Virus record (IMG/VR): IMGVR_UViG_3300044727_000112
Length of the DNA stretch: 64,000 nt
Origin: an uncultured virus (IMG/VR IMGVR_UViG_3300044727_000112)
Lineage: Duplodnaviria; Heunggongvirae; Uroviricota; Caudoviricetes
Strand: one strand, 5' to 3'
Position numbers and translations under genes: made by a program. Numbering within the stretch: the stretch's first letter is position 1; every line of letters starts with the position of its first letter. A model generated the notes under the pieces. The model saw only the letters and a list, made by a program, of their open reading frames with translations, made no database searches and was not told where the DNA came from. Positions 1-64,000 of this stretch are shown here, one piece after another.

Positions 1-446
1 CCGCCAAGCACTCCACTCAAAATCGTGAGGTAATGCGCCGGCAACAACCATTCGGGAATGCCTGGCGGAAAGCACTGCAGGGGATCAGAAACGGTCTTGA
101 TTACCACCGCCGTCATGTCCTGCACGTCAGTGTACGGATAAAGAAACCGTACCGTGCCGATCTCCGGCATGATCGCCGATTGCCCAGTCGCAAGCTGGTT
201 GACCACCCCCAGCAACCGCAAGATCTGACCGCCATTAACCGGCCTCAACGGGTAGTCGAGCGTCTCAGGGATAACGGTGAACCGAATCCATTCTTGCCAG
301 CAATTCGACTCGTCAAAAAACCGCTGCAGGGTATCGAACAGCTGAACCTTCAACCCGACATCAGACGCACCGGCCAATGACACGCTGGCCTGGCCCATCA
401 ATTGCGCCCAGTAAGCATCACACGGATCTTCTTTTTTCTTGCTCAT
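1..446 (-). CDS. putative head-tail adaptor / tail tubular protein A-like (partial, runs off window)
   Basis: ORF not in the track: ATG at 446 (MSKKKEDPCDAYWAQLMGQASVSLAGASDVGLKVQLFDTLQRFFDESNCWQE...). ATGA overlap with the upstream gene; lies two genes after the capsid. Confidence 0.55.
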   Translation of the reverse strand, partial: MSKKKEDPCDAYWAQLMGQASVSLAGASDVGLKVQLFDTLQRFFDESNCWQEWIRFTVIPETLDYPLRPVNGGQILRLLGVVNQLATGQSAIMPEIGTVRFLYPYTDVQDMTAVVIKTVSDPLQCFPPGIPEWLLPAHYLTILSGVLG

Positions 447-901
447 GCGCCCTTCCCGCTGCGTTTACCGGTTGGCGGCGAGCCACCACTGACTGGACCT
501 AACCCGTGTCCAACCAGCCCTTGCGTGAACATCCCCAGGAAGGTCGTCGCTCTTTGATCCTCGTAATCCTCCTGATCGCGCTCGAGCGCATGGCCGACAA
601 TTCCATGCATGATGGCCAACCGGAACTGCGGCTCCATCTCGACATAGGTGTCGTCGACTTTTTTGAATGCTTGCACCTGGCCCCTGACCACCCGGTTGAA
701 TACGAACAGATCCGACCGCAGCCGCTTGGCCTCCAGCAAGGTCAGATTGAGTGCCCTCAACAGCGACGGATCTTCGTAGCGATAACCAGGAATTATGTCC
801 TGCAGCAGGGTCCGTGCTTCCTCGACATAATCAGCGACCGTGTTCAGCGTGGGCTGATCACGGTCACTGAAATCGCCATACCAACTGGGAGATGTGACCA
901 C
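443..901 (-). CDS. putative head-tail connector/adaptor
   Basis: TVADYVEEARTLLQD...RY...LLRALN pattern typical of phage adaptors; directly after the capsid gene; AAGGAG RBS before the GTG start. Confidence 0.6.
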   Translation of the reverse strand: MVTSPSWYGDFSDRDQPTLNTVADYVEEARTLLQDIIPGYRYEDPSLLRALNLTLLEAKRLRSDLFVFNRVVRGQVQAFKKVDDTYVEMEPQFRLAIMHGIVGHALERDQEDYEDQRATTFLGMFTQGLVGHGLGPVSGGSPPTGKRSGKGA

Positions 902-933
902 CCTAGGCTCCTTCGTTCCGAAGGAGTCTAGGG
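901..933 (-). promoter_or_regulatory. 15-bp stem-loop after the capsid gene that contains the RBS of the next gene
   Basis: CCCTAGGCTCCTTCG-TTC-CGAAGGAGTCTAGGG inverted repeat, one mismatch. Confidence 0.65.
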
Positions 934-941
934 CTCAATCC

Positions 942-956
942 TTAAGAAACGGTTAA
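942..956. promoter_or_regulatory. TTAA-N7-TTAA (CtrA-type box)
   Basis: TTAA gaaacgg TTAA; overlaps the capsid stop codon, upstream of the adaptor/tail genes. Confidence 0.6.
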
Positions 957-1960
957 GCCAGAGTGACGTAAGCAGCAGCAAGTGCGGTTGGATCAACCAC
1001 TTGATAGCCGTACACCTGGAGCCCACGCAGGATCTGACCAAACGTCAGTTCGGATCGCAGAGTTTCCACCTTAGAAATCTGCGAGGCGAACGTGAGCGCG
1101 TGAGCATGTCCGGCATAGATGACCTGCTCACCAGCCGCGAAGTTGGTGCCATCCGTCGCATTGCTGGGAAGCAAGTTCGAGATGTAGACCGTGAACCGAT
1201 CCACCTGACCCAGCCTACCATTCCGCAACATGGACACCGGATCACCCGACAGATAAGCCTGCCGGAGTTCGGACTGTTTGATGTAGCGGCCGGCGGCCGC
1301 GGACATGACAACCCAACGACCCTGCTCCGGGATGTTCTGCTCATCCAACGCCTGACCGAGTCGCAGCAGCACGTCGAGGATGCTGATGTCAGTACCAGGA
1401 GTGGGATAAAGCTTCACCGCCAACGGCGTAGTATGAGCGCCAAGATTGAGACTGCTTGAGATTATCCCGGCAGTCGCTCCCTTGTTCTTAGCAGCAGGAG
1501 AATTTATAATTCCCCCTAGTACATCGCGATCTACTACAATCTTCAGCTGTTGGGCAGCATCATCGCTCCACATGCTGAGGATGTTGAGGTCAGACTGCAC
1601 CTCCATCACATCGTCCAGGATCAGGCTGAAGTATTTGCCGATCCCGATATAGAGCTCGACCGAACCACCGGACGGACGATCGAGACCAAGCAGACCGTCA
1701 GCCAAGTAGTCGCGAATGGTGATGGTGGGCTTGGTCCGGATTTTCACCCGGTCGCCCATATTCTGAATTTCGCCCTCGTAATCGGTATTGCTGATCGCCG
1801 CGAGGACAGTGGAGGCGTAGAATTTCTCGATCAGCTTGGCCGACCAGATCTCCGGAATAAACCCAGTGGCCTGGAGGGTGTTAGCAATCGAGCCAACAGG
1901 AGTAAGGGGAGGAGTACTGCCAGCAGTAGCAATACCAAACCCAGCTGCCGGAATAGGCAT
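953..1960 (-). CDS. major capsid protein (HK97 fold, P22 gp5-like group)
   Basis: FIPEIWSAKLIEKFY...NTDYEGEI...GDRVKI and C-terminal RGLQVYG motifs; 335 aa; follows the scaffold gene. Confidence 0.9.
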   Translation of the reverse strand: MPIPAAGFGIATAGSTPPLTPVGSIANTLQATGFIPEIWSAKLIEKFYASTVLAAISNTDYEGEIQNMGDRVKIRTKPTITIRDYLADGLLGLDRPSGGSVELYIGIGKYFSLILDDVMEVQSDLNILSMWSDDAAQQLKIVVDRDVLGGIINSPAAKNKGATAGIISSSLNLGAHTTPLAVKLYPTPGTDISILDVLLRLGQALDEQNIPEQGRWVVMSAAAGRYIKQSELRQAYLSGDPVSMLRNGRLGQVDRFTVYISNLLPSNATDGTNFAAGEQVIYAGHAHALTFASQISKVETLRSELTFGQILRGLQVYGYQVVDPTALAAAYVTLA

Positions 1961-2023
1961 TGAGGTGGTCCCTTGCTATGGGGACTACCCCTTCAGCTTA
2001 TATCTGGATGGCGCAGCCCCCGG

Positions 2024-3055
2024 TTAAGACCGGTAGCGCCCCTCTCTCTGAGCCGTAAAAAAGTCAGCTTCCAATCGTGCCCACTCGGCCTCACGACCGG
2101 TATAGGCACCCTTACGATGCTGCTCATACAGCTGTTTGATCTGAGCGCGTGTGTAGACGGGCTTGTCGGTTGGCAACGAGGCATCGCCTCCAGTCGCCGG
2201 TCGAGCACGTCCAGGAGCCGCCAGGCTAGTCAGGGATATCGTCGGTTCCCTAGGAGCAGGTGCTGGCTGGGATCCAGACGCTGACTCAACGTGACCTGTG
2301 GCCACTTCCTCCGAAAGGAAGCTTTTGAAGAACCAGACGACTCTAGGGGCAGCGCCAGCTGAAATCGCCTCGTTCAACAGAGTCTGTCTAACACGACCGG
2401 ATAAAACGTCAATCCCCAGCAGCCAGCGGTGCCAGCGCGGATTACGATCGATCTCGCGATAATCCGGTATCGCTATCTCAACTGCATTATCAAGCTGCCG
2501 CCGCTGCTCCTTTGCCAACTGCCGCCGCAACTCATTGTTCTTCTGCTCAAGATTTTGCAAATGCGGCGCGACCGTCTCCATCGCTGCCCGCTGGGCAACA
2601 TTGAGCAAATCCCGGCCGTAATTCTGCTCATCTTCCGGAGTTAAAAACTGCGGAGGAGAAATTTTAGGTGCAGCACGCCGCTGCGGTTGCTGGCTCTTGA
2701 CCACCTCGTTGTAATACTTCTCCTGCAGTTCACCGAGATCCCTGTTGAGTTGTTCGAGTTCCTTGCGTTCCCGCCCTTCCTTTGACAGGGCGCGGCTCTT
2801 CCAAGTGTTGGAATTATCATCAAGCTCTTCCGGGGGTGGGGGAGCAGCAGATGCCGGAGCGGGAGTCGGGGGGGAGGGTTCCTGCGGGGCCGGCATCTGC
2901 GCATCCGGAACCATATTCTCAGGTTCCGGCGTCTGTGAATTCTGGGAATATAGAGCATCAATTGCCGCAGCGCGATCGCGCACAGCTTTTGGGATATCAT
3001 TCGGATCGTAAGGAGCGTGCGGTTTCGGAATTTGATCGACTACGACATCAACCAT
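2024..3055 (-). CDS. capsid scaffolding protein
   Basis: Pro-rich N-terminus, coiled coil, C-terminal ...AQREGR; immediately upstream of the capsid gene. Confidence 0.7.
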   Translation of the reverse strand: MVDVVVDQIPKPHAPYDPNDIPKAVRDRAAAIDALYSQNSQTPEPENMVPDAQMPAPQEPSPPTPAPASAAPPPPEELDDNSNTWKSRALSKEGRERKELEQLNRDLGELQEKYYNEVVKSQQPQRRAAPKISPPQFLTPEDEQNYGRDLLNVAQRAAMETVAPHLQNLEQKNNELRRQLAKEQRRQLDNAVEIAIPDYREIDRNPRWHRWLLGIDVLSGRVRQTLLNEAISAGAAPRVVWFFKSFLSEEVATGHVESASGSQPAPAPREPTISLTSLAAPGRARPATGGDASLPTDKPVYTRAQIKQLYEQHRKGAYTGREAEWARLEADFFTAQREGRYRS

Positions 3056-3260
3056 TCTTAACTCCCTCTAGAACATCCAGAATCTTCTTGCACTGCTGCG
3101 CATGACCTTGCGCATTCGGAAGATTCTCAGTGGTATGGACCATCACCTCGTATTGACGGTCGGTGTAATCGACAAACGCCGCATAGAAATCGAGGAAGGC
3201 CTGCGGTGAGGCGTTGCGCATATAACGAGCTCGTTTTGACAACTCGTCTGTTGTGCTCAT
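3048..3260 (-). CDS. hypothetical protein upstream of scaffold
   Basis: 70 aa, overlapping start/stop junctions with both neighbours. Confidence 0.6.
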   Translation of the reverse strand: MSTTDELSKRARYMRNASPQAFLDFYAAFVDYTDRQYEVMVHTTENLPNAQGHAQQCKKILDVLEGVKNG

Positions 3261-3547
3261 GCAGCCTCATCGTCATCGCCACCCCCACTTGGAGGCATCA
3301 TCGCCGTTGGTGCCCGCGACGGTGCCTGGCCCATCGGCACGGGGGGCTCTTCCGGCTCCGATGGCGCTTCCGGCGCTGCCTTGGGATACTGATTCGCCAT
3401 ACCCTGCATCGGATCACCGCCAGTCAATGATTCGGCACCGCTCGAGTCTCGAGATTGCTCGCGAGCTCCCTTGCCGACGTGAGTCTTGATTGACCCGCCT
3501 TTGGTCAACGGCGTCAGATCTTTCTTATATGGTCGATTACGTGCCAT
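3257..3547 (-). CDS. small basic/Pro-rich putative virion protein
   Basis: MARNRPYKKDLTPLTKGGSI...; ATGA overlap with the downstream gene. Confidence 0.55.
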   Translation of the reverse strand: MARNRPYKKDLTPLTKGGSIKTHVGKGAREQSRDSSGAESLTGGDPMQGMANQYPKAAPEAPSEPEEPPVPMGQAPSRAPTAMMPPSGGGDDDEAA

Positions 3548-3764
3548 AGGGGTTGTACCCTCCTGGACCCATCGGCCCGATAATGCCGGCCCCACGAACA
3601 CCCATATCTGGTCCGCTGGAATAGGGCGTGCCGCCCTTGCCGTACTCGCGGGTGCTAATTGGCTTGATCCGCGGTGCCGCCATCACCGACTTCGACGGAT
3701 CCATGATCTTTGGCCGCCCCAACGGCCGGGGCGATGCTGCAATCCTGGGGATCCTGGGCGGCAT
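3537..3764 (-). CDS. small basic Pro/Gly-rich protein
   Basis: 75 aa, TGATG coupling to the upstream gene. Confidence 0.55.
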   Translation of the reverse strand: MPPRIPRIAASPRPLGRPKIMDPSKSVMAAPRIKPISTREYGKGGTPYSSGPDMGVRGAGIIGPMGPGGYNPYGT

Positions 3765-3991
3765 CAGCGCGCACTCGTCCTGCCTGCCTGCTGCGGCTGC
3801 GACGGGCTAAACCCAAACATCTTGTTTGAGCCGCCAGCCGCATATTTCGGCCCCGGAGCCGCAGACGGATCCTTGCCGGTGTTGCCAGGCTTGTCCGGCC
3901 CCGCCGCCTGCTTGCCGAACATCTTGGTGTCGCCACCTTCGGCAAACTCGACGTTGTGCTGGGCTTCTTTCGTCTTGGTGGGTGCGACCAT
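3764..3991 (-). CDS. small protein with FAEGG/YAAGG motifs
   Basis: GGAGG RBS; first gene after the 4043-4057 box. Confidence 0.6.
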   Translation of the reverse strand: MVAPTKTKEAQHNVEFAEGGDTKMFGKQAAGPDKPGNTGKDPSAAPGPKYAAGGSNKMFGFSPSQPQQAGRTSAR

Positions 3992-4042
3992 AAGAAAACC
4001 TCCACGGATTTGGGTCCATAGAGGGAAGTTAGGCGTTAAATC

Positions 4043-4057
4043 TTAAGAAAATGTTAA
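4043..4057. promoter_or_regulatory. TTAA-N7-TTAA (CtrA-type box), head operon promoter
   Basis: TTAA gaaaatg TTAA, with TAACTT -10-like hexamer 11 nt downstream on the minus strand. Confidence 0.65.
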
Positions 4058-4224
4058 GGCAGCGGTTCCCAACGCACCCAGCCGAAATAAGCCACGGCTG
4101 CCAGCATCAGCAGGATCAGCAAAAAAATCCCAATCGCTATCGCCACATCGTCCCGCACATCGTCACCAAGAACGCTGCCATCAAAAAAGCCGACATCAGA
4201 AAGATTGGCGGTGGGATTTTCATT

Positions 4225-4401
4225 CTATCGGTGAATCGCTGGACCAAAAACCTGCCAGCCTAGAATAGCAAACAACACGAACAACAAGACAGAACTGACA
4301 GTCGCACCCCATGCACCAGCGGCCACCACACCAAAGTGCAGGATCAGCCCAAACACAAACCAAACGATCATGATGACCCAGAATGCGATCCCTAATGGCA
4401 T
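4225..4401 (-). CDS. small two-TM membrane protein
   Basis: Not in the track: MPLGIAFWVIMIVWFVFGLILHFGVVAAGAWGATVSSVLLFVLFAILGWQVFGPAIHR; GGAGG RBS. Confidence 0.6.
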   Translation of the reverse strand: MPLGIAFWVIMIVWFVFGLILHFGVVAAGAWGATVSSVLLFVLFAILGWQVFGPAIHR

Positions 4402-4517
4402 GACAACCTCCCTAGTAAGTTCGCCTCCTGTTGAACAAGTAGTAGTACTCCCGAATCCAGGGAAAATGCCGATTTTCCCCCCGGAAATAAATACGGCGTC
4501 TACACATTGGTCCGCCC

Positions 4518-4967
4518 TTAAGATATCGGTGTTGCTTCTCCAACCGGTGTAATCGTGCCGGCAACAGCCTGCCCACCAATAACCTCTACGTCCATGAGAG
4601 TGACAAGTTCCGTCACGCCTGCACCGAGATCAGCATCAGCAGTTGCAGTCACTTGCACCTGCCCAAGCTGATCGCCAGGAACCACGGTCGCAATGGTCGA
4701 ATCAGCAGGATCGACCTGCACCAATGCAACACCCTCATTGGATGAACTCCAAGTTACGTCACCGTCGACGGAAGCCGGATGACCCTTGGCATCGACATAC
4801 GCAACTTGCACCTTAGCTTGCTTGTCGTCAGGGAGCTTGTAGGCCATAACATCACCTTTTGCTGTTAGAGTGAACCTGTCGTATTGAACAGTGACCAACA
4901 CGTAACCTTTCGGCTCTTCGATCAGAAACTTGAGCGTACCACCAAGTTGAAATTGAACGGTCGACAA
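4518..4967 (-). CDS. Ig-like (Big_2-type) domain protein
   Basis: VDAKGHPA...VTWSSSNEGVA...VTATAD Ig-like pattern; the true start may be 4847. Confidence 0.65.
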   Translation of the reverse strand: MSTVQFQLGGTLKFLIEEPKGYVLVTVQYDRFTLTAKGDVMAYKLPDDKQAKVQVAYVDAKGHPASVDGDVTWSSSNEGVALVQVDPADSTIATVVPGDQLGQVQVTATADADLGAGVTELVTLMDVEVIGGQAVAGTITPVGEATPIS

Positions 4968-5579
4968 TCAATTACCCTCCCAGGAAATTCGATCGATGGT
5001 CGTTGGTCCTTTGTGTCCGCGCTCCCAGACGAACCAGGCGAACGGGATGGCACTACTGGCTCTCGGTCCATTCCAATCCTTCCTATGCATCATCGGCAGG
5101 CGATTACGAAACACATGAATGCGCGCCAGCCCAGAATGCTCCAAAATACGCCGTCGACGTTCACTCTCGAGGAATGCCAGCCGTAGCAACATGATCACCA
5201 GCGGAACCTTGAGCTCGAGCGCCTTCTCAACAAACTGCTGCGCCAACCGATAGGGCGGATTGGTGACGATGCATTCGAACTCGTAGCATCCATGCCAAGG
5301 AACAGAAGTGTCAGGAGCTAAAAAATCAGTTTTGTAATACTGTCCATAATCATGCAGATCAGAATCTAGCACATTGTGCCCTGCAGCCACCAATGCTCGC
5401 ACAATACTGCCCGGACCGCATGCCGGCTCCCAGACCCATTCCGGAATCTTCTCAACTTTCAACAACGCTTCGACCGCTTCCGGTGGCGTCTCATAGCAAT
5501 CCGCCCCCCGCGCTTCGTAACTGTGTTGACCGCTTCCGACCGAATGATCGAGCATTTGTGCTATACTCTCCTCTGCCAC
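4968..5579 (-). CDS. orphan DNA N6-adenine methyltransferase
   Basis: YETP, WEPACGPG (SAM-binding motif I) and IVTNPPY (motif IV). Confidence 0.85.
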   Translation of the reverse strand: MAEESIAQMLDHSVGSGQHSYEARGADCYETPPEAVEALLKVEKIPEWVWEPACGPGSIVRALVAAGHNVLDSDLHDYGQYYKTDFLAPDTSVPWHGCYEFECIVTNPPYRLAQQFVEKALELKVPLVIMLLRLAFLESERRRRILEHSGLARIHVFRNRLPMMHRKDWNGPRASSAIPFAWFVWERGHKGPTTIDRISWEGN

Positions 5580-5626
5580 AGTAAGTCAGTCACCCGCCGC
5601 GTCGAGCGCGTCGAGCATAAGCTTTC

Positions 5627-5998
5627 TCACGGCTTATCCTCGAACGGTGGGATGATTGATCGCGGCGGCAAAATCACCGGATGGCTTTCACCACTTTGCA
5701 GCCGGAACGGTGCAGCTCCCGTTGGTCCCGGTGCCGGTACGACCACGCAGCGCGATAAGATACTCTGCACTTCCTTCTGCTGCGCAAAGATCATTTCGAA
5801 TTCGGTCTTGCGCGCCTCTGCTGCGAACCGCAGCGTCACAAACAGCATAGCGATCAGTGCGAGAACAACAAGCACCATGCCAAGCATGACTGGGTTCGAG
5901 CCCATCGCCGATATGAAACCGCGCGCGGTACTGCCAACTTCTTCGACTGGTCCAGGATTCATATAGAGGCTCCCATCGTAGGGACTTTGCCATCGCAC
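5627..5998 (-). CDS. membrane protein in lysis region
   Basis: One long TM helix followed by a coiled segment. Confidence 0.5.
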   Translation of the reverse strand: MRWQSPYDGSLYMNPGPVEEVGSTARGFISAMGSNPVMLGMVLVVLALIAMLFVTLRFAAEARKTEFEMIFAQQKEVQSILSRCVVVPAPGPTGAAPFRLQSGESHPVILPPRSIIPPFEDKP

Positions 5999-6182
5999 GC
6001 ATCACGAAGAAAGCGAAGATGCGGGGCTCTCCATGATACAGCACCCGAGATCCGCGCTTGCAACCACGGCCGTTGTTCATTCGATCGCGTGCAAATCGCG
6101 TCCTACCTCTCTCTCGCCCTAACATTTCGTAGTACAATCTTCTGTGCCATGTTTTTCGAATCACCCAACGACACCCAGCGCC

Positions 6183-6554
6183 CTACCATTGAATGAGCGA
6201 ACGTCCACGCCCTTTGTAATTTAGCTCGTAGATCATATGATCAGACCGTACCTTGAGATAATCATTCTCCAGCAAGGTCACTCTCTGTTCCCACGTCGTC
6301 TCGTGATCTTTACAATTTCCCCACGCTGTATAGACCATTTCGTTCGATCCCGCCCAACGATCAATTCCAAGACGCGCTACCTTGGTGACATAACAAGTGG
6401 CACGTAGACTCTGCAGTTGACGCTTCTCCACCTGTAAAAAGTTGTCACCTGCAAGACAGCCACCACGGGTATAAATCAGTACGTCAGGCTCATACTCCCA
6501 CCGCACCACTCCGCACCAGAGTCCTAGTAGTAAAGCTGGTAGTTCAGGGATCAT
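6183..6554 (-). CDS. hypothetical protein
   Basis: 123 aa, hydrophobic N-terminus, AGGGGG RBS-like sequence. Confidence 0.45.
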   Translation of the reverse strand: MIPELPALLLGLWCGVVRWEYEPDVLIYTRGGCLAGDNFLQVEKRQLQSLRATCYVTKVARLGIDRWAGSNEMVYTAWGNCKDHETTWEQRVTLLENDYLKVRSDHMIYELNYKGRGRSLIQW

Positions 6555-6635
6555 ACTAACTGCCCCCTACGTGCTTCAGCCTTTAATCTTGCTTTTACTG
6601 CATCAGCTTTTACAGCGAACCACGCCAGTTTTCTC

Positions 6636-6980
6636 TCATATGAGTCCCAGTTGTTTCATAATTACAGCTTGTGTAGTAGCACCACACCAACCGTCCACGG
6701 TAAGGTCGTTCGCCTTCTGAAATGCAGCTACCGCCTTGTTGGTCGCCGCACCATACTCACCATCGACTTCAAGCTTGGCATTGTTCAATTTATTGAGCGA
6801 CTCTTGCAACCAAGCCATGCTCCCAGCCGCCGGACCAGGACTAGCAGCTACTGTTGCCGCCTGTGCCTGCACCCCACCGATCACATTGGTAACCTGACGA
6901 ATAAGATCGAGTGCTTTGCCGACTTCATCGCGCTTAGATAGCAACAACATAGCGACCTTGATCATCGCTCCAAAATCCAT
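6636..6980 (-). CDS. stand-alone peptidoglycan-binding domain protein
   Basis: WLQESLN...LEVDGEYGAATNKAVAAFQKANDLTVDG PG_binding_1 pattern. Confidence 0.85.
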   Translation of the reverse strand: MDFGAMIKVAMLLLSKRDEVGKALDLIRQVTNVIGGVQAQAATVAASPGPAAGSMAWLQESLNKLNNAKLEVDGEYGAATNKAVAAFQKANDLTVDGWCGATTQAVIMKQLGLI

Positions 6981-6992
6981 GACACTCTCCTT

Positions 6993-7409
6993 TCACTTCG
7001 CGTCCTCGTCTAATTCCTTTTGCAGCTTTTGTAACGGAGCCTTCAAATGTTCCGGCAGATTGTCGATATCGACCGGCGTACTATTTTCAGACTGTAATTT
7101 GTAGACTGCCTTGGTCTGTTGGTTCAATTCGACCACCTGCTGCCGCAACACCGTGATGCGCTCGTCGATCACCGGCATCTTTGTCAGTATCTCACCAATC
7201 TTATCCAGACTACGTTCCAAATTGGTGATCCGCGCCAAGGTCGAATGCACCTGCCGCCCTCCTACCGCATCAAGCACTTCCACATGCGCAGCCAATTCTG
7301 TGACCTTCTGATCGATATGTGCTCCCCACACCAAAGCAAGCACAACCTGTCCCAGCAAAAACAGGATAAACGCTACAGCGCTTTTGTTGTCGTTGAGCAT
7401 CTCCCACAT
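6993..7409 (-). CDS. N-terminal TM + coiled-coil protein (spanin/holin-like)
   Basis: TM helix then heptad repeats; within the lysis cassette. Confidence 0.5.
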   Translation of the reverse strand: MWEMLNDNKSAVAFILFLLGQVVLALVWGAHIDQKVTELAAHVEVLDAVGGRQVHSTLARITNLERSLDKIGEILTKMPVIDERITVLRQQVVELNQQTKAVYKLQSENSTPVDIDNLPEHLKAPLQKLQKELDEDAK

Positions 7410-7418
7410 TGCGGAGCC

Positions 7419-7730
7419 TTATCTCTCGACCACCTTGTCATGGTCCTTCAGCGTCCCCTCTGCGATCTCTACCGATGTCACCACCTTTTTGACGTCAGGC
7501 ATATCCGCCACTTTGGCGATCTGCGCCGTCTTCGAGGTCGCCACGAACGACCAGATCATTGCACCAAGCAGAATTATACCAACCAGCACGTTGATCACCA
7601 TGTCGGTCATCGGTCCGACCAGATCAGCGGCAACGAGCCCGCGCGCGCTGAACCAAGCCACCATGCTTGGAACAAAAATACGCATCACGCCTGTCAGCTG
7701 CTCCTTGTCCATATGCTCACGCAACTCCAA
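7419..7730 (-). CDS. putative holin
   Basis: Two TM helices and a charged C-tail, directly downstream of the endolysin. Confidence 0.65.
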   Translation of the reverse strand: MELREHMDKEQLTGVMRIFVPSMVAWFSARGLVAADLVGPMTDMVINVLVGIILLGAMIWSFVATSKTAQIAKVADMPDVKKVVTSVEIAEGTLKDHDKVVER

Positions 7731-9183
7731 CGATCAGTTCCTGCACCGACTGCAACAGATCGTCAGCCTCCTTCTTGAGAGTCACATCTTGTCTCCCAAT
7801 TGGACCCCAGTGAGTTCTGAGCACACGCATGCCAACGCCCGTGACCATGACATGAAACAGCGGACAGAACCGTGACAACCACTGGTACTTCACACCATCA
7901 CCACTGCCATACGAATTCAAGTTGTTCGACGTTGGCGAAATGCCTTCCTTGAACTGCGACAGGAACCCGTTCGGATTATTCCAAAACTCTGGAAGCAATG
8001 GTCCGATTGCAGAACTACCGCTCCTGATATTCCAGCTAGTTTGAAATAGACCAGCCTCGCAGGTATCAGACGCCACATTGCTGGCGCTCATATCGCGGCC
8101 TTCGCAATACTTGCCACTCGATTCGCGTGGACCAAGCCCGATCATCATCACGAACAGATGCCGCATCGTAGCAATGCCAGCCGTTTTGTTGCTCATGCCA
8201 AGTTTTGTAAACTGTGGCTCGTACCAAGCCAACGCATCTTTATCTGGATTCCCTTGCGCCTTCTCCATGACATCGCGCGCATCACCGCCCATGCGCGCAG
8301 CATAGGCAAAGCTCAACGCCATTCCGGCAATATATCCGGGAGGCATAACACCACGACCAGGCCACGAATAGTCCGCGATCTCTGACTCCTGCGCCATGGT
8401 GTAAATCTGATCGACAAGCGCCTGCGGCAGCGGCAGCACTCCCGTTTTCACCCGCGCATCCAGAGCATCGACTTGCTTCCAGGTCGCATCCCCGACGACG
8501 CCATCAGTTCCAAGACCACACGACGCCTGAAACGCCCGCACCCAGGTATCGGTGATCGAACCGAAATCACCGTCAGGAATCAGCACACCCAATGATGTCT
8601 GCAACGCAATAACATCCGGTCCTTCGCTTCCTTTCTGCACCGTCTTGTGGCCTGGAGTCGGCCCAGGAAGAGGAGGAGTCGGTCCCGGCACCGGCTTTGG
8701 CACACCTTGCGGCCAAACCAGCGCAACGACATTGCTGATCGCCTGTGGCGCCAAATTCACTTGGTCACTTTGATTGCCGCCCCGACACATATAATTAGAA
8801 CCACTCGTGCTCTCATAGAACGTCACATGGCCGCCACCCGAACGCGACAACACCACGATGCATCCCAAAATCGGCTTGTCTAGAAACTCGTAACCTTCAT
8901 CGTCTGCCCAGGAGAGTGCCCAAAGGAATTTATCAGTATCCGTTTTACCAAATGGCGGACGAACACCAGCAACGGTCATGCAAAAAGCCGCCGTGAGTCC
9001 GCACCACGCTACATCGTCACCAGTGTACAGTTCGCAATAGCTCTTCATGTCCCCATAAGTGCATGCGATCCAATCGCGCATAGCCATGATCTTGGGATTG
9101 TTGGCCGAACCCGGTGTCTCGGTCATACCGTTGAGCGAACGCATGACCATGAGATGGCGTGGCACACTGCAATCGATCGTCAT
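7717..9183 (-). CDS. modular endolysin: TIGR02594/CHAP-like + PG-binding + lysozyme-like domain
   Basis: AWCG...GGGHV...GGNQSD; Pro linker; DGDFG...FQ...DGVVG; RESSG...AGLFQ. Confidence 0.8.
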   Translation of the reverse strand: MTIDCSVPRHLMVMRSLNGMTETPGSANNPKIMAMRDWIACTYGDMKSYCELYTGDDVAWCGLTAAFCMTVAGVRPPFGKTDTDKFLWALSWADDEGYEFLDKPILGCIVVLSRSGGGHVTFYESTSGSNYMCRGGNQSDQVNLAPQAISNVVALVWPQGVPKPVPGPTPPLPGPTPGHKTVQKGSEGPDVIALQTSLGVLIPDGDFGSITDTWVRAFQASCGLGTDGVVGDATWKQVDALDARVKTGVLPLPQALVDQIYTMAQESEIADYSWPGRGVMPPGYIAGMALSFAYAARMGGDARDVMEKAQGNPDKDALAWYEPQFTKLGMSNKTAGIATMRHLFVMMIGLGPRESSGKYCEGRDMSASNVASDTCEAGLFQTSWNIRSGSSAIGPLLPEFWNNPNGFLSQFKEGISPTSNNLNSYGSGDGVKYQWLSRFCPLFHVMVTGVGMRVLRTHWGPIGRQDVTLKKEADDLLQSVQELIVGVA

Positions 9184-9347
9184 GACTTCACCCTTTCAAA
9201 TCTCACCTGACCGCGCTTGTCTTCGGCCTTGTCCTTAGCCGTGCGCTCATACTGCTTGAGCGACATCTTCAACCGCCTAGCACCACGCTTGTCCTCAGCA
9301 ATATCCGCTTTCGAACCCTCGTAGGTCCGCTTGCGTTTGCCGGCCAT
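9180..9347 (-). CDS. small basic protein (55 aa)
   Basis: Not in the track: MAGKRKRTYEGSKADIAEDKRGARRLKMSLKQYERTAKDKAEDKRGQVRFERVKS; GGAG RBS; ATGA overlap with the endolysin start. Confidence 0.6.
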   Translation of the reverse strand: MAGKRKRTYEGSKADIAEDKRGARRLKMSLKQYERTAKDKAEDKRGQVRFERVKS

Positions 9348-10026
9348 CGGCGTTCTCCGTTGCCCGATAGTTGGTAAAAAGCGTCTTGTCGTGATCGGCT
9401 TGGTACCACCAAACTGGAAAGTCAGGATCCTGCTGCTCCAACCGCGCGAGCGTGTTCACTTCCCACGAAATATTTTTGGTTTTATGCAGCCAACGCACAT
9501 ATTCATCCTTCATCGCGATATTGAACGGCGCAACAAATCCACGCGGCACCACCATCACCCCGCCGCAGAACCGCCAACACGGATGATTGTCATCATATTT
9601 GAATTCGTCTTTTTTCAAACAGCCCGGAATTGCAATTGTCAGTTCGTTTTCTGCACGGCGCAAAAAAGCGTCAATGATCGCAGTTGTCACTCCCGGAACA
9701 TGAAAAATGCCGTAGTCGATCCAAACGAACACGTCCGAGAACGGATCAACGTCGGTAGCAATCTCCAGCCACTCGGTCTTCTGCGCCTGGATGATGTGAT
9801 AAGCGAGCGAATTTTTCTGCGGATTGTCCGCTACCGACCAAGAAAAATCCGACGATTTGTAATTCTCACTCAAATATCGGCTCAGCCAGCAATGCTCCAA
9901 ATCGCCTTTTGCAAACAGCACTTTACCATCAATATTTTTAAGCAGTGGCTCTCCTAACCGATCGTATTCCTCCTCCGACCGTGGATGGCCAGGGATTGGC
10001 ACAAAGGCAGTGACCACCGTAATCAC
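9295..10026 (-). CDS. HtrL/YibB (WlaTC)-family glycosyltransferase
   Basis: TVVTAF, VWIDYGIFH and WRFCGG...WEVN motifs. Confidence 0.75.
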   Translation of the reverse strand: MITVVTAFVPIPGHPRSEEEYDRLGEPLLKNIDGKVLFAKGDLEHCWLSRYLSENYKSSDFSWSVADNPQKNSLAYHIIQAQKTEWLEIATDVDPFSDVFVWIDYGIFHVPGVTTAIIDAFLRRAENELTIAIPGCLKKDEFKYDDNHPCWRFCGGVMVVPRGFVAPFNIAMKDEYVRWLHKTKNISWEVNTLARLEQQDPDFPVWWYQADHDKTLFTNYRATENADGRQTQADLRGFESGYC

Positions 10027-12020
10027 AGCGCCTCTCCATAAATAAAAGACAACACCTCATCGAGCTCCATAGTCGCAAGCCATGCCTGACAATCACGCAC
10101 ACCATAAGAGATCACGATCTCATCGTTTTCGATAAAATACGCCAGTCCTGCAGCGAACTCGATCTGACGGTCATGAAAGAAAAACGGCGGCGAGATCCGC
10201 TCTATCCGGCCATCAGATAAAAAAACAACGAACCGATGCTGATAATATCGATTAGAACGATCAGGAATGGTCCGTGCCTCATGAACCAAAGCAAGCCATA
10301 GCCGATCATCGACTTTGACAACCTGTGACCCTCCACTAATATGCGAAACATCAAAATCAAAATCATGCTGTGCGATCACCTCACCCTTGGAGTTGACCAA
10401 TGTCCCGAGCCGGTAAACAAACTGAAGTTCGTCCCCTCCATCAGACCATGGCATCGACCACGGCATCCAGTTCTTCTGATGAACACGATGACTTGGAAGG
10501 ATTTGTTTCCAGTTGTCTCCGTAGCAACAACTCCCGCTCCCCTCTGAGCGATCAAGTGGCGCTAGAACTTGTTCGCACCATCCTTCGGGGGTCAGTTCTC
10601 GAACGGTCGAGAGTGTCCAAAGTTCTTGACCACGCTGAAAAAGCCGTGAGTCCTCAAACCCACGCACCATCTGATATTTCGGCTCTGGAAAATTTTCAGG
10701 AAGACCTATCTCTCGCCAGTCGTCAGGGCCAGAGCCAATAAAATTGCGAGTACAAATAGGATGATCACCAGCGAGCGAGCCATCGCTGGCGCGAATCCGA
10801 TATTGGCCTTCTGGAGTGATTGTGTAGTTGACCGTCCGCACCAATGTAAGAAGCTTGCCAGCATGATTGATCACCGATGGATTGCAATCGACATAGCCGT
10901 CAGGCGGAATGAACTGAATCCGCTTGGTCTGGAATGACGGCACCGCTGCCGCCAGCGGCTGCAGATACCAAAATTGGTTGAACCGCGCCTGGACACTACC
11001 CTCCAGCGCCAGCTTATTGGTCTCCTTGGCCCCGCGAGAACGACGGTGCTCGTCGTAATAAGCGCAGATCGCAAACTCTTCTCTCAGACCAGTCTTATAG
11101 ACATAATCATTGATGAAAAGGAGATCGCCTCTGGGCACTGAAAATCCCAGTCCAGGCTCAGAGAAGAGCAAGCTGGTGAAATTTTCTCCTCGTACTCGGA
11201 AATAGCTCGCAAGTTCATAGATGGGCTCTGCTCGCGAGGGACGCATAGAATAAGCGCGAAGCATTTCCCACAAAAAATGAACGTGGTCCCCGAGATTTCG
11301 GTGACAGTGCGCAAGCCGCATTTGAGCGTACCACTGCTCTTCTGCGTAGCCGCCAAGCTCAACCCGCCTTCGATAGTGCGTAATAGCATCGTTGAACCTC
11401 CCAGCATCGTAATACGACTGCGCCAGATAAAAATGATAGCGTTCGATCAATCCCGGACTTGTTTCCGTAGCGAGCGCCTGCTCCAGTAGAGCAATATCTC
11501 GAGCAAACTTGTCAGGCCGATTATAGCCGTCAGCATGATCCACAAAATCAGCACCAGCAATAACACCGGATGATGGAACATCCAGATATTCATGGGTAAC
11601 TCCAGCGTAATTACCTGTCGCCTGCCGTGACACCAGACGCTTGTTGTAGTAGCCAAGCGCCCCGCCAACCTGCCGCATGTCATAAGCCGGACCGCCATTT
11701 AACTTCTTAGTCCAGTCCGGGTTCTCAACCCGCAACTCCATGTCAGCGTCAGCCAGCAGCAGATAGTCCCACTCCAGCGGAGACTCGCGTGCCCGCTGCA
11801 GGGCGACATTGCGGGCCTGAGAGAAATTATCGAACGGCGCATAGTGCAGTTCGAACGGCTTGCGGGCGCCCGCAAACAACCGCGATATCTTCTCCGGCGT
11901 CCGGTCTTCCGAACCAGTATCGACCACGATGGCGTAGTCGACATATGGCAACAGACTGCGGATGCAGCGTTCAATCACTGCCTCTTCATTTTTTACAATG
12001 GCGTTCCAAGCAATCTTCAT
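10023..12020 (-). CDS. GT2 glycosyltransferase + TPR repeats + C-terminal beta-propeller (glycoside hydrolase-like)
   Basis: IVKNEE...DTGSED...ARN...LADAD...THE; FYLAQSY TPRs; NPSV, FEDSRLF, KNWMPW, IEFAAGL propeller motifs. Confidence 0.85.
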   Translation of the reverse strand: MKIAWNAIVKNEEAVIERCIRSLLPYVDYAIVVDTGSEDRTPEKISRLFAGARKPFELHYAPFDNFSQARNVALQRARESPLEWDYLLLADADMELRVENPDWTKKLNGGPAYDMRQVGGALGYYNKRLVSRQATGNYAGVTHEYLDVPSSGVIAGADFVDHADGYNRPDKFARDIALLEQALATETSPGLIERYHFYLAQSYYDAGRFNDAITHYRRRVELGGYAEEQWYAQMRLAHCHRNLGDHVHFLWEMLRAYSMRPSRAEPIYELASYFRVRGENFTSLLFSEPGLGFSVPRGDLLFINDYVYKTGLREEFAICAYYDEHRRSRGAKETNKLALEGSVQARFNQFWYLQPLAAAVPSFQTKRIQFIPPDGYVDCNPSVINHAGKLLTLVRTVNYTITPEGQYRIRASDGSLAGDHPICTRNFIGSGPDDWREIGLPENFPEPKYQMVRGFEDSRLFQRGQELWTLSTVRELTPEGWCEQVLAPLDRSEGSGSCCYGDNWKQILPSHRVHQKNWMPWSMPWSDGGDELQFVYRLGTLVNSKGEVIAQHDFDFDVSHISGGSQVVKVDDRLWLALVHEARTIPDRSNRYYQHRFVVFLSDGRIERISPPFFFHDRQIEFAAGLAYFIENDEIVISYGVRDCQAWLATMELDEVLSFIYGEAL

Positions 12021-12262
12021 GGCCCAGTCGGACCGGTGGCTTCTGGTTCGGCTTCCCAGGCCTGACCGGTCGGACCCAGCGGACCGGTCGGACCCGTCGT
12101 CCCGGTTGCCGCCAGGGCCGTCGAAGCATCGAAGATCTCGTACTCCGTCCCTGGAGCAGCCGATTGCGTGAGGATGGCAATCGCAGCCTGGCGGCTGTTG
12201 GCCACGACACTGATGATCCCGATCGGGCCTTTCAGCCGCTGCCGGATGAAATACGTCGCCAT
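12017..12262 (-). CDS. small protein with Gly-X-Thr collagen-like tail
   Basis: ATGTTGPTGPLGPTG...ATGPTGP; ATGA overlap with the GT2 gene. Confidence 0.7.
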   Translation of the reverse strand: MATYFIRQRLKGPIGIISVVANSRQAAIAILTQSAAPGTEYEIFDASTALAATGTTGPTGPLGPTGQAWEAEPEATGPTGP

Positions 12263-12265
12263 GAT

Positions 12266-12532
12266 TTAGGCTCCGGTGCCGCCCGTGGTGCCGCTGGTAC
12301 CGGTGGTACCGGTGGTACCAGTGGAACCAACGACCGTCTCCTTCTCCACCACCGTCATGACCTCGACCTTGTCGCCGGCAGCGGTGTGCTCCTGAACCAG
12401 CTGTGAAATCGCCTCCTCGCGAGTCATGGCTGACACCTCCACGATCTCGTCCGGATGGGTCACCCGAATTTTGGCAACAAAGTCCGTCATCGTTCCCGTC
12501 GGTCCCGTCGGTCCCGTCGCTCCTGTCACCAT
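12266..12532 (-). CDS. small protein with Gly-X-Thr collagen-like termini
   Basis: [11 protein letters not shown] at the N-terminus and GSTGTTGTTGTSGTTGGTGA at the C-terminus; AGGAG RBS. Confidence 0.7.
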   Translation of the reverse strand: MVTGATGPTGPTGTMTDFVAKIRVTHPDEIVEVSAMTREEAISQLVQEHTAAGDKVEVMTVVEKETVVGSTGTTGTTGTSGTTGGTGA

Positions 12533-12555
12533 CTCAGTCTCCTCTAGTTAAGCTC

Positions 12556-14934
12556 TCATCCCGGCCCGCCACCGATCGACGGCGGCCGCATACCCGGCTG
12601 CATCGGTCTGCGCTGCAGCCCAACCACGTTCCCCGGCAAAGCCGGTGCGTTCGACATTGGAGTGGGCTGGTTGCCGCGCGCCTGATTGGCGGCCTCGTCC
12701 ATATTGGCTGGCCGCGGTGGGCCCGCCACGCCTCCACCCATGCCTGGTCCCATCCCTGGCGGTCCGGGTGGGGCACCAGCGGGACCACCTCCAGAGCCGC
12801 CTGGAGGCGTACCCATGCCTGGTGAGCCACCCGGCGCTTCCTCGCCAGGCAGTGCGGCATGCGAGGCCAGGAACCCTGCTGTGAGCTCTGAGGCGATCTT
12901 CTGTACGCCCTGCTCAACTCCAGCCTGAATGCCCTTGTCGACTTGCTCGTTGATCGCCTTGACCTGTTCGTTCTGCTCCTGCTTCTCCTGCTTCTTGGCG
13001 AGCACTTCGTCCGACGGCACCACGTTGTCGCCGTCGAGCCCGATGGTCTGCGACACCGACCGCAGCACGGTACCGCGGCCCTTGATGCCCATAATGGACA
13101 TATCCACAGGATTGTTGGTGTGCTGCAAGAACTCGAGTTGACGCTGCCGCTGGGTCTCGCGCTGCACTGCAACATTGACGCCCTGAACGTAAATGTCCTC
13201 TTCACCGGTCAAGGCACCGCTGGTATCCGTCAGCAACACCAAATCTGCGAGTTGCTGCAGCGCCACCTCGAAAATATCGCGGTCGATATTGGCCGCGACC
13301 GTTTGCAGGATCTTGGACGCGTTGCCCATCAGCATGGCCAGCCCGGACGCCGTCCTGCCGGCGCCACCCGACGCCTGGCCGCCGATATATTTGGGAATGG
13401 CCGACACGTCGTCAGACAGATCGATGAAAGCCTTGAAGACCGTCAGGAGCTCCTGGGCGTTGGACTGCGGCTGATAGAACTCGACCGGCGGCTTGGCATT
13501 GTTGCCGACCGGATCGGACACGACGTGCCAGTGTTTCCAGGGATACATCTCATCGACGTTCTCCTCTGGCCGGCAGCGCTCGACATTGACCACCACCTGC
13601 GGACCGGAGGCGATGCTCATGTTGTTGATCAGCGCCCGCAAGGTGGCGTTGGCGACGTCCTGGATGTCGGCGATCAGGTCGCACAGCGAGTTACCGACCG
13701 GCGTACCCGGCACTTTCTCGAAGCTGGTAATGAAATAATTGTGCCGCGCACGGGGAGAGGGCGAGAGATTGGCCTTGATGACGTGATTGCCGATGCAATA
13801 GGCGTCGACATGATAGTCCCGCAGCGGATCTGATATCCCCGGCATGCCGTAGTCCTGCAGGATCTCGCCCTGGACGTTGCCGTGGAACTCCATCTGGCTG
13901 ATCAAGCCGCTTCTGTTCCAAGCCGGGTTCTCCCGGCTCTCCAACACCGCCCTCTCGGCATCGGTGGTGTCCCAGTTGTCGTACAGCCCGCCGCGGCCAT
14001 ACTCCTGCAGCACAGCGCGCACCTCGTCCTGGTTGAAGCCGGGAAGGTCGAGCATGTCGTTGATCTCGGCCCTGGTCAGGCCGGACTTCTCGATCACATT
14101 GGCATTGGCGATGTCGCTCACACCGGGGGTCCACCAGAGGTCGAACGGCGACACCCGTGACCACATCATGGTGGGGATCTGCTTGACCACCGGCCGCCCC
14201 TGCTGCCACTGGATCTCGGGAATGATCTTGACCGTCGGGCCCTTGAGGCAAGCGAACGGAAATATCGGCAGGTCCACCAGGAACTCGGCCAAGGCGTGAT
14301 AGAAGAAGCCGTTCCTGAGAAACTCCTCGATCTTGTCCTGCGAGGACTTGGCCTGCTTCTGCGCCAGCTTGCGGGCGGCCTCCTGCGCCGACTCCATCAG
14401 CGCCATCCGGCGGGTGCGGGCGGCATCCTCCGGCGGCGGCTGCCCGGTGGTCTGCTGTACCATCTGCTGCTCATGCTGCAGTAGCTGGTCGATCTTCTGC
14501 ATGATCTCATCCGGGATATCCGGATCAGCCGGCGGCCGCACCGCCCATGGCGTGTCGGCACCGAGATAGACGTCGCGCAGAAGTGAGGAGGCCGCCCGAC
14601 ACTTCTGCGCGGTCAGGCGGGCATAGATCTGCGACCCGCCGAACTTCATAACCTCTTGCATTTTGGTCGGACTGTATTGACCGTTGAATGCACGCAACGC
14701 TTCAATCAGCCGGCCGGACCAGCCACTGGCAGTATTGCGGTGATTGCGGAAGATCTCGAACTGGCCCTTGATGAATCCAACCAGCTGGGGCGGAGCCGGC
14801 TGAGCGGGCGCAGCGGCCGCCGCCCGCTCCTGCTCCTGCTTGAGCAGCTGCGCCTCCAGCATCGCCGGCGGCGTCACGCTGATGACGTTGGTTCCTAGCG
14901 GATGTGGCGCAGCGGGCTGTGGAATAGGGCTCAT
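12556..14934 (-). CDS. portal protein (podovirus type)
   Basis: RVSPFDLWWTP, DIQDVANATLRALINN, GAGRTASGLAMLM motifs; Gly/Pro-rich C-tail. Confidence 0.85.
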   Translation of the reverse strand: MSPIPQPAAPHPLGTNVISVTPPAMLEAQLLKQEQERAAAAAPAQPAPPQLVGFIKGQFEIFRNHRNTASGWSGRLIEALRAFNGQYSPTKMQEVMKFGGSQIYARLTAQKCRAASSLLRDVYLGADTPWAVRPPADPDIPDEIMQKIDQLLQHEQQMVQQTTGQPPPEDAARTRRMALMESAQEAARKLAQKQAKSSQDKIEEFLRNGFFYHALAEFLVDLPIFPFACLKGPTVKIIPEIQWQQGRPVVKQIPTMMWSRVSPFDLWWTPGVSDIANANVIEKSGLTRAEINDMLDLPGFNQDEVRAVLQEYGRGGLYDNWDTTDAERAVLESRENPAWNRSGLISQMEFHGNVQGEILQDYGMPGISDPLRDYHVDAYCIGNHVIKANLSPSPRARHNYFITSFEKVPGTPVGNSLCDLIADIQDVANATLRALINNMSIASGPQVVVNVERCRPEENVDEMYPWKHWHVVSDPVGNNAKPPVEFYQPQSNAQELLTVFKAFIDLSDDVSAIPKYIGGQASGGAGRTASGLAMLMGNASKILQTVAANIDRDIFEVALQQLADLVLLTDTSGALTGEEDIYVQGVNVAVQRETQRQRQLEFLQHTNNPVDMSIMGIKGRGTVLRSVSQTIGLDGDNVVPSDEVLAKKQEKQEQNEQVKAINEQVDKGIQAGVEQGVQKIASELTAGFLASHAALPGEEAPGGSPGMGTPPGGSGGGPAGAPPGPPGMGPGMGGGVAGPPRPANMDEAANQARGNQPTPMSNAPALPGNVVGLQRRPMQPGMRPPSIGGGPG

Positions 14935-14941
14935 GCCAGCA

Positions 14942-14990
14942 TAGCTAACGAACAATGCTCAAGAATCTCTTAAGAGTTCGGGTCTAATCA
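14942..14990. promoter_or_regulatory. bidirectional promoter centred on TCAA-N7-TTAA
   Basis: Box at 14959-14973 with symmetric TA-starting hexamers 11 nt away on each strand, each 6-7 nt from an ATG. Confidence 0.55.
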
Positions 14991-14996
14991 GGTGTC

Positions 14997-15656
14997 ATGG
15001 TAGACTTCGACGAGATCCAGATGGCTAAGCTCGCGCGCGAGCTCGTCATGAACATCCGCAACTACAAAGAGACATTCACGCTCTTTGGAATCGACGAAAA
15101 TGACTACCAAATTATTGAAAAGAATGAATATTTTCGCAAGGTCCGCGACCATATCGCGATCGAATGGAACAGCACTCTGTCGACCGAAGAACGCATCCGC
15201 TTTATCAATCTGGCCTATTACGAACAGCTTTCTCCGGTGCTCGCCCGCCGCGCCATGGCGCCGGATGCCAACCTGTCGGCATCCACCGACGTCGGCAAAC
15301 TGCTGATGAAAGGCGCCGGCATCGGCGAGGCCAAATCAGAAAAAGTGGCCACCGACCGCTTTGTCATCACCATCAATCTGGGCGCCGACACCGAAGGCAA
15401 AGAGGTCATCGAGCACTACGACAAATCGATCGCCATCGACCCCGACGATAAGGCGGTGCCCGTTGCAACGCCAAACGATAGGGCGGCGCCCATTGCAACG
15501 CCAAACGACATCGCAGCCGATGCCAGGCTCAGCGCCGAGATCAAAGCCAAGACCAAAGCAATTACAGGAGACAGCAATGGCCAAACTGTCGATGCGGAGC
15601 CGCAACAGCCTAGCTTCGAGTTCCTTCGCCCTACCGGGAAAAGGGAAGGGGCCTAG
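14997..15656 (+). CDS. putative terminase small subunit
   Basis: Helical protein ending in RFVITINLG; upstream of TerL. Confidence 0.6.
   Translation: MVDFDEIQMAKLARELVMNIRNYKETFTLFGIDENDYQIIEKNEYFRKVRDHIAIEWNSTLSTEERIRFINLAYYEQLSPVLARRAMAPDANLSASTDVGKLLMKGAGIGEAKSEKVATDRFVITINLGADTEGKEVIEHYDKSIAIDPDDKAVPVATPNDRAAPIATPNDIAADARLSAEIKAKTKAITGDSNGQTVDAEPQQPSFEFLRPTGKREGA
15446..15510 (+). repeat. 30-bp tandem duplication (DKAVPVATPN/DRAAPIATPN)
   Basis: CGATAAGGCGGTGCCCGTTGCAACGCCAAA followed by CGATAGGGCGGCGCCCATTGCAACGCCAAA. Confidence 0.8.
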
Positions 15657-15798
15657 CGGCAAGGGCAGTGGCAGCTACCCCATCCCCGACAAATCGCACG
15701 CCAGGAACGCGCTTGCCCGTGCATCAGGCAAAGCAGTTGAAGCCAAGGTGCGCGCCAAAGTGAAAGCCAGATTCCCTGATATTGGCAAAAATGATTGA
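15577..15798 (+). CDS. small basic phage protein (DUF6582-like)
   Basis: MAKL...FALPG...YPIPDKSHARNALAR; AGGAG RBS. Confidence 0.65.
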   Translation: MAKLSMRSRNSLASSSFALPGKGKGPSGKGSGSYPIPDKSHARNALARASGKAVEAKVRAKVKARFPDIGKND

Positions 15799-15892
15799 AC
15801 TCACTCCACTGTACGAGCTCGCACGTAAATACGGCACTGACAAGGGCGGCTGCGGTGCTGGCGAAGTGCTACTGGTGGGCGCATGGCCGTAA
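15791..15892 (+). pseudogene. N-terminal remnant of a sugar O-methyltransferase-like gene
   Basis: MIELTPLYELARKYGTDKGG... stops after 33 aa. Confidence 0.5.
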
Positions 15893-17340
15893 TTTTCACG
15901 GCTCCGCCGACGGTGGCCACCTTCATGAAGTCGCAGGCCTTCGGCCGGATCATCGCCGGCCCGGTCGGCAGCGGCAAGACCACGGGCTGTGTGATGGAGG
16001 CGCTGCGCCGCAGCATGGCGCAAGCCAAGGCCCCCGACGGCTACCGCTACACCAGGTTTGCGTTCGTGCGGCAGACCCTGAAGCAACTCAAGGACACGGT
16101 GCTGAAGGACGTGCAGTCCTGGCTCGAGGGCCTGGGTACCTGGAAGGTGTCGGAGAACACCTATTATCTCGAGTTCGCCGACGTCAAATCAGAATGGATT
16201 TTCGTTCCCCTGGAAAATGCCGAAGATCAGGCCCGGCTGCTCTCCATGCAGCTGACGGGATCCTGGCTGTCGGAAGCCATCGAGATGAATTTTGACGTAC
16301 TGGCGCCGGTCTCTGGGCGCATTGGCCGCTACCCAAGCGGCAACCGCGGTGTCCCCAGCTGGTACGGCATCATTGCCGACACCAATCTGCCAGTCGAACT
16401 CAGCGACTGGCACAAATTTATGACCGAACCCCCGCCGAACTGGCAGGTATTCATCCAGCCAAGCGGCATGGCGCCGGCCGCCGAGAATCTCAATTATCTG
16501 CTGCAGACCGAAGAGACAAAATCCCTTCCCTTCAATCACCCCATACGGCTGGCCCAGGGCCGCAAGTACTATGAGCAATTTCTGCAGATGTACGGGAGCG
16601 AGCACCCCTGGGTGAAGCGGTACGTTTACGCCCAGTACGGCGACGACCCATCGGGCGAGGCCGTCTTCCGCGCTTCCTTTAAACCAAGCTTCCACGTTGT
16701 TGCGGACACCCTTGTAATACCAGGCTACCCACTGATCGTGGGCCAGGATTTCGGCCGTAATCCCTGGAGCCTGATCGGCCAGGTCGACCATCTCGGGCGA
16801 CTGCTCATTCATCTCGAAGTTCCCGCTACCAATATGGGGCTGGAGAAACACATCGAGCAAAATTTACGCCCCAAGCTGTTCAGCGACAAGTTCATTGCCA
16901 GCAAAACCATCCTAGTGGGCGATCCATCGGGGGTTTCGAAAGGGACGATCGCAGAAGAGTCTTGCTTCGACGCACTCAAGCGCATGGGCCTGCCGGCGTT
17001 CCCGGCGCCAACCAACGATGTTGATCCGCGCCTGCGTGCGGTCGAGACATTGCTGGGTAAGCAAATAAACGGCGGGCCGGCACTGGTGATCAACGGCAGG
17101 GGCTGCCCCTGGCTGGTGCGCGCCATGAGCGGCGGCTACCGCTACAAGAAGCACAAGGACGGCGGCCTGCGCACGGTGCCGGAGAAGTTCGACAAAGAGG
17201 GCTTCTCGCATGTTGCCGATTGCTTGCAATATATTTGTCTCGTGGTCCACGGCGGCCTGGTGCATGAGTTTGCCAGGCGACTGACCCCACGGCCACGACT
17301 ACAAGACCGACCACGTATTACGGCAGCAGGATGGACCTGA
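15883..17340 (+). CDS. terL: terminase large subunit
   Basis: Walker A GPVGSGKT, WLSEA Walker B region, DTN, GQDFG and SHVADCLQY nuclease motifs. Confidence 0.92.
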   Translation: MAVIFTAPPTVATFMKSQAFGRIIAGPVGSGKTTGCVMEALRRSMAQAKAPDGYRYTRFAFVRQTLKQLKDTVLKDVQSWLEGLGTWKVSENTYYLEFADVKSEWIFVPLENAEDQARLLSMQLTGSWLSEAIEMNFDVLAPVSGRIGRYPSGNRGVPSWYGIIADTNLPVELSDWHKFMTEPPPNWQVFIQPSGMAPAAENLNYLLQTEETKSLPFNHPIRLAQGRKYYEQFLQMYGSEHPWVKRYVYAQYGDDPSGEAVFRASFKPSFHVVADTLVIPGYPLIVGQDFGRNPWSLIGQVDHLGRLLIHLEVPATNMGLEKHIEQNLRPKLFSDKFIASKTILVGDPSGVSKGTIAEESCFDALKRMGLPAFPAPTNDVDPRLRAVETLLGKQINGGPALVINGRGCPWLVRAMSGGYRYKKHKDGGLRTVPEKFDKEGFSHVADCLQYICLVVHGGLVHEFARRLTPRPRLQDRPRITAAGWT

Positions 17341-17525
17341 CCCCTGAACTAGTTGCTGAGATTTGGACAGAACTGCAGCGCCGGGTCGAAGCCATCAAGG
17401 CGGTCGGCGGCATCAGCGTGCTCGAAGTCATGGAAGGCCGCAAGGTGCCAAAGGGCTGGAAACTCGACGTGGTGGCGGATTATTTCGTGCCGCCGGACTT
17501 TGTCGCAGTGACCACATTGCAATAG
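17331..17525 (+). CDS. hypothetical protein
   Basis: 64 aa, overlaps the TerL stop. Confidence 0.5.
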   Translation: MDLTPELVAEIWTELQRRVEAIKAVGGISVLEVMEGRKVPKGWKLDVVADYFVPPDFVAVTTLQ

Positions 17526-17526
17526 C

Positions 17527-17555
17527 TAGACTTAGTAAATTTACAAGTCTAAAAT
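17527..17555 (+). promoter_or_regulatory. sigma70-like promoter with palindromic spacer
   Basis: TAGACT-N17-TAAAAT; TAGACTT-A-GTAAATTTAC-AAGTCTA palindrome. Confidence 0.6.
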
Positions 17556-17575
17556 CTGTCGAGGAGGTGGATGCA

Positions 17576-17842
17576 ATGAGCCACAAATCCAGACAGACCC
17601 TGATCCCGACGCCATGGGAATACGCGCAATGGCTGGCCGATCGGCACGAACGCGCAGAAGGGAATTATTGGCGAGATCGCAAAATCATCCGGCACCCCGA
17701 AGCCTATGCCGCCGTGATCGAGTACAACAAGACCCACGGCCTGACCCCGCGCAAGCAAGATGAAAAGCTGAAGTTCCTGCACAAGACCCATGGCGGCACG
17801 TACAAGCGCAAGGCTCCGATCACATTGGCAAAGAAGGCATGA
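17576..17842 (+). CDS. hypothetical basic protein
   Basis: GAGGAGG RBS, MSHKSRQ...; ATGA overlap downstream. Confidence 0.6.
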   Translation: MSHKSRQTLIPTPWEYAQWLADRHERAEGNYWRDRKIIRHPEAYAAVIEYNKTHGLTPRKQDEKLKFLHKTHGGTYKRKAPITLAKKA

Positions 17843-18342
17843 GCATAAGCCAGCGTAAGCGTGAGTGCGGCAGCTGCTCGATGTGCTGCAAGATCATGAC
17901 AGTGCCGGACTTTGCCGGCAAGCCCGATCCGCACGACTGGTGCCAGCATGCGATTCATGCCCCGAAGACGGGTGTCAAGGACACCCTGGTGGGTGGCTGC
18001 GGCGGCTGCGCAATCTATCCGCAGCGGCCAGACAATTGCCGCGACTTCCACTGCATGTGGCTGCTCGACCAGCGGATCCCGGACTACTGGTTCCCGGCCA
18101 AGTCGAAGATCGTGATTTCGCCGCATCTAGCTGATGTCGTTACCCTTGCAGACGGGCGTAAACGCCCTGGTGAGGCCTATATCGCCTTCATCGTCGACCC
18201 GGCCTATCCCAACCGCTGGCGCGAGGAGCCGTGGTTCAGTGACTTGAAAAAGATGGCGAAGGCGGGATTGACGGGTCTGCTGGGACAGAAGTGGACGTCG
18301 GTCGTGCTGATCGGAGACGAGCGCATTCCGATCGTAGCCTGA
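17839..18342 (+). CDS. YkgJ/CxxCxxCC cysteine-cluster protein
   Basis: CGSCSMCCK...CAIYPQRPDNCRDFHC. Confidence 0.8.
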   Translation: MSISQRKRECGSCSMCCKIMTVPDFAGKPDPHDWCQHAIHAPKTGVKDTLVGGCGGCAIYPQRPDNCRDFHCMWLLDQRIPDYWFPAKSKIVISPHLADVVTLADGRKRPGEAYIAFIVDPAYPNRWREEPWFSDLKKMAKAGLTGLLGQKWTSVVLIGDERIPIVA

Positions 18343-18413
18343 ACTCCGACCACTGCGCGATATCGAGCGGATCGTAAATCTGCGCCTCGCGCCAGACCAG
18401 TTTCATTATCTGT

Positions 18414-18941
18414 TCAAGATTCATAGGCTGCCACCTGCCGTAAAATGAGCTTCATGACCTTGCGACGGCCCCCCGGCGATAAATGATAACCGTGCCCCCA
18501 CGAGGTCTTGATCTCGATCCCATGCGGCGCCAGCCGCTGGCGAATACGGCAGAGATGCACATACACGGTCTGCGGGGTCATGGTGTCGGTGGCGCGGTCG
18601 CGCAGCAGGCTGGGCTGCTGGATCAGCCCCAGCAACAGCGAAATCTCGGTCGGGGTCAGCCCGAACAGCTGCTGCATCGCAATGAAGAACTGATCGCGGT
18701 TCTCGGTCACCAGGCGGGACAGCTGCAGCGCGCGCTGATCGCGCGGGAACCCAGGCGGCCAGTCATCGCGCGGCAGGTCCAGCAGCCGGCCGGTCTCCTG
18801 CGCCCGCTGCAGACGGACGCGCACCAGATCGGATGACATCTTGATGGCGCGGGCGATGGCACGCAGCGGTACCCCCTCGTCCGCCAGGCGGATGGCGATG
18901 TCGGGTAGTGCTTGGTCTAGGACTAGGGCCTCACATCCCAT
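18414..18941 (-). CDS. receiver-less regulator: N-terminal HTH + OmpR/CtrA-type winged-helix domain
   Basis: GVPLRAIARAIKMS HTH; C-terminal TVYVHLCRIRQRL...IKTSWGHGYHL. Confidence 0.8.
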   Translation of the reverse strand: MGCEALVLDQALPDIAIRLADEGVPLRAIARAIKMSSDLVRVRLQRAQETGRLLDLPRDDWPPGFPRDQRALQLSRLVTENRDQFFIAMQQLFGLTPTEISLLLGLIQQPSLLRDRATDTMTPQTVYVHLCRIRQRLAPHGIEIKTSWGHGYHLSPGGRRKVMKLILRQVAAYES

Positions 18942-19139
18942 GAATCATCAATAGATCGATTCATGATGATCGAAAAGAAGAAAAGGAGACCGGCAGCGCA
19001 GCCGATCCCCCCAAGTCACCTACTGGAGAGCGTGCTGTTGTAGCGCAGATTCGGGCTAAAAACACAGCAAAACAGCGGGACAAAGCGTGAATCCACCGAT
19101 TCGTTACCACTTCACCCCGATGCTGAAGAAGAGCTCAAC

Positions 19140-19709
19140 ATGTATCGCCATCGCCACCTCACCACCGCCGAAGCCGCCTGGTGCATGAAGGAGTTCCTGG
19201 ACGGCAGGAGCCAGAGCTCGATCGCTCGAGCCATTGGCTATGTCCAAATTTCCAATTTACTGATGCGGTTCTATTCCAAGTTCGGCTGGTGGTCGACCGA
19301 GTTCAGCCATGAATTGAATTACGGCAAGCGCCGCCAGCTCTATTTCCGGCAGGCGCTCGACAATTACATTTTCGCCGGTCATGAAATCGTACAGCCAAAA
19401 TTGGTGGAGAAACCGGAGCCGGCACGGGAGCCGGATTATAGCAACGAAGAATATCCGGTCTGGTCTGAGCGTGGTGCGAATTTTCCCTGGAAAACATTTT
19501 CTAACGCCCGCGGGGAGCACGCCTGGCTGCTGCGGGCGGAAGGATTGACCTATCGGCAGGTGGGAGAGCGGCTGGGCGGCCTCAGTGTCGAACGCGCCCG
19601 ACAAATTATTACCAAGCAGGGGCGGCGAATGTCGTGGGCGCTGCGACGGACCAAATTTATATTCGAATATCCAGGCGAGCGTGAGGCAGAATATTTCCAA
19701 AATTGGTAG
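19140..19709 (+). CDS. sigma70 region-4-like HTH protein
   Basis: LRAEGLTYRQVGERLGGLSVERARQI; second HTH-like segment GRSQSSIARAIG at the N-terminus. Confidence 0.7.
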   Translation: MYRHRHLTTAEAAWCMKEFLDGRSQSSIARAIGYVQISNLLMRFYSKFGWWSTEFSHELNYGKRRQLYFRQALDNYIFAGHEIVQPKLVEKPEPAREPDYSNEEYPVWSERGANFPWKTFSNARGEHAWLLRAEGLTYRQVGERLGGLSVERARQIITKQGRRMSWALRRTKFIFEYPGEREAEYFQNW

Positions 19710-20596
19710 TGGGAGGGTTTTTTTGGTTTTTGGAATTTTGGAAATTGATTTTTTGGGTTTTTAGAATTTTGGAAATTGATTTTTTGGGTTTTTAGATTTT
19801 CGTCCCGCATATAATTAGCTTTGGTAACTAATTTGAATAAGTATTTTAATACCTCATAGTATTTTAATACCATTGGATTTTTGGGGTGGTAGTTATTTCA
19901 TACCTCCAGGAAAAAGATATGCGCGGGGCCGGCCGCCTGGCCACCCTCTGGGTGGGGTCACCCCCTACCCCTACACCACAGACCACGGCTGCTGGCCAAC
20001 TCGAGAGGCAATTAAAACGGTACCGGAATATTGGTAGATGTGTAGGTAGAAATTAATTCATAATAAAAAACCTAATGATATCAATGCATGGTCTCGGACA
20101 TAATATCCGCACCCCTGTCCGACCGGTCAAGAGCTCGAGTCCAGAGCCCCAAACCGGATTCCTAAAAAACCAATGAATCCAATGACTTAGAATTAATCTT
20201 TTTTCACAATCTCGGAATCCGCTCCAAAAAAAATAGAGAGACCTCTCCCAGACAATCACTCAAAATCTCACAAGCAAACAATTACCTAATTATATAGACT
20301 CGTAACGAATAAAATTATACCTTCATGTAAGCTATTGATTCTGAATGAAAATAAATTGTCGATAGAGATTCTTGTCAAATTTTTAATTATTTAGTTACAA
20401 ATGGTCCTAATCGCGGGAAGAGCCCAAAGTACCCCCTGATCGAGGCCTCTATACCTCGAAAACGCGAGATTCCGAGATTGTTAGGATCAAACCTTTTCAC
20501 CGGGCCCTGCCGTCCAGCGCGATTTTTTTGGTTGCGCCCGAAAAAAATCTATAATGCCTTGATTCCATTGAATAAAAAAATTATTTTTGCAATTGA
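19710..20596. other. AT-rich non-coding region: putative genome end/packaging site or origin
   Basis: About 900 bp without a credible ORF; repeats, a GC-rich core at 19921-19980 and IHF-like sites. Confidence 0.6.
19715..19800. repeat. 31-bp tandem repeat with phased T-tracts
   Basis: GAATTTTGGAAATTGATTTTTTGGGTTTTTA at 19733 and 19764, plus degenerate flanks. Confidence 0.9.
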
Positions 20597-20614
20597 GGTT
20601 GACAATTGTCAACC
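20597..20614. promoter_or_regulatory. 18-bp palindromic operator over TTGACA (copy 1)
   Basis: GGTTGACAATTGTCAACC, perfect palindrome. Confidence 0.8.
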
Positions 20615-20684
20615 AACATGCAATTTATCCGGTCGACGCGGCAATGGTGCCGCAGAGCTCTAAAGGCAAAACGGAGTTGCGACC

Positions 20685-20834
20685 ATGTACCTCTACTATT
20701 TCGCAGAATATGCTTATGGCCACAGCGCGGGTCCATTCAATCATTTCGCCCTCGCCTTTAATTGGTACGGTCAAAACACGCGCTTCGGCTGCAACGAGTC
20801 GGTTTGGCTGGTTCCCGGCACGGTGCAGTCATGA
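20685..20834 (+). CDS. small aromatic-rich early protein (49 aa)
   Basis: Not in the track: MYLYYFAEYAYGHSAGPFNHFALAFNWYGQNTRFGCNESVWLVPGTVQS; GGAG RBS; ATGA overlap downstream. Confidence 0.6.
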   Translation: MYLYYFAEYAYGHSAGPFNHFALAFNWYGQNTRFGCNESVWLVPGTVQS

Positions 20835-21343
20835 ACCGCGATCCCATCTTTGACGGCCTCGACAACGATTTGTCGGACACTGGCGCGCCTCAGCCTGCCG
20901 TTCATGACATGCGCGGCCGCTTGCAGTCAGCTGCCGACGCCACCCGCTTCATTCTTGCCGGCAAAGCGACAATTACGCTTCGATCGCAGAAAACCGGCAC
21001 TCGCTTCACCTATAAAATCGCCGCGGCAGAAAGCGGCGATACCTTCTTTGTCGGCTTGCTTCATGGTGCCGACAACGAGTCCGACTACGCCTATTTGGGG
21101 CGAATCGCGCGTGGCATCTTTTGGCACGGCCGCAAAATTCCGCGCGCCGGCGATATTTCCAAGGATGCACCAAGCGCAAGAGCATTCGATTGGACCTGGC
21201 GCGCGCTGGCGCGCGGCACTCTGCCCGATCAATTGGAGATATGGCACGAAGGCCAATGCGGCCGTTGCGGCCGCAAATTGACCGTGCCGGAGTCGGTCGC
21301 ACAAGGCTTCGGTCCCGAGTGCATCACTAAAGTAGGAATCTAG
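20831..21343 (+). CDS. DUF6011 zinc-ribbon protein
   Basis: C-terminal CGRCGRKLTVPESVAQGFGPEC. Confidence 0.8.
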   Translation: MNRDPIFDGLDNDLSDTGAPQPAVHDMRGRLQSAADATRFILAGKATITLRSQKTGTRFTYKIAAAESGDTFFVGLLHGADNESDYAYLGRIARGIFWHGRKIPRAGDISKDAPSARAFDWTWRALARGTLPDQLEIWHEGQCGRCGRKLTVPESVAQGFGPECITKVGI

Positions 21344-21440
21344 CGCAACCAAAATAGCGGGGTCACCTACCTACCGGCCCCCCACTCAAATCGCACCAGC
21401 GAGCTCCCTACGGGCTCGCCAACACAAGGCAAACGACCAA

Positions 21441-21665
21441 ATGAGCCGAAATATCCCAAAACTACGAATCTGGCGCGTGACCGTGTTCTGGGACCAGCCA
21501 GCAGGTTCCACCCTACGCGAGACCCGACATTATTTCGTGCATGCCCCCAACAAGCGCTTCGCCTGGTGGAACGCGCGCGATGAAATTTTGGCCGATGTCG
21601 GTGCCGCTCGCTTCATTGCGCGCGATCGCGTGACCATCGGATTGACTGGTAAATTTAGAGCTTGA
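21441..21665 (+). CDS. hypothetical early protein
   Basis: 74 aa ORF between a hairpin and a promoter. Confidence 0.55.
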   Translation: MSRNIPKLRIWRVTVFWDQPAGSTLRETRHYFVHAPNKRFAWWNARDEILADVGAARFIARDRVTIGLTGKFRA

Positions 21666-21680
21666 CTTTCCCATTTTACT

Positions 21681-21698
21681 GGTTGACAATAGTCAACC
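21681..21698. promoter_or_regulatory. palindromic operator (copy 2)
   Basis: GGTTGACAATAGTCAACC; overlaps the -10 of TTGACT-N17-GACAAT. Confidence 0.75.
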
Positions 21699-21727
21699 GT
21701 TTAAATTCCAACTCTATAGGCAAGACC

Positions 21728-22429
21728 ATGAATATGTCGATAAAGGACGCGATCAATATCGCGGGTCCGTTAGGCTACCCCGCAAAGATGCCGGGAACAT
21801 CATACGGCATTAGCGCGCATGCTTGCCTCACCGGTAGCAAGCTCGCTAAAATCGAAGGCAGCACTTGCCATGGCTGTTACGCGCTCAAGGCAAACTACCT
21901 CTATCCAAGTGTCGCCATGGCGCACGAAAAGCGCCTTGCCGGTATCGCGCATCCGTCTTGGACTATCGCCATGGTGACATTGCTCAACGCCGCGCATGCC
22001 CGCGGCACCGGGCGCAATGGCGCAATTGAGTCAGGCTGGCATCGCTGGCATGATTCGGGCGATATTCAGAGCGTGGCGCATCTCACTAAAATATGCGCAG
22101 TGGCTGCAATGACGTCTCACATCCGGCATTGGTTGCCGACGCGCGAGCTCGGACTCGTGAAACAATACCAAGCGCAAGGTGGCGCGGTGCCGTCGAACCT
22201 AGTCATTCGAGTCAGTGCCACCATGGTCGACGGACCCGCGACCAAAGCATGGCCAACAACGTCTGGCGTGCACACTAAGGCAATGCATTTTTCGCCAATG
22301 AATGACGCGCCCGCACCGGATGGCCCCTTGAGTCACATTTGTCCCGCTCCGCTGCAGGGACATAAATGCGGCACCTGCCGTGCCTGCTGGTCGCATGATG
22401 TCAAATCAGTCAGCTATCGTTTGCACTGA
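21728..22429 (+). CDS. GP88-family (radical-SAM-like, Cys-rich) protein
   Basis: KMPG, C...CHGCYA, RWHDSGD, HWLPTRE, CPA...CGTCRACW. Confidence 0.8.
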   Translation: MNMSIKDAINIAGPLGYPAKMPGTSYGISAHACLTGSKLAKIEGSTCHGCYALKANYLYPSVAMAHEKRLAGIAHPSWTIAMVTLLNAAHARGTGRNGAIESGWHRWHDSGDIQSVAHLTKICAVAAMTSHIRHWLPTRELGLVKQYQAQGGAVPSNLVIRVSATMVDGPATKAWPTTSGVHTKAMHFSPMNDAPAPDGPLSHICPAPLQGHKCGTCRACWSHDVKSVSYRLH

Positions 22430-22493
22430 ATTGCAGCCTATGCACCACGGGCGCGGCCGCGCGTTTGGTAACGTGGTGCATAACCGGCAATTC
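22428..22493 (+). promoter_or_regulatory. long intergenic hairpin, possible RNase III site
   Basis: GAATTGC/GCAATTC and TATGCACCACG/CGTGGTGCATA arms separated by a 4x4 internal loop. Confidence 0.6.
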
Positions 22494-22518
22494 TGCCGAT
22501 AACGAAAAGGCAATGATC

Positions 22519-22824
22519 ATGTACACGTCTAAAAATTTCAAGAGTAAGAAAGAATTCAAGCAAGCCGTCGAAGCTTGGAACGCTTGGCAAGCGGCCAAAG
22601 TGTCTTATGTTTCCGGCGCGCCGACATTGACAGTTGGCGCAGTGTTGGCCGACACAATCAATCCGCGCCCCGCCCCTGCCGTCACCTATTTCCAGCCGGG
22701 ACCATTTGGCGGTAATGAGCCACGCGATGGCGTGCTCTATTTCGAGGGCCCACATTATCCACAGCCCCATCGTTGGTACGCGCAAGCCATCGCCAAAGAC
22801 GGCGTGATCGTCAAGGTGAAGTGA
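22519..22824 (+). CDS. hypothetical phage protein
   Basis: MYTSKNFKSKK...QPGPFG...EGPHYPQPHRWYA. Confidence 0.7.
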   Translation: MYTSKNFKSKKEFKQAVEAWNAWQAAKVSYVSGAPTLTVGAVLADTINPRPAPAVTYFQPGPFGGNEPRDGVLYFEGPHYPQPHRWYAQAIAKDGVIVKVK

Positions 22825-22825
22825 T

Positions 22826-23050
22826 ATGGCCATCCACCTCGTCATCAAAGGCAATGTCGGGCAAGCCTATCGCGCCGCCAGCGACCATCGCATTTCGCTC
22901 AATCGAGTCGAAGTGAATAACCCCAACGAAGTGCTGGCGCGGTGCGCCAGCGACTACCGCCCGCTGGTGGTGCAGTGGTTCACCGAGGAACCAGCCCAAG
23001 CGCCATTCCCGGCCGGTACCTTGCTGCTATTTACGGAGTCGGAGTCATGA
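22826..23050 (+). CDS. hypothetical protein
   Basis: Tightly packed 74 aa ORF. Confidence 0.6.
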   Translation: MAIHLVIKGNVGQAYRAASDHRISLNRVEVNNPNEVLARCASDYRPLVVQWFTEEPAQAPFPAGTLLLFTESES

Positions 23051-23358
23051 TCGATGATGAAGAGATGACAGGAACCGGGCCTATTTACGACGTTGCAGCC
23101 GCACGCTGGGGGATTGCTTACCATAGCAGCAACTCAACGCCACGCTCCAAACGATGGTACCGCGTGTCCCGCATGGTCTATGCCGATGGTGGATGGTTCG
23201 AGCTCTACTGGCATGCCGAAGTGAGTCTACGCGGCGACAATCTCAAGGAACTGCAGCGCAAAGCGCGCAACTATGGTTTGGACCTGTTGCCCGGTCTCTT
23301 TCACGATATGCGCGCGTCGACATGCCGGCGCGGTGGCGAAATGGAGCGCACGCTATGA
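23047..23358 (+). CDS. hypothetical protein
   Basis: GGAG RBS, ATGA overlaps on both sides. Confidence 0.6.
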   Translation: MIDDEEMTGTGPIYDVAAARWGIAYHSSNSTPRSKRWYRVSRMVYADGGWFELYWHAEVSLRGDNLKELQRKARNYGLDLLPGLFHDMRASTCRRGGEMERTL

Positions 23359-23507
23359 CCAAAATGTTCAAATTAGCGGTGGCTGTCAGCATGCTCGCGT
23401 TCGCGCTGTTGGGCTTCAGTCTGTATCAATACGCCCGCGACTATTACAACCTGCTGGACTGGGCGTGCGAGCACGGCAATGGTGGCTACGAATGTGGAGA
23501 AATGTAA
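23355..23507 (+). CDS. small single-TM protein
   Basis: MTKMFKLAVAVSMLAFALLGFSLY... Confidence 0.55.
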   Translation: MTKMFKLAVAVSMLAFALLGFSLYQYARDYYNLLDWACEHGNGGYECGEM

Positions 23508-23508
23508 A

Positions 23509-23727
23509 ATGATAACTTCAACCGATTTGGAAAGCATCGCAAAAGTAGTTGGTGTATTACTCCTTACCGCGCATGTGGCTGCGTTTATCTCCATGATTCC
23601 AGGGATCGTGTTATCTGGTCTTTTCCCGCATCCATGGACATTTGGGATTGTGTTTTTAGCTACATGGGCTGGTTGTTTTTGGTATGTTGACCAAGGATAT
23701 TTGATGAAGAAAAGAGTCGAGTCATGA
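23509..23727 (+). CDS. small two-TM protein
   Basis: GGAG RBS; two hydrophobic helices. Confidence 0.55.
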   Translation: MITSTDLESIAKVVGVLLLTAHVAAFISMIPGIVLSGLFPHPWTFGIVFLATWAGCFWYVDQGYLMKKRVES

Positions 23728-23828
23728 CCATCAAATTACACCAGTTGCTAAACAATCCGACCGTGCGCAATTGCCTGTATTTTCTGGCCTTGATGGCTGC
23801 AATCGGATTGCTGTCACTGTTGCGATGA
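23724..23828 (+). CDS. 34-aa TM peptide
   Basis: MTIKLHQLLNNPTVRNCLYFLALMAAIGLLSLLR; ATGA overlap. Confidence 0.45.
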   Translation: MTIKLHQLLNNPTVRNCLYFLALMAAIGLLSLLR

Positions 23829-23910
23829 GCTTCGGCCGCATTGATAAACCTGACGCATGCGGCCAAGCGGTGCCGGGCTCTCTTCCCTAGCAGGGAGAGT
23901 CCGGCACTTG
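23829..23910 (+). terminator. tandem hairpins / possible terminator
   Basis: GGCCGCAT/ATGCGGCC, then GTGCCGGGCTCTC/GAGAGTCCGGCAC followed by TTGT. Confidence 0.55.
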
Positions 23911-23922
23911 TAAAATTACTAA

Positions 23923-23953
23923 GGTTGACAATTGTAAACCAATACGCTACGTT
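23923..23953 (+). promoter_or_regulatory. operator copy 3 + sigma70 promoter
   Basis: GGTTGACAATTGTAAACC; TTGACA-N17-TACGTT. Confidence 0.75.
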
Positions 23954-23981
23954 GAATTATCAAACGAAGGAAGCTGAAACG

Positions 23982-24161
23982 ATGACTGACAGCGAAAAAC
24001 TTTTGTTGATCATCCTGCAGCGTGCGCCGGACTCCAACACAATAGCGGTCGTGCTGCAGAGCTATATCGCCGAGATGGGGCCATTGAGCGAAGCGGCTGG
24101 AGCCAAAGTCAGAAAATTACTGCAACAGAGGCAAGACCATGAAAGCCAAAAACATCACTGA
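23982..24161 (+). CDS. hypothetical protein
   Basis: AAGGA RBS, first ORF after the promoter. Confidence 0.55.
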   Translation: MTDSEKLLLIILQRAPDSNTIAVVLQSYIAEMGPLSEAAGAKVRKLLQQRQDHESQKHH

Positions 24162-24342
24162 GCTCGCCGCCGACATGCTGGCAATCGTGCCAGAGGGCAC
24201 TTCATCGATAGAGGTCTTGATTGCCTGCAATGTCATGGCGAGCTTCATTATCAAGGAATGCTGCCCGCAAGAATGCCGGCGCGATGCAGCGGAGAAATTC
24301 GTGAGCGATTTTTACGATCTACTGCTGACAAAGGATGATTGA
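24139..24342 (+). CDS. hypothetical protein
   Basis: 67 aa packed ORF. Confidence 0.55.
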   Translation: MKAKNITELAADMLAIVPEGTSSIEVLIACNVMASFIIKECCPQECRRDAAEKFVSDFYDLLLTKDD

Positions 24343-24345
24343 TCA

Positions 24346-24591
24346 ATGCCTGATAAAAACACAATCGACTACTGGGAGCTTGGATTCAATCTGCACGAAA
24401 AAGAACCCGAATTGATGGCAATCGAAGTGTGGTGGCGTGCTGCCAAAGTCGTGCTGACCGAAGCCAGGGACGATCAATTTGATTTTATCTACGGCTATCT
24501 GGCAGCCGTTAAACAGAGGTCTGCGTATGAACAAGAGCACAGTGGTGAACCCGGAGGATATCAAACAGCAAGCTGCGATGAGCATGATTAG
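24346..24591 (+). CDS. hypothetical protein
   Basis: AAGGA RBS, 81 aa. Confidence 0.55.
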   Translation: MPDKNTIDYWELGFNLHEKEPELMAIEVWWRAAKVVLTEARDDQFDFIYGYLAAVKQRSAYEQEHSGEPGGYQTASCDEHD

Positions 24592-24772
24592 CTCTGGTCT
24601 GGCCACGGTGGGGGAGGTCGCGCATTTGCGCGGTGTCTCCCGCCAGGCCATCCAAAAGGCTACTCGCAATCTGCAGCCGCGCCGCCGGCGCGAGGTCTAT
24701 CTTCGTAATATTTGGAAGCAAACAATCAAGCGAACAATAAAGCGAACGATCAAGCAACTGCGATCCAGCTAG
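24527..24772 (+). CDS. small HTH DNA-binding protein
   Basis: ATVGEVAHLRGVSRQAIQK HTH; GAGG RBS. Confidence 0.7.
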   Translation: MNKSTVVNPEDIKQQAAMSMISSGLATVGEVAHLRGVSRQAIQKATRNLQPRRRREVYLRNIWKQTIKRTIKRTIKQLRSS

Positions 24773-24885
24773 GCACCGCTCCGATTGCCTGTATCGGTTA
24801 GCGTGGGAGTCGATATTTCGTAACGAAAGTCTCGCCTGCGGAGAGCGGTGCCTTTGGTGGTGCGCATGAACACCACCGCTCATGG
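24771..24885 (+). ncRNA. candidate structured RNA leader
   Basis: 11-bp closing stem 24771-81/24843-53 enclosing two hairpins, then a GGTGGTG/CACCACC hairpin. Confidence 0.45.
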
Positions 24886-24958
24886 TCCGTTCAAGGCTTG
24901 ACAACCCACGCATCAATTCAAATGGAGGGGATACGATGATTGAGCAAGAGGCCGGAAC

Positions 24959-25747
24959 ATGAGTAGCCAAGGAAGAGGGATTGGACAGGTCGCATACCAA
25001 AAACGGCTTTCGCTTTTGGGTATGGAAGAGTTGGCAGCACGCCAACGGATGATCGAGCCTAGCGGTGGAATCGTCTTCTCGCGTAATATTGATGGTGAAC
25101 AGAAGACTGCTGCGCGCGAGCAGGTGCTCGAGCTTTTCCATCCTTCGCACTGGCCTGGCAATTTACATATGCTGACGTTGCCGGGGCTGCAATGGCGGTT
25201 CGAGCGCAAACTGTTAGGCGCGCGTGAGGCTGGTTGGATGCGGTTTTCAAAGCCGAATGGCACCTACTTCACCACCTGCGAGAACGACCGTGCGATCTAT
25301 TTCGCGGCCGTGGCGCAGATGCCGGGGCTGCATACGCCGAAGTCCACACTCAAGAAAATCAAGTCCTATTCGTTTGCCGAGATGGGGGTGAAGACGTCCT
25401 ATGCATCGTTCTTTTTTGCCAACATCGATGACATGATGGGGTTGGACTGCTGGAATCGCGGCTGGGATGCGGCATGGCTCGACTACACCGGGCCATTGAC
25501 GGTGGAACGACTAGCGCGGATCAGCAAGTTTTATGCCCGCTATATTCATCACATCCTGATTGTGACTGCGCTTAAAGCACGCTGGAACGAAGAAACCAGC
25601 CGGACCATCGCGCGCGCGGGCGGTCATTCGACATGGCTACGCAAGCATCTTCCGGGCGATGTGCTGCATGATATCGAGTACCACGACAGTTCGCCGATGG
25701 TGCAGTTCGCGGTGTCCAAGACTCGTTGGAAATCACCGTTGGTTTGA
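24959..25747 (+). CDS. class I SAM-dependent methyltransferase-like protein
   Basis: LTLPG (motif I-like), TCEND (acidic motif II), NIDD, WDAAWLDYTGP (motif IV-like). Confidence 0.55.
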   Translation: MSSQGRGIGQVAYQKRLSLLGMEELAARQRMIEPSGGIVFSRNIDGEQKTAAREQVLELFHPSHWPGNLHMLTLPGLQWRFERKLLGAREAGWMRFSKPNGTYFTTCENDRAIYFAAVAQMPGLHTPKSTLKKIKSYSFAEMGVKTSYASFFFANIDDMMGLDCWNRGWDAAWLDYTGPLTVERLARISKFYARYIHHILIVTALKARWNEETSRTIARAGGHSTWLRKHLPGDVLHDIEYHDSSPMVQFAVSKTRWKSPLV

Positions 25748-25754
25748 GGAGATA

Positions 25755-25976
25755 ATGATGCGATCGCGGGAACAGCACCTCGAGTGGTGCAAGCAAAGAG
25801 CAAGGGAATATCTCAAAACCGGAGACATCCACAACGCCATCTCGTCCATGCTGTCGGATTTGAGTAAGCACCCCGACACCAAAATCGATAATCCGTTTCT
25901 ACCTATGGTGGGAATGCTGGCCGCCAGGGACAACGATCTCCCCGCCGCCGAACGGTTCATAGAGGGATTCCGCTGA
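25755..25976 (+). CDS. hypothetical phage protein
   Basis: GAGGAG RBS; HLEWCKQRAREYL...SDLSKHP. Confidence 0.65.
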   Translation: MMRSREQHLEWCKQRAREYLKTGDIHNAISSMLSDLSKHPDTKIDNPFLPMVGMLAARDNDLPAAERFIEGFR

Positions 25977-26239
25977 TGACCCGTGATGAGCGCATCGTTA
26001 AAGATTTGGCAACCAATTTGCGCGAGAAAATTGCGCGTAATATCAGCGATTTTTCTTCGCTCTGCGAGAGTGCGGAAGTGAATCCCAGGCTGATGGTTGC
26101 CGAGGTCATGACCTTGCTCCTCCAGGTAACGACAGCCTATGCCGTAATCCAATACAATATTTCATCCACCGAATTTACTGAGGCGGTAGGCAGATATTTT
26201 GAGCACGCGCAAAAAAAGCACCGGGAGAACAGCGAATGA
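25976..26239 (+). CDS. hypothetical protein
   Basis: TGATG coupling. Confidence 0.55.
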   Translation: MTRDERIVKDLATNLREKIARNISDFSSLCESAEVNPRLMVAEVMTLLLQVTTAYAVIQYNISSTEFTEAVGRYFEHAQKKHRENSE

Positions 26240-26466
26240 ATCTATATCCCTTTTACGAGGTGGCGGACGAAGCTCACAGAGCCGTGAAGAACGGCGCGAC
26301 CGTGCATCAGCAATTCAATTGCAGCCATTGCGGCACCAAGCAAACCGTCGAGACTCCCAATGTTTTCCACAAGCTTGGACTCTGCGAAGAGTGCGGCCAC
26401 ACCACCAATATCGAGCAGGACGGCTGCAACTTCATGTGTATCCTGGCGGTGAAAGCCCAGCCATGA
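26236..26466 (+). CDS. zinc-ribbon protein
   Basis: CSHCG...CEECG. Confidence 0.65.
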   Translation: MNLYPFYEVADEAHRAVKNGATVHQQFNCSHCGTKQTVETPNVFHKLGLCEECGHTTNIEQDGCNFMCILAVKAQP

Positions 26467-26542
26467 TCGAGACCCTGTGCGAGCTCGCCATTGGCGTGGT
26501 GCTGTTCTCGCTGATGTGCCGGACATTGATAGGAAAGTGGCC

Positions 26543-26941
26543 ATGGCAGACATGAAGCTTCCAGATTGCATGCTGCCGGATGGTGCCGATCCATGTCTGG
26601 GATATCAGGAATTGCAGGCTAAGGTCGAGCATCTGCAATGCATACTTGCCAATGAACGTCTTCGCATCACTCACTTTGGTCGTGTCATGGATATGGCAAA
26701 TGCCGAAATCAAGCAGCTGGAGCAAGAGGTGCAAGAGCTGACAACTCGCGCCACCAACGAGCACATAGAGAACATCAAGCTGCAAGCCGAGGTCGAGCGG
26801 CTGCGCGGGCACAAGGAAGAAGCCGACCGCCACATCGCTACGATTGCACAACTGCGCATCGAGGTCGAGCAGTTGAAAGGTATTATTGCTGGGTTAGAAG
26901 ACGTGTTGCGCCGTTGTGGTCCAGAGGACGACCCCACATGA
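26543..26941 (+). CDS. coiled-coil hypothetical protein
   Basis: LPDCMLPDG start, heptads with LQAEVERLR. Confidence 0.6.
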   Translation: MADMKLPDCMLPDGADPCLGYQELQAKVEHLQCILANERLRITHFGRVMDMANAEIKQLEQEVQELTTRATNEHIENIKLQAEVERLRGHKEEADRHIATIAQLRIEVEQLKGIIAGLEDVLRRCGPEDDPT

Positions 26942-27090
26942 CATCGCTCAAGCCATCGTCGAAACGTCGCCGCAAGGGCAAATATGCGCAGCCGGTTGAT
27001 GCTGACAAGCATCCGCCTCCGTTGAAGACACCGAAGTTCGATATGCGGGTGCGCAAGCCCAAGAAGCCGAAGGGCCGCAAGCACAAGTAG
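26938..27090 (+). CDS. highly basic 50-aa protein
   Basis: Not in the track: MTSLKPSSKRRRKGKY...KPKKPKGRKHK; ATGA overlap, GAGGA RBS. Confidence 0.5.
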   Translation: MTSLKPSSKRRRKGKYAQPVDADKHPPPLKTPKFDMRVRKPKKPKGRKHK

Positions 27091-27100
27091 GAGGCGACCA

Positions 27101-27355
27101 ATGACCCTAGCAGATATGATGGAGGGCTTGCGCGAGGGCGCTGCCAAGCAGAGTAAGTTCATGGGCATTACGCTGACCCGCACCGAAATCGAGCCTATGC
27201 TCGCGGAATACGATGCGTTGCGCGTTGAAAACGAGCGGCTGCGAGCAATTGGGCTAGAGCTGATTGACGTAGCCGAACGGCTTTCTCCCGCACAACACAG
27301 CCTAGCACGAGTGCAGGTTGATAGGGCCAAAGCCGCCCTGAAGGCCAAGCCATGA
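27101..27355 (+). CDS. hypothetical protein
   Basis: AGGAGG RBS. Confidence 0.6.
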   Translation: MTLADMMEGLREGAAKQSKFMGITLTRTEIEPMLAEYDALRVENERLRAIGLELIDVAERLSPAQHSLARVQVDRAKAALKAKP

Positions 27356-27705
27356 CCCGAGAGCCGCCCACAAAACTGATTAGTGTTATGGTGGACCCGC
27401 AACTCGTGGAGGAAGCCGCCGCCGAAGTCGGTCAGCTGCGCGCCGAAAACGAGCGGCTGCGCATTAAATACGGAGTATTAGCCAACCCCGAGCGGGTGTG
27501 GCAGGGCGAGTGTGGTCATCTTTGGCACCATGAGGGTACGGGTAACCCTAGCTGTCCAACCTGCACCAAAATCGAGCAGCTGCGGGCGGCGCTGACAGAA
27601 TATGCCAAAGGCGATAATTGGCTACGGGGGGCGCGTTTCGATCCAAACTCGCATTGCTTCGATGGCATCAAGTTCGCCATGTCCACCCTGGATCCCAAGC
27701 CGTGA
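27352..27705 (+). CDS. hypothetical coiled-coil/Zn-finger protein
   Basis: LRAENERLR; CGH...CPTC. Confidence 0.55.
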   Translation: MTREPPTKLISVMVDPQLVEEAAAEVGQLRAENERLRIKYGVLANPERVWQGECGHLWHHEGTGNPSCPTCTKIEQLRAALTEYAKGDNWLRGARFDPNSHCFDGIKFAMSTLDPKP

Positions 27706-27819
27706 CTGACCTCGATCGTATTGTGCTGCTATCGCTTGCCCTTGGTATTGTGCTGATCGTGGTCGCGCTGTTGCTGACCTCTTGCCAGGTGCCCATGCGT
27801 TGATGTAAATTTACTTCCC

Positions 27820-28101
27820 ATGAATTATAAAATCGACTACGAATGGGTGCCTAACCTGCGGACGATGGCCATAGCCGAGGATGGCCGCGAATTCCCCAAC
27901 CTGTTCAATGCCGCCATGGATTGGATGGAGGAAAAAGCGCCAGGTGTCTTGCTGAATGGCGAGCTTAACCGCCGGCAATGCCGCGAGCTCTGGCAATGGC
28001 TGGGTCGCACTGACAAGGTGCCCAAACGGTTGCGGATTTTTATCAACAGTGAAGACCTCAAACGCATCTATCCTGGAATTATGAACAATGGAGAAGACTG
28101 A
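27820..28101 (+). CDS. hypothetical protein
   Basis: Follows a TTGCCA-N18-TAAATT promoter-like element. Confidence 0.55.
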   Translation: MNYKIDYEWVPNLRTMAIAEDGREFPNLFNAAMDWMEEKAPGVLLNGELNRRQCRELWQWLGRTDKVPKRLRIFINSEDLKRIYPGIMNNGED

Positions 28102-28425
28102 ATGAAACCCTCACAAGCTGAATTCCTGCTGCGGCTGGCCGAGAATTCGAACGAGGCTGGCGAAGAGGTCATCGCCGAGATGCGGCGGATGGGCATGGAG
28201 CATGCTCACCGCTTGCTGCAAGAATTGGACTTGCTAAATAGTGCATTAGAACTAAATCGCTTGGATCGTGAACGATTTGCGCAATATATGCCGCGGCCGC
28301 CGCAGAGCTTACAGAGCGCACTGCAGCAGGGACCGCGAGCGGCTATTGCAGGAGGTAAGGATGAGACGCAAGCGCAAGCGAAAGATCAACGGCAGCGGGC
28401 GGCGACGGCGGGTCAACAGTCGTAA
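28102..28425 (+). CDS. hypothetical protein
   Basis: GGAG RBS. Confidence 0.55.
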   Translation: MKPSQAEFLLRLAENSNEAGEEVIAEMRRMGMEHAHRLLQELDLLNSALELNRLDRERFAQYMPRPPQSLQSALQQGPRAAIAGGKDETQAQAKDQRQRAATAGQQS

Positions 28426-28633
28426 GCACACCAAGGAAGCCCGCAACCGGGTGCTCAATAGAGCTCTAAAGCGGGGCGCGATCACCAATGATGAGGCCAA
28501 GCGCGTCGGTGGCTGGGCGCAGAGTTGGTACCACCTGCACAAGCTGGCCAAAGCTGGCGTTCTGAAGCGAACGGCATACAATACCTGGGAACCCATCCGA
28601 CGGCGGGGGCGCCCGAGCACGATCCTCATTTAA
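28361..28633 (+). CDS. basic winged-helix-like DNA-binding protein
   Basis: AGGAGG RBS; Arg-rich N-terminus; GAITNDEA...YHLHKLAKAGVLKR. Confidence 0.6.
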   Translation: MRRKRKRKINGSGRRRRVNSRKHTKEARNRVLNRALKRGAITNDEAKRVGGWAQSWYHLHKLAKAGVLKRTAYNTWEPIRRRGRPSTILI

Positions 28634-28647
28634 AAGGAGATTGAACA

Positions 28648-30534
28648 ATGAAGCTGACTCGCTTCTTGTTCGTCGACTTTGAGACCTTCTATTCGAAGGA
28701 ATATTCGCTCCGGCACCTCAGCGTGCCGGAGTATATTTTAGATCCACGCTACCAGACCCTGATGATGGCGGCGTTCGACACCAATTGGCCCGCCCCTAAA
28801 ATCATCCTGCCGGCCGACATCCCGGCCTTTCTGACGCAATATCCGGCCGAACAGACCATTGCCGCGAGTCACAATGCCCTGTTCGATATGGCGATCCTGG
28901 CCTGGAAATATGGCTGGGTGCCGGCGCTGATGCAGGACACCCTCGGCATGGTGCGGGCGCTGCGGAATTATCAGCGCAACAGCCTGGGAGCGGTCATCAA
29001 GGAGCTATTTGGCCGCGATTCCAAGGGCGATACCATCCACAAGGTCCAGGGCATGCACGCCCAGGACATCAAGAATGTGGGGCTGTGGCCGGCGTTCTGC
29101 GAATATGCCCTAAACGACGTGCGCGAATGCTACCACATCTACTGCAAGCTCTACCCGGAGCTCCCGGCCGAGGAGCGCCAGGTGATGGACCTGGTGTTGC
29201 GGGCTGCCGTGGTGCCGCGGCTGCATGCCGACGTTCCCCTGCTGGAGCTCCATCTCGAGGATCTGCGCCGGCGCAAGGACACCCTATTGCGGGAGTCGGG
29301 CTACGATAAAGCGGCCCTAATGAGCGCCCAGAGCTTCAAGGATGCGTTAGAATCGCTGGGGGTGGATGTTGTCACCAAGATCTCGCCCACCGGCCGTAGC
29401 ATACCCGCCTTCGCCAAGAGCGATCCATTCATGGCGGATCTGCTCGAGTACAACGGCAGCCCCGACGACGATCTCAATTACCGGGTGCAGACCCTGGCGG
29501 CCGCCCGCCTGTCGCAAAAGAGCACCATCGAGGAGACCAGGGCGCAGCGGTTCCTGAATATCGCCAAGCTGCAGTGGACGGAAACGGTCGGAAATGGTCA
29601 GAAACCAGTTTCCGACCTTAAATTGTTGCCGGTCGCCCTGCGCTATGGCGGCGCGCACACCCATCGCCTGTCGGGCGAGTGGAAAATGAATATGCAGAAC
29701 CTGCCACGGGACAAGACCAAGTCCAAATTGCGTACCGCCCTGAAGGCCCCGCCAGGAGACCGGTTCATTACCGGCGATCTCGCCCAGATCGAGGCCCGCA
29801 TTGTGGCCAAGCTTGCCGGCGAGGCCGGCCTGGTCGAGGCTTTCCGCCGCGGCGACGATGTCTATGCCAAGTTTGCCGGAGTGATATTTGGCCGTACCAT
29901 CACCAATAAAGCCAATCCGAACGAGAGATTCATCGGCAAGACCGCCATCTTGGGCCTGGGCTACGGCTGTGGACCGGACCGGTTTCACAACATGGTGGTG
30001 ACCCAGGCTCGCCAATACGGCATTCCGCTCGAGGGTCTGTTCGACGTCAATATCGCCGAAACGACAGTTCGCACCTATCGATCGCTGTTCAGCCGGATCC
30101 AGGGCGCCTGGTACCAACTCGATCGCCTGCTGGCCAACGTCATAAATAATCCCAACAATCAATTCGCCCGCTGGCCGGATCCGGACACGGGCCCGCTCAC
30201 CTTTAAAACCGGCACCATCATTCTGCCCAATAAAATGACCCTGCGGTATATCCACGACGATCCGAAATTATACGGAGCCAAAATATTCGAGAATATTGTC
30301 CAGGCCTTGGCCCGGATCGTGGTGATGCAGGCAGCCGTGCGACTGTCCAGACGCGGATATAATTTTGCGCTCCAGAGCCATGACGAGCTCCTGTTCGCGG
30401 TGCCAGAGAATATTGTGGCAGATGTGCGGGTAATTATTTCCGAGGAAATGACCCGTGAGCCCAAATGGCTGCCGGGATTGCCGCTGGCGGTGGAGATTGG
30501 CGAGGGCAATAATTACGGAGAGGTCAAAAAATGA
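28648..30534 (+). CDS. polA: DNA polymerase family A with 3'-5' exonuclease
   Basis: DFET, HNALFD, YALNDV exonuclease motifs; DLAQIEAR, GKTAILGLGYG, SHDEL polymerase motifs. Confidence 0.95.
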   Translation: MKLTRFLFVDFETFYSKEYSLRHLSVPEYILDPRYQTLMMAAFDTNWPAPKIILPADIPAFLTQYPAEQTIAASHNALFDMAILAWKYGWVPALMQDTLGMVRALRNYQRNSLGAVIKELFGRDSKGDTIHKVQGMHAQDIKNVGLWPAFCEYALNDVRECYHIYCKLYPELPAEERQVMDLVLRAAVVPRLHADVPLLELHLEDLRRRKDTLLRESGYDKAALMSAQSFKDALESLGVDVVTKISPTGRSIPAFAKSDPFMADLLEYNGSPDDDLNYRVQTLAAARLSQKSTIEETRAQRFLNIAKLQWTETVGNGQKPVSDLKLLPVALRYGGAHTHRLSGEWKMNMQNLPRDKTKSKLRTALKAPPGDRFITGDLAQIEARIVAKLAGEAGLVEAFRRGDDVYAKFAGVIFGRTITNKANPNERFIGKTAILGLGYGCGPDRFHNMVVTQARQYGIPLEGLFDVNIAETTVRTYRSLFSRIQGAWYQLDRLLANVINNPNNQFARWPDPDTGPLTFKTGTIILPNKMTLRYIHDDPKLYGAKIFENIVQALARIVVMQAAVRLSRRGYNFALQSHDELLFAVPENIVADVRVIISEEMTREPKWLPGLPLAVEIGEGNNYGEVKK

Positions 30535-30707
30535 AATTTATTCAGATCGCTGCCACCGAAATACCAACCGACGATGAACCAACCGGCACGCTCTACGCGC
30601 TCGCTGACGATGGATCAGTGTGGTTTATGGTCGACCCCTGGCTGAGTAATGCAAGATGGAGAAAATTGCCAGTTATCACAGTTATCGAAAATGAGAAGAT
30701 AAAATGA
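30531..30707 (+). CDS. hypothetical protein (58 aa)
   Basis: Not in the track: MKFIQIAA...LYALADDGSVW...WRKLP; ATGA overlaps on both sides. Confidence 0.6.
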   Translation: MKFIQIAATEIPTDDEPTGTLYALADDGSVWFMVDPWLSNARWRKLPVITVIENEKIK

Positions 30708-30916
30708 GCCTGCCACATTTCGTCAAGGTCAAGCTGCAGAAGGACGGCACCGTCATCCTACGGGACGACGAAGGCGAGGAATTTCATCTGGAAATGCGCC
30801 GGGGCTATGCCTGGCCGCTGATTAGCAGAAAAGCTCGCCGGTTCGAACTGTTAGACGAAAAAACTCGCGAGCAAGCCAAACCGAAATTTGCGCCTTTCAC
30901 TCTGGTGAAAAAATGA
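30704..30916 (+). CDS. hypothetical protein
   Basis: 70 aa packed ORF. Confidence 0.55.
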   Translation: MSLPHFVKVKLQKDGTVILRDDEGEEFHLEMRRGYAWPLISRKARRFELLDEKTREQAKPKFAPFTLVKK

Positions 30917-30929
30917 AGGCTGGGCACGC

Positions 30930-31094
30930 ATGACAGCGTCCATGACAGTGCCCATCTGTGATGAATGCTGGCGTAAACAAAAAGGTGAGCGCGTGCCTGT
31001 CCGCATAAAGGAACCAGACCAGGAAATCTGTCACGCCTGCGGAAAAGAAACATTTTCGGGTATTTATGTGAGGAAAAATGAACACACCGGATGA
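30930..31094 (+). CDS. small zinc-finger protein
   Basis: Not in the track: ICDECW...CHACG. Confidence 0.5.
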   Translation: MTASMTVPICDECWRKQKGERVPVRIKEPDQEICHACGKETFSGIYVRKNEHTG

Positions 31095-31281
31095 ACCTAA
31101 ATTCCACCTCGACTTTTCAGAGCAGGATCCTGAACTTCCCAAAGTTCATCCCGACGAATGCTCGGATTGCAAGGTGCCTGCTGAATTCGGCTATGGCATG
31201 ATGGGAGGCGGTATCGGCGCATATTCCTACTGTCCGCAATGTGGCAAACTCCTAGCGAAGACACAAGACTCTGAGGCATAA
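31078..31281 (+). CDS. small zinc-ribbon protein
   Basis: CSDC...CPQCG; GAGGA RBS. Confidence 0.6.
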   Translation: MNTPDEPKFHLDFSEQDPELPKVHPDECSDCKVPAEFGYGMMGGGIGAYSYCPQCGKLLAKTQDSEA

Positions 31282-31286
31282 CACCA

Positions 31287-31703
31287 ATGAAAATATATAT
31301 CGCCGGCCCCATGTCAGCGCACGGGAATTATAATTTCCCGCTGTTCGACTACGTGACCAAGAAATTACGCGCCACCGGGCATTGCGAGGTGTTCAATCCG
31401 GCCGAACACGCCCGTGAGAAATTAGGTCCGCTGGAGTATATCCAGAAAATGGGCAAGGCCGAACTCGACTATGCCTTCAAATTCGAATTATTCCCCGAAG
31501 AGATTTCCTGGATCTGCCGGCAGGCCGACGCCATGCTGATGCTGCCGGGGTGGGAGCACAGCGAGGGGGCGAAGATCGAGCGTTCAGTGGCACTCTATTT
31601 CAACAAGACGGTACGTGAGGCCGATACCATCCTGCTGATCGATGAGCATGACGCACGACATCTTGGGGCGCTCGCGCTTGACCTCGCTAGTCGTATGGTC
31701 TAA
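31287..31703 (+). CDS. DUF4406 / nucleoside 2-deoxyribosyltransferase-like protein
   Basis: IYIAGPM...NFPLF...VFNPA...MLPGWEHSEGAKIE. Confidence 0.8.
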   Translation: MKIYIAGPMSAHGNYNFPLFDYVTKKLRATGHCEVFNPAEHAREKLGPLEYIQKMGKAELDYAFKFELFPEEISWICRQADAMLMLPGWEHSEGAKIERSVALYFNKTVREADTILLIDEHDARHLGALALDLASRMV

Positions 31704-31732
31704 ATTTACATCTCAAACCTAGATGCAAAAGC

Positions 31733-32431
31733 ATGAAGATGGACGCAACTACGGCTCAACCGAAACCGTTTGCCTGGTCATATAGCCGCTTGAAGGCATA
31801 CGAGGATTGTCCGCGCCGATACGTCGAAACTCAGATCAAGAAGACCTTCACCGACAAGACCAGCGACCAGACCTGGGGCGATCTCGTTCATGCGGCACTG
31901 GCACAAGCTTTGCGTGCTGGCACCCCACTGCCGACCAAGTTCCAGATCTACCAAAAATGGATCGACAAGGTCGTAGATACCGAAGGCGAGCTCCTGATCG
32001 AGGACGATTGCCGCTGGGCGATCAATCGCGAGCTCAAGCCGACGACATGGTTTGCCAAGGATGTCTGGCTGCGGTGCATTGCCGATGCCGTCAAGCTTGA
32101 TTTCAACCCGCCTGCAGCCGCCCTGGTGGTCGACTGGAAGGCCGGCAAGAGCGCCAACGTGGATCCGATCCAACTGACACTGACCTCGTTGATGATGTTC
32201 TTGCAGTTCCCCAAGCTCAAATGCGTGCGATCGGACTTCGTCTGGCTGCAAGAGAATTATCAGACCACCCAGACGCTCTACCGCAACGAAGCCGCCGATC
32301 ACTGGGCGCTGCTGATGCCGCGGGTGGAGCGACTGCGGCAGGCGTCCTTGAAGGACAATTTCCCACCCCAGCCTGGGCGTTTCTGCAAACGCTGGTGCCC
32401 GGTATCAAGCTGCGAATATCATGGAAAATGA
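31733..32431 (+). CDS. PD-(D/E)XK (Cas4-like) exonuclease
   Basis: WSYSRL...CPRRY, G..VH, D...VDWKAGK, C..C....C. Confidence 0.85.
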   Translation: MKMDATTAQPKPFAWSYSRLKAYEDCPRRYVETQIKKTFTDKTSDQTWGDLVHAALAQALRAGTPLPTKFQIYQKWIDKVVDTEGELLIEDDCRWAINRELKPTTWFAKDVWLRCIADAVKLDFNPPAAALVVDWKAGKSANVDPIQLTLTSLMMFLQFPKLKCVRSDFVWLQENYQTTQTLYRNEAADHWALLMPRVERLRQASLKDNFPPQPGRFCKRWCPVSSCEYHGK

Positions 32432-32691
32432 CAGTGAACGAAATTTGGAAATCAGGGCAGCACGGCTACACGATATCAAAATGCGAAATTTTGTCCGCCG
32501 ATAAAGCAACGCCAGAAGAGTTGGCAGAAGATCCAGATCATCCTTGGCCTGATGGTTTTGTCTTGTTTCGTTGCATCGTGCATTATCCTGGCCGAGAGGA
32601 CAAATATGTCAGTATTCATGTAGCAAGTAGAGATGAGTTGGAGACCCAAGAATTCTGGAAAAATTTTTGGGGGGAGGTGAACCAGTTATGA
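32428..32691 (+). CDS. hypothetical protein (lower GC)
   Basis: ATGA overlaps on both sides. Confidence 0.55.
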   Translation: MTVNEIWKSGQHGYTISKCEILSADKATPEELAEDPDHPWPDGFVLFRCIVHYPGREDKYVSIHVASRDELETQEFWKNFWGEVNQL

Positions 32692-33191
32692 GCACATATT
32701 ATCGCGGCACATTGCCAGATGGTGAAGACGAGCGACTGCATGCTCTTACCCTAAAAATTCTTCAATACTTACAAGCTGGACCAGTAACAAATAAATTTTT
32801 TGCGGCTCGTGTTTGTCTGGATTACCGGCGACGTATTAATGAATTACGTCGTAAACATGGATACCACATCAAAGCCACACGTATAAAAGGAGGGAGAGGA
32901 ACATTCGAATTTAGGCTATTAGATAAGCCTGAACCTGAATGGGAAGTAGTTGTTAAAACTACAGTACCGGGCGGACAATTTTTGATATATGCAGTTGATG
33001 TCAACGCTGAGACTGAAACAGAAGCACGTAACAACGCCCCTCGTAAATATGTACGCAATGAAATAATATCTGTTCGCAGAAAAGAAAAACCACCTGAAAC
33101 GGAATCACCACAACCACAACCACAACCACAACCACAACCACAACAACCTTTCTTTTCAGGATACTTCAATCATGCCAAAGTAGGAGATTAA
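32688..33191 (+). CDS. winged-HTH protein with (QP)n tail
   Basis: GGAGG RBS; RRINELRRKHGYHI; AT-rich codons. Confidence 0.6.
   Translation: MSTYYRGTLPDGEDERLHALTLKILQYLQAGPVTNKFFAARVCLDYRRRINELRRKHGYHIKATRIKGGRGTFEFRLLDKPEPEWEVVVKTTVPGGQFLIYAVDVNAETETEARNNAPRKYVRNEIISVRRKEKPPETESPQPQPQPQPQPQQPFFSGYFNHAKVGD
33108..33143 (+). repeat. (CCACAA)6 microsatellite
   Basis: Six perfect hexamers encoding PQ. Confidence 0.9.
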
Positions 33192-33192
33192 A

Positions 33193-33417
33193 ATGACCCT
33201 AGGAGAATATCGCGTCGGCATCAGCTTCAATCCCAGCAAAAATCCTGCAGTCGATGAGATCAAGCGCGCTGCTGCAGATCTGATTGATCTGATCGACGAC
33301 ATTAAATCTGGCGACGATAGTAAGGAGATTCCTCGTCTCAAGGCGCTGGCCATGACCCACATCGAGGATGCAGCAATGTGGGCAGTCAAGGCCGCGACCA
33401 AACAACCATTCGTGTGA
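33193..33417 (+). CDS. Acb2/Tad1-like helical hairpin protein (putative nucleotide-signal sponge)
   Basis: FNPS...VDEIK...RLKALAMTHIEDAAMWAVKAAT. Confidence 0.65.
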   Translation: MTLGEYRVGISFNPSKNPAVDEIKRAAADLIDLIDDIKSGDDSKEIPRLKALAMTHIEDAAMWAVKAATKQPFV

Positions 33418-33422
33418 ATAAG

Positions 33423-33543
33423 TTCTAGCCACCTCGCCGCTACCTTCGGGTGCGCTGGCTATGCAAGTCCAAGGGTGAGGTGCAAGGACTTGCTAGAAGC
33501 GGGACCGGTCAGAAACGCGACAACCGGGGAGTCAGGAGCCCGC
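33423..33543 (+). ncRNA. candidate pseudoknotted structured RNA
   Basis: Three-way junction, cUUCGg tetraloop, 7-9-bp loop-loop complementarity, second hairpin domain. Confidence 0.6.
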
Positions 33544-33571
33544 GAGACCCGGCAAGCGAGAGGGAGATAAT

Positions 33572-33850
33572 ATGCCAAATGATGAAACCGCTGCCTTCGA
33601 CGTGGTAACGCCCGATAATATCCAAATGGCGAGGCTCCTTGCTGTGCGCGAGGCTGCCAAGGTGTTCGGAGCAGTGCTGCGTGAAAATCTCCCACCTGGG
33701 TCCGACAAAACGTATGTCATGCGGACCTTCAGAACCGCCATGATGTGGGCGAGCGTGGCGATCATGAAACAGCCAGACGGCAGCCCGCGAGCTCCGGACT
33801 ATTTACCAGATCATCCTGCTCCTGGCGACCAAGGGAGCGTGCCGCTTTAA
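33572..33850 (+). CDS. second, divergent Acb2/Tad1-like helical hairpin protein
   Basis: F...P...Q...VREAAK...LPPGSDKTYVMRTFRTAMMWASVAI; GGAG RBS. Confidence 0.55.
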   Translation: MPNDETAAFDVVTPDNIQMARLLAVREAAKVFGAVLRENLPPGSDKTYVMRTFRTAMMWASVAIMKQPDGSPRAPDYLPDHPAPGDQGSVPL

Positions 33851-33855
33851 AATTC

Positions 33856-34209
33856 GTGACGACGGTGCTTGAGAAAGTAATCAAAGCAGCAGTACATAAA
33901 AGGCTACGAGAAATCGGAGCCTACCAACATTGGCCAGTCCAACTGGGCATGGGCGATCGTTGTCTGGATTGCCACGGTTGCTACCAAGGTGCTTATTTCG
34001 CCGTCGAGACCAAGCGCCCTGGTGCCAAGCCCACTAAAATTCAGTGGGTGACCATAGAAAATATCCAAGCTGCCGGCGGATTAGTATTTGTAATTGATTC
34101 TTTGGAGGCTGCCAGTGCCCTGTTCTCCGATCATCCACCCCCGCTCGCAAAGGCTCCTAGTGCCATACGATCGCGTCTGCGCGTTGTGGCCGGACGCTCA
34201 GACGATTAA
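33856..34209 (+). CDS. VRR-NUC domain nuclease
   Basis: EKVIK...LDCHGC..G.YFAVETKRPG.KPT..Q...AGG. Confidence 0.8.
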   Translation: MTTVLEKVIKAAVHKRLREIGAYQHWPVQLGMGDRCLDCHGCYQGAYFAVETKRPGAKPTKIQWVTIENIQAAGGLVFVIDSLEAASALFSDHPPPLAKAPSAIRSRLRVVAGRSDD

Positions 34210-35671
34210 TTACCGCAACGAAAAATACGCTATTTTCCCGCACCACCCCTACAGTCAGATCCAATTACGCGCGGCAGATCTCGATGTTCCGCCGCCGATT
34301 CTGTATTATTTCGATTGGAATTCGGCTGACGGCGAGAAGCCGTTCCAGGTGCAGAAGAACACTGCTGCACTCGCGACCTCGTACCAGCGCGCATATATCC
34401 TTAACGATATGGGCACCGGCAAGACCCGCGCGGCCCTGTGGAGTTGGTTTTATTTACGCCAGGCCAGCGTGGCCAATAAATTATTGGTCGCGGCGCCCCT
34501 CAGTACCCTGAAGTTCGTATGGCAGCGCGAGATTGGCCTGATCATGCCGCAGATCAAGGTCGCCGTGCTGCACGGAAGCAAACAGCAACGGCTCGATGCC
34601 CTCGCCAGCGACTGTGATGTCTTCATCATCAACCATGATGGACTAAAAACCATCGTGCTGGAACTGCAGGCGCGCACCGACATCGACACACTGATTCTCG
34701 ATGAGCTCGCGGTCTATCGCAACAATAGTAAGCGATCCAAGCAGATGCGAGCGTTTGCACAGAGATTCACCTGGGTCTGGGGCATGACCGGCCGGCCGAT
34801 GCCGCAATCGCCTGTGGATGTGTGGAACCAGTGCAAGATCCTCACACCGCAGAACGTGCCCAAAAGCTATACCTGGGCCAAGACCGCGCTGATGCAGCAG
34901 GTGGATCTGTATAAATGGGTGCCCAAGGAGGGCGCAATCGAGACCGCTTTCAGCTGGATGCAGCCGTCGGTGCGCTATTCCCTGGATGATGTGGTGGAGT
35001 TGCCAGAAGCGATCGTGCGTACACTAGATGTGGAGCTCAGTGAAGAGCAAGCCACCACATATCGAACGGTTGCAAATGAATATATTGCCTGGATAAAAGA
35101 GCAGCGGATAACTGCCGCAAACGCTGCAGTCGCGCTTGGGAAATTGTTGCAAATCGGCTGTGGCTATGTCTATTCTAAATCACCGCTCTACGCAAAACTC
35201 GACTCGACACCGCGCCAGCAATTGTTTCTCGAATTGCTGGAGGAGGCGGCGCATAAGGTCATCGTGTTCTGCCCCTGGCGGCACCTGATCGATAATCTAT
35301 CAACTCTACTGACCGAAGAAGAGGTCGACCATGCCGTGGTTCATGGAGACATTACTCTCAAGAACCGTGGCACGATCTTCAACGCCTTCCAGAACACCAG
35401 TCAATACAAAGTTCTTCTAGCTCATCCTGCGTGTCTCCATCATGGAGTCACGTTGACTGCCGCGACGACCATCATCTGGTACAGCCCGGTGACGTCGTTG
35501 GAGCAATACGAGCAGGCCAACGCCCGCATCCGTCGGGTGGGACAAAAACATAAGCAGTTGTTTCTACACATCCAATCGACTGCCGTAGAATGCAAGGTCT
35601 ACGGAATGTTGCGTAACAAAGCGAGATTACAAGATGCGTTCCTGGAACTAATAAAAACATCGACCACCTAA
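34094..35671 (+). CDS. SNF2-family helicase
   Basis: DMGTGKT, ILDE, MTGRP, QANARIRRVGQ. Confidence 0.9.
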   Translation: MILWRLPVPCSPIIHPRSQRLLVPYDRVCALWPDAQTINYRNEKYAIFPHHPYSQIQLRAADLDVPPPILYYFDWNSADGEKPFQVQKNTAALATSYQRAYILNDMGTGKTRAALWSWFYLRQASVANKLLVAAPLSTLKFVWQREIGLIMPQIKVAVLHGSKQQRLDALASDCDVFIINHDGLKTIVLELQARTDIDTLILDELAVYRNNSKRSKQMRAFAQRFTWVWGMTGRPMPQSPVDVWNQCKILTPQNVPKSYTWAKTALMQQVDLYKWVPKEGAIETAFSWMQPSVRYSLDDVVELPEAIVRTLDVELSEEQATTYRTVANEYIAWIKEQRITAANAAVALGKLLQIGCGYVYSKSPLYAKLDSTPRQQLFLELLEEAAHKVIVFCPWRHLIDNLSTLLTEEEVDHAVVHGDITLKNRGTIFNAFQNTSQYKVLLAHPACLHHGVTLTAATTIIWYSPVTSLEQYEQANARIRRVGQKHKQLFLHIQSTAVECKVYGMLRNKARLQDAFLELIKTSTT

Positions 35672-35684
35672 TGGAGAGTAAGCA

Positions 35685-36116
35685 ATGTCTAACAATGGAA
35701 AGATGACATCGAGTCCTCGATTCGATGAATTGGTAAAAGCCTTTGTCGACTGCCGTAATAAAATCAAAGAAATCGAAGAGCAACACAAGCAAGAGCTTGC
35801 AAAACCATATAGACTCAGAGAGCTTTTGACCGAACGGCTGCTGCATGGGCTGGCTGCTACTGGTCAGCAGATGGCTCGCACCGAATATGGCACGGTATCA
35901 GCAGCAGTGCGCGATACGGCGTCGTGCTCTGATCCCAATTTATTCATCGACTATGTGCGCGAACATGATGCCTACGAGCTCTTGGATCGTCGGCCCAACA
36001 GCACCGCGTGCAAGGAATTCCTGAAAGCCAACAATCAGTTGCCGCCTGGCGTGAAGCTCAACAGCATGCGCTATGTCAATGTGCGTACCGGTACGCCATC
36101 TCAAACAGAGGACTGA
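35685..36116 (+). CDS. phage replication-module protein
   Basis: Coiled N-terminus, RTEYGTV, LPPGV; usual neighbour of SNF2/SSB genes. Confidence 0.6.
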   Translation: MSNNGKMTSSPRFDELVKAFVDCRNKIKEIEEQHKQELAKPYRLRELLTERLLHGLAATGQQMARTEYGTVSAAVRDTASCSDPNLFIDYVREHDAYELLDRRPNSTACKEFLKANNQLPPGVKLNSMRYVNVRTGTPSQTED

Positions 36117-36122
36117 CTGATT

Positions 36123-37184
36123 ATGACCGCGAACAACGGTAAGATTCAGGTTGCCGAGAAGTTCCGACACCTCAATCCACACCACAACCTGTCGGACAGC
36201 ATCCGCGGTGGCGATTTCCATTCCATCAGGATGAAAGGCAAGATCTGGAAGCTGCAGAGTGGCGGTGAGCTCTATTCCTTCATTCAAGCTGACGGCCATC
36301 CGCTGCCATATCTCGATGTGGTGATCGTCGGCATCCATCCCGGTCCGGGGAATTCCAGGGTCTATTATCCCGGTGCCTACCAGGAAGACTCGAACAATCC
36401 GCCGACCTGTGCCAGCCTTGGCGGTGAGGTACCGGATCCCGGTGTGCCAATCCAACAGCACAAGACCTGTGCCGGCTGTCCGCATGACCAGTGGAAGCCG
36501 AATAGAGGTGGCAAGGATTGCAAGGAGCATAAGCGCATCGCGGTCGTGCTGCTGCCGTACATGAAAACCAAGCCGCCACTGGATGCTTCGCTGACGACAC
36601 CACCGCCGCCGGTGTTCTTCAAGGTGCCGCCGGCTTCGCTCAAGGTGTGGAAGGCCTATACCGACGAACTGCAGGCGCGCGGAGCTCCCTTCGCCGCCGT
36701 GATCACCAGGATCACGTTTAGCCCCGACAAGCTGTTCGAGATGACGTTCAACTATCTCAAGTCGCTCACGGACGCCGATGCCGACTTGATCCTGCCGTTG
36801 TTGGATGCTGCAGCGACCAAAAACATTCTCGGCAGCATGCCGGAGTACAAGCAGATCGGCAGCATCCCGCCGATGGATACCCCGCAGGAGACCGGGTTCG
36901 CGGCTGCCTTTGGTGTCAAAAAGGAAATGGGGCTATCCCATGGTGCTCAAGTGGAGTCACAATTTGGGGCGGCGGGGCAAGAGCTCTCTGTATCTCCCAA
37001 ACGTGGCCCAGGACGGCCTAAAAAGGTGGTGGAGGCGGTGCAGCAGGTAGAACAGGTCAAAGCCGCTGAGGAGCCCGCGGAAGCCGAAAGCGAGACTTCA
37101 GCCTTTGAGGAGGTTAAGGACGACGAGCTCGACAGCATGATGAACCAAGTGCTGGGGAGTAAGGTCGGCAAGATGATGTCATAG
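36123..37184 (+). CDS. putative ssDNA-binding/annealing protein
   Basis: PPTCAS...CAGCP...KDCK, VPPASLK, acidic C-tail. Confidence 0.6.
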   Translation: MTANNGKIQVAEKFRHLNPHHNLSDSIRGGDFHSIRMKGKIWKLQSGGELYSFIQADGHPLPYLDVVIVGIHPGPGNSRVYYPGAYQEDSNNPPTCASLGGEVPDPGVPIQQHKTCAGCPHDQWKPNRGGKDCKEHKRIAVVLLPYMKTKPPLDASLTTPPPPVFFKVPPASLKVWKAYTDELQARGAPFAAVITRITFSPDKLFEMTFNYLKSLTDADADLILPLLDAAATKNILGSMPEYKQIGSIPPMDTPQETGFAAAFGVKKEMGLSHGAQVESQFGAAGQELSVSPKRGPGRPKKVVEAVQQVEQVKAAEEPAEAESETSAFEEVKDDELDSMMNQVLGSKVGKMMS

Positions 37185-37239
37185 GAGTGTGTAGTACGCC
37201 TGGGCGGACAGGCGCGGTCAGCAAAGATGCGGCGGCATC

Positions 37240-40188
37240 ATGGACGTCAGAGGCTTTATCGCCACCGTGGTTGCGTGGGATTCCGGTGGCTATGTGACCG
37301 TACACTGGTATCGCCGTGACCACGAAAAGTGGTTCGGACGATCGCACCGGACTCTTGATGACGTCCTGACGACGGTGAATGACCTTGAATCCAAAGACCT
37401 TTACGACGTCTATTTCTGCCTCTCTACCCAATCCGAGAACCGCGGCTCGCGATCGCGGAAAAATGCCAAAGCTTTGCGGTCGTTGTGGTTCGACTTCGAT
37501 GTCGACCCCGACGACCCCAAGAAATACCCCAGCGTAAGAGCCGCCTTTGCGGCGCTGATCAATTTTTGCAAGCTGCTGGAGATCCCCTACCCGTCATTTG
37601 TCGTGAAGTCGGGAGGCGGGTTGCACGCCTATTGGTCCTCCGACCGGGATCTGACGGTCACGGAGTGGCAGCCCTATGCCGATCTGCTCAAGACCGCTGC
37701 CCGCGCCAGTGGCTTGATGATCGACTTCGCCGTGACCGGTGATGCCGCTCGCATATTACGTTTTCCCGGCACCAAGAACCGCAAGTACGGCGAACCACGC
37801 CCGGTGCAGCTGCTAAAGAGCAGCAACGGCGAACAATATGATTTTACCGAGATATTCCAAAAAACTTTTCTCGATTTCCCTATATCATCGAATTTTAGAC
37901 ATAGTAGTACTGCGCCGATCGGTGTTGCTGATTCGTTCAAGCACCTCGACCCCCATCACACCCTCAATGACGGCATCATCATTCGCACGGCGCCGCTGTT
38001 GCCGTTGGAGCCGATCAAAGACGAGTGCGCCTGGCTGCGGGATGTGCATAACAGCGGGGGCGAGCTCTATGACAATAATCTGTGGAACGCGAGCGTGCTG
38101 TGCGCCACCTTCCTGCAGAACGGCCATGAACTCGCACACGAGTTCAGCTACAAGCATCCGGATTATGTGAACGAGAAGACCGAAGAATTATGGGTGCGCA
38201 AGAATCGCGAGCGCCAGGAAAAAGATATCGGCTGGCCGTTCTGCAAGACCATCAACGAGAGCTACGGCTGCACCCTGTGCGAAGGCTGTGCCCACCAGCA
38301 CACGGGCAAAAGCCCGCTCTCGATCGGCTATGCCGCCATCCTCAATGAGATCAACGACAAGGAAATGACAGATCTCGGTGGCAAGCGCCCGCCGAGTCTA
38401 CGGCTGCCGGAAGGGTTCTGCACCGACCCGCAGGATCGGCTCTGCGCCTTTATCCCCAGCATGGACAGGGGCAACAAAGTCAACCCCGGCAGGCTGATAT
38501 GGTTGTTCAGCAACACCTTTCACGATCCCAAGCTGGAGGTCCAAGACAGCATTGGAGGTGTAAGTTTTATTGTGCAGGCGACCCGCACCAACGTGAACGA
38601 AGTGTTTTTGAGCGCGGTTACTGTCCATGCCGACCAAGGTCTATTCAAAACACTGGCAGCCAAAGGCGTGATCTACAACGGTGAAACTGAGGCCAAACCC
38701 ATGATCGAGAAATTCGCCACTTCCTGGCTCGACAAATTGCTGATCGAAGACACCCCCACTGCCCGCGATCTGTCCATGGGCTGGCGGCATGAGGAGTCAC
38801 GGATCATCGGCTTCGTTTACGGCAACAAGCTCTATCATGAGAACGGCACTGTCATGCCGGTCGTCGGCGGCACCGATGACGAGTTCCGTTCCTGGTATAC
38901 CCCGGTCGGCAGGCGCGAGGTCTGGGTGCAGTGCGCCAAGCTGCTGACCGATCGCAAGCGGCCGGAGCTCGATATCCTGATCGCTGCCGCCTTTGCCGCC
39001 CCCTTGTGCGTGTTCGCCGGCACGCTCTATGGCCCGGTCCTAGTGGAGTGGGGCGAGCCAGGTACCGCCAAGAGCACCGCCCAGCAGGTGGCGGCCGCGG
39101 TCTATGGCCATCCTAAGCAAACCAGGGAGAGCCTGAACTCCACACCGAAGTCGATCCAGGGCCGGCTGGGACGGGTCAAGAACCTGCCGGCCTGGTGGGA
39201 CGATATTCAGGACGAACGTCATTTGGATGCGCTATTCAGCACCATGTTCGTAGCGTCGGAAGGGGCCGAAGGCGGCCGGCTCAACCCCGACGCCACCTAT
39301 AAAGTGCGCCTGCACTGGCAAACCATTTTGATCGCGTGCGCCAACGCCAGTTTTGTTGAATATTTGACCCGCAAGCAGAAGTCGACCACCGCTGGAATGA
39401 GGCGCGTGTTCGAGATCGAGTTCAACAAGCAGCCGCAGGGCGAGCCTGGGATGATAAATCAGCTGGAGGCGAGCAAGGTCTTTGCTCAGCTGGAACACAA
39501 TTACGGAATGATCGGTGCTGAATATGCAGCGTTTCTGGGGCGCAGGCATGTCGAAATCAGCGAATTGGTACAGAAAGTGGTCGATCGCTTCACCCTCAAG
39601 GTCAAGGGCACAGGTGATGAATCATTCTGGACCGGGCTATGCGGCGTGCTGATCGTCGGCGCCATGCTGTCGCGGCAATTCGGAACCGAGATCGGCATCC
39701 AGCGGCTCGAGGACTTTCTGATCAAGGCCTTCCTGCACAACCGGCAAATCCGGGTCACGGAAGGTACCGAGGCCGGCACCTACGACCACACCGAACAAGC
39801 CATCACAGGATTTCTCAATCACTGGTTCGGCAAAGGAAATTACATCGTCACCGCCCGCATGTTCAAAGACCGGCATACCGAAGTGCATAAGATCACCGAT
39901 CCCAATGTCGGCTGTCCGATCTACATTCATATCTGTCGGGACGATCGCGTCATCATAGTATCCAAAAAAGCACTGCGAAAATATCTTGACGACAACGATA
40001 TTCGCACTCGCCAGGTGTTCGACGGCTTGGAGAAATATTTCGAATCCAAAGAAGCCAAGCTCCACATGGGAGCCGGCACCACCTACGCACAGACGCAGGA
40101 GCAATGCTTTGTGCTGACCGTGAAGGACGACAACAGCGCGCTTTACGGAATCCTAACGTCGAAGGGCCAGCCCCAGGCTGGGGGTTGA
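37240..40188 (+). CDS. primase-helicase (RepB-like primase + DUF927)
   Basis: WFDFD, SGGGLHAYW, RILRFPGT.N.K; GEPGTAKST Walker A; DD Walker B. Confidence 0.88.
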   Translation: MDVRGFIATVVAWDSGGYVTVHWYRRDHEKWFGRSHRTLDDVLTTVNDLESKDLYDVYFCLSTQSENRGSRSRKNAKALRSLWFDFDVDPDDPKKYPSVRAAFAALINFCKLLEIPYPSFVVKSGGGLHAYWSSDRDLTVTEWQPYADLLKTAARASGLMIDFAVTGDAARILRFPGTKNRKYGEPRPVQLLKSSNGEQYDFTEIFQKTFLDFPISSNFRHSSTAPIGVADSFKHLDPHHTLNDGIIIRTAPLLPLEPIKDECAWLRDVHNSGGELYDNNLWNASVLCATFLQNGHELAHEFSYKHPDYVNEKTEELWVRKNRERQEKDIGWPFCKTINESYGCTLCEGCAHQHTGKSPLSIGYAAILNEINDKEMTDLGGKRPPSLRLPEGFCTDPQDRLCAFIPSMDRGNKVNPGRLIWLFSNTFHDPKLEVQDSIGGVSFIVQATRTNVNEVFLSAVTVHADQGLFKTLAAKGVIYNGETEAKPMIEKFATSWLDKLLIEDTPTARDLSMGWRHEESRIIGFVYGNKLYHENGTVMPVVGGTDDEFRSWYTPVGRREVWVQCAKLLTDRKRPELDILIAAAFAAPLCVFAGTLYGPVLVEWGEPGTAKSTAQQVAAAVYGHPKQTRESLNSTPKSIQGRLGRVKNLPAWWDDIQDERHLDALFSTMFVASEGAEGGRLNPDATYKVRLHWQTILIACANASFVEYLTRKQKSTTAGMRRVFEIEFNKQPQGEPGMINQLEASKVFAQLEHNYGMIGAEYAAFLGRRHVEISELVQKVVDRFTLKVKGTGDESFWTGLCGVLIVGAMLSRQFGTEIGIQRLEDFLIKAFLHNRQIRVTEGTEAGTYDHTEQAITGFLNHWFGKGNYIVTARMFKDRHTEVHKITDPNVGCPIYIHICRDDRVIIVSKKALRKYLDDNDIRTRQVFDGLEKYFESKEAKLHMGAGTTYAQTQEQCFVLTVKDDNSALYGILTSKGQPQAGG

Positions 40189-40211
40189 GGTTTTCCCATG
40201 TTGGGAAAACC
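40189..40211. terminator. hairpin between convergent operons
   Basis: GGTTTTCCCA-TGT-TGGGAAAACC. Confidence 0.6.
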
Positions 40212-40292
40212 CGTCCGCAGCCGAGATGATGGCAATGCGCAAGAGCAAAGCCAAGAAGCCATCGGTTCATTCTGATAAAAAAATCTAGCAGT

Positions 40293-40505
40293 TTAAGTCT
40301 TTGGTTTGATCGGCTTCTCTGATTTGGTGTCGCCTTCAAGCTCAGACTGCGAGCCACCCTTACCGACCTTCTTGAAGTCGGTCTTCTCGCTGTCCTCCCG
40401 AAATGAATCTGGCGTCTTCATGAATCGGGATCTGGTCGTGAAGACCTCACCGCCGCAAGCGTATTTAGCGGTGACCGGCCCTTTGCCCTTGTAAGGTGCA
40501 TTCAT
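40293..40505 (-). CDS. small basic protein with YACGG motif
   Basis: AGGAG RBS; ATGA overlap. Confidence 0.6.
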   Translation of the reverse strand: MNAPYKGKGPVTAKYACGGEVFTTRSRFMKTPDSFREDSEKTDFKKVGKGGSQSELEGDTKSEKPIKPKT

Positions 40506-40663
40506 TTGCGAGCTCCTTTTGGCTTGCTCTCTGAGATTGCGATAGCGATAGCTTGCTTTCGATTGGCCACCTTCGGCCCGGTCTTGGAGCCGGAGTGTAG
40601 GGTGCCGTGCTTGAACTTGTGCATGACGTCCTTGATGGTGGCCTGACCCTTACCCCGCGGCAT
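40502..40663 (-). CDS. DUF6496-like small basic protein
   Basis: Not in the track: MPRGKG...VMHKFKHGTLHSGS..GPKVANRKQAIAIAISES. Confidence 0.75.
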   Translation of the reverse strand: MPRGKGQATIKDVMHKFKHGTLHSGSKTGPKVANRKQAIAIAISESKPKGARK

Positions 40664-40675
40664 GATTTTCTCCCA

Positions 40676-43600
40676 TCACCTGTGGTAGCCGGTCGAACGC
40701 TGCACCGGACCACCGCGCGCGAATTTGCGAGGTGGCTCTTGCGGTAGGCCACGCGATTGCAAATCACGGTTCTTGGCTTTTTCAGCCCGTCTCCATTCCC
40801 GCTCTTCACGATCAATAGCCGATTTGCCGTAGCCTTCCGGATCGGTTTGCCAGGTACCCGGCGGCCGGATGCCAATGATCTGTTCCGGATAGGTGATCTT
40901 AGACCCGATGCGCGGGGTCTGTATCATTTGCTTGCCCATGATCGGCAGCATCTTCTCGCCTGCCGCCTTGGCGCGAGTTTCCATCCACTCCTTCAGCGAA
41001 GCATGCGGAGGCACGATGGGTTCTGGACCATAGGCCGTCATTCGTCTGTTGGAGGCCTGTTCGAGGAGTGAGCTCGTTAACCCTGGCATTTTGTTTCTTA
41101 GCTCTTCGCCGATCTGGCTAAATTCTCCCCCCTCAGTCGTAAATGGACGTAGATACGCCCTGACATCCTTGTGGTAACCCGGCAGCAGCGCCTGCTCTTT
41201 AATCTCCTTCTTGCCACCGACGCCTGGGGCGGTGCCGCCGGTATGCGGTGTCCCCATGAAGGCCGGCATGACATCGTCTTGTTCGATCTTACCGGTTTTG
41301 AGATAGGTGTAGGTCAATCCCAGAAGGCCGGTCGCGAGCGGATAGGCGATCGCAGATGCAACTCGAGGATCATAATTCTTGGAGGTGATGCTGGCGCGGT
41401 TTTGACCATAATATGCGCCCTTGATCCCGGATGCCCAGCCCGCACCAAGCCCGCGGATAACGCCGCCGATGGAAAACGAAGGCGAGCGCAAACCAAGTGA
41501 CATGATATCGCGTACCGCACGATTCATCATCGTGTTGTCATGCACCATCTCGCCCATGAAGTTGTCGACGTTCTTGAGCGTCTTGATCGAAACTTCGTGC
41601 AATTCTGCCGGTGTAGCCGTCGGATTCGAATCCAACCAAGATTTGATGTTGTGAAAAGCGGCAGCTGCCTTCAGGCGCGGGATGACGACTTCGAACAGCG
41701 GTTGGGAAATAGCCTGCATCACCTGGCCGGCGATGCGGAAGGGGTACATCACTCCAGCCTTGATATCGCCAGCACCGTAGATCCTGGATATTTCCTCCTT
41801 TATTTTGGCTGGGGTAAATTGCCCGCGTAGGGCAGCGGTCCATGCCGATCCCGCTCGCGACATATCGTAGTCGAGCGTATGGGAAATGCCGAACGGCTTC
41901 CAATTAGCATCCCGCATAGCATCGACGATCGCTCGTTCCTGCGGCGTGGCATTCATAGAAGTCAGCTTGGCTTGATCCCGCCCTGCCAAATAGATATCGC
42001 GGATCCGGTTGGCGGTACGAAAACCGGTTACCGGCATTGCTATGCCTTTGGCGAAACTGATGGCGGCGAGATCGGGTCGGCCGGCCATGACCTGTGAAAC
42101 CGCGGTTCCCAGCGGCTGGGCGATGGTCTCATGCAGGGTAGTGAAGGCGTGGTAAGCCGGACCCAACAATTCCACAGCCGTATAGGCGTTGGAGACTCGC
42201 CGCCAGGCATCGAGGGCTTCTCGTGGCACCCCTGCTCCGGACAGGCCCGCACTGTGGAAATTGTTCATGGTCTCGGCAAACTCGCGCGGAGCATAAGCCG
42301 AACGGCCGCCTTCATCGACTACACCATTGATCCTTGCCCATCCCGGCGGCGGCGCATTGCGCTGGGGAGCATTTGGCGTACCGGCACCACCAATTGATTC
42401 CGGAGCAAAATGCGAAATGTACCCAGCTGCTTTGCCCTCATGGAGTTGTTGCTGCCAGGACATGTATTTCGACATGCTGTCGACATACATCAGCACCCGT
42501 TCGATCGGATTGTGCGTCACCGGCTCAAACCCGGCACTGATGGCATCTTCGTCGGTGGGGAATTTCTTTTGTTTCAAACTGCCCGCACCGCCAGCCTTTG
42601 GTCCACTGTCCGCATAGGTGCTCATGAATCCAGCCACCCCCTGCGGATCCTTGAAATGTCCAGTCAGGTAGGTGTTGCTGTTCCAAAATTGCTGCTGCTG
42701 GAACTTCGGCAGTGACGTGATGTAGTCGCGGTAATTGGCGTAGACTTTGCGTAATGCATCGACCACCGGCAGAAAATCTTTCGGTGGCACGTAACCAGGG
42801 AAATGGTTGCCGCCCTGGATGTAATTGACCATCATGCGTTGCTCGGTAGGGGACGACGTGTTGAGCAACCGATGCATCTTGTCAGAGAAGCTGTGTTTTG
42901 CGATCTGCTTTTCCTGTTCAGCCCGCCCTTCCGCTTTCATGATGATGTTGCGCGCGGCTCGACCTGATGGTGTCGACGAAGCTGTAACCCCCAGCCAGCG
43001 TTGCATGGCTGCTGTAAAGCCTGTCCTGAAATCCTCCGGTGTGGCGGCAGCGAGCGGCTTTTTTGCTGCAGGTGGCGGTGGTGTCGGCGGCACCTGCCGC
43101 GCCGCCGGCCGCGGTCCACCACCGGGCGGCAGTCCACCTGGAGGCGGTCCACCGCGGCCGGGGCCTCCTGGCTGCGGTTGAACCTGCGGCACCTGCCGGC
43201 GCGCGCCGGCTGGTACAGGCTGTGCAGTCTGTGCGGGCTGGGCAGTGAGCCGCTGGCTTTGCCGGCGCTGGAGCTCATTGATGATGGCTTCGCGCTGCAG
43301 GGTGGAGGTCTTCGGATTCTGACCGCGGGCGTGGAGCTCCTGGTCGGTCAGGCGGGCGAATTCATTTGGCGGCTGCCGCTCCATGGCTTGCCGGCGAGGT
43401 GGAAGCTCTCCCGGTGGTCGAGGACCAGTCGCCTTTTCCGCCCCCTTTTCAAGAATTGGATAGCGACCCTGCTCCGGCTGTTCTGTCATTGTCCGGCGTT
43501 CGGTGGCGATCGGACGACCGCCACGCCCGCGGCCACCCTCGACCGGCTCACGGCGAATCATGCCCTGAATCGAAGGGCGATCTGTTGACCCTTTTAAATT

Positions 43601-45412
43601 TTCCTGGCCAACAGCAGCAATTTCCCTACGCACCGCGCCGATATCAGGTAGATTATCCCTTACTATATTACCATCTCGATTTTTTAGCGCCCAGGTACCG
43701 TCAGGATTCTGAATTGTTCGGAAAGCACCTTTTTGCGGTGGGAGAGCCGATTCCGTCGATCGCTGGGTCGCCAGCCGGTTGGCCGCCTCGCGCGCGCGCA
43801 GCTGCTGGCCGACGGTATGCCCGGTCGGTGTCTGCTCGAGCGGCAGCGGGCGGGTACCCCGGCGCTCCAGTTCATTGGCGATACTGGTCCGCATGAACGG
43901 TGAAAGATTGGGGAGCTCGTGCAGATCCCGGAGTTCGGCTGTCGGCCGATCGGATAAATGCTGGACCGCCCCCGCTTCGACCGGAGTTGGCCCCCGCACC
44001 GCCTCATCCGGGCGGGCTGCAGCCACTGCAGGTGGCTTGGCTTCATCGGGGGCAGCACGGGGCTCGGATACTACGCCTTCGTCAGCCCTACGTCCTTCCG
44101 CCGGCGGGCCCCGCTGCTCTGGCGCTGACTGCGACTCCTGGATCGCATGAGTGACTGTCGGATCGCCCTCGCCGACATTCAGCCCTTTGCTGGTGGTCTC
44201 TGGAGCTCGAGTTGGCTCACCGGTATAGGCCGGCGTGTCATATGCCGGCTTGCGATAGGCATCCGGAATCTCGGTGTCAGCAGAATGCGGTGGCGTTGGC
44301 TCCGGCTTGGCATAACGATCGCCGGTGGTGTTGAGGTTCTCGCCCCCTCGCTCACGCTCGCCAGTTCCACCAATGGTCGTGCGGTTCTGTGGATCCCCGG
44401 TCGGCTCAGTGGTCGGTGGCCTGGGCTCCTGAGGGGCGCCGGGGCCTGCTTCGGAACCAGGGGTCTGCCCATGTTGGCCTGACGGGTCGGGTGCTGGCCT
44501 GGCTTCTATGGCAGGACGGCCGGTCAAACGGGAGACAGCCTGGGTGGTCCCACGCTCGATCGCTTGACCCCATTTGTACGGGTTGGGGGCTGCAGCGCCA
44601 GCCGCGCCTTGGGCAGCAATAAATGGCGCAGCTTCCTTGATCCCTTCAGGGGTGAAGAATTCCTTGCCCCGTTGATAGATCTGCGCGCCGGCTTCACCAG
44701 CCGCGCTGATGCCAGCCCCAAGCAGACGAGTGGCAGCAGTTGCTACCCCGCGCGGGCTGAAACCGGCGAGATTGGACGCTGCCTGACCGGCAGCGGCCGC
44801 ATAGGGGTGCTCTTTGATGTTGGCTGCACGCATGGCATCGTCATCGATGCCCATTGCCTTGGCGGCCTTGTCCTTGATGGTTTCGCCGGCGTAGCCACCA
44901 CCGAAACCGAAGACCAGACCGCCGACCAGGCCGCTGCCAGGAATGGGAATGAGGGCTTGGGTGGCAACGCCGCCGGCAATGCCGGTCGCAGCAGCGGCAA
45001 CCGCTGGACCGGCACCGTGCAGAACCTCGCGCATGAACGTGTCCCAGGCGCTCTCGGCTTTTGCCGGCTCGAGAGGCTTGAAACCTTCTTTTGGTGCAGG
45101 CTCCCAGTCATCAATTTTGGCTGCTTCCTTGGTAGCCGGCGGCTGGCCAAAGCCACCAGGAGGAGCCGGCTCCCAGTCATCATCTTTCTTTTTTGGCGGT
45201 GGCTGTGGTGGACCAGCTACCTGATAAGGCGGCGCGTTTTCAATTTCATCAGCAGCCGCTTGCTCTTCAGCTGGTTCAGGCGGCGGTGGGGGAGGTTCTG
45301 CTTGTTCTGGCGGACTGAAACCTTCCGCTGGAGCCGGCTCCCAATCGTCATCCTCCGGCGGGGTGTAATCACCGCCACCGTCATAAGAGAGATCCTCGTC
45401 CTCGTCGTCCAT
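40676..45412 (-). CDS. large internal virion (ejection) protein
   Basis: About 1580 aa; acidic N-terminus with 3x DDWEPAP, Gly/Ala hydrophobic segment, helical C-terminal half; last of three large genes after the tail genes. Confidence 0.65.
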   Translation of the reverse strand: MDDEDEDLSYDGGGDYTPPEDDDWEPAPAEGFSPPEQAEPPPPPPEPAEEQAAADEIENAPPYQVAGPPQPPPKKKDDDWEPAPPGGFGQPPATKEAAKIDDWEPAPKEGFKPLEPAKAESAWDTFMREVLHGAGPAVAAAATGIAGGVATQALIPIPGSGLVGGLVFGFGGGYAGETIKDKAAKAMGIDDDAMRAANIKEHPYAAAAGQAASNLAGFSPRGVATAATRLLGAGISAAGEAGAQIYQRGKEFFTPEGIKEAAPFIAAQGAAGAAAPNPYKWGQAIERGTTQAVSRLTGRPAIEARPAPDPSGQHGQTPGSEAGPGAPQEPRPPTTEPTGDPQNRTTIGGTGERERGGENLNTTGDRYAKPEPTPPHSADTEIPDAYRKPAYDTPAYTGEPTRAPETTSKGLNVGEGDPTVTHAIQESQSAPEQRGPPAEGRRADEGVVSEPRAAPDEAKPPAVAAARPDEAVRGPTPVEAGAVQHLSDRPTAELRDLHELPNLSPFMRTSIANELERRGTRPLPLEQTPTGHTVGQQLRAREAANRLATQRSTESALPPQKGAFRTIQNPDGTWALKNRDGNIVRDNLPDIGAVRREIAAVGQENLKGSTDRPSIQGMIRREPVEGGRGRGGRPIATERRTMTEQPEQGRYPILEKGAEKATGPRPPGELPPRRQAMERQPPNEFARLTDQELHARGQNPKTSTLQREAIINELQRRQSQRLTAQPAQTAQPVPAGARRQVPQVQPQPGGPGRGGPPPGGLPPGGGPRPAARQVPPTPPPPAAKKPLAAATPEDFRTGFTAAMQRWLGVTASSTPSGRAARNIIMKAEGRAEQEKQIAKHSFSDKMHRLLNTSSPTEQRMMVNYIQGGNHFPGYVPPKDFLPVVDALRKVYANYRDYITSLPKFQQQQFWNSNTYLTGHFKDPQGVAGFMSTYADSGPKAGGAGSLKQKKFPTDEDAISAGFEPVTHNPIERVLMYVDSMSKYMSWQQQLHEGKAAGYISHFAPESIGGAGTPNAPQRNAPPPGWARINGVVDEGGRSAYAPREFAETMNNFHSAGLSGAGVPREALDAWRRVSNAYTAVELLGPAYHAFTTLHETIAQPLGTAVSQVMAGRPDLAAISFAKGIAMPVTGFRTANRIRDIYLAGRDQAKLTSMNATPQERAIVDAMRDANWKPFGISHTLDYDMSRAGSAWTAALRGQFTPAKIKEEISRIYGAGDIKAGVMYPFRIAGQVMQAISQPLFEVVIPRLKAAAAFHNIKSWLDSNPTATPAELHEVSIKTLKNVDNFMGEMVHDNTMMNRAVRDIMSLGLRSPSFSIGGVIRGLGAGWASGIKGAYYGQNRASITSKNYDPRVASAIAYPLATGLLGLTYTYLKTGKIEQDDVMPAFMGTPHTGGTAPGVGGKKEIKEQALLPGYHKDVRAYLRPFTTEGGEFSQIGEELRNKMPGLTSSLLEQASNRRMTAYGPEPIVPPHASLKEWMETRAKAAGEKMLPIMGKQMIQTPRIGSKITYPEQIIGIRPPGTWQTDPEGYGKSAIDREEREWRRAEKAKNRDLQSRGLPQEPPRKFARGGPVQRSTGYHR

Positions 45413-45414
45413 GC

Positions 45415-48400
45415 TTATTGGCTCGGTTGCGACGGACGAGCTTCCCACTTGCCGGTCGACTTGCTACGGCCCCAGGTCCAGCCTTTCGGAATATCCCATC
45501 CTTTCGGTGTGGCATCGCCACGATAGGTCTCCAGATCCGCAGCGCCATCACGCGCCGTCGGCTTGGTAACTTCCACTGGTGCTGTCGTTCCCGGATTATT
45601 TCCGATCCGCGGGCGCAATTGCTCATAGAGATCGTTCTTGGTCGCTGTTTCGCGCATTCGAGCGATTAATGCATCCTCCTCGGGCTTGAATTGGTATGGT
45701 TTGCCGGGATTGTCTTTGGCCCATCGTGTTTGGTCGGCGAGCAATTGTTTGAAGGCATTGCCCTCACGCTCGCGCACCAGATTGCCAAGCTGGGACATAT
45801 CTGTGCGATATTTCAGAGCATCAAGCGAATTTTGAGAGCGTTTATTTTGTTCCCCTTGTTTGTATCGCTCGCGCTCGTCTTTCTGCTGCGGCGTTTCTTT
45901 GTAGCGCAAGTCCTCCTGGTGCTGGGTAGTCTTAGCCGCATCTGACCGCAATCGCTCCAAGGCCCGCGCCTGCTTGTCGGGATCAGCCGGATACTGCCTG
46001 TAAGCGCGATCCTGCAGCTTGTAGTCCTCATAATCCTTCTTGTACTGCTCTGCCTTTTGTTCGCGGGTACCGAAATATTGACCGGGCTTGCGCTCCAGTT
46101 CCTGCTGGGTCGGCGCCGGCCGCGGCTGATTAGGTTGTGGCTGGGTCTGTTGCGGCTGCTGTAGTTGGCGACCAGGCTTGTCCGGATCCGCTTGCGGCCC
46201 CCGCTGTTGCGGTGGCTGGGCTGATCCAGCAGCAGGACGATAGGTATTGGTAGCTGGATCGAACGTCCCCTGCTGCCGTGCCGGTGAATTTTGATAGCCA
46301 GTCTGCGGCCGATAACCCGGCAAATCATTCGCCCGCGGTCCGGTATCTTTGCCGTAATATTGTCCACCCGGAGCATAATCTCTGGTTGGCGTCTGCCGGG
46401 TGCCGTCCGGCAAAGTATTGAACGGAACGACCGGCCGTGGAGAATCTCCTCCAGAGGGTGCGGCCGGCCCCATAGGTCCGGCATTATTTCGTTGCCAACG
46501 TCCGTCCGGTAATTGCGTCCAATTGCGTGCGTCTGATGAATCCGGGCGTGGTCGTCCGCCTGGTGGAACGTAATCGTGGGATCCCGGCCTTGCATTTGGG
46601 TTGAGGATCTGTCCCCCCGGCCGATACAAGAACGGATCGTAGTTTGGGTTTATGTTCTCGTGGGGTTGTACCCGCTGCTGTCTCGGCTGTTGCTGCCCAG
46701 GAGCCGACGGACCAGCCTGACGCTGTGGCTGTTGCTGTAGCTGTTGCACCCGATCGCCACCTGCACCCGCTGGCTGCGGAGTCGCAGCCGGAGCCTGACC
46801 AGGTAATCCTGCAGCGATCCGCTGGGCCTGTGCCAACGGAGCCTCAGGTGTCGCTGCTGGTCCGGCTTCCGCCGGCCGCGGCTGAGGCATCGGGGTTCCA
46901 GGAGGAGCTTGAACCTGTGCCGTACCTCCAGTCGGTGGCGGCATCATCGGGCCAGCCACCTGATACGGCGGTGCATTCTCCGGGTTCTGTGCCGGTCCCT
47001 GCATTGCCGCCTGCAGAGTGGCATCGATCCCCTTATCGGCAGCGATATCGAACACACTGCCTGCGCCCTTGGCGTAATCCTGGAATTGCTGCGGGCTGAG
47101 ATGATAGGTCCGCGCGGCCTCACCATTCTCGGGCCGCACGATCGCAGTGATCAACCCGTTCTCGGTCGGATGGAACGAGACCTGGTTGCCGTTCGGAATG
47201 AGATTGTTGAGCTTCTCGGCAATCTGTAGCGCCTCTACGAACTTGCCCTGGCCGGTGGCCGCGACCATTGCCGCCCGTAGATTGTCATAAGACGGCCGCA
47301 GCGCCTGGACAAAGCGCGAGGCGCCATCGATGTCGCCCTTGCCCATCAGATCCTGGAACGCTTTGCGGATCGAGCCGCTCTGATCGAGGTGTGGGTTCTC
47401 CTGGGTAGCCCGGTCGAGCAGTTGGGTCATCTGCTCCGGAGTAAAATTGCGTTCACCCTTGAGATAATTTGTAAGCTGCTGTGAAGCCCCGGCCGGTGGT
47501 GCTGGTCCCTGTACCCCAGAAACCGCTTGCGGTTGGGTTGCAGCTTCTCCTTGTGGCCGCGCTTGCGGCATCGGCACCTGCGGCTGTTCTTGTGGCTGCG
47601 GTGCCACCGGAGGAGGCCTGCCTTCCTCAGAAGCAGCCGGCTCTGGAGCCTGTGCCGGCGTCGGAGGCGGCGGCAAGGGAGCTATCGCACCTGGTAATGG
47701 CGCACGTTCCGGCAGTGGCTCCTGCTGATCGACCACCTGCTGCGGTTGCGGTTGCTGCTGTGGATGCTGTCCCTTGTCGAGGCCGAACTGCTTGCGGGTC
47801 CAGTCGAGCGCCTCTCTTAGCTGCTGCTCCGGATCATCCTGCCGTGCCTGCTGAGGCTGGAAACCGACCGGCTCCTGGGCAGCATCATCCTGCGCCCGCA
47901 GGGCCTCTGGATCACGATCGGCCTGATCTTGAGGTGGAGCATTGTAGCCGGTTGGAGCTCCCCTGCCCTCACCGCCACCTTCCTCTCCCTCTTCTTCCGG
48001 CGGCTGCTGCTGTTGTGCTGGACCACCACCCTCTTCGCCGCCGCCTTCCTCGCCTCCTTCATCCGGCGGTGGTCTTTCTGAAGGCTGTGGTAGCTCTTCC
48101 TCATCAACTGGTTCCGGAACATCCGGCTCTTCATCGTCCTCGACGTCACCACCTTCTTGGTAACCAGTCTTTCGACGCACTGAGCCACCACGCCGATAAT
48201 TCTGCTCTTCCGGCAGTGAAGGAGCCCCTTCTGGCATGGTTGCCAGCGGACCAGCATCCTCGACGGCATGATCTGGATCATGGCTGCGCGATGTCAGTGC
48301 TGACGCCATCATGACAGGTCCACTGACGCCGTAACCAACCTCGCCGCCGGTCGCAAACTTCGGCATGCCGTAGCCGGTGCGTGGAGCTCCCTCCCATTTG

Positions 48401-48459
48401 CGCATGGCGGCAGACTCAGTGTCTCCTCGCAATGTATTTCGACGTTGCCGCTTTCTCAT
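45415..48459 (-). CDS. internal virion protein, Pro/Gln-rich
   Basis: 1014 aa, low complexity around a helical core. Confidence 0.6.
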   Translation of the reverse strand: MRKRQRRNTLRGDTESAAMRKWEGAPRTGYGMPKFATGGEVGYGVSGPVMMASALTSRSHDPDHAVEDAGPLATMPEGAPSLPEEQNYRRGGSVRRKTGYQEGGDVEDDEEPDVPEPVDEEELPQPSERPPPDEGGEEGGGEEGGGPAQQQQPPEEEGEEGGGEGRGAPTGYNAPPQDQADRDPEALRAQDDAAQEPVGFQPQQARQDDPEQQLREALDWTRKQFGLDKGQHPQQQPQPQQVVDQQEPLPERAPLPGAIAPLPPPPTPAQAPEPAASEEGRPPPVAPQPQEQPQVPMPQARPQGEAATQPQAVSGVQGPAPPAGASQQLTNYLKGERNFTPEQMTQLLDRATQENPHLDQSGSIRKAFQDLMGKGDIDGASRFVQALRPSYDNLRAAMVAATGQGKFVEALQIAEKLNNLIPNGNQVSFHPTENGLITAIVRPENGEAARTYHLSPQQFQDYAKGAGSVFDIAADKGIDATLQAAMQGPAQNPENAPPYQVAGPMMPPPTGGTAQVQAPPGTPMPQPRPAEAGPAATPEAPLAQAQRIAAGLPGQAPAATPQPAGAGGDRVQQLQQQPQRQAGPSAPGQQQPRQQRVQPHENINPNYDPFLYRPGGQILNPNARPGSHDYVPPGGRPRPDSSDARNWTQLPDGRWQRNNAGPMGPAAPSGGDSPRPVVPFNTLPDGTRQTPTRDYAPGGQYYGKDTGPRANDLPGYRPQTGYQNSPARQQGTFDPATNTYRPAAGSAQPPQQRGPQADPDKPGRQLQQPQQTQPQPNQPRPAPTQQELERKPGQYFGTREQKAEQYKKDYEDYKLQDRAYRQYPADPDKQARALERLRSDAAKTTQHQEDLRYKETPQQKDERERYKQGEQNKRSQNSLDALKYRTDMSQLGNLVREREGNAFKQLLADQTRWAKDNPGKPYQFKPEEDALIARMRETATKNDLYEQLRPRIGNNPGTTAPVEVTKPTARDGAADLETYRGDATPKGWDIPKGWTWGRSKSTGKWEARPSQPSQ

Positions 48460-51119
48460 CGTTGCGGTCCACCATATCCAGTCGACGGCTGCCCACCGCC
48501 CTGACCTTGTTTACGAGCCTGCTGAATCAGCTTGTAGAAAAACTCCTTACCCTTCCATTTCGCCACATCTTTGGGGATCACGAACTCCTCAGCATTGAGC
48601 CTGGCGTCGACGTCATCAGTTTGCGAACCACCTGATGGCGAGAGCTCGCGCGAAACAAAACCGCCGCTTGTTGCTTGCTGTTGATTCGGTCCACGCTGGG
48701 CCGGACCACCACCCGCCATTCGTTGTGGAGGCTGCATGCCGCCGCCGGCCATTGGCATGGCCCCAGCTTGCGATTGCGGCATGCCATTGGCCTGCAGGTA
48801 GCCCCGCCGCGGCATCGCTGACGGTCCACCCGCTGCCATTTGCATGATGTTCGGTGCCGGCTGTGGCGGTCGCCGTGCTGGTCCACCCATTGCAAAGCGT
48901 TGTATTGGTGCAACCCCCTCTGGCGGCCGCGGTGGCCGTGGCGGCATATCCAGGCGACGACCTCTGTCCGTAATCGGCGGACGTGGAGGGTTGTAACCAG
49001 TTCGGCGTATCGGACGTCCTGGCGGCCGCATTGGGAGTCTTGGTCGCATCGGTCGCATCGGTCCACGGGTTCTCATCGGCATTGGTTGCCTCCGTCGCAC
49101 TGGACCACCGCGGGCATATTCCTCTTCATAATCGCCACCCCAGTCGCCGCTGTCGTCATAGGTGTCGCTGTTGTCATACTGATCGCCGCCGCTGTCGCTA
49201 GTATCGTAATCGCCGTAATCGTCGTAGCTCTGATCATCCCAGTTGCTCTGATCGTCAGCCCAACTAGAATCGTCCCAGTTGCTCTGGTCGTCCCAACCGG
49301 AATCGTCGTAGCCCTGGTCGCCGCCCCAATCGCTTTGATCGTCATACTGATCGCCGTACTGATCGCCGTACTGATCGCCACCCCAATCGCTTTGATTGTC
49401 GTACTGATCGCCGTACTGATCGCCGTACTGATCGCCGCCCCAGTCAGTTTGATCGCCGTATTGATCGCCGTATTGATCGCCGCCCCAGTCAGTTTGATCG
49501 CCATATTGATCGCCGCCCCAGTTGTCATACTGATTGGCGTCTTGCTCTCCATAGCCTTGATCGCTGTAGGGATCGTACTGAGTAAAATCCTCACCGCTGA
49601 AATCGTAGCCGCCGTATTCCTCACCACCTGTACCGCTGACATCAGTGCCGTACTGATCTTGCCACTGGCTTAAATCTTGTCCGCCTTCCGGCACTTGCCA
49701 ATCACCACCTGCGACCTGATAAGGCGGTGCATTTTCGTAATCACCAGCCATCGGTGCGTCATACTGGTTCTGATCGTAATCGCTGGTGTAGGGCGCACCG
49801 GTATAGTCACCCTCGGCCCCATATTGCGTGGGATCGAACTGGCCGGCGTAATCACCTGGCAGCTGATACTCGGGGCCTTCACCAGTGCCGGTGGTGTCTT
49901 GCCCTGGCGCTGCACCCTGATCACCAGTCGGCGCCTGCCAATCCTCGCCACCGGCCGTTTGCCAGGGCTGACCGGCTTCAGCACCGGCAAGCGGATTACC
50001 TTCACCCAGCGGATTGCCTTCAACCAGGGTCTGCCCAGGCTCCGGCGTATAATCCGGAGGCGGGTCGGTTAGTCGTGGGAACTCCGTACCGGGCTGCTCT
50101 TCCGGCGACGGCTGCTCCTCCGTCGTCTCCGGCGGCGGCCGCTCCTCTGTCGTTGTTTCCGATGGCGGTTTATCGGGATCTTCTACCGGCGACGGTTTGT
50201 CCGGATCCTCAACCGGCGGCGGTTTATTGGGATCCTCTACCGGCGGCTGCTCTTCATCTGGCGGCTTGGGTGGTGTTGGCGCTGGTCCTGGCGGCTTCGG
50301 TCCAGGCTTTGGCGCTGCAGGAGCCCTGCCACCACCAGCGCCAGCACCTGCGCCTCCTCGAGGAGCCGCGGGCTGCCGTGGTTGACCGCCACCGCCACCG
50401 CCGCCCTGGTCACCTCCGCCACCACCCGGTGGCTTCTCTCCACCGCCACCAGCCTTCGCACCACCACCGCCACCAGCCTGTGCCGGATCGATAGTCTGGC
50501 TCTTGCTTTCCTGGGTGCTCTGGCTGTCCTGGGTATGCTGCGAGGTCGACGTGTTACCCAGCGGCGGATATTTCAACTGCGAGCCAGTGGCCAACAGGGC
50601 ATTCATCGCCTTGGCAGCCTCGTAACCGGTCTGGGTGTTCTGCAGCGAGGCTGAGATCGCCTGGTTGCGCATGGCATTGCCAGCGGCCTCATCAGCCATC
50701 CGCTGCTGGTTACCTGCACCAGCAGCGGAAGCCGACGACATCACGCGGTTGGCTTTATCCAATGCCGCGTACCGACCGGAGGACGGGTCGATGCCGTAGC
50801 TCTCGAGATCTCGGATGGATGACAGCCGGCCCTTCTCGGCCGCCTGCTGTACGCCTGCTTCCGCCATCCCCATGTCGACAGCAATGCGCTGCGGGCTGGC
50901 ATAGGACAGCGCATCTCGCATCAGGCCATCAATGCTGCCCTGGTTTTTGTTGAATTGGTCCATGCCCCATTTGTAGACTTCGGGGGCTTGATCGAAGGCG
51001 TATTGCGCAATGGCCTGCAGCAGCGGCGCTTGCGTATAATCCGGGATGTAGGTGCCAGCTTGACTGGTGCCCTGACCGGTACTGGTGCTTTGACCAGAAG
51101 AAGAACTACTCGCTGCCAT
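48456..51119 (-). CDS. internal virion/pilot-like protein with acidic repeats
   Basis: Ser-rich start, YGIDPSSGRY, GDQY repeats, C-terminal TDDVDARLNAEEFVIP. Confidence 0.65.
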   Translation of the reverse strand: MAASSSSSGQSTSTGQGTSQAGTYIPDYTQAPLLQAIAQYAFDQAPEVYKWGMDQFNKNQGSIDGLMRDALSYASPQRIAVDMGMAEAGVQQAAEKGRLSSIRDLESYGIDPSSGRYAALDKANRVMSSASAAGAGNQQRMADEAAGNAMRNQAISASLQNTQTGYEAAKAMNALLATGSQLKYPPLGNTSTSQHTQDSQSTQESKSQTIDPAQAGGGGGAKAGGGGEKPPGGGGGDQGGGGGGGQPRQPAAPRGGAGAGAGGGRAPAAPKPGPKPPGPAPTPPKPPDEEQPPVEDPNKPPPVEDPDKPSPVEDPDKPPSETTTEERPPPETTEEQPSPEEQPGTEFPRLTDPPPDYTPEPGQTLVEGNPLGEGNPLAGAEAGQPWQTAGGEDWQAPTGDQGAAPGQDTTGTGEGPEYQLPGDYAGQFDPTQYGAEGDYTGAPYTSDYDQNQYDAPMAGDYENAPPYQVAGGDWQVPEGGQDLSQWQDQYGTDVSGTGGEEYGGYDFSGEDFTQYDPYSDQGYGEQDANQYDNWGGDQYGDQTDWGGDQYGDQYGDQTDWGGDQYGDQYGDQYDNQSDWGGDQYGDQYGDQYDDQSDWGGDQGYDDSGWDDQSNWDDSSWADDQSNWDDQSYDDYGDYDTSDSGGDQYDNSDTYDDSGDWGGDYEEEYARGGPVRRRQPMPMRTRGPMRPMRPRLPMRPPGRPIRRTGYNPPRPPITDRGRRLDMPPRPPRPPEGVAPIQRFAMGGPARRPPQPAPNIMQMAAGGPSAMPRRGYLQANGMPQSQAGAMPMAGGGMQPPQRMAGGGPAQRGPNQQQATSGGFVSRELSPSGGSQTDDVDARLNAEEFVIPKDVAKWKGKEFFYKLIQQARKQGQGGGQPSTGYGGPQR
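49130..49540 (-). repeat. GDQY / DWGG tandem coding repeats
   Basis: 12-nt TGATCGCCGTAY units nested in longer repeats. Confidence 0.85.
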
Positions 51120-51178
51120 GCGCTAGGCCCTGGAAAAAGCTGGACTTTTCCAGCCTCTCCCGCCCTAACAGAAAAACA

Positions 51179-51193
51179 CTAAGGAATGCTTAA
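51179..51193. promoter_or_regulatory. CTAA-N7-TTAA (degenerate CtrA-type box)
   Basis: Upstream of the internal-protein operon; flank CTAAC-N9 matches the portal promoter. Confidence 0.5.
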
Positions 51194-51195
51194 GA

Positions 51196-52323
51196 TCACT
51201 CGCGCGCGCCAACGACCAGGCTCCAGCACCTGGTCCCCTTGGGGCCTACGACCTGGTTCTTCCACTCGATGCCGTCTTCACTGTACGAGATGCAGGGGCT
51301 GCCACTGTCATCAGCACCGCAAGCAACAAACACGTAATAGCCGTAGGCCACACTGGATCCAAATTTGATTTTTGAATTGCAGCTACCCAACTTCTTACCG
51401 GTGTTGGCATCGCTTATTACACCATCAGGATCATGATAATCGTAACCCGGCGTGCCGGGGCCATGATTGCCGTGTGCATTCGGAAAACTAATTATAAGTG
51501 TGCGTCCGGAATATCTGCCTTTCCGCACCGGACCATTCGCTTTGTTTCTGTTCGACAGCTGATAGAGATCACGAATTGGAATTTTCTTTGGATCTGCTGC
51601 CAACGGTGCAGCAGCTGCTGTTGCCAGCATGCGTGACATGGCAGGACGAGCCAAGGCAGGAACAGCCATGGCAGGACCAACTTCAACATCAGGTAGCTTC
51701 ACCTGGGCATGGAACTCATCTGGATCAACATCGATCACAGCCGGAGCGGCAAACGATTCAACAGCTGATGCAACAGCTAGTGATCGTGCTGCAAAAGAAG
51801 AAGGCGCGTGATATCGCTCTGGCGTCCAGGTCTCACCACTTTTAGATGTGAACGTATCAGCATGATCAAATGATGCACTCTCCAACCTGGCTTGATTGCT
51901 GGATTCATTGACACCTTGAAAATCAACAAAAAACTGTGAAGTAAAATGTCTCTCGTCAAAAAACCGTGTTTCTACAAAAGCTTTTCCCTCATGACTGATG
52001 GCAAGACCAGACATGACATCTGTTTGGTCGTTCGTTAAGCCTTGCCCACCCAATATCCATAACGGCTCGCCATCAGGCTCGAAACTCTTGCGCATCCAAA
52101 GTCCGGAAGTGAATCCGTAAAGTCCACCAGGAGTGTGATAACGCTTACCGGCAGACCAGACCATGCCGTCGTCAGAGGTGTAAAGAAATCCATTATCAGG
52201 AACAGAAAATAAACCGACCTGGCTGATATCACCCACCATGAAAAAGCATTTCTTCTCACTCTGCCAATTCACGTCGGTGACACGTTCAAAAAAATCCTCT
52301 TTGAACAGTACCCGTCCAGGCAC
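51196..52323 (-). CDS. Asp-box (BNR) beta-propeller tail protein
   Basis: YTSDDGMVW, FTSKSGETW, YSEDGIEW. Confidence 0.6.
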   Translation of the reverse strand: MPGRVLFKEDFFERVTDVNWQSEKKCFFMVGDISQVGLFSVPDNGFLYTSDDGMVWSAGKRYHTPGGLYGFTSGLWMRKSFEPDGEPLWILGGQGLTNDQTDVMSGLAISHEGKAFVETRFFDERHFTSQFFVDFQGVNESSNQARLESASFDHADTFTSKSGETWTPERYHAPSSFAARSLAVASAVESFAAPAVIDVDPDEFHAQVKLPDVEVGPAMAVPALARPAMSRMLATAAAAPLAADPKKIPIRDLYQLSNRNKANGPVRKGRYSGRTLIISFPNAHGNHGPGTPGYDYHDPDGVISDANTGKKLGSCNSKIKFGSSVAYGYYVFVACGADDSGSPCISYSEDGIEWKNQVVGPKGTRCWSLVVGARE

Positions 52324-52806
52324 TTATTCCCCCGTGAACGATCCCGTTGGAAACAATGGCTCGGTGCCAGGTTCATCAAGCTGTTTTACATAACGCCAAA
52401 CAAACTCCGGATCATCGTGACTACGGTTCTCGAAATGCACGGCGTTGAGCCGCTGCACCCAGAGCCGTGATGTCTTGTCGATTGTACCACCGTCATGATG
52501 ATACATGAAGCCGGTAACCGCTTCGACTTCCTTTTGATCCCAAGCGGGATAATCAGTGTAGTGAGTGTTGCCTTCGGCCTTGAAAAATGGCGGGCTAGGC
52601 TTGTAGAGATTGTTGACCACCAGGCTGGAGGTGTATTGTCGCAGCACATCGCGCATGACATTGACAGTGCGGATGAGCGACGGCAGATCGGTAGCTGCCG
52701 GAATGCTTGGCACCGTCACTGGTCTGGGCTGACCCCCACTACCGCGAAACAGCGAGCGATAATATGGCAGCTGGCTATCGCTGACTGGACAAACGGGTGC
52801 AGTCAT
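52324..52806 (-). CDS. putative tail protein, paralog 3
   Basis: APVCPVS...IP...DL...N...NN. Confidence 0.6.
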   Translation of the reverse strand: MTAPVCPVSDSQLPYYRSLFRGSGGQPRPVTVPSIPAATDLPSLIRTVNVMRDVLRQYTSSLVVNNLYKPSPPFFKAEGNTHYTDYPAWDQKEVEAVTGFMYHHDGGTIDKTSRLWVQRLNAVHFENRSHDDPEFVWRYVKQLDEPGTEPLFPTGSFTGE

Positions 52807-53306
52807 CCCTCTAACTCCCGCATGGTCTTGTTTCCACTCACGACCAACTCGCCTTCGCCCTTGTCACCATAGGTCCAAGTCAGATAGGACTTCCAACTGC
52901 GATCGTACCACACCATCCGTTCAATCCGTTCCATGATGATGTAAGACGCTCTATCCTCTACGCCGTCCTTGTCCTTGCCAAAATATTTGTACCGCTTCTT
53001 CACTCGCTTGTCCGTCTGCTCGACCCAGCGGGCGGTCTTGTTTTTGTTCTTGTCCTTGGATGGAGAAACGCCGCTTGTCCTTGGATTAAAAACATTGTTC
53101 CTGACTTGATTATTGGTGATCGATGTCATGATCGAACGCGCAATGTTGGCTACCAGAATCGCCGTATTCAAATCATTCTGTGGCACCCGTGGAATAGCTG
53201 GACGGGTAAAGATCTGCCGATTGAACAGATGCGCCTGCCTGGGACCAAGCGAAGAGTCCGTACTGATTGGACAGGTCGGTGCGACATCGCTGAAATAGAT
53301 CGGCAT
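52803..53306 (-). CDS. putative tail protein, paralog 2
   Basis: APTCPIS...IP...DL...N...NN. Confidence 0.6.
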   Translation of the reverse strand: MPIYFSDVAPTCPISTDSSLGPRQAHLFNRQIFTRPAIPRVPQNDLNTAILVANIARSIMTSITNNQVRNNVFNPRTSGVSPSKDKNKNKTARWVEQTDKRVKKRYKYFGKDKDGVEDRASYIIMERIERMVWYDRSWKSYLTWTYGDKGEGELVVSGNKTMRELEG

Positions 53307-53308
53307 GG

Positions 53309-53764
53309 CTATCCTGGCATCCGTAGACCGGAGCCTTCTCCCTCATAATTGAGCCGGTAGTCGGTATTCTGATTGTAGAAGTAGACGGTCTTGAGACATT
53401 TGATCTCGATGTGCTGATCGTTGTCTGCCGGATTGATCGCCTTCTGCGTGATGTAATCGCGTCCCTCCAGCACCCAGTCAGCCGGCCCGTAGTCCTGGCC
53501 GAACTTCTCGCCCTTCAAGATCACGCCACCGCCACCTGGCGGATGAATATTGTTCACCACCGGTTCGGCACGGTTGATCATGGTGATGATGCTGTTCATG
53601 ATATTGAGCGCCCTGATTGCCGACGCCAGATCGTGCGCGCGCGGGATTTTGTTGACCAAGTCCTGCAGATGTCCTGGTCGCGACCAGGGATCGCCACGCT
53701 GAAACACTCGTGCGCCAGGGATCGGCTGGCCATAAGCGATCGGACAAGAAGGAGCGTCAGTCAT
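53309..53764 (-). CDS. putative tail protein, paralog 1
   Basis: APSCPIA...IP...DL...N...NN. Confidence 0.6.
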   Translation of the reverse strand: MTDAPSCPIAYGQPIPGARVFQRGDPWSRPGHLQDLVNKIPRAHDLASAIRALNIMNSIITMINRAEPVVNNIHPPGGGGVILKGEKFGQDYGPADWVLEGRDYITQKAINPADNDQHIEIKCLKTVYFYNQNTDYRLNYEGEGSGLRMPG

Positions 53765-54024
53765 TTTACAACTCGCAATCGTGGTTCGAAATCCCCCAGC
53801 TCCACCATATGGCGTGGAATTGGCCGAGTATGGAATTCACAAAACACGACCCCCTCAGGAATTACTCGACTAAACGGTACGTAAAACCGAAAGCCGATCG
53901 TCTCGTCGATATCCTGCTCGAGCATTCCGCGGTGGACCTCGTAACGTAGCTCAGACAGCAGCTTCTCGATCCGCTCCCGGCGAAAATTGGTGGTGTCAGT
54001 CATTTGAAACACTCCAATAGCCAC
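53761..54024 (-). CDS. hypothetical protein
   Basis: ATGA overlap downstream; the start may be 54003. Confidence 0.55.
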   Translation of the reverse strand: MAIGVFQMTDTTNFRRERIEKLLSELRYEVHRGMLEQDIDETIGFRFYVPFSRVIPEGVVFCEFHTRPIPRHMVELGDFEPRLRVVK

Positions 54025-54196
54025 TGCGCCAACGATAAGTAACCCTAGTAAAATCAGGAGGATTTATCGGCCCCTCAAAAAGCGTAAGCGCACATAACTT
54101 CGGCCTTAATGCCACTTCAAATACCGGATAACCCCAAGCCAGATTCTTCCCCAACCACGGCCCATCGATGCAAGCTCCTCGGAAAACATCAGACAA
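53996..54196 (-). CDS. hypothetical protein
   Basis: CIDGPW motif; AAGGAG RBS. Confidence 0.5.
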   Translation of the reverse strand: MSDVFRGACIDGPWLGKNLAWGYPVFEVALRPKLCALTLFEGPINPPDFTRVTYRWRSGYWSVSND

Positions 54197-56519
54197 GAGC
54201 GAGCTCCTTCACTGACGTGGCGACTTGCATATTGGACACAGTCACCCGGCCTTCAATCTCGAACTGCCACTGTTCACCTTTTGTCCCGGAGAAGATCCTC
54301 AGCAGTTCGCCGGTGGTACGGATCTCGCGCGTAGTCCACAGTTGACCATCCACATAAACCCGCACGATGCCGTACTGATTGTCTTCCAGAACCAGCTGCG
54401 GGAACGTGACATCCCGTGCCACCTGTGCCGGCGTGGTATCCGGCACCGAGAAGAACAACCGCATGGCTTCGAAATTGCGCCGTGCCATCTGCTGATAAGT
54501 CTTCGATCGCCAGATATAGGGTACGATGATCGGATGCTGGTCAGTGAAATCATAATAATAAATGCCTTCATTCTGCACCAGCAGACAGATGCCGGTCCAG
54601 GCATCGAGCTCGACGTTGAAAATATCGACCTCGTTCGGCGAGCTCAGATTGTTGTAGCCAAGCCTGTGACCACCGGCCTGCGGCCAGATGGTGAAGGAGG
54701 TCTTGTCCTCACTCGAGAGCTCGACCGTGAACCCATCACGGATCGGACCGTCGACATCCTTGGCACCAAAGGCAAAGTAGGACGAGGTGTGCTTGACCGC
54801 TCGGATGCGATGCTGCGGCGCCAGCGCCTGCCACCGCTCTCGGCTGATCCAGCCTTCAGTGGTATTGAGACCAGCACCGGACTGCTGGACCTGGACGAGC
54901 CCGTTCTGACTGACATAGAACACCGCGGTGTCGGTCGGAACGATCGAACCACGATGCAGACACGGCTCCTGCAGATTGATCTTGGTCAACGCCATGGCAG
55001 CCGGATTGACGCCGTTGACCAGATAGGGCGTGCCCTGGGTGCAGACGATGATCGACTGACCTGCCACCCCGATCCCGACGATGGGAAACTCGGTGGTGAT
55101 CACATAACCCGGTGGCCAAGCGTGCGGCCGGTAAGCTTCGCTGAACCAGATTTCGTTAGAGCGGAAGCCCACGGCAATGCCATTAGGGAACGCCAGGATC
55201 GCCTGCAGATCCTCCGGCGGACCGAACCAATACAGCGACACCAGCTGGGCGTTGAGCCCCACCACGTCGTCGCTGATGATGTCGACATAGACTCCCTGGG
55301 TCACAGGGATCTCGGCCACAAGAAAATACGACCCCATGCCGGCCTGGCTCGAGATGGTGCGGTAGATGCGCGTCAGAGTGATATTACGATCGGCCTGTTT
55401 CATCACCGGATTGCCATCGCCATCCAGGATCGGAAGACCATCAACATCCGTGGCCGGATAATCCGCACCCATGTTCTCCGGCATGGGCTGGAACAGAGTG
55501 ATCGTCCAAGTCGCGTTCGACCAACCATTCACTACCACCGGATCGCTGGGCGGTCCTTCCTCGCCATAAGCTGTGACCCAGGTGTAGACATAGCCGCGAG
55601 CTTCGAACACCGACGCGCCCAGGAGATTGCCCCAGATCCGGAAGGTCGGCAGCATGCTGACGCCACCAGCGTTGATCGGATCAGGCGGCGAGTTGCTGTA
55701 GGTCGCAGGATATCCTGCGCTGCGCACTATGTTGTCGACATTTTCCAGGTAGTACGCATTGTCAGTGAAGACGCCAACCCAATACGTGGTGTTGGCAATG
55801 ACCGAAATGGGGTTGGTTAGAACCGACGTCGCCGTCAATTGTGCCGGGTCAATAAGCGTCGACTCTCCAGCACCCAGCAACTCGAATGGCTTGCCATTGA
55901 GATCGCTGTAAATGACCCCCTTGAAGAACGTCGTGCCACCTAAAGTTGGATTGAATGAGACACTCTGAATGAGCATCGACCCTGATGGAACGATCGGTAC
56001 GAACGTGATGTGGTGGCCGGGAACATACTGAAAGCCGGTGCTGGTCGCAGCATCGACCTCCTGAAATCCAATCGGCATGGTGTCGCCACCGCCAGACACC
56101 ACGACACCAGGCGCGCAGCCCGACGCCGGCACGCCCAGGATCCAGTCGTGCTCGTCGTTCATGATACGATCGTAGGTATTGTAGCGCGGCACCGTGCTGG
56201 GCGAGGCCCAGTAAAACCGGTTGAACTGATCCTGCACCACGGGTGAGTGCATGACCGTGGTGTCGGGATCCAGAAATTCCATCCATTTCGAATCGGCAGC
56301 GGTGATCGACGTGTCGTTGGTGACGTTGTTGGGTACACGATAGACAAACTGCGCCGCACTGTTGCGCAACAGGCGCAACAATTTGGGTTGCCGCCAGCCG
56401 GTGAGAGCTCCACTGAACAAATAACAATTGAGCGAATAGTCCGCCTGCCCGTCAGGGAGCAGGCGGCTGTCCCAAGCCGGCAATTGCCCGCCAAATTTGT
56501 CCAGCTTCAGCGCGCTCAT
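54189..56519 (-). CDS. tail tubular protein B / stabilization (nozzle) protein
   Basis: F.G..P...RLLP; YVYTWVTAYGEEGPPS; FSEAYRPHAWP; YVSQNGLV; WRSK. Confidence 0.75.
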   Translation of the reverse strand: MSALKLDKFGGQLPAWDSRLLPDGQADYSLNCYLFSGALTGWRQPKLLRLLRNSAAQFVYRVPNNVTNDTSITAADSKWMEFLDPDTTVMHSPVVQDQFNRFYWASPSTVPRYNTYDRIMNDEHDWILGVPASGCAPGVVVSGGGDTMPIGFQEVDAATSTGFQYVPGHHITFVPIVPSGSMLIQSVSFNPTLGGTTFFKGVIYSDLNGKPFELLGAGESTLIDPAQLTATSVLTNPISVIANTTYWVGVFTDNAYYLENVDNIVRSAGYPATYSNSPPDPINAGGVSMLPTFRIWGNLLGASVFEARGYVYTWVTAYGEEGPPSDPVVVNGWSNATWTITLFQPMPENMGADYPATDVDGLPILDGDGNPVMKQADRNITLTRIYRTISSQAGMGSYFLVAEIPVTQGVYVDIISDDVVGLNAQLVSLYWFGPPEDLQAILAFPNGIAVGFRSNEIWFSEAYRPHAWPPGYVITTEFPIVGIGVAGQSIIVCTQGTPYLVNGVNPAAMALTKINLQEPCLHRGSIVPTDTAVFYVSQNGLVQVQQSGAGLNTTEGWISRERWQALAPQHRIRAVKHTSSYFAFGAKDVDGPIRDGFTVELSSEDKTSFTIWPQAGGHRLGYNNLSSPNEVDIFNVELDAWTGICLLVQNEGIYYYDFTDQHPIIVPYIWRSKTYQQMARRNFEAMRLFFSVPDTTPAQVARDVTFPQLVLEDNQYGIVRVYVDGQLWTTREIRTTGELLRIFSGTKGEQWQFEIEGRVTVSNMQVATSVKELALV

Positions 56520-57001
56520 TTAGGTTTGCTCGTTGGATATTGCTCATTCTGCGCCGGGTTGGGGTGATGCATCGTCTCCATCGACCCCTGGCGAGCACGT
56601 TCTGCTTCTTCCTGCTTGCGCCAGAGCTCACGATTGCGTTCGACCTCATGCTCTGCCCTGGCAACCGCCTCACGACCGGCTTGCTGTTCCATCTCAGTCC
56701 GCTTCTGCTGCTCCGGTGGTATGGGGATCGGCTGATCTTCGATCTTGGGCTCCATCTCCGCACGCAGCTTGCGGATCCGCTCCAATAGCATCTCGCGGGT
56801 CTCACCCTCCTTCACCAGGCCAGCCTGCTGGGTGAGCTCCTGATTCTCAGTCTCCCGGATTGTCTGCTCGCGTGCAGCCTGTTCGAGCTCCGACTCCCGC
56901 CGCGCTGCATCTGCTTGCGCCTGTTGCACCGCAGCTTCATCCTGCATCTTGGCACGCCGCTCTTCGTTATGCTCAATCGAGTCAAGCTTCTTGTTGGCCA
57001 T
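56516..57001 (-). CDS. charged coiled-coil protein
   Basis: GGAGG RBS; E/Q/R-rich. Confidence 0.6.
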   Translation of the reverse strand: MANKKLDSIEHNEERRAKMQDEAAVQQAQADAARRESELEQAAREQTIRETENQELTQQAGLVKEGETREMLLERIRKLRAEMEPKIEDQPIPIPPEQQKRTEMEQQAGREAVARAEHEVERNRELWRKQEEAERARQGSMETMHHPNPAQNEQYPTSKPK

Positions 57002-57011
57002 AGTTTCCTCC

Positions 57012-57404
57012 TTAAGGTGCTATGACAGTAAATTTGACGGTGTCGTGTTTGATATTACCAAGATTGTCGGTCATTGTTAGTGTGACGGTTACGCGCTCGC
57101 CGATTACCCCGCCAGTGAGAGCGAACTCCACATCAGTGCCCAGGATCTTAGGGGTACCAACCGTACAAGTGGTCGAGTTCGACTGCATATCGATCTGTTC
57201 GATCGTTGCCGTGTTTGCCAGCCAACGGTCATATTGGACGGTAAACAGCTTGGTATCGCCTTGAGTGTGCTGCTTGCTGGCTATGCTCATGGTTTCCATC
57301 ACTCTGATCATCCGCCACTCGGGCGGGACTACGATCGTCCGTTGCTCTGGAGCGATCTTCAGGATCCGATCTTCCTCTGGAACTATGAGTACGTCGTCGT
57401 TCAT
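57012..57404 (-). CDS. putative fibre-tail adaptor
   Basis: N-terminal 9-aa VP.E.R repeats; K...D...FTVQY..WL...GG..G beta-sandwich. Confidence 0.5.
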   Translation of the reverse strand: MNDDVLIVPEEDRILKIAPEQRTIVVPPEWRMIRVMETMSIASKQHTQGDTKLFTVQYDRWLANTATIEQIDMQSNSTTCTVGTPKILGTDVEFALTGGVIGERVTVTLTMTDNLGNIKHDTVKFTVIAP

Positions 57405-57799
57405 GCGAAGATCACATCCGCTCGTGCTTGCGTCAGGATGGCATCGGTCACCAGCGAAGTTTTCAACGTAGCCACTTTCTTCTTGTTCAAATTGATGGTC
57501 GGATCGCAGACCACCACGTCCCAGTTCTTGGCGTTACCACCGGTCTGCCGCCACGTCGTTGCAGTCGCCGCGCGATACTCCGCATTGGTAAATCGCCCGA
57601 TGAAATCCGCGCTCGTAGGACTCGTTTTTGGATTGATTGGAATTGTCGCAATAACATTGTTGCCAGCGTCGATCTGCGGCTGGGTCGCACCCGCACCGGG
57701 CACCCAGGTCCAGGTCGCGCGATCATCGGCCTTACCAACGCTCGTGCTGGTGACGGGGCTCACTTCGGCGATGGCGTCGTACAATGTTCCAGCGTCCAT
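57401..57799 (-). CDS. putative tail fibre chaperone
   Basis: DFIGRFTNAEY...LTQARADVI; directly downstream of the fibre gene. Confidence 0.55.
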   Translation of the reverse strand: MDAGTLYDAIAEVSPVTSTSVGKADDRATWTWVPGAGATQPQIDAGNNVIATIPINPKTSPTSADFIGRFTNAEYRAATATTWRQTGGNAKNWDVVVCDPTINLNKKKVATLKTSLVTDAILTQARADVIFA

Positions 57800-57802
57800 C
57801 GC

Positions 57803-59788
57803 CTACATCCTCAACATCGCATTAAGCCCAGTGCGATCTAAACCTGTACCGCTGTATCCATTACCAACGCCGTTACACTGCTCCAACGCAGCGACAAAGT
57901 GAACACCAAGCAACACCGGAAGCGCTGCCACAACCGAGAGACCTCCTCCGTTTGCATCAACAGTTTGAGCGTTAGCACTCACCAGCGCGTTGCTGTCATA
58001 GCCAATACCAAAACGAAGTGAAATTCCCGCACTAGGTGGGTATCCCTGCGCCGTATACGTCGCAAAGATAGCCTCCTCGGGTTGACCGGCCACGTAGTTG
58101 ACACGAAAGGTCGCACTGTTCCCCTCTGCAAACTGATAGACCGCGCCAGTATTAAAAGTCCATGAACCGGTATCAGTGCCAACGTAAGTCGCCACATCAA
58201 CACGGTTGTAGGCGTTCCAGACATTGAAGCTCGCCATTCCACCGCCTGCTGCAACAGTGCCAAAAATCCAATCAATCTGCGACGATGCATTGCTGCGCAC
58301 CGTACCGACATAAGTGCCTCTGCTTGCTGCAGGGCCATTGGTGATCGTCGCATTGTTTAACCAAATGCCGTTCTGTCTAACCAATGCCGTCCCAGCCGAC
58401 CGTGTCGTGTCATTGGTCCAAGCAGGACCACGCGTAAGCCTCACCGTTCCGGCATCATTCCATACGAACAGATCGTAGCAGCTACTGGCAGCAACCGCCG
58501 CCGGACCAGCTTTACCAGTCGATGAAGCCGTGGTGACGTTGGATAATTCGGCAAATGCTGTCGACACCATGTTGGTGCCGTCATACAGCCCGATCTGATT
58601 GCCTACATGTGGAGTGTAAAATATCGTCGTCTTTGCCGACTGCGTCGTCGTCATCACAGACACTGCAGTCTGCAGCGTCAGCCGACCTTGCGGCGGCGAA
58701 ACACCTCCAGCCGCCGATCCCGTTGCTCCCGTTGGCCCGGTCGCTCCTGCTCCACCAGCACTGCCTGCAGCGCCAGTCGGACCCGTTGCCGCCGCACCAG
58801 TAGATCCGGTTGGACCAAGTCCACCTGCAGTACCTTGCGATCCGGTATTGCCTGTCGGCCCGGTTGGCCCTGCTCCACCTGCACTCCCTGCCGTACCCTG
58901 CGAACCAGTATTTCCTGTCGGTCCAGTCGGACCTATCCCGCCTGCTCCACCAGCCGTACCTTGCGATCCAGTATTGCCTGTCGGCCCGGTTGCGCCTGCA
59001 CTGCCAGGAGTGCCAGCCGTACCTTGTGAACCAGTGTTTCCCGTCGGACCTGTTGGCCCTACTCCACCTGCACTTCCTGCCGTACCTTGTGAGCCTGTGT
59101 TTCCTGTCGGTCCTGTTGCACCAACCCCTCCCGGCGTTCCAGCACCGCCTTGCGCACCAGTCGCACCAGTTGGTCCTGCAGAGCCCGCACCTCCTGCACT
59201 ACCCTGTGCGCCTGTTGCTCCAATCGAGCCAGTTGGTCCTGTAGCTCCCGCAGTTCCTGCTCCACCATCTGCTCCTGTTGGTCCTGTTGCCCCCGCTCCG
59301 GTCGGACCGGTTCCCAATGGCCCCGTGCTGCCTGTAGGACCACTACCGGCAAAGCCGGTCGGTCCGGTTGAACCCAGACTACCTGCGGATCCCGAAGCCC
59401 CTGTTGGCCCCGTCGACCCGGTCAAGCTCGCGGTGCCGGCCGGACCAGTCGTGCCCGAAGGTCCGGTTGTGCCAGTCGGTCCGGTCCCGCCGGCCAGGCC
59501 TGCTGTCCCCGACGAACCGGTTGGACCAATCCCACCACTTGGACCAGTTGGCCCCAGCACACCCTCGAGCCCGATCGGCCCGCTTGGTCCGGTCGCTCCA
59601 GTCGGTCCACCAGGATCTCCGGTTGGGCCAGTAGCACCGGTCGAGGTCGCGCTACCTTCCGGGCCAGTCCAACCGGTTGGTCCGGTGCCGCCCGTGGTGC
59701 CACCATACCCCGTTGGTCCAGTCCTGCCAGTGCTTCCGGCAATCACCACCGGAAACGCTCTGATCGGGGCTGCAGGCAAAATTGACAT
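57803..59788 (-). CDS. long collagen-like tail fibre
   Basis: About 340 aa of Gly-X-Y (mostly GPT/GAT), then a PPQGRLTL...YTPHVGN domain. Confidence 0.85.
58820..59170 (-). repeat. 54-bp tandem coding repeat ([18 protein letters not shown])
   Basis: Five near-identical 18-aa units. Confidence 0.8.
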
Positions 59789-59789
59789 C

Positions 59790-60533
59790 TTATAGTTCCA
59801 TTAACACGTAGCTGGTATTGCGCACACCGCCACCTGATCCCGCGGTTGTCTTGACCGAAAGATCGAACCAATATTCTCTGACACCAAGATCCGGCTGATC
59901 GGAAACAGGTATAAAATCGACCGTCACAAATCCCATGATCGTAAATCCAATGGTCATCCCTGGAGCTCCAATCTCCTGCGGCTGTCCAATTGCTAGTCCT
60001 TTTACCGGATCCCCTTTGTTTGGAATCTCGCTGTAATTGTGAAACGGAATCTGATCGTAGCGCGCTGTAACAATGACACTGCCGCTACCAGAATTTGTTG
60101 CCGTTCCAGTGACTATGACAAAATAGCGGCCCGAATATCCCGGCGTATAAACGGGAGAGCCGCCGATCATGCGTTCGACAGAATCGACACCCGTAATGAA
60201 GTCATTGTCTACCGGATCGTGCCAAAACTGGAGCCGTGAAGAAGGCTGCAGACCGAATGGTCCGGTCGCCCCGGTCGGTCCTGTTGCCGACACGCCCGGA
60301 TTTCCAGTTGACCCAGTAGGTCCAGTTGCCGTTCCCGCAACACCAGGAGCTCCTGTCGGCCCGGTTACACCACGAGCTCCGGTCGCACCCATAGGTCCGG
60401 TCGCGCCAGTAATCGACACCTCACCTTCCGGCCCAGTTGGGCCAGTTGGTCCGCCAGCCGGACCAGTTGGACCACCCAACACCACCGTTGGCTGGGCCAA
60501 GATAACAGCGCGAATGGTTTTTTCTACCGTCAC
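59790..60533 (-). CDS. collagen-like fibre protein
   Basis: VVLGGPTG start, GXT repeats, beta-rich C-domain. Confidence 0.8.
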
Positions 60534-61223
60534 CTAGAACTCCAAGATCGCTAAACTGATATTCTTGATGGTACCGACACCACCAGACGTTTGCAGATCG
60601 AACCACCGCTCCTCACCCACCTCAAAACCTTGATCCTGGCCCAAGAACGGGCCAGATATCACTGTGAACGGAATGACCTTGTTGAGAGGAACTAAAATCT
60701 CCACACCAGTCCAACTCGATACATTCCCTGGCAAACCAAAACCTTGATCACCAGGATTTGGTGCAGGCGCACTACCAGAAGCTCCACCAATCCAAACCTT
60801 GTCACCAGTCGTTGGAGCCCAAGTCCCGGTGAACATCGTGAACAGCTGACCACTGTGTTGCGCGGTATAAAAAAACTTACAGCCAACATACGCAGCAGGT
60901 GCAGTTACAACGAGCCCCAAACGATTTTCAAAATACGCAGTATGTTCAGCTGGAATCATGACATCCGGCCCCTGCGGACCAGTCGGTCCCACTACCTGAA
61001 AGCCAGTTGGCCCGACTACTCCAGTCGGACCCGTCAACAATGAAGCAAGACCAACAAGACCGTGATATCCAGCAGATCCGACAAAACCCGTCACACCATC
61101 AGCCCCCGTTGCTCCTGTCAGCAACGCGCTGCCACGTATGCCAGTTGGTCCCATCAGACCAGCAGCAATCCCGGTTGGTCCACCAACCACTCGCACTAGA
61201 TTTGCGCGAACAGGAAGCCGCAT
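60534..61223 (-). CDS. collagen-like fibre protein
   Basis: VVGGPTG start; C-domain paralogous to 59790-60533. Confidence 0.8.
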
Positions 61224-62179
61224 TAGCGAATTCCTATGATGGGTTGTGCGTATTGCGAAAACTGTGACGGCGGCAGCGAATCATTCGGCACCGCTGCATA
61301 GTTCAGTGTGTAGAAATCATTGCTCGTCAAGTCGGGGAAATTGCCGCCATTGAACGTAGCAACATAAGTCACGTTGTGGATCGGCTGCGTCCAGCCAGAA
61401 GAACTACACCTCCAACCCAACGTATGAACGACATAAGTGCCAGGAAATGCTTCGACTCTGATGTCTCCACCAGCCCACAATGCAAGATAATATGGCTTCG
61501 GACTCAGCATGACATCGATCGGAACCTGGGTAACACCTGTCGTCGTCCAATTCATCGGAACGGTTTCCACCAGACAAACCGTCGGATGCATATTCTGATC
61601 GCAATCGTAAATCCCAAGCTTGAAGACGTTCTCAGAACCAACAACTCCAATAGCCATCGCTGTGTAATGTCGCGCAAACGGCACATACACCGGAATCAAG
61701 TAAATGATGTTTGGATCGATGGTCACCTCTGTCAACGGAATGTTGCTGAGTGACGGCATCACAAGAAACGTGTTCGAGTAAGCAAACATCGGAGCCATCG
61801 AACCACAAACATTGCCGCCGCCAAGCGGTCCCACCGGTCCAGCAGAACCGGTTGGTCCAGTCGCAGGACCAGTCACTCCTTGTGGTCCTGCCACCCCTGT
61901 CGGCCCGGTGTCGCCTGTTGGCCCGGTATCACCAGTCGGACCTGAATCTCCCTGCGGACCTACACCAAGCGGTCCTGTCACCCCACCTGGTCCGGTCGGA
62001 CCAGTCGATCCAGCCTGTCCCGCTGGGCCGGTACCCATAACCCCGGTCGGCCCCATCGGTCCGGTCGGCCCGGTTGTCGTCGCAGTTCCCATAGAACCAG
62101 TCGGCCCAGTCGGGCCGCCGGCCGGACCTGTCGGTCCTCCGACCACCACAACTGGTCTGGTCTCTATGATCTTCGGCAC
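61223..62179 (-). CDS. collagen-like fibre protein
   Basis: VVVVGGPTG start; GXT repeats; PFARH/MHPT C-domain. Confidence 0.8.
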
Positions 62180-62188
62180 TACGACCTC

Positions 62189-63142
62189 CTAGCGAATGCC
62201 AATCCACACAGCAGACGTGCTCAGAACCAAATCGGATTGCGGCACCGATGTCAGGGTTGGAAACGTGCCGTAGGTAAAACTGCCGCGGTAATACATCTGC
62301 TGCGCTTCAAACATCCATCTAGAATTATCGTCGTACTTCCGCCAACCGAGAAGAACAGGAATCATGTCGGTGTCGATCACCGCAAAATATTCGCCCTGAT
62401 CGAGCAAAAACCCAAGATAGTATGGTCTTGCAGCCAGATCCAAATTACAGAAAGCAGACACCTGACCTTGCGGAATCGAATTTATCGCCGCACTACCAAA
62501 GAGCGGAACCGTCGGATGCATATCATCGCCACAATCGTATAGACTCAACCACAGTCTGATAGTCGGATATACAGACTGATATGAATCAACGACGATCTGC
62601 GTACAATGTCTGGCAAAAGGCAAAAACACTGGCGTCAAATAGAGGATGCCAGCCGACAGCTGTCGGTAGGTTTTCTCCCGCGTCCATTTTACAAAAGGAG
62701 TGGTAAGAAAAACTTCAGAATCAGCAAAAAATGGTGCCGCCACCCCACCATAATTTCCCCTGCCAGTTGGCCCGATCCCACCAGTGATCCCAGTTGGAGA
62801 AGCAGGAGCTCCAATTGCTCCCCGTGCTCCGGTCGAACCAGTTGGTCCGGTAACACCAAGTCCACCCCAATCGCCCCACCAACCCGTATTACCCGTCGGC
62901 CCATCAATTTCAAGCGGTCCGGTTGCTCCGAGTGGTCCTGTCGAGCCAGTGAAATGATCCGGTCCCGTCGCCCCGGTAGCCCCCATCTGACCTGTCGGTC
63001 CATGCGGACCAGTCACACCCGTAATCGGCGCTGCTCCTTCCGACCCTGTTGGACCCGTTGCGCCAACCGATCCCGTCGGCCCGCCCAGCACCACAACTGG
63101 CTTGACCATAACTTCAGCAGGATCGATCGACTGCGTAGCCAT
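62189..63142 (-). CDS. collagen-like fibre protein
   Basis: MATQSID...[10 protein letters not shown]-domain paralogous to 61223-62179. Confidence 0.8.
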
Positions 63143-63330
63143 CAGACGAAACTCGCCGAGAACGTCTCTGTACCCTTGAGCGAAGCCCAATGCTCGACTG
63201 CAATCTGTGTCACCTGCAGCACCGGCAGGCCTGGAGCCCAATGCTCCACAACAATCTGCGTCACCTGCGCAACAGGCACGCCATCAGCCCACTGCTCCAC
63301 AGCAATCTGAGTATTCTGTGCGTCAGTCAT
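63142..63330 (-). CDS. 62-aa protein with 3x TQI(A/V)VE(Q/H)WA repeat
   Basis: 51-nt tandem repeat; ATGA and TGATG couplings. Confidence 0.7.
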
Positions 63331-64000
63331 GCCGTCACCACCGGCCCAACCTGCACACCATTAACAGCCGTCGCTATCCACGCTGCGCCTGTATTCGGAT
63401 CAACCACATCGTTACGTGCAACCCAACTCCACGACGTCGTGAGCGCCGTGCTTGCCCCCTGCACGGTGGTCGATCCGCTTTTTACCTGCACCGTCGTATT
63501 GCGCGTGCCAGCATCCGTCTTCTGAAACAGACCTCGCGTCGTGATACCAATAGTGTTGGCAGGCAAAACACTAAGGGCACCGATGCCATACAGATCAGCT
63601 TGCCCATTGGTTGACGAAAAGACATAACTGCTGGCTGCATCCTGTTGCGCTTCACCAACACAGTCGGCATTGCTCTGCGGTGTGTAAATAACCGAAACAC
63701 CAGGAATATTTGGGAATGACGCCGCGCCACCAGGATTGGCTGTCGGCCAAGACGAATACAGCGAATTCGTGATCTGAATAACCACAGGCTGCGGTGTAAT
63801 GCTGCTGGCATTGATCACATTGTAACTGATATTGCTGCTGTCGTTGTTCAACCCAATCCAATAGGTCTGTCCTTGCGTGACATGAACTGGTGATGGAAAA
63901 TTGAGCACAAGCGGCGACGAAGACGGATTGGTAACCTCAGATGTTGTCGCTAGAACATTACCAATACCACCACCTGGATTGACATCGTACAAAGCTCCCT
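63327..64000 (-). CDS. tail/fibre-associated protein (partial, starts outside window)
   Basis: Open to the window edge; TYWIG beta-sandwich, KTDAG, DPNTGAAW...VN. Confidence 0.65.
   Translation of the reverse strand, partial: GALYDVNPGGGIGNVLATTSEVTNPSSSPLVLNFPSPVHVTQGQTYWIGLNNDSSNISYNVINASSITPQPVVIQITNSLYSSWPTANPGGAASFPNIPGVSVIYTPQSNADCVGEAQQDAASSYVFSSTNGQADLYGIGALSVLPANTIGITTRGLFQKTDAGTRNTTVQVKSGSTTVQGASTALTTSWSWVARNDVVDPNTGAAWIATAVNGVQVGPVVTA

Follow-up and report, generated by a model that had tools for sequence, protein, structure and literature searches.

The window, by which we mean the whole 64,000-nucleotide stretch of uncultured Caudoviricetes DNA analyzed here, carries two small plus-strand genes separated by a gap of 154 nt (33418-33571). 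The upstream gene encodes an Acb2/Tad1 hairpin-domain protein which matches Pfam family PF24729 with an E value of 5.2e-16 (59 bits against a cut-off of 27) and has 419 relatives in viral contigs. The downstream gene, whose start codon was set by homolog alignment, encodes a weakly Acb2/Tad1-like protein that scores under the same cut-off of 27 (E of 8.1e-5, 23.2 bits) and has eight homologs, four of which carry the PF24729 tag. In sequence searches of the PDB, the downstream family had no match, and the upstream protein matched Tad1 at an E value of ~0.24 only. The gap is flanked on both sides by genes of the Acb2/Tad1 hairpin family, and the order in the window is upstream gene, RNA, downstream gene, and VRR-NUC. 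The earlier note had called a 154-bp gap rare in this densely packed operon; it is indeed the largest between co-directional genes in the plus-strand block from 28.6 to 40.2 kb, but it ranks only about fifth in the window as a whole by a crude ORF call.

Relatives of the flanking genes are arranged differently. In L003, the upstream gene is followed by VRR-NUC, and in L084 a nuclease gene is followed by the downstream gene. Contigs from soil DNA include a relative in which the upstream gene runs directly into VRR-NUC-type sequence with nothing between them, and close homologs of the downstream gene in L084 and L085 lie directly behind another gene, without such an RNA. No similar gap was found in the flanks of upstream-gene relatives at 80 loci, at most of which the next ORF begins within a few nucleotides, or among 11 metagenome loci with downstream-gene relatives, except for the identical copy in L083. 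The gap recurs unchanged in contigs from four soil DNA runs, which thus add no covariation. Scans around the gap detected no promoter or terminator within it, and nothing of the gap is repeated in the window bar one 15-mer.

It is nearly certain that the gap holds a genuine conserved structured RNA. Pattern scans recovered homologs as 10 distinct sequences in 19 uncultured viral contigs, a small family in which two sequences are close to each other. The first scan returned 116 loci, 15 of which match the gap by blastn (E values of 1e-10 to 1e-60); a tighter pattern returned 18 loci, all 18 of them real; and a pattern not using the hairpin P3 (Table 1) added one further member. Scanning with the type A mid-region pattern gave three loci, none new, and the Pc-region pattern gave 15, consisting of 13 known members and two chance matches in coding sequence. 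We propose that the family represents a self-contained noncoding RNA of ~130 nt, probably spanning 33420-33552 on the plus strand in the window and without a counterpart in Rfam 15.

Table 1. Elements of the gap RNA and flanking features in the window
Feature	Position	Strand	Description
Upstream gene	33193..33417	+	74 aa, Acb2/Tad1 hairpin-domain protein; context, outside the RNA
5' motif AAGUUC	33420..33425	+	GUUC 2 nt before GCC of P2; no partner found
P2, 5' strand UAGCC	33426..33430	+	Pairs with 33457-61
Pseudoknot 1, 5' strand CCUCGCC	33432..33438	+	Partner is P3 loop, 33474-80
Variable arm GCUACC-UUCG-GGUGCGC	33440..33456	+	cUUCGg loop at 33442-51
P2, 3' strand GGCUA	33457..33461	+	Partner of 33426-30
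P3 hairpin	33463..33493	+	GCAAGUCC (33463-70), 15-nt loop AA-GGGUGAGG-UGCAA, GGACUUGC (33486-93)
Junction UAGAA (type A)	33494..33498	+	UUCAA in six members
Pa, 5' strand GCGGG	33499..33503	+	Pairs with 33539-43
Conserved, mainly unpaired ACCGGUCAGAAACGC	33504..33518	+	Several columns invariant or nearly so in the alignment
Pc mini-hairpin	33519..33533	+	GAC (33519-21), loop AA-CCGGGG-A, GUC (33531-33)
Purine-rich linker AGGAG	33534..33538	+	R-R-R-A-G family-wide
Pa, 3' strand CCCGC	33539..33543	+	Partner of 33499-503
Pseudoknot 2 (Pb), 3' strand CCCGG	33548..33552	+	Pairs with 33524-28
RBS GAGGGAG and downstream gene	33559..33565 and 33572..33850	+	92 aa; context, outside the RNA

The RNA folds into two domains, each containing a pseudoknot. 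In domain 1, a pyrimidine-rich strand and a variable arm lie within the short helix P2, which is adjoined by the 8-bp hairpin P3; the P3 loop (33474-80) pairs back to the pyrimidine-rich strand to form pseudoknot 1, with conserved A-rich loop residues on its flanks. Domain 2 is built on helix Pa, within which lie a conserved, for the most part unpaired stretch and the 3-bp hairpin Pc, whose loop (33524-28) pairs with the 3' tail to form pseudoknot 2. The variable arm ranges from 6 to 38 nt among members; L211 and L212 have a GNRA-capped hairpin here, and the arm hairpin is absent in L210, L265, and L215.

Compensatory changes keep five helices, including the two pseudoknots, among the 10 distinct sequences, so that the covariation among homologs that the earlier note had named as a test is present. 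The first 5 bp of pseudoknot 1 are paired in 50/50 cells by 10 different strand pairs, Pa is likewise paired in 50/50 cells by 7 distinct strand pairs, and the first five pairs of pseudoknot 2 are kept in 44/45 cells by 6 distinct strand pairs. L215 lacks pseudoknot 2 and has a plain hairpin in its place. The inner four pairs of P2 are formed in 38/40 cells, with the fourth being A-U, C-G, or G-C among members. Controls fell far below these curated counts: sliding the partner strand of pseudoknot 1 left 16 to 25 of 50 cells paired, and partners taken from other sequences paired fully in 7 of 90 combinations for pseudoknot 1 and 5 of 64 for pseudoknot 2. P3 is paired in 80/80 cells, and 9 of the 10 members have the same P3 sequence, an invariance that is partly an artifact of discovery, as three of the scans demanded this hairpin; the sole member found without that requirement does vary in P3. 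In L265, P3 reads GCUAGUCC/GGACUGGU, with an A-U pair becoming U.G and a G-C pair becoming G.U. RNAalifold independently recovers P3, Pa, and Pc, the last of these with A-U replaced by G-C in two members and C-G by U-A in two. In alignment A4, 93% of cells are paired and six pairs show two-sided change, a result that none of 500 shuffles equaled, and ~35 columns are invariant within the 3' 100 nt of the alignment.

Some conserved features stand apart from these helices. GTTC occurs at the position of the 5' motif in 8 of 10 distinct members, with L220 and L221 differing. The junction after P3 covaries as a block with 33505-10: UAGAA accompanies CGGUCA in four sequences and UUCAA accompanies G(C/U)GACA (type B) in six, and the association is perfect.

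Folding energy carried no signal for the gap (z-scores of +0.50 on the plus strand and -0.24 on the minus strand). Domain 1 alone gave a z-score of -1.48, with 36 of 500 shuffles equally good, and neither domain stood above its shuffles; the minimum free energy fold of domain 1 nests the pseudoknot strands as a helix, which breaks P3. The strand of the RNA can be assigned from its wobble pairs. Ten cells hold G·U pairs which would give A.C on the opposite strand, and because such pairs are tolerated on one strand only, the RNA is assigned to the plus strand. There is no conserved reading frame: depending on the frame, stops occur in 5, 7, or 8 of the 10 sequences, and in L210 all three frames have them; differences in the lengths of loops (11 to 14 nt) and of the arm are not multiples of 3. 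A small ORF at 33450-33608 was ruled out as a gene, since no frame is conserved across the 10 sequences. Past the TGA of the upstream gene, the frame stays open through the gap; we estimate that at this G+C content, chance would leave it open in roughly one case in four. A stimulator of stop-codon readthrough or frameshifting was also rejected, as L213 and L218 differ in frame and four to five members have no adjacent stop.

This comparative fold corrects the secondary-structure model in the earlier note. A base-by-base check found every complementarity named there, and several are recovered as family helices. The kissing pseudoknot between CCTCGCC (33432-38) and GGTGAGG (33474-80), with one G.U pair, is pseudoknot 1; the 8-bp arm GCAAGTCC (33463-70)/GGACTTGC (33486-93) is P3, with one variant showing a two-sided change; GCGGG (33499-503)/CCCGC (33539-43) is Pa; and the GCC/GGC part of the arm GCCA (33428-31)/TGGC (33456-59) is P2. 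Other elements are present in the sequence but are not family features. The proposed closing stem TTCTA (33423-27)/TAGAA (33494-98) can form in just three sequences, with 5 bp in the window, 4 bp in L215, and 3 bp in L210, and the ACC-TTCG-GGT hairpin (33442-51) belongs to the arm that varies across the family. The inner stem CCGG (33505-08)/CCGG (33524-27) is absent from the six type B sequences; instead of it, the family has the 3-bp hairpin 33519-21/33531-33 with its loop paired to 33548-52. The fold was said to end about 20 nt before the RBS, whereas it actually ends at 33552, ~6 nt before GAGGGAG (33559-65).

The RNA corresponds to no family in Rfam 15, whose 4227 models include riboswitches, ribozymes, RNase P, SRP, 6S, tmRNA, and phage RNAs. 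Covariance-model searches gave no match at gathering scores over the whole window, none at E≤10 over 33300-33700, and none on the element at E≤5 for nine homolog loci. These empty searches, together with the covariation, uphold the description of an unrecognized pseudoknotted RNA without a known Rfam family. ARAGORN predicted no tRNA or tmRNA genes in the window. A likeness of AAGUCC...ACAGAA in the RNA to what we presumed to be RNase P P4 was dropped, as no RNase P model matched. Beyond Rfam, blastn of three family members against 50,697 isolated phage genomes gave no real match, and the gap RNA had no match in a plasmid search. A scan of genome contigs, with one genome for each of 185,579 species, gave 29 pattern matches, none of which extended past the hairpin, and the best blastn E value was 0.038. 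A string search of the literature with the hairpin motif gave only unrelated primers or oligonucleotides among the matches listed.

The carriers of the element are unrelated phages, and exactly one copy is present in each of 13 carrier records. Pairs of carriers share at most seven protein families, with none common to all, while the window and its closest complete relative, the syntenic genome G002, share 31; G002 lacks the element. Among 33 Acb2-bearing records, 31 had no match and the remaining two had ~16-bit matches only. The genes that follow the element are also unrelated: seven downstream proteins share no family and matched Pfam in 0/7 cases and PHROGs in 1/7 (function unannotated), and no gene on the same strand follows the element in the L265/L286 carrier. 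Nor does the element recur ahead of genes of one pathway or function, the position by which riboswitches are recognized. In every case, an upstream gene on the same strand lies shortly before the element; in about 6 of 10 members, the conserved block starts 0 to 10 nt past the stop codon of that gene, and an RBS or start codon lies 3 to 25 nt past the last helix in 6 of 10 sequences. In L215, the element is followed by a strong hairpin and a U7 run (z of -2.44), which the terminator scan missed because the loop exceeds 8 nt. Terminators after L221 and L212 were not significant, leaving a convincing one in 1 of 10 sequences. On either side of the L212 element lies an imperfect, ~35-nt direct repeat that the rest of that genome lacks; as a general mark of mobility, such repeats were rejected, being confined to this 1 sequence of 10. 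The unrelated carriers, the relative without the element, and the unrelated downstream genes point to a horizontally moving, self-contained module and not a switch for the sponge-like gene, and we consider it very probable that the element is independent of any particular gene, as opposed to a dedicated leader.

Structured noncoding RNA motifs without an assigned function have been predicted in phage and viral metagenomes (Weinberg et al. 2017, PMC5737381; PMC10690425), and the second of these reports, by Fremin, Bhatt, and Kyrpides (2023), gives 10,006 candidate RNA motifs (PMC10690425). The gap RNA resembles such orphan motifs in being intergenic, backed by covariation, drawn from uncultured viral contigs, and located in some copies upstream of genes. 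It differs from the catalogued motifs in matching no Rfam 15 family. The P3 hairpin motif had no match in those supplements of PMC10690425 that were searched.

The loop-to-strand pseudoknots, A-rich loops, and conserved unpaired positions of the gap RNA, as well as the closeness of its last helix to the RBS in the window, are reminiscent of pseudoknotted riboswitch aptamers. Such aptamers, in which the loop of a hairpin pairs with a neighboring strand, include those of the preQ1-II/III, SAM-II/V, c-di-GMP-II, and THF riboswitches. Unlike riboswitches, the gap RNA has no Rfam riboswitch match and no shared downstream gene function or family, which is the association that defines them. It is also similar to the small ribozymes of phages (twister, pistol, hatchet, hammerhead, and HDV-like) in its compact pseudoknots, its sporadic and gene-independent occurrence, and the lack of a phage protein; in contrast to these, it matches no model of the classes at E≤10, and to our knowledge, its helix order fits none of them. 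Counter-defense elements made of RNA are known in phages as well, for example, pseudo-ToxI antitoxin RNAs and RNA anti-CRISPRs, and type III antitoxins of the ToxI type form tandem arrays of short repeats adjoining an endoRNase toxin gene. The gap RNA differs from such repeat-type RNAs, being present in one copy per genome, with no internal repeat and with neighbors that are not toxins, and it resembles none of the CRISPR repeats and defense-system RNAs tested. Like accessory morons and the RNA-based counter-defense elements of phages, it is a small autonomous module with a patchy distribution, absent from the closest relative, and in the window it occupies a variable slot among genes of an anti-defense protein family.

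Several explanations of this distribution and fold must be weighed. One is that the element is a new self-cleaving or self-processing ribozyme which cuts the polycistronic transcript, possibly near the 5' GUUC. A compact multi-pseudoknotted fold with many conserved unpaired nucleotides would fit, as would a position between co-directional genes on the same strand, with the conserved block beginning so near the upstream stop in about 6 of 10 members, and a ribozyme would need no phage protein partner. Sporadic occurrence among unrelated phages, with no gene association, would be usual too, since twister, pistol, hatchet, and hammerhead ribozymes occur in phages in just this manner. However, none of the classes tested in Rfam (hammerhead, twister, twister-sister, pistol, hatchet, HDV, glmS, hairpin, VS, and hovlinc) matched even at E≤10, no naturally cleaved ends are known to us, and the plain hairpin in L215 indicates that pseudoknot 2 is not a strict catalytic requirement. 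We regard this explanation as unlikely. Quite unlikely, in our view, is a riboswitch or protein-binding operator that would work in cis as a leader and act on translation or termination of the downstream gene in response to, for example, an immune or second-messenger nucleotide. Its aptamer-like complexity (five covarying helices, two of them pseudoknots, and conserved unpaired nucleotides) and the window copy's place between two Acb2/Tad1 hairpin family genes speak for such a leader, and candidates for both kinds of expression platform occur, given the last helix 6 nt before the RBS in the window, the RBS-near helices elsewhere, and the terminator directly after the L215 element. On the other hand, the genes downstream are unrelated and unannotated, L265 has none on its strand, and homologs of the window's downstream gene do without the element. 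In L213/L218, moreover, the element lies in an unannotated gene block that is possibly a structural operon (judged without a family search of the neighbors), and no conserved alternative pairing with an RBS or terminator was found. The nucleotide-sensing switch that the earlier note had suggested for induction of the downstream gene is therefore disfavored at the level of the family, each carrier lineage having a different, unannotated downstream family. A broader proposal, that this is a new functional RNA class with its own biochemistry, be it a self-cleaving ribozyme or a ligand-sensing fold, exchanged as a free-standing module and recruited here between two nucleotide-sponge-like genes, is possible, if doubtful.

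Alternatively, the element might be a passive structure without a specific partner, acting as a 5' or 3' stabilizer, a processing barrier, or an insulator of translational coupling. It always lies close behind a co-directional upstream gene, is tightly folded and G+C rich, and can end a transcription unit, as in L265 and L215, but none of these roles has need of ~35 invariant columns, an invariant hairpin, and two pseudoknots, and a structure of this kind would not be expected to pass, with its sequence conserved, from one phage to an unrelated one; such a role is very unlikely. We give hardly any credence to a DNA-level element (a recombination scar, an attachment or packaging site, or an origin) or a degraded gene with no RNA function. 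The mosaic junction of a variable slot, the direct repeats around the L212 copy, and an L210 copy located two small ORFs upstream of a terminase-like gene (as read from its sequence, with no family search) would suit it, yet compensatory changes that preserve five helices, two pseudoknots among them, with G.U tolerated on one strand only, speak against it. An attachment site is further argued against by the scan of 185,579 species, which gave only chance hairpin matches, and tblastx found no protein remnant in the gap.

The reading that we tentatively prefer is that of a trans-acting RNA which binds a host factor, rather than a ribozyme or a switch. The phage of the window may have gained the RNA in a variable slot for accessory genes, between two sponge-like genes. 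There, it would be cotranscribed with the flanking genes, as suggested by the fact that it abuts the upstream stop codon and leaves no room for a promoter, and it would act in its own right and not as the leader of a neighboring gene. As a stable accessory RNA, or moron, it could target a conserved host factor and serve as a decoy, sponge, or regulator, with the invariant P3 hairpin and the conserved loops providing the recognized surface. A host factor is proposed since no phage protein is common to eight records, several of which are incomplete. That an RBS or start codon follows so closely in 6 members of the 10 would also suit a cis-acting leader.

Few RNAs combine several pseudoknots with many conserved unpaired nucleotides, and those that have been characterized have often proved to be ribozymes, riboswitches, or specific protein binders. 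The gap RNA belongs to no Rfam family, displays clear compensatory changes, and travels independently between unrelated soil phages; as it moves alone, it must confer something without a phage-encoded partner. Its variable slot beside genes of an anti-defense protein family makes an RNA-based role in phage-host conflict a testable possibility, and its fold is now defined well enough for the design of compensatory mutants, cleavage assays, and probing. If the switch reading were true, it could be the first phage RNA sensor of a host immune signal. Even if its function is mundane, a well-supported family is added to the catalogue of phage RNAs.

The 154-nt gap at 33418-33571 is the largest between codirectional genes within a + strand block (28.6-40.2 kb) that encodes a DUF4406 protein, a PD-(D/E)XK nuclease, and an SNF2 helicase, which agrees with the earlier note's remark that such a gap is rare in this dense operon. 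On our reading, the block probably also contains a family-A-type DNA polymerase gene, and a large open reading frame (ORF) within it is read as a putative primase-like protein. A crude ORF call gave four longer gaps in the window, at 24670-24958, 15657-15882, 20260-20477, and 19710-19885 (289, 226, 218, and 176 nt), the first of which is flanked by divergent genes; none of the four matched Rfam or R1, our search model of the element. The genes on either side of the gap are tandem members of the Acb2/Tad1 hairpin family, with a strong Pfam match for one and a subthreshold match for the other, and the two proteins have 43% identity in a 23-residue stretch around a common MW(A)...KQP motif. In a PDB sequence search, the matches of the upstream protein were to Tad1, at an E value of only ~0.24, and none was found for the downstream protein. 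Just 5' of the first Acb2-like gene, a 174-aa ORF (32667-33191) bears a (PQ)6-type repeat near its C terminus; no family match was found for it.

Homologs of the gap were sought in viral contigs by pattern. The 8-bp hairpin, its loop left free, was found at 116 loci, most of them by chance, and 15 of these aligned to the gap over 61 to 154 nt (E values of 1e-10 to 1e-60). All 18 loci found with a tighter pattern were homologs; a pattern drawn from mid-domain 2 that did not require the hairpin added one member with a variant hairpin (L265), and two further patterns added none. The family thus reached has 10 distinct sequences, from 19 viral contigs, the window, and one identical metagenome copy. 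It is small and partly selected through the hairpin, and because most members were found by the hairpin sequence, the invariance of that hairpin is partly an ascertainment effect. Across one genome for each of 185,579 prokaryotic species, the hairpin pattern had 29 matches, none reaching past the hairpin, and no copy of the element was found in isolated phage genomes or plasmids. The upstream gene was traced to 80 viral loci, of which only an identical twin contig had a similar gap; for the downstream gene, 11 metagenome loci were compared, and one identical copy alone had it.

Comparison of these sequences shows a predicted conserved noncoding RNA of the + strand, ~130 nt long and built of two pseudoknotted domains. 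The alignment was anchored on the GCC/GGC core of P2 and on a conserved U that lies five bases ahead of the P3 loop's end, with no free gaps. Two pseudoknots follow from the strand order, in which the P3 loop pairs with a strand inside P2 (PK1) and the 3' tail pairs with the loop of Pc (Pb). The PK1 strand pairs include CCUCG/UGAGG, CUACG/CGUAG, CCCAA/UUGGG, and UCCCU/AGGGA. When the PK1 partner was slid by 1 to 3 positions, 16 to 25 of about 50 cells were paired, and when the 5' strand was combined with another member's loop, pairing was full in only 7 of 90 combinations. In a MAFFT alignment (A4), 93% of cells were paired, with six pairs changed on both sides, a level reached by 0 of 500 shuffles; this count takes in P3, Pa, and Pb, and the register of Pb is wrong in A4. 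RNAalifold, run on A4, recovered P3 and Pa independently and added Pc. G.U pairs occupy ten cells, which on the opposite strand would give A.C, and the functional molecule would therefore be an RNA from the + strand, on which the genes also lie. No conserved reading frame survives across the family.

Features of the element and its flanking genes in the window
Feature	Position	Strand	Details
Upstream gene	33193-33417	+	74 aa; Acb2/Tad1 hairpin domain, PF24729, E 5e-16
P2, inner four pairs	33427-30 with 33457-60	+	38/40 cells paired; pair 4 has three pair types
PK1, first five pairs	33432-36 with 33476-80	+	50/50 cells paired; 10 different strand pairs
P3	33463-70 with 33486-93	+	80/80 cells paired; in L265, A-U to U.G and G-C to G.U
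Pa	33499-503 with 33539-43	+	50/50 cells paired; 7 distinct strand pairs
Pc, 3-bp hairpin	33519-21 with 33531-33	+	From RNAalifold; A-U to G-C in 2 members, C-G to U-A in 2
Pb, first five pairs	33524-28 with 33548-52	+	44/45 cells paired; 6 distinct strand pairs
Downstream gene	33572-33850	+	92 aa; weak PF24729 match, E 8e-5, below cutoff

All the complementarities listed in the earlier note are present where it placed them, and its kissing pseudoknot (PK1), GCC/GGC arm (P2), 8-bp hairpin (P3), and GCGGG/CCCGC stem (Pa) are kept across the family. The covariation it proposed to look for among homologs is seen as paired changes in PK1, Pa, Pb, P2, and Pc across the 10 distinct sequences. Its inner CCGG/CCGG stem is unconserved, with Pc and Pb taking its place, and its TTCTA/TAGAA closing stem can form in three members only, P2 taking up these bases in others. 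The UUCG hairpin it described is present in the window, where it occupies an arm that varies from 6 to 38 nt; L211 and L212 have GNRA loops there, and three members have no such hairpin. Only 6 nt separate the end of the fold from the ribosome-binding site, rather than the supposed ~20 nt. Stability did not exceed that of dinucleotide shuffles (z +0.50 for the + strand and -0.24 for the - strand); domain 1 alone had a z of -1.48, with 36 of 500 shuffles equally good, and the nested model of the earlier note came to -16.6 kcal/mol against -29.6 for the competing minimum free energy fold.

Several local features accompany this fold. A 5' GUUC motif occurs in 8 of the 10 sequences, and a pairing partner for it was sought and not found. 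A perfect two-state block links the junction 3' of P3 to positions 33505-10, with UAGAA and CGGUCA together in four sequences and UUCAA and G(C/U)GACA in six; no regular helix accounts for this pattern. L215 has a plain GC hairpin in place of the Pc/Pb pseudoknot. The P3 loop region (33468-33482) recurs as an exact 15-nt copy on the - strand at 10377-10391 (in-window E value of 0.007).

Rfam 15 gave no match for the whole window at gathering scores, for 33300-33700 at an E value of ≤10, or for nine homolog loci, in line with the earlier note, which could assign it to no known Rfam family. ARAGORN found no tRNA or tmRNA in the window. Among the sequencing runs listed for the element sequence, none was an RNA run, and a literature string search with the hairpin motif gave, among the matches listed, unrelated oligonucleotides only. 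The nearest described RNAs are orphan motifs from phage and viral metagenomes that have covariation support; Fremin et al. (2023; PMC10690425) list 10,006 candidates. We file the element as a putative new family among structured phage noncoding RNAs, on a comparison that covered Rfam 15. Likeness to known ribozymes and riboswitches was computed by way of Rfam, and there is a considerable chance, though well below even, that the element represents a new catalytic or ligand-binding class.

The surveys of carriers show a single-copy and patchily distributed RNA that appears independent of any particular neighbor gene or common phage protein. Exactly one copy was present in each of 13 carrier contigs when whole records were searched; R1 found one in the window and 0 in 89 related loci. 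Of 33 records with an Acb2-like gene, 31 had no match, including G002, a complete relative of this phage, and two had ~16-bit matches. The carriers are mutually unrelated; they range from 47% to 63% G+C and have at most 7 protein families in common pairwise, with none common to all eight genomes compared, and the window and G002 have 31 in common. The element is always on the same strand as an upstream gene and often starts 0 to 10 nt past its stop codon, and the next downstream gene is different in every lineage and unannotated (Pfam, 0 of 7; PHROGs, 1 of 7, with function unassigned). In L265, convergent genes follow the element, which leaves it no downstream gene to regulate. Past the element, L215 has a 12-bp hairpin together with a U7 run (z -2.44); hairpins 3' of the element in L221 and L212 were not significant.

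In L212 (record G037), the element sits ~500 nt from the contig end, between the copies of an imperfect direct repeat of ~35 nt (reverse strand, ~456-505 and ~631-680). This repeat occurs nowhere else in the 55-kb genome, such flanks are present in only 1 of 10 members, and it is possibly an insertion footprint. In L210 (- strand), three tandem 21-nt units precede the element in the ~65 nt directly upstream of position 1262, each mimicking its 5' motif and pseudoknot strand (GGUUC-GCC, then a G.U-rich match to the P3 loop); these could be competing alternative partners for that loop or a slippage duplication. In L265 (- strand), a 12-nt string right after the 3' strand of Pa has the same sequence as the L213-type element's 5' start motif and is usable as a mismatched 3' strand of Pb; it may reflect tandem or circular ancestry or chance.

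L003, a complete syntenic relative, has the order nuclease, 142-aa ORF, Acb2 gene, VRR-NUC-like gene, SNF2 helicase, without the gap or a second Acb2-like gene, and in L084 and L085, a homolog of the downstream gene overlaps the nuclease gene's stop codon. From these gene orders, the interval between the nuclease and VRR-NUC-like genes is a variable accessory slot, with the gap at a mosaic junction inside it. The slot spans 32428-33860 in the window, next to the nuclease gene at 31733-32431, and holds an 87-aa ORF, the 174-aa ORF, an Acb2-like gene, the RNA, and a second Acb2-like gene; in L084, it holds the second Acb2-like gene and a 187-aa ORF. Some soil DNA contigs have the window arrangement unchanged, and one relative among them departs from the window sequence at 33408, its continuation resembling the L003 junction.

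We tentatively favor, at somewhat less than even confidence, an action in trans on a conserved host factor, as a decoy, sponge, or regulator, because this fits all ten contexts, because the hairpin is kept in sequence beyond its pairing, and because in this phage the RNA lies in a slot occupied by accessory genes of an antidefense family. A new self-cleaving ribozyme would account for the distribution equally well, and we consider this candidate unlikely. A switch controlling the downstream gene suits the geometry of the window but is at odds with the gene contexts across the family, and we hold it to be quite unlikely. Sequence conservation and one-strand G.U pairs are a poor fit both to a passive stabilizer, which is improbable, and to an element acting at the DNA level, which is highly improbable.

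The RNA would be cotranscribed with neighboring genes and act as RNA in its own right, and it may be an accessory module exchanged among phages.
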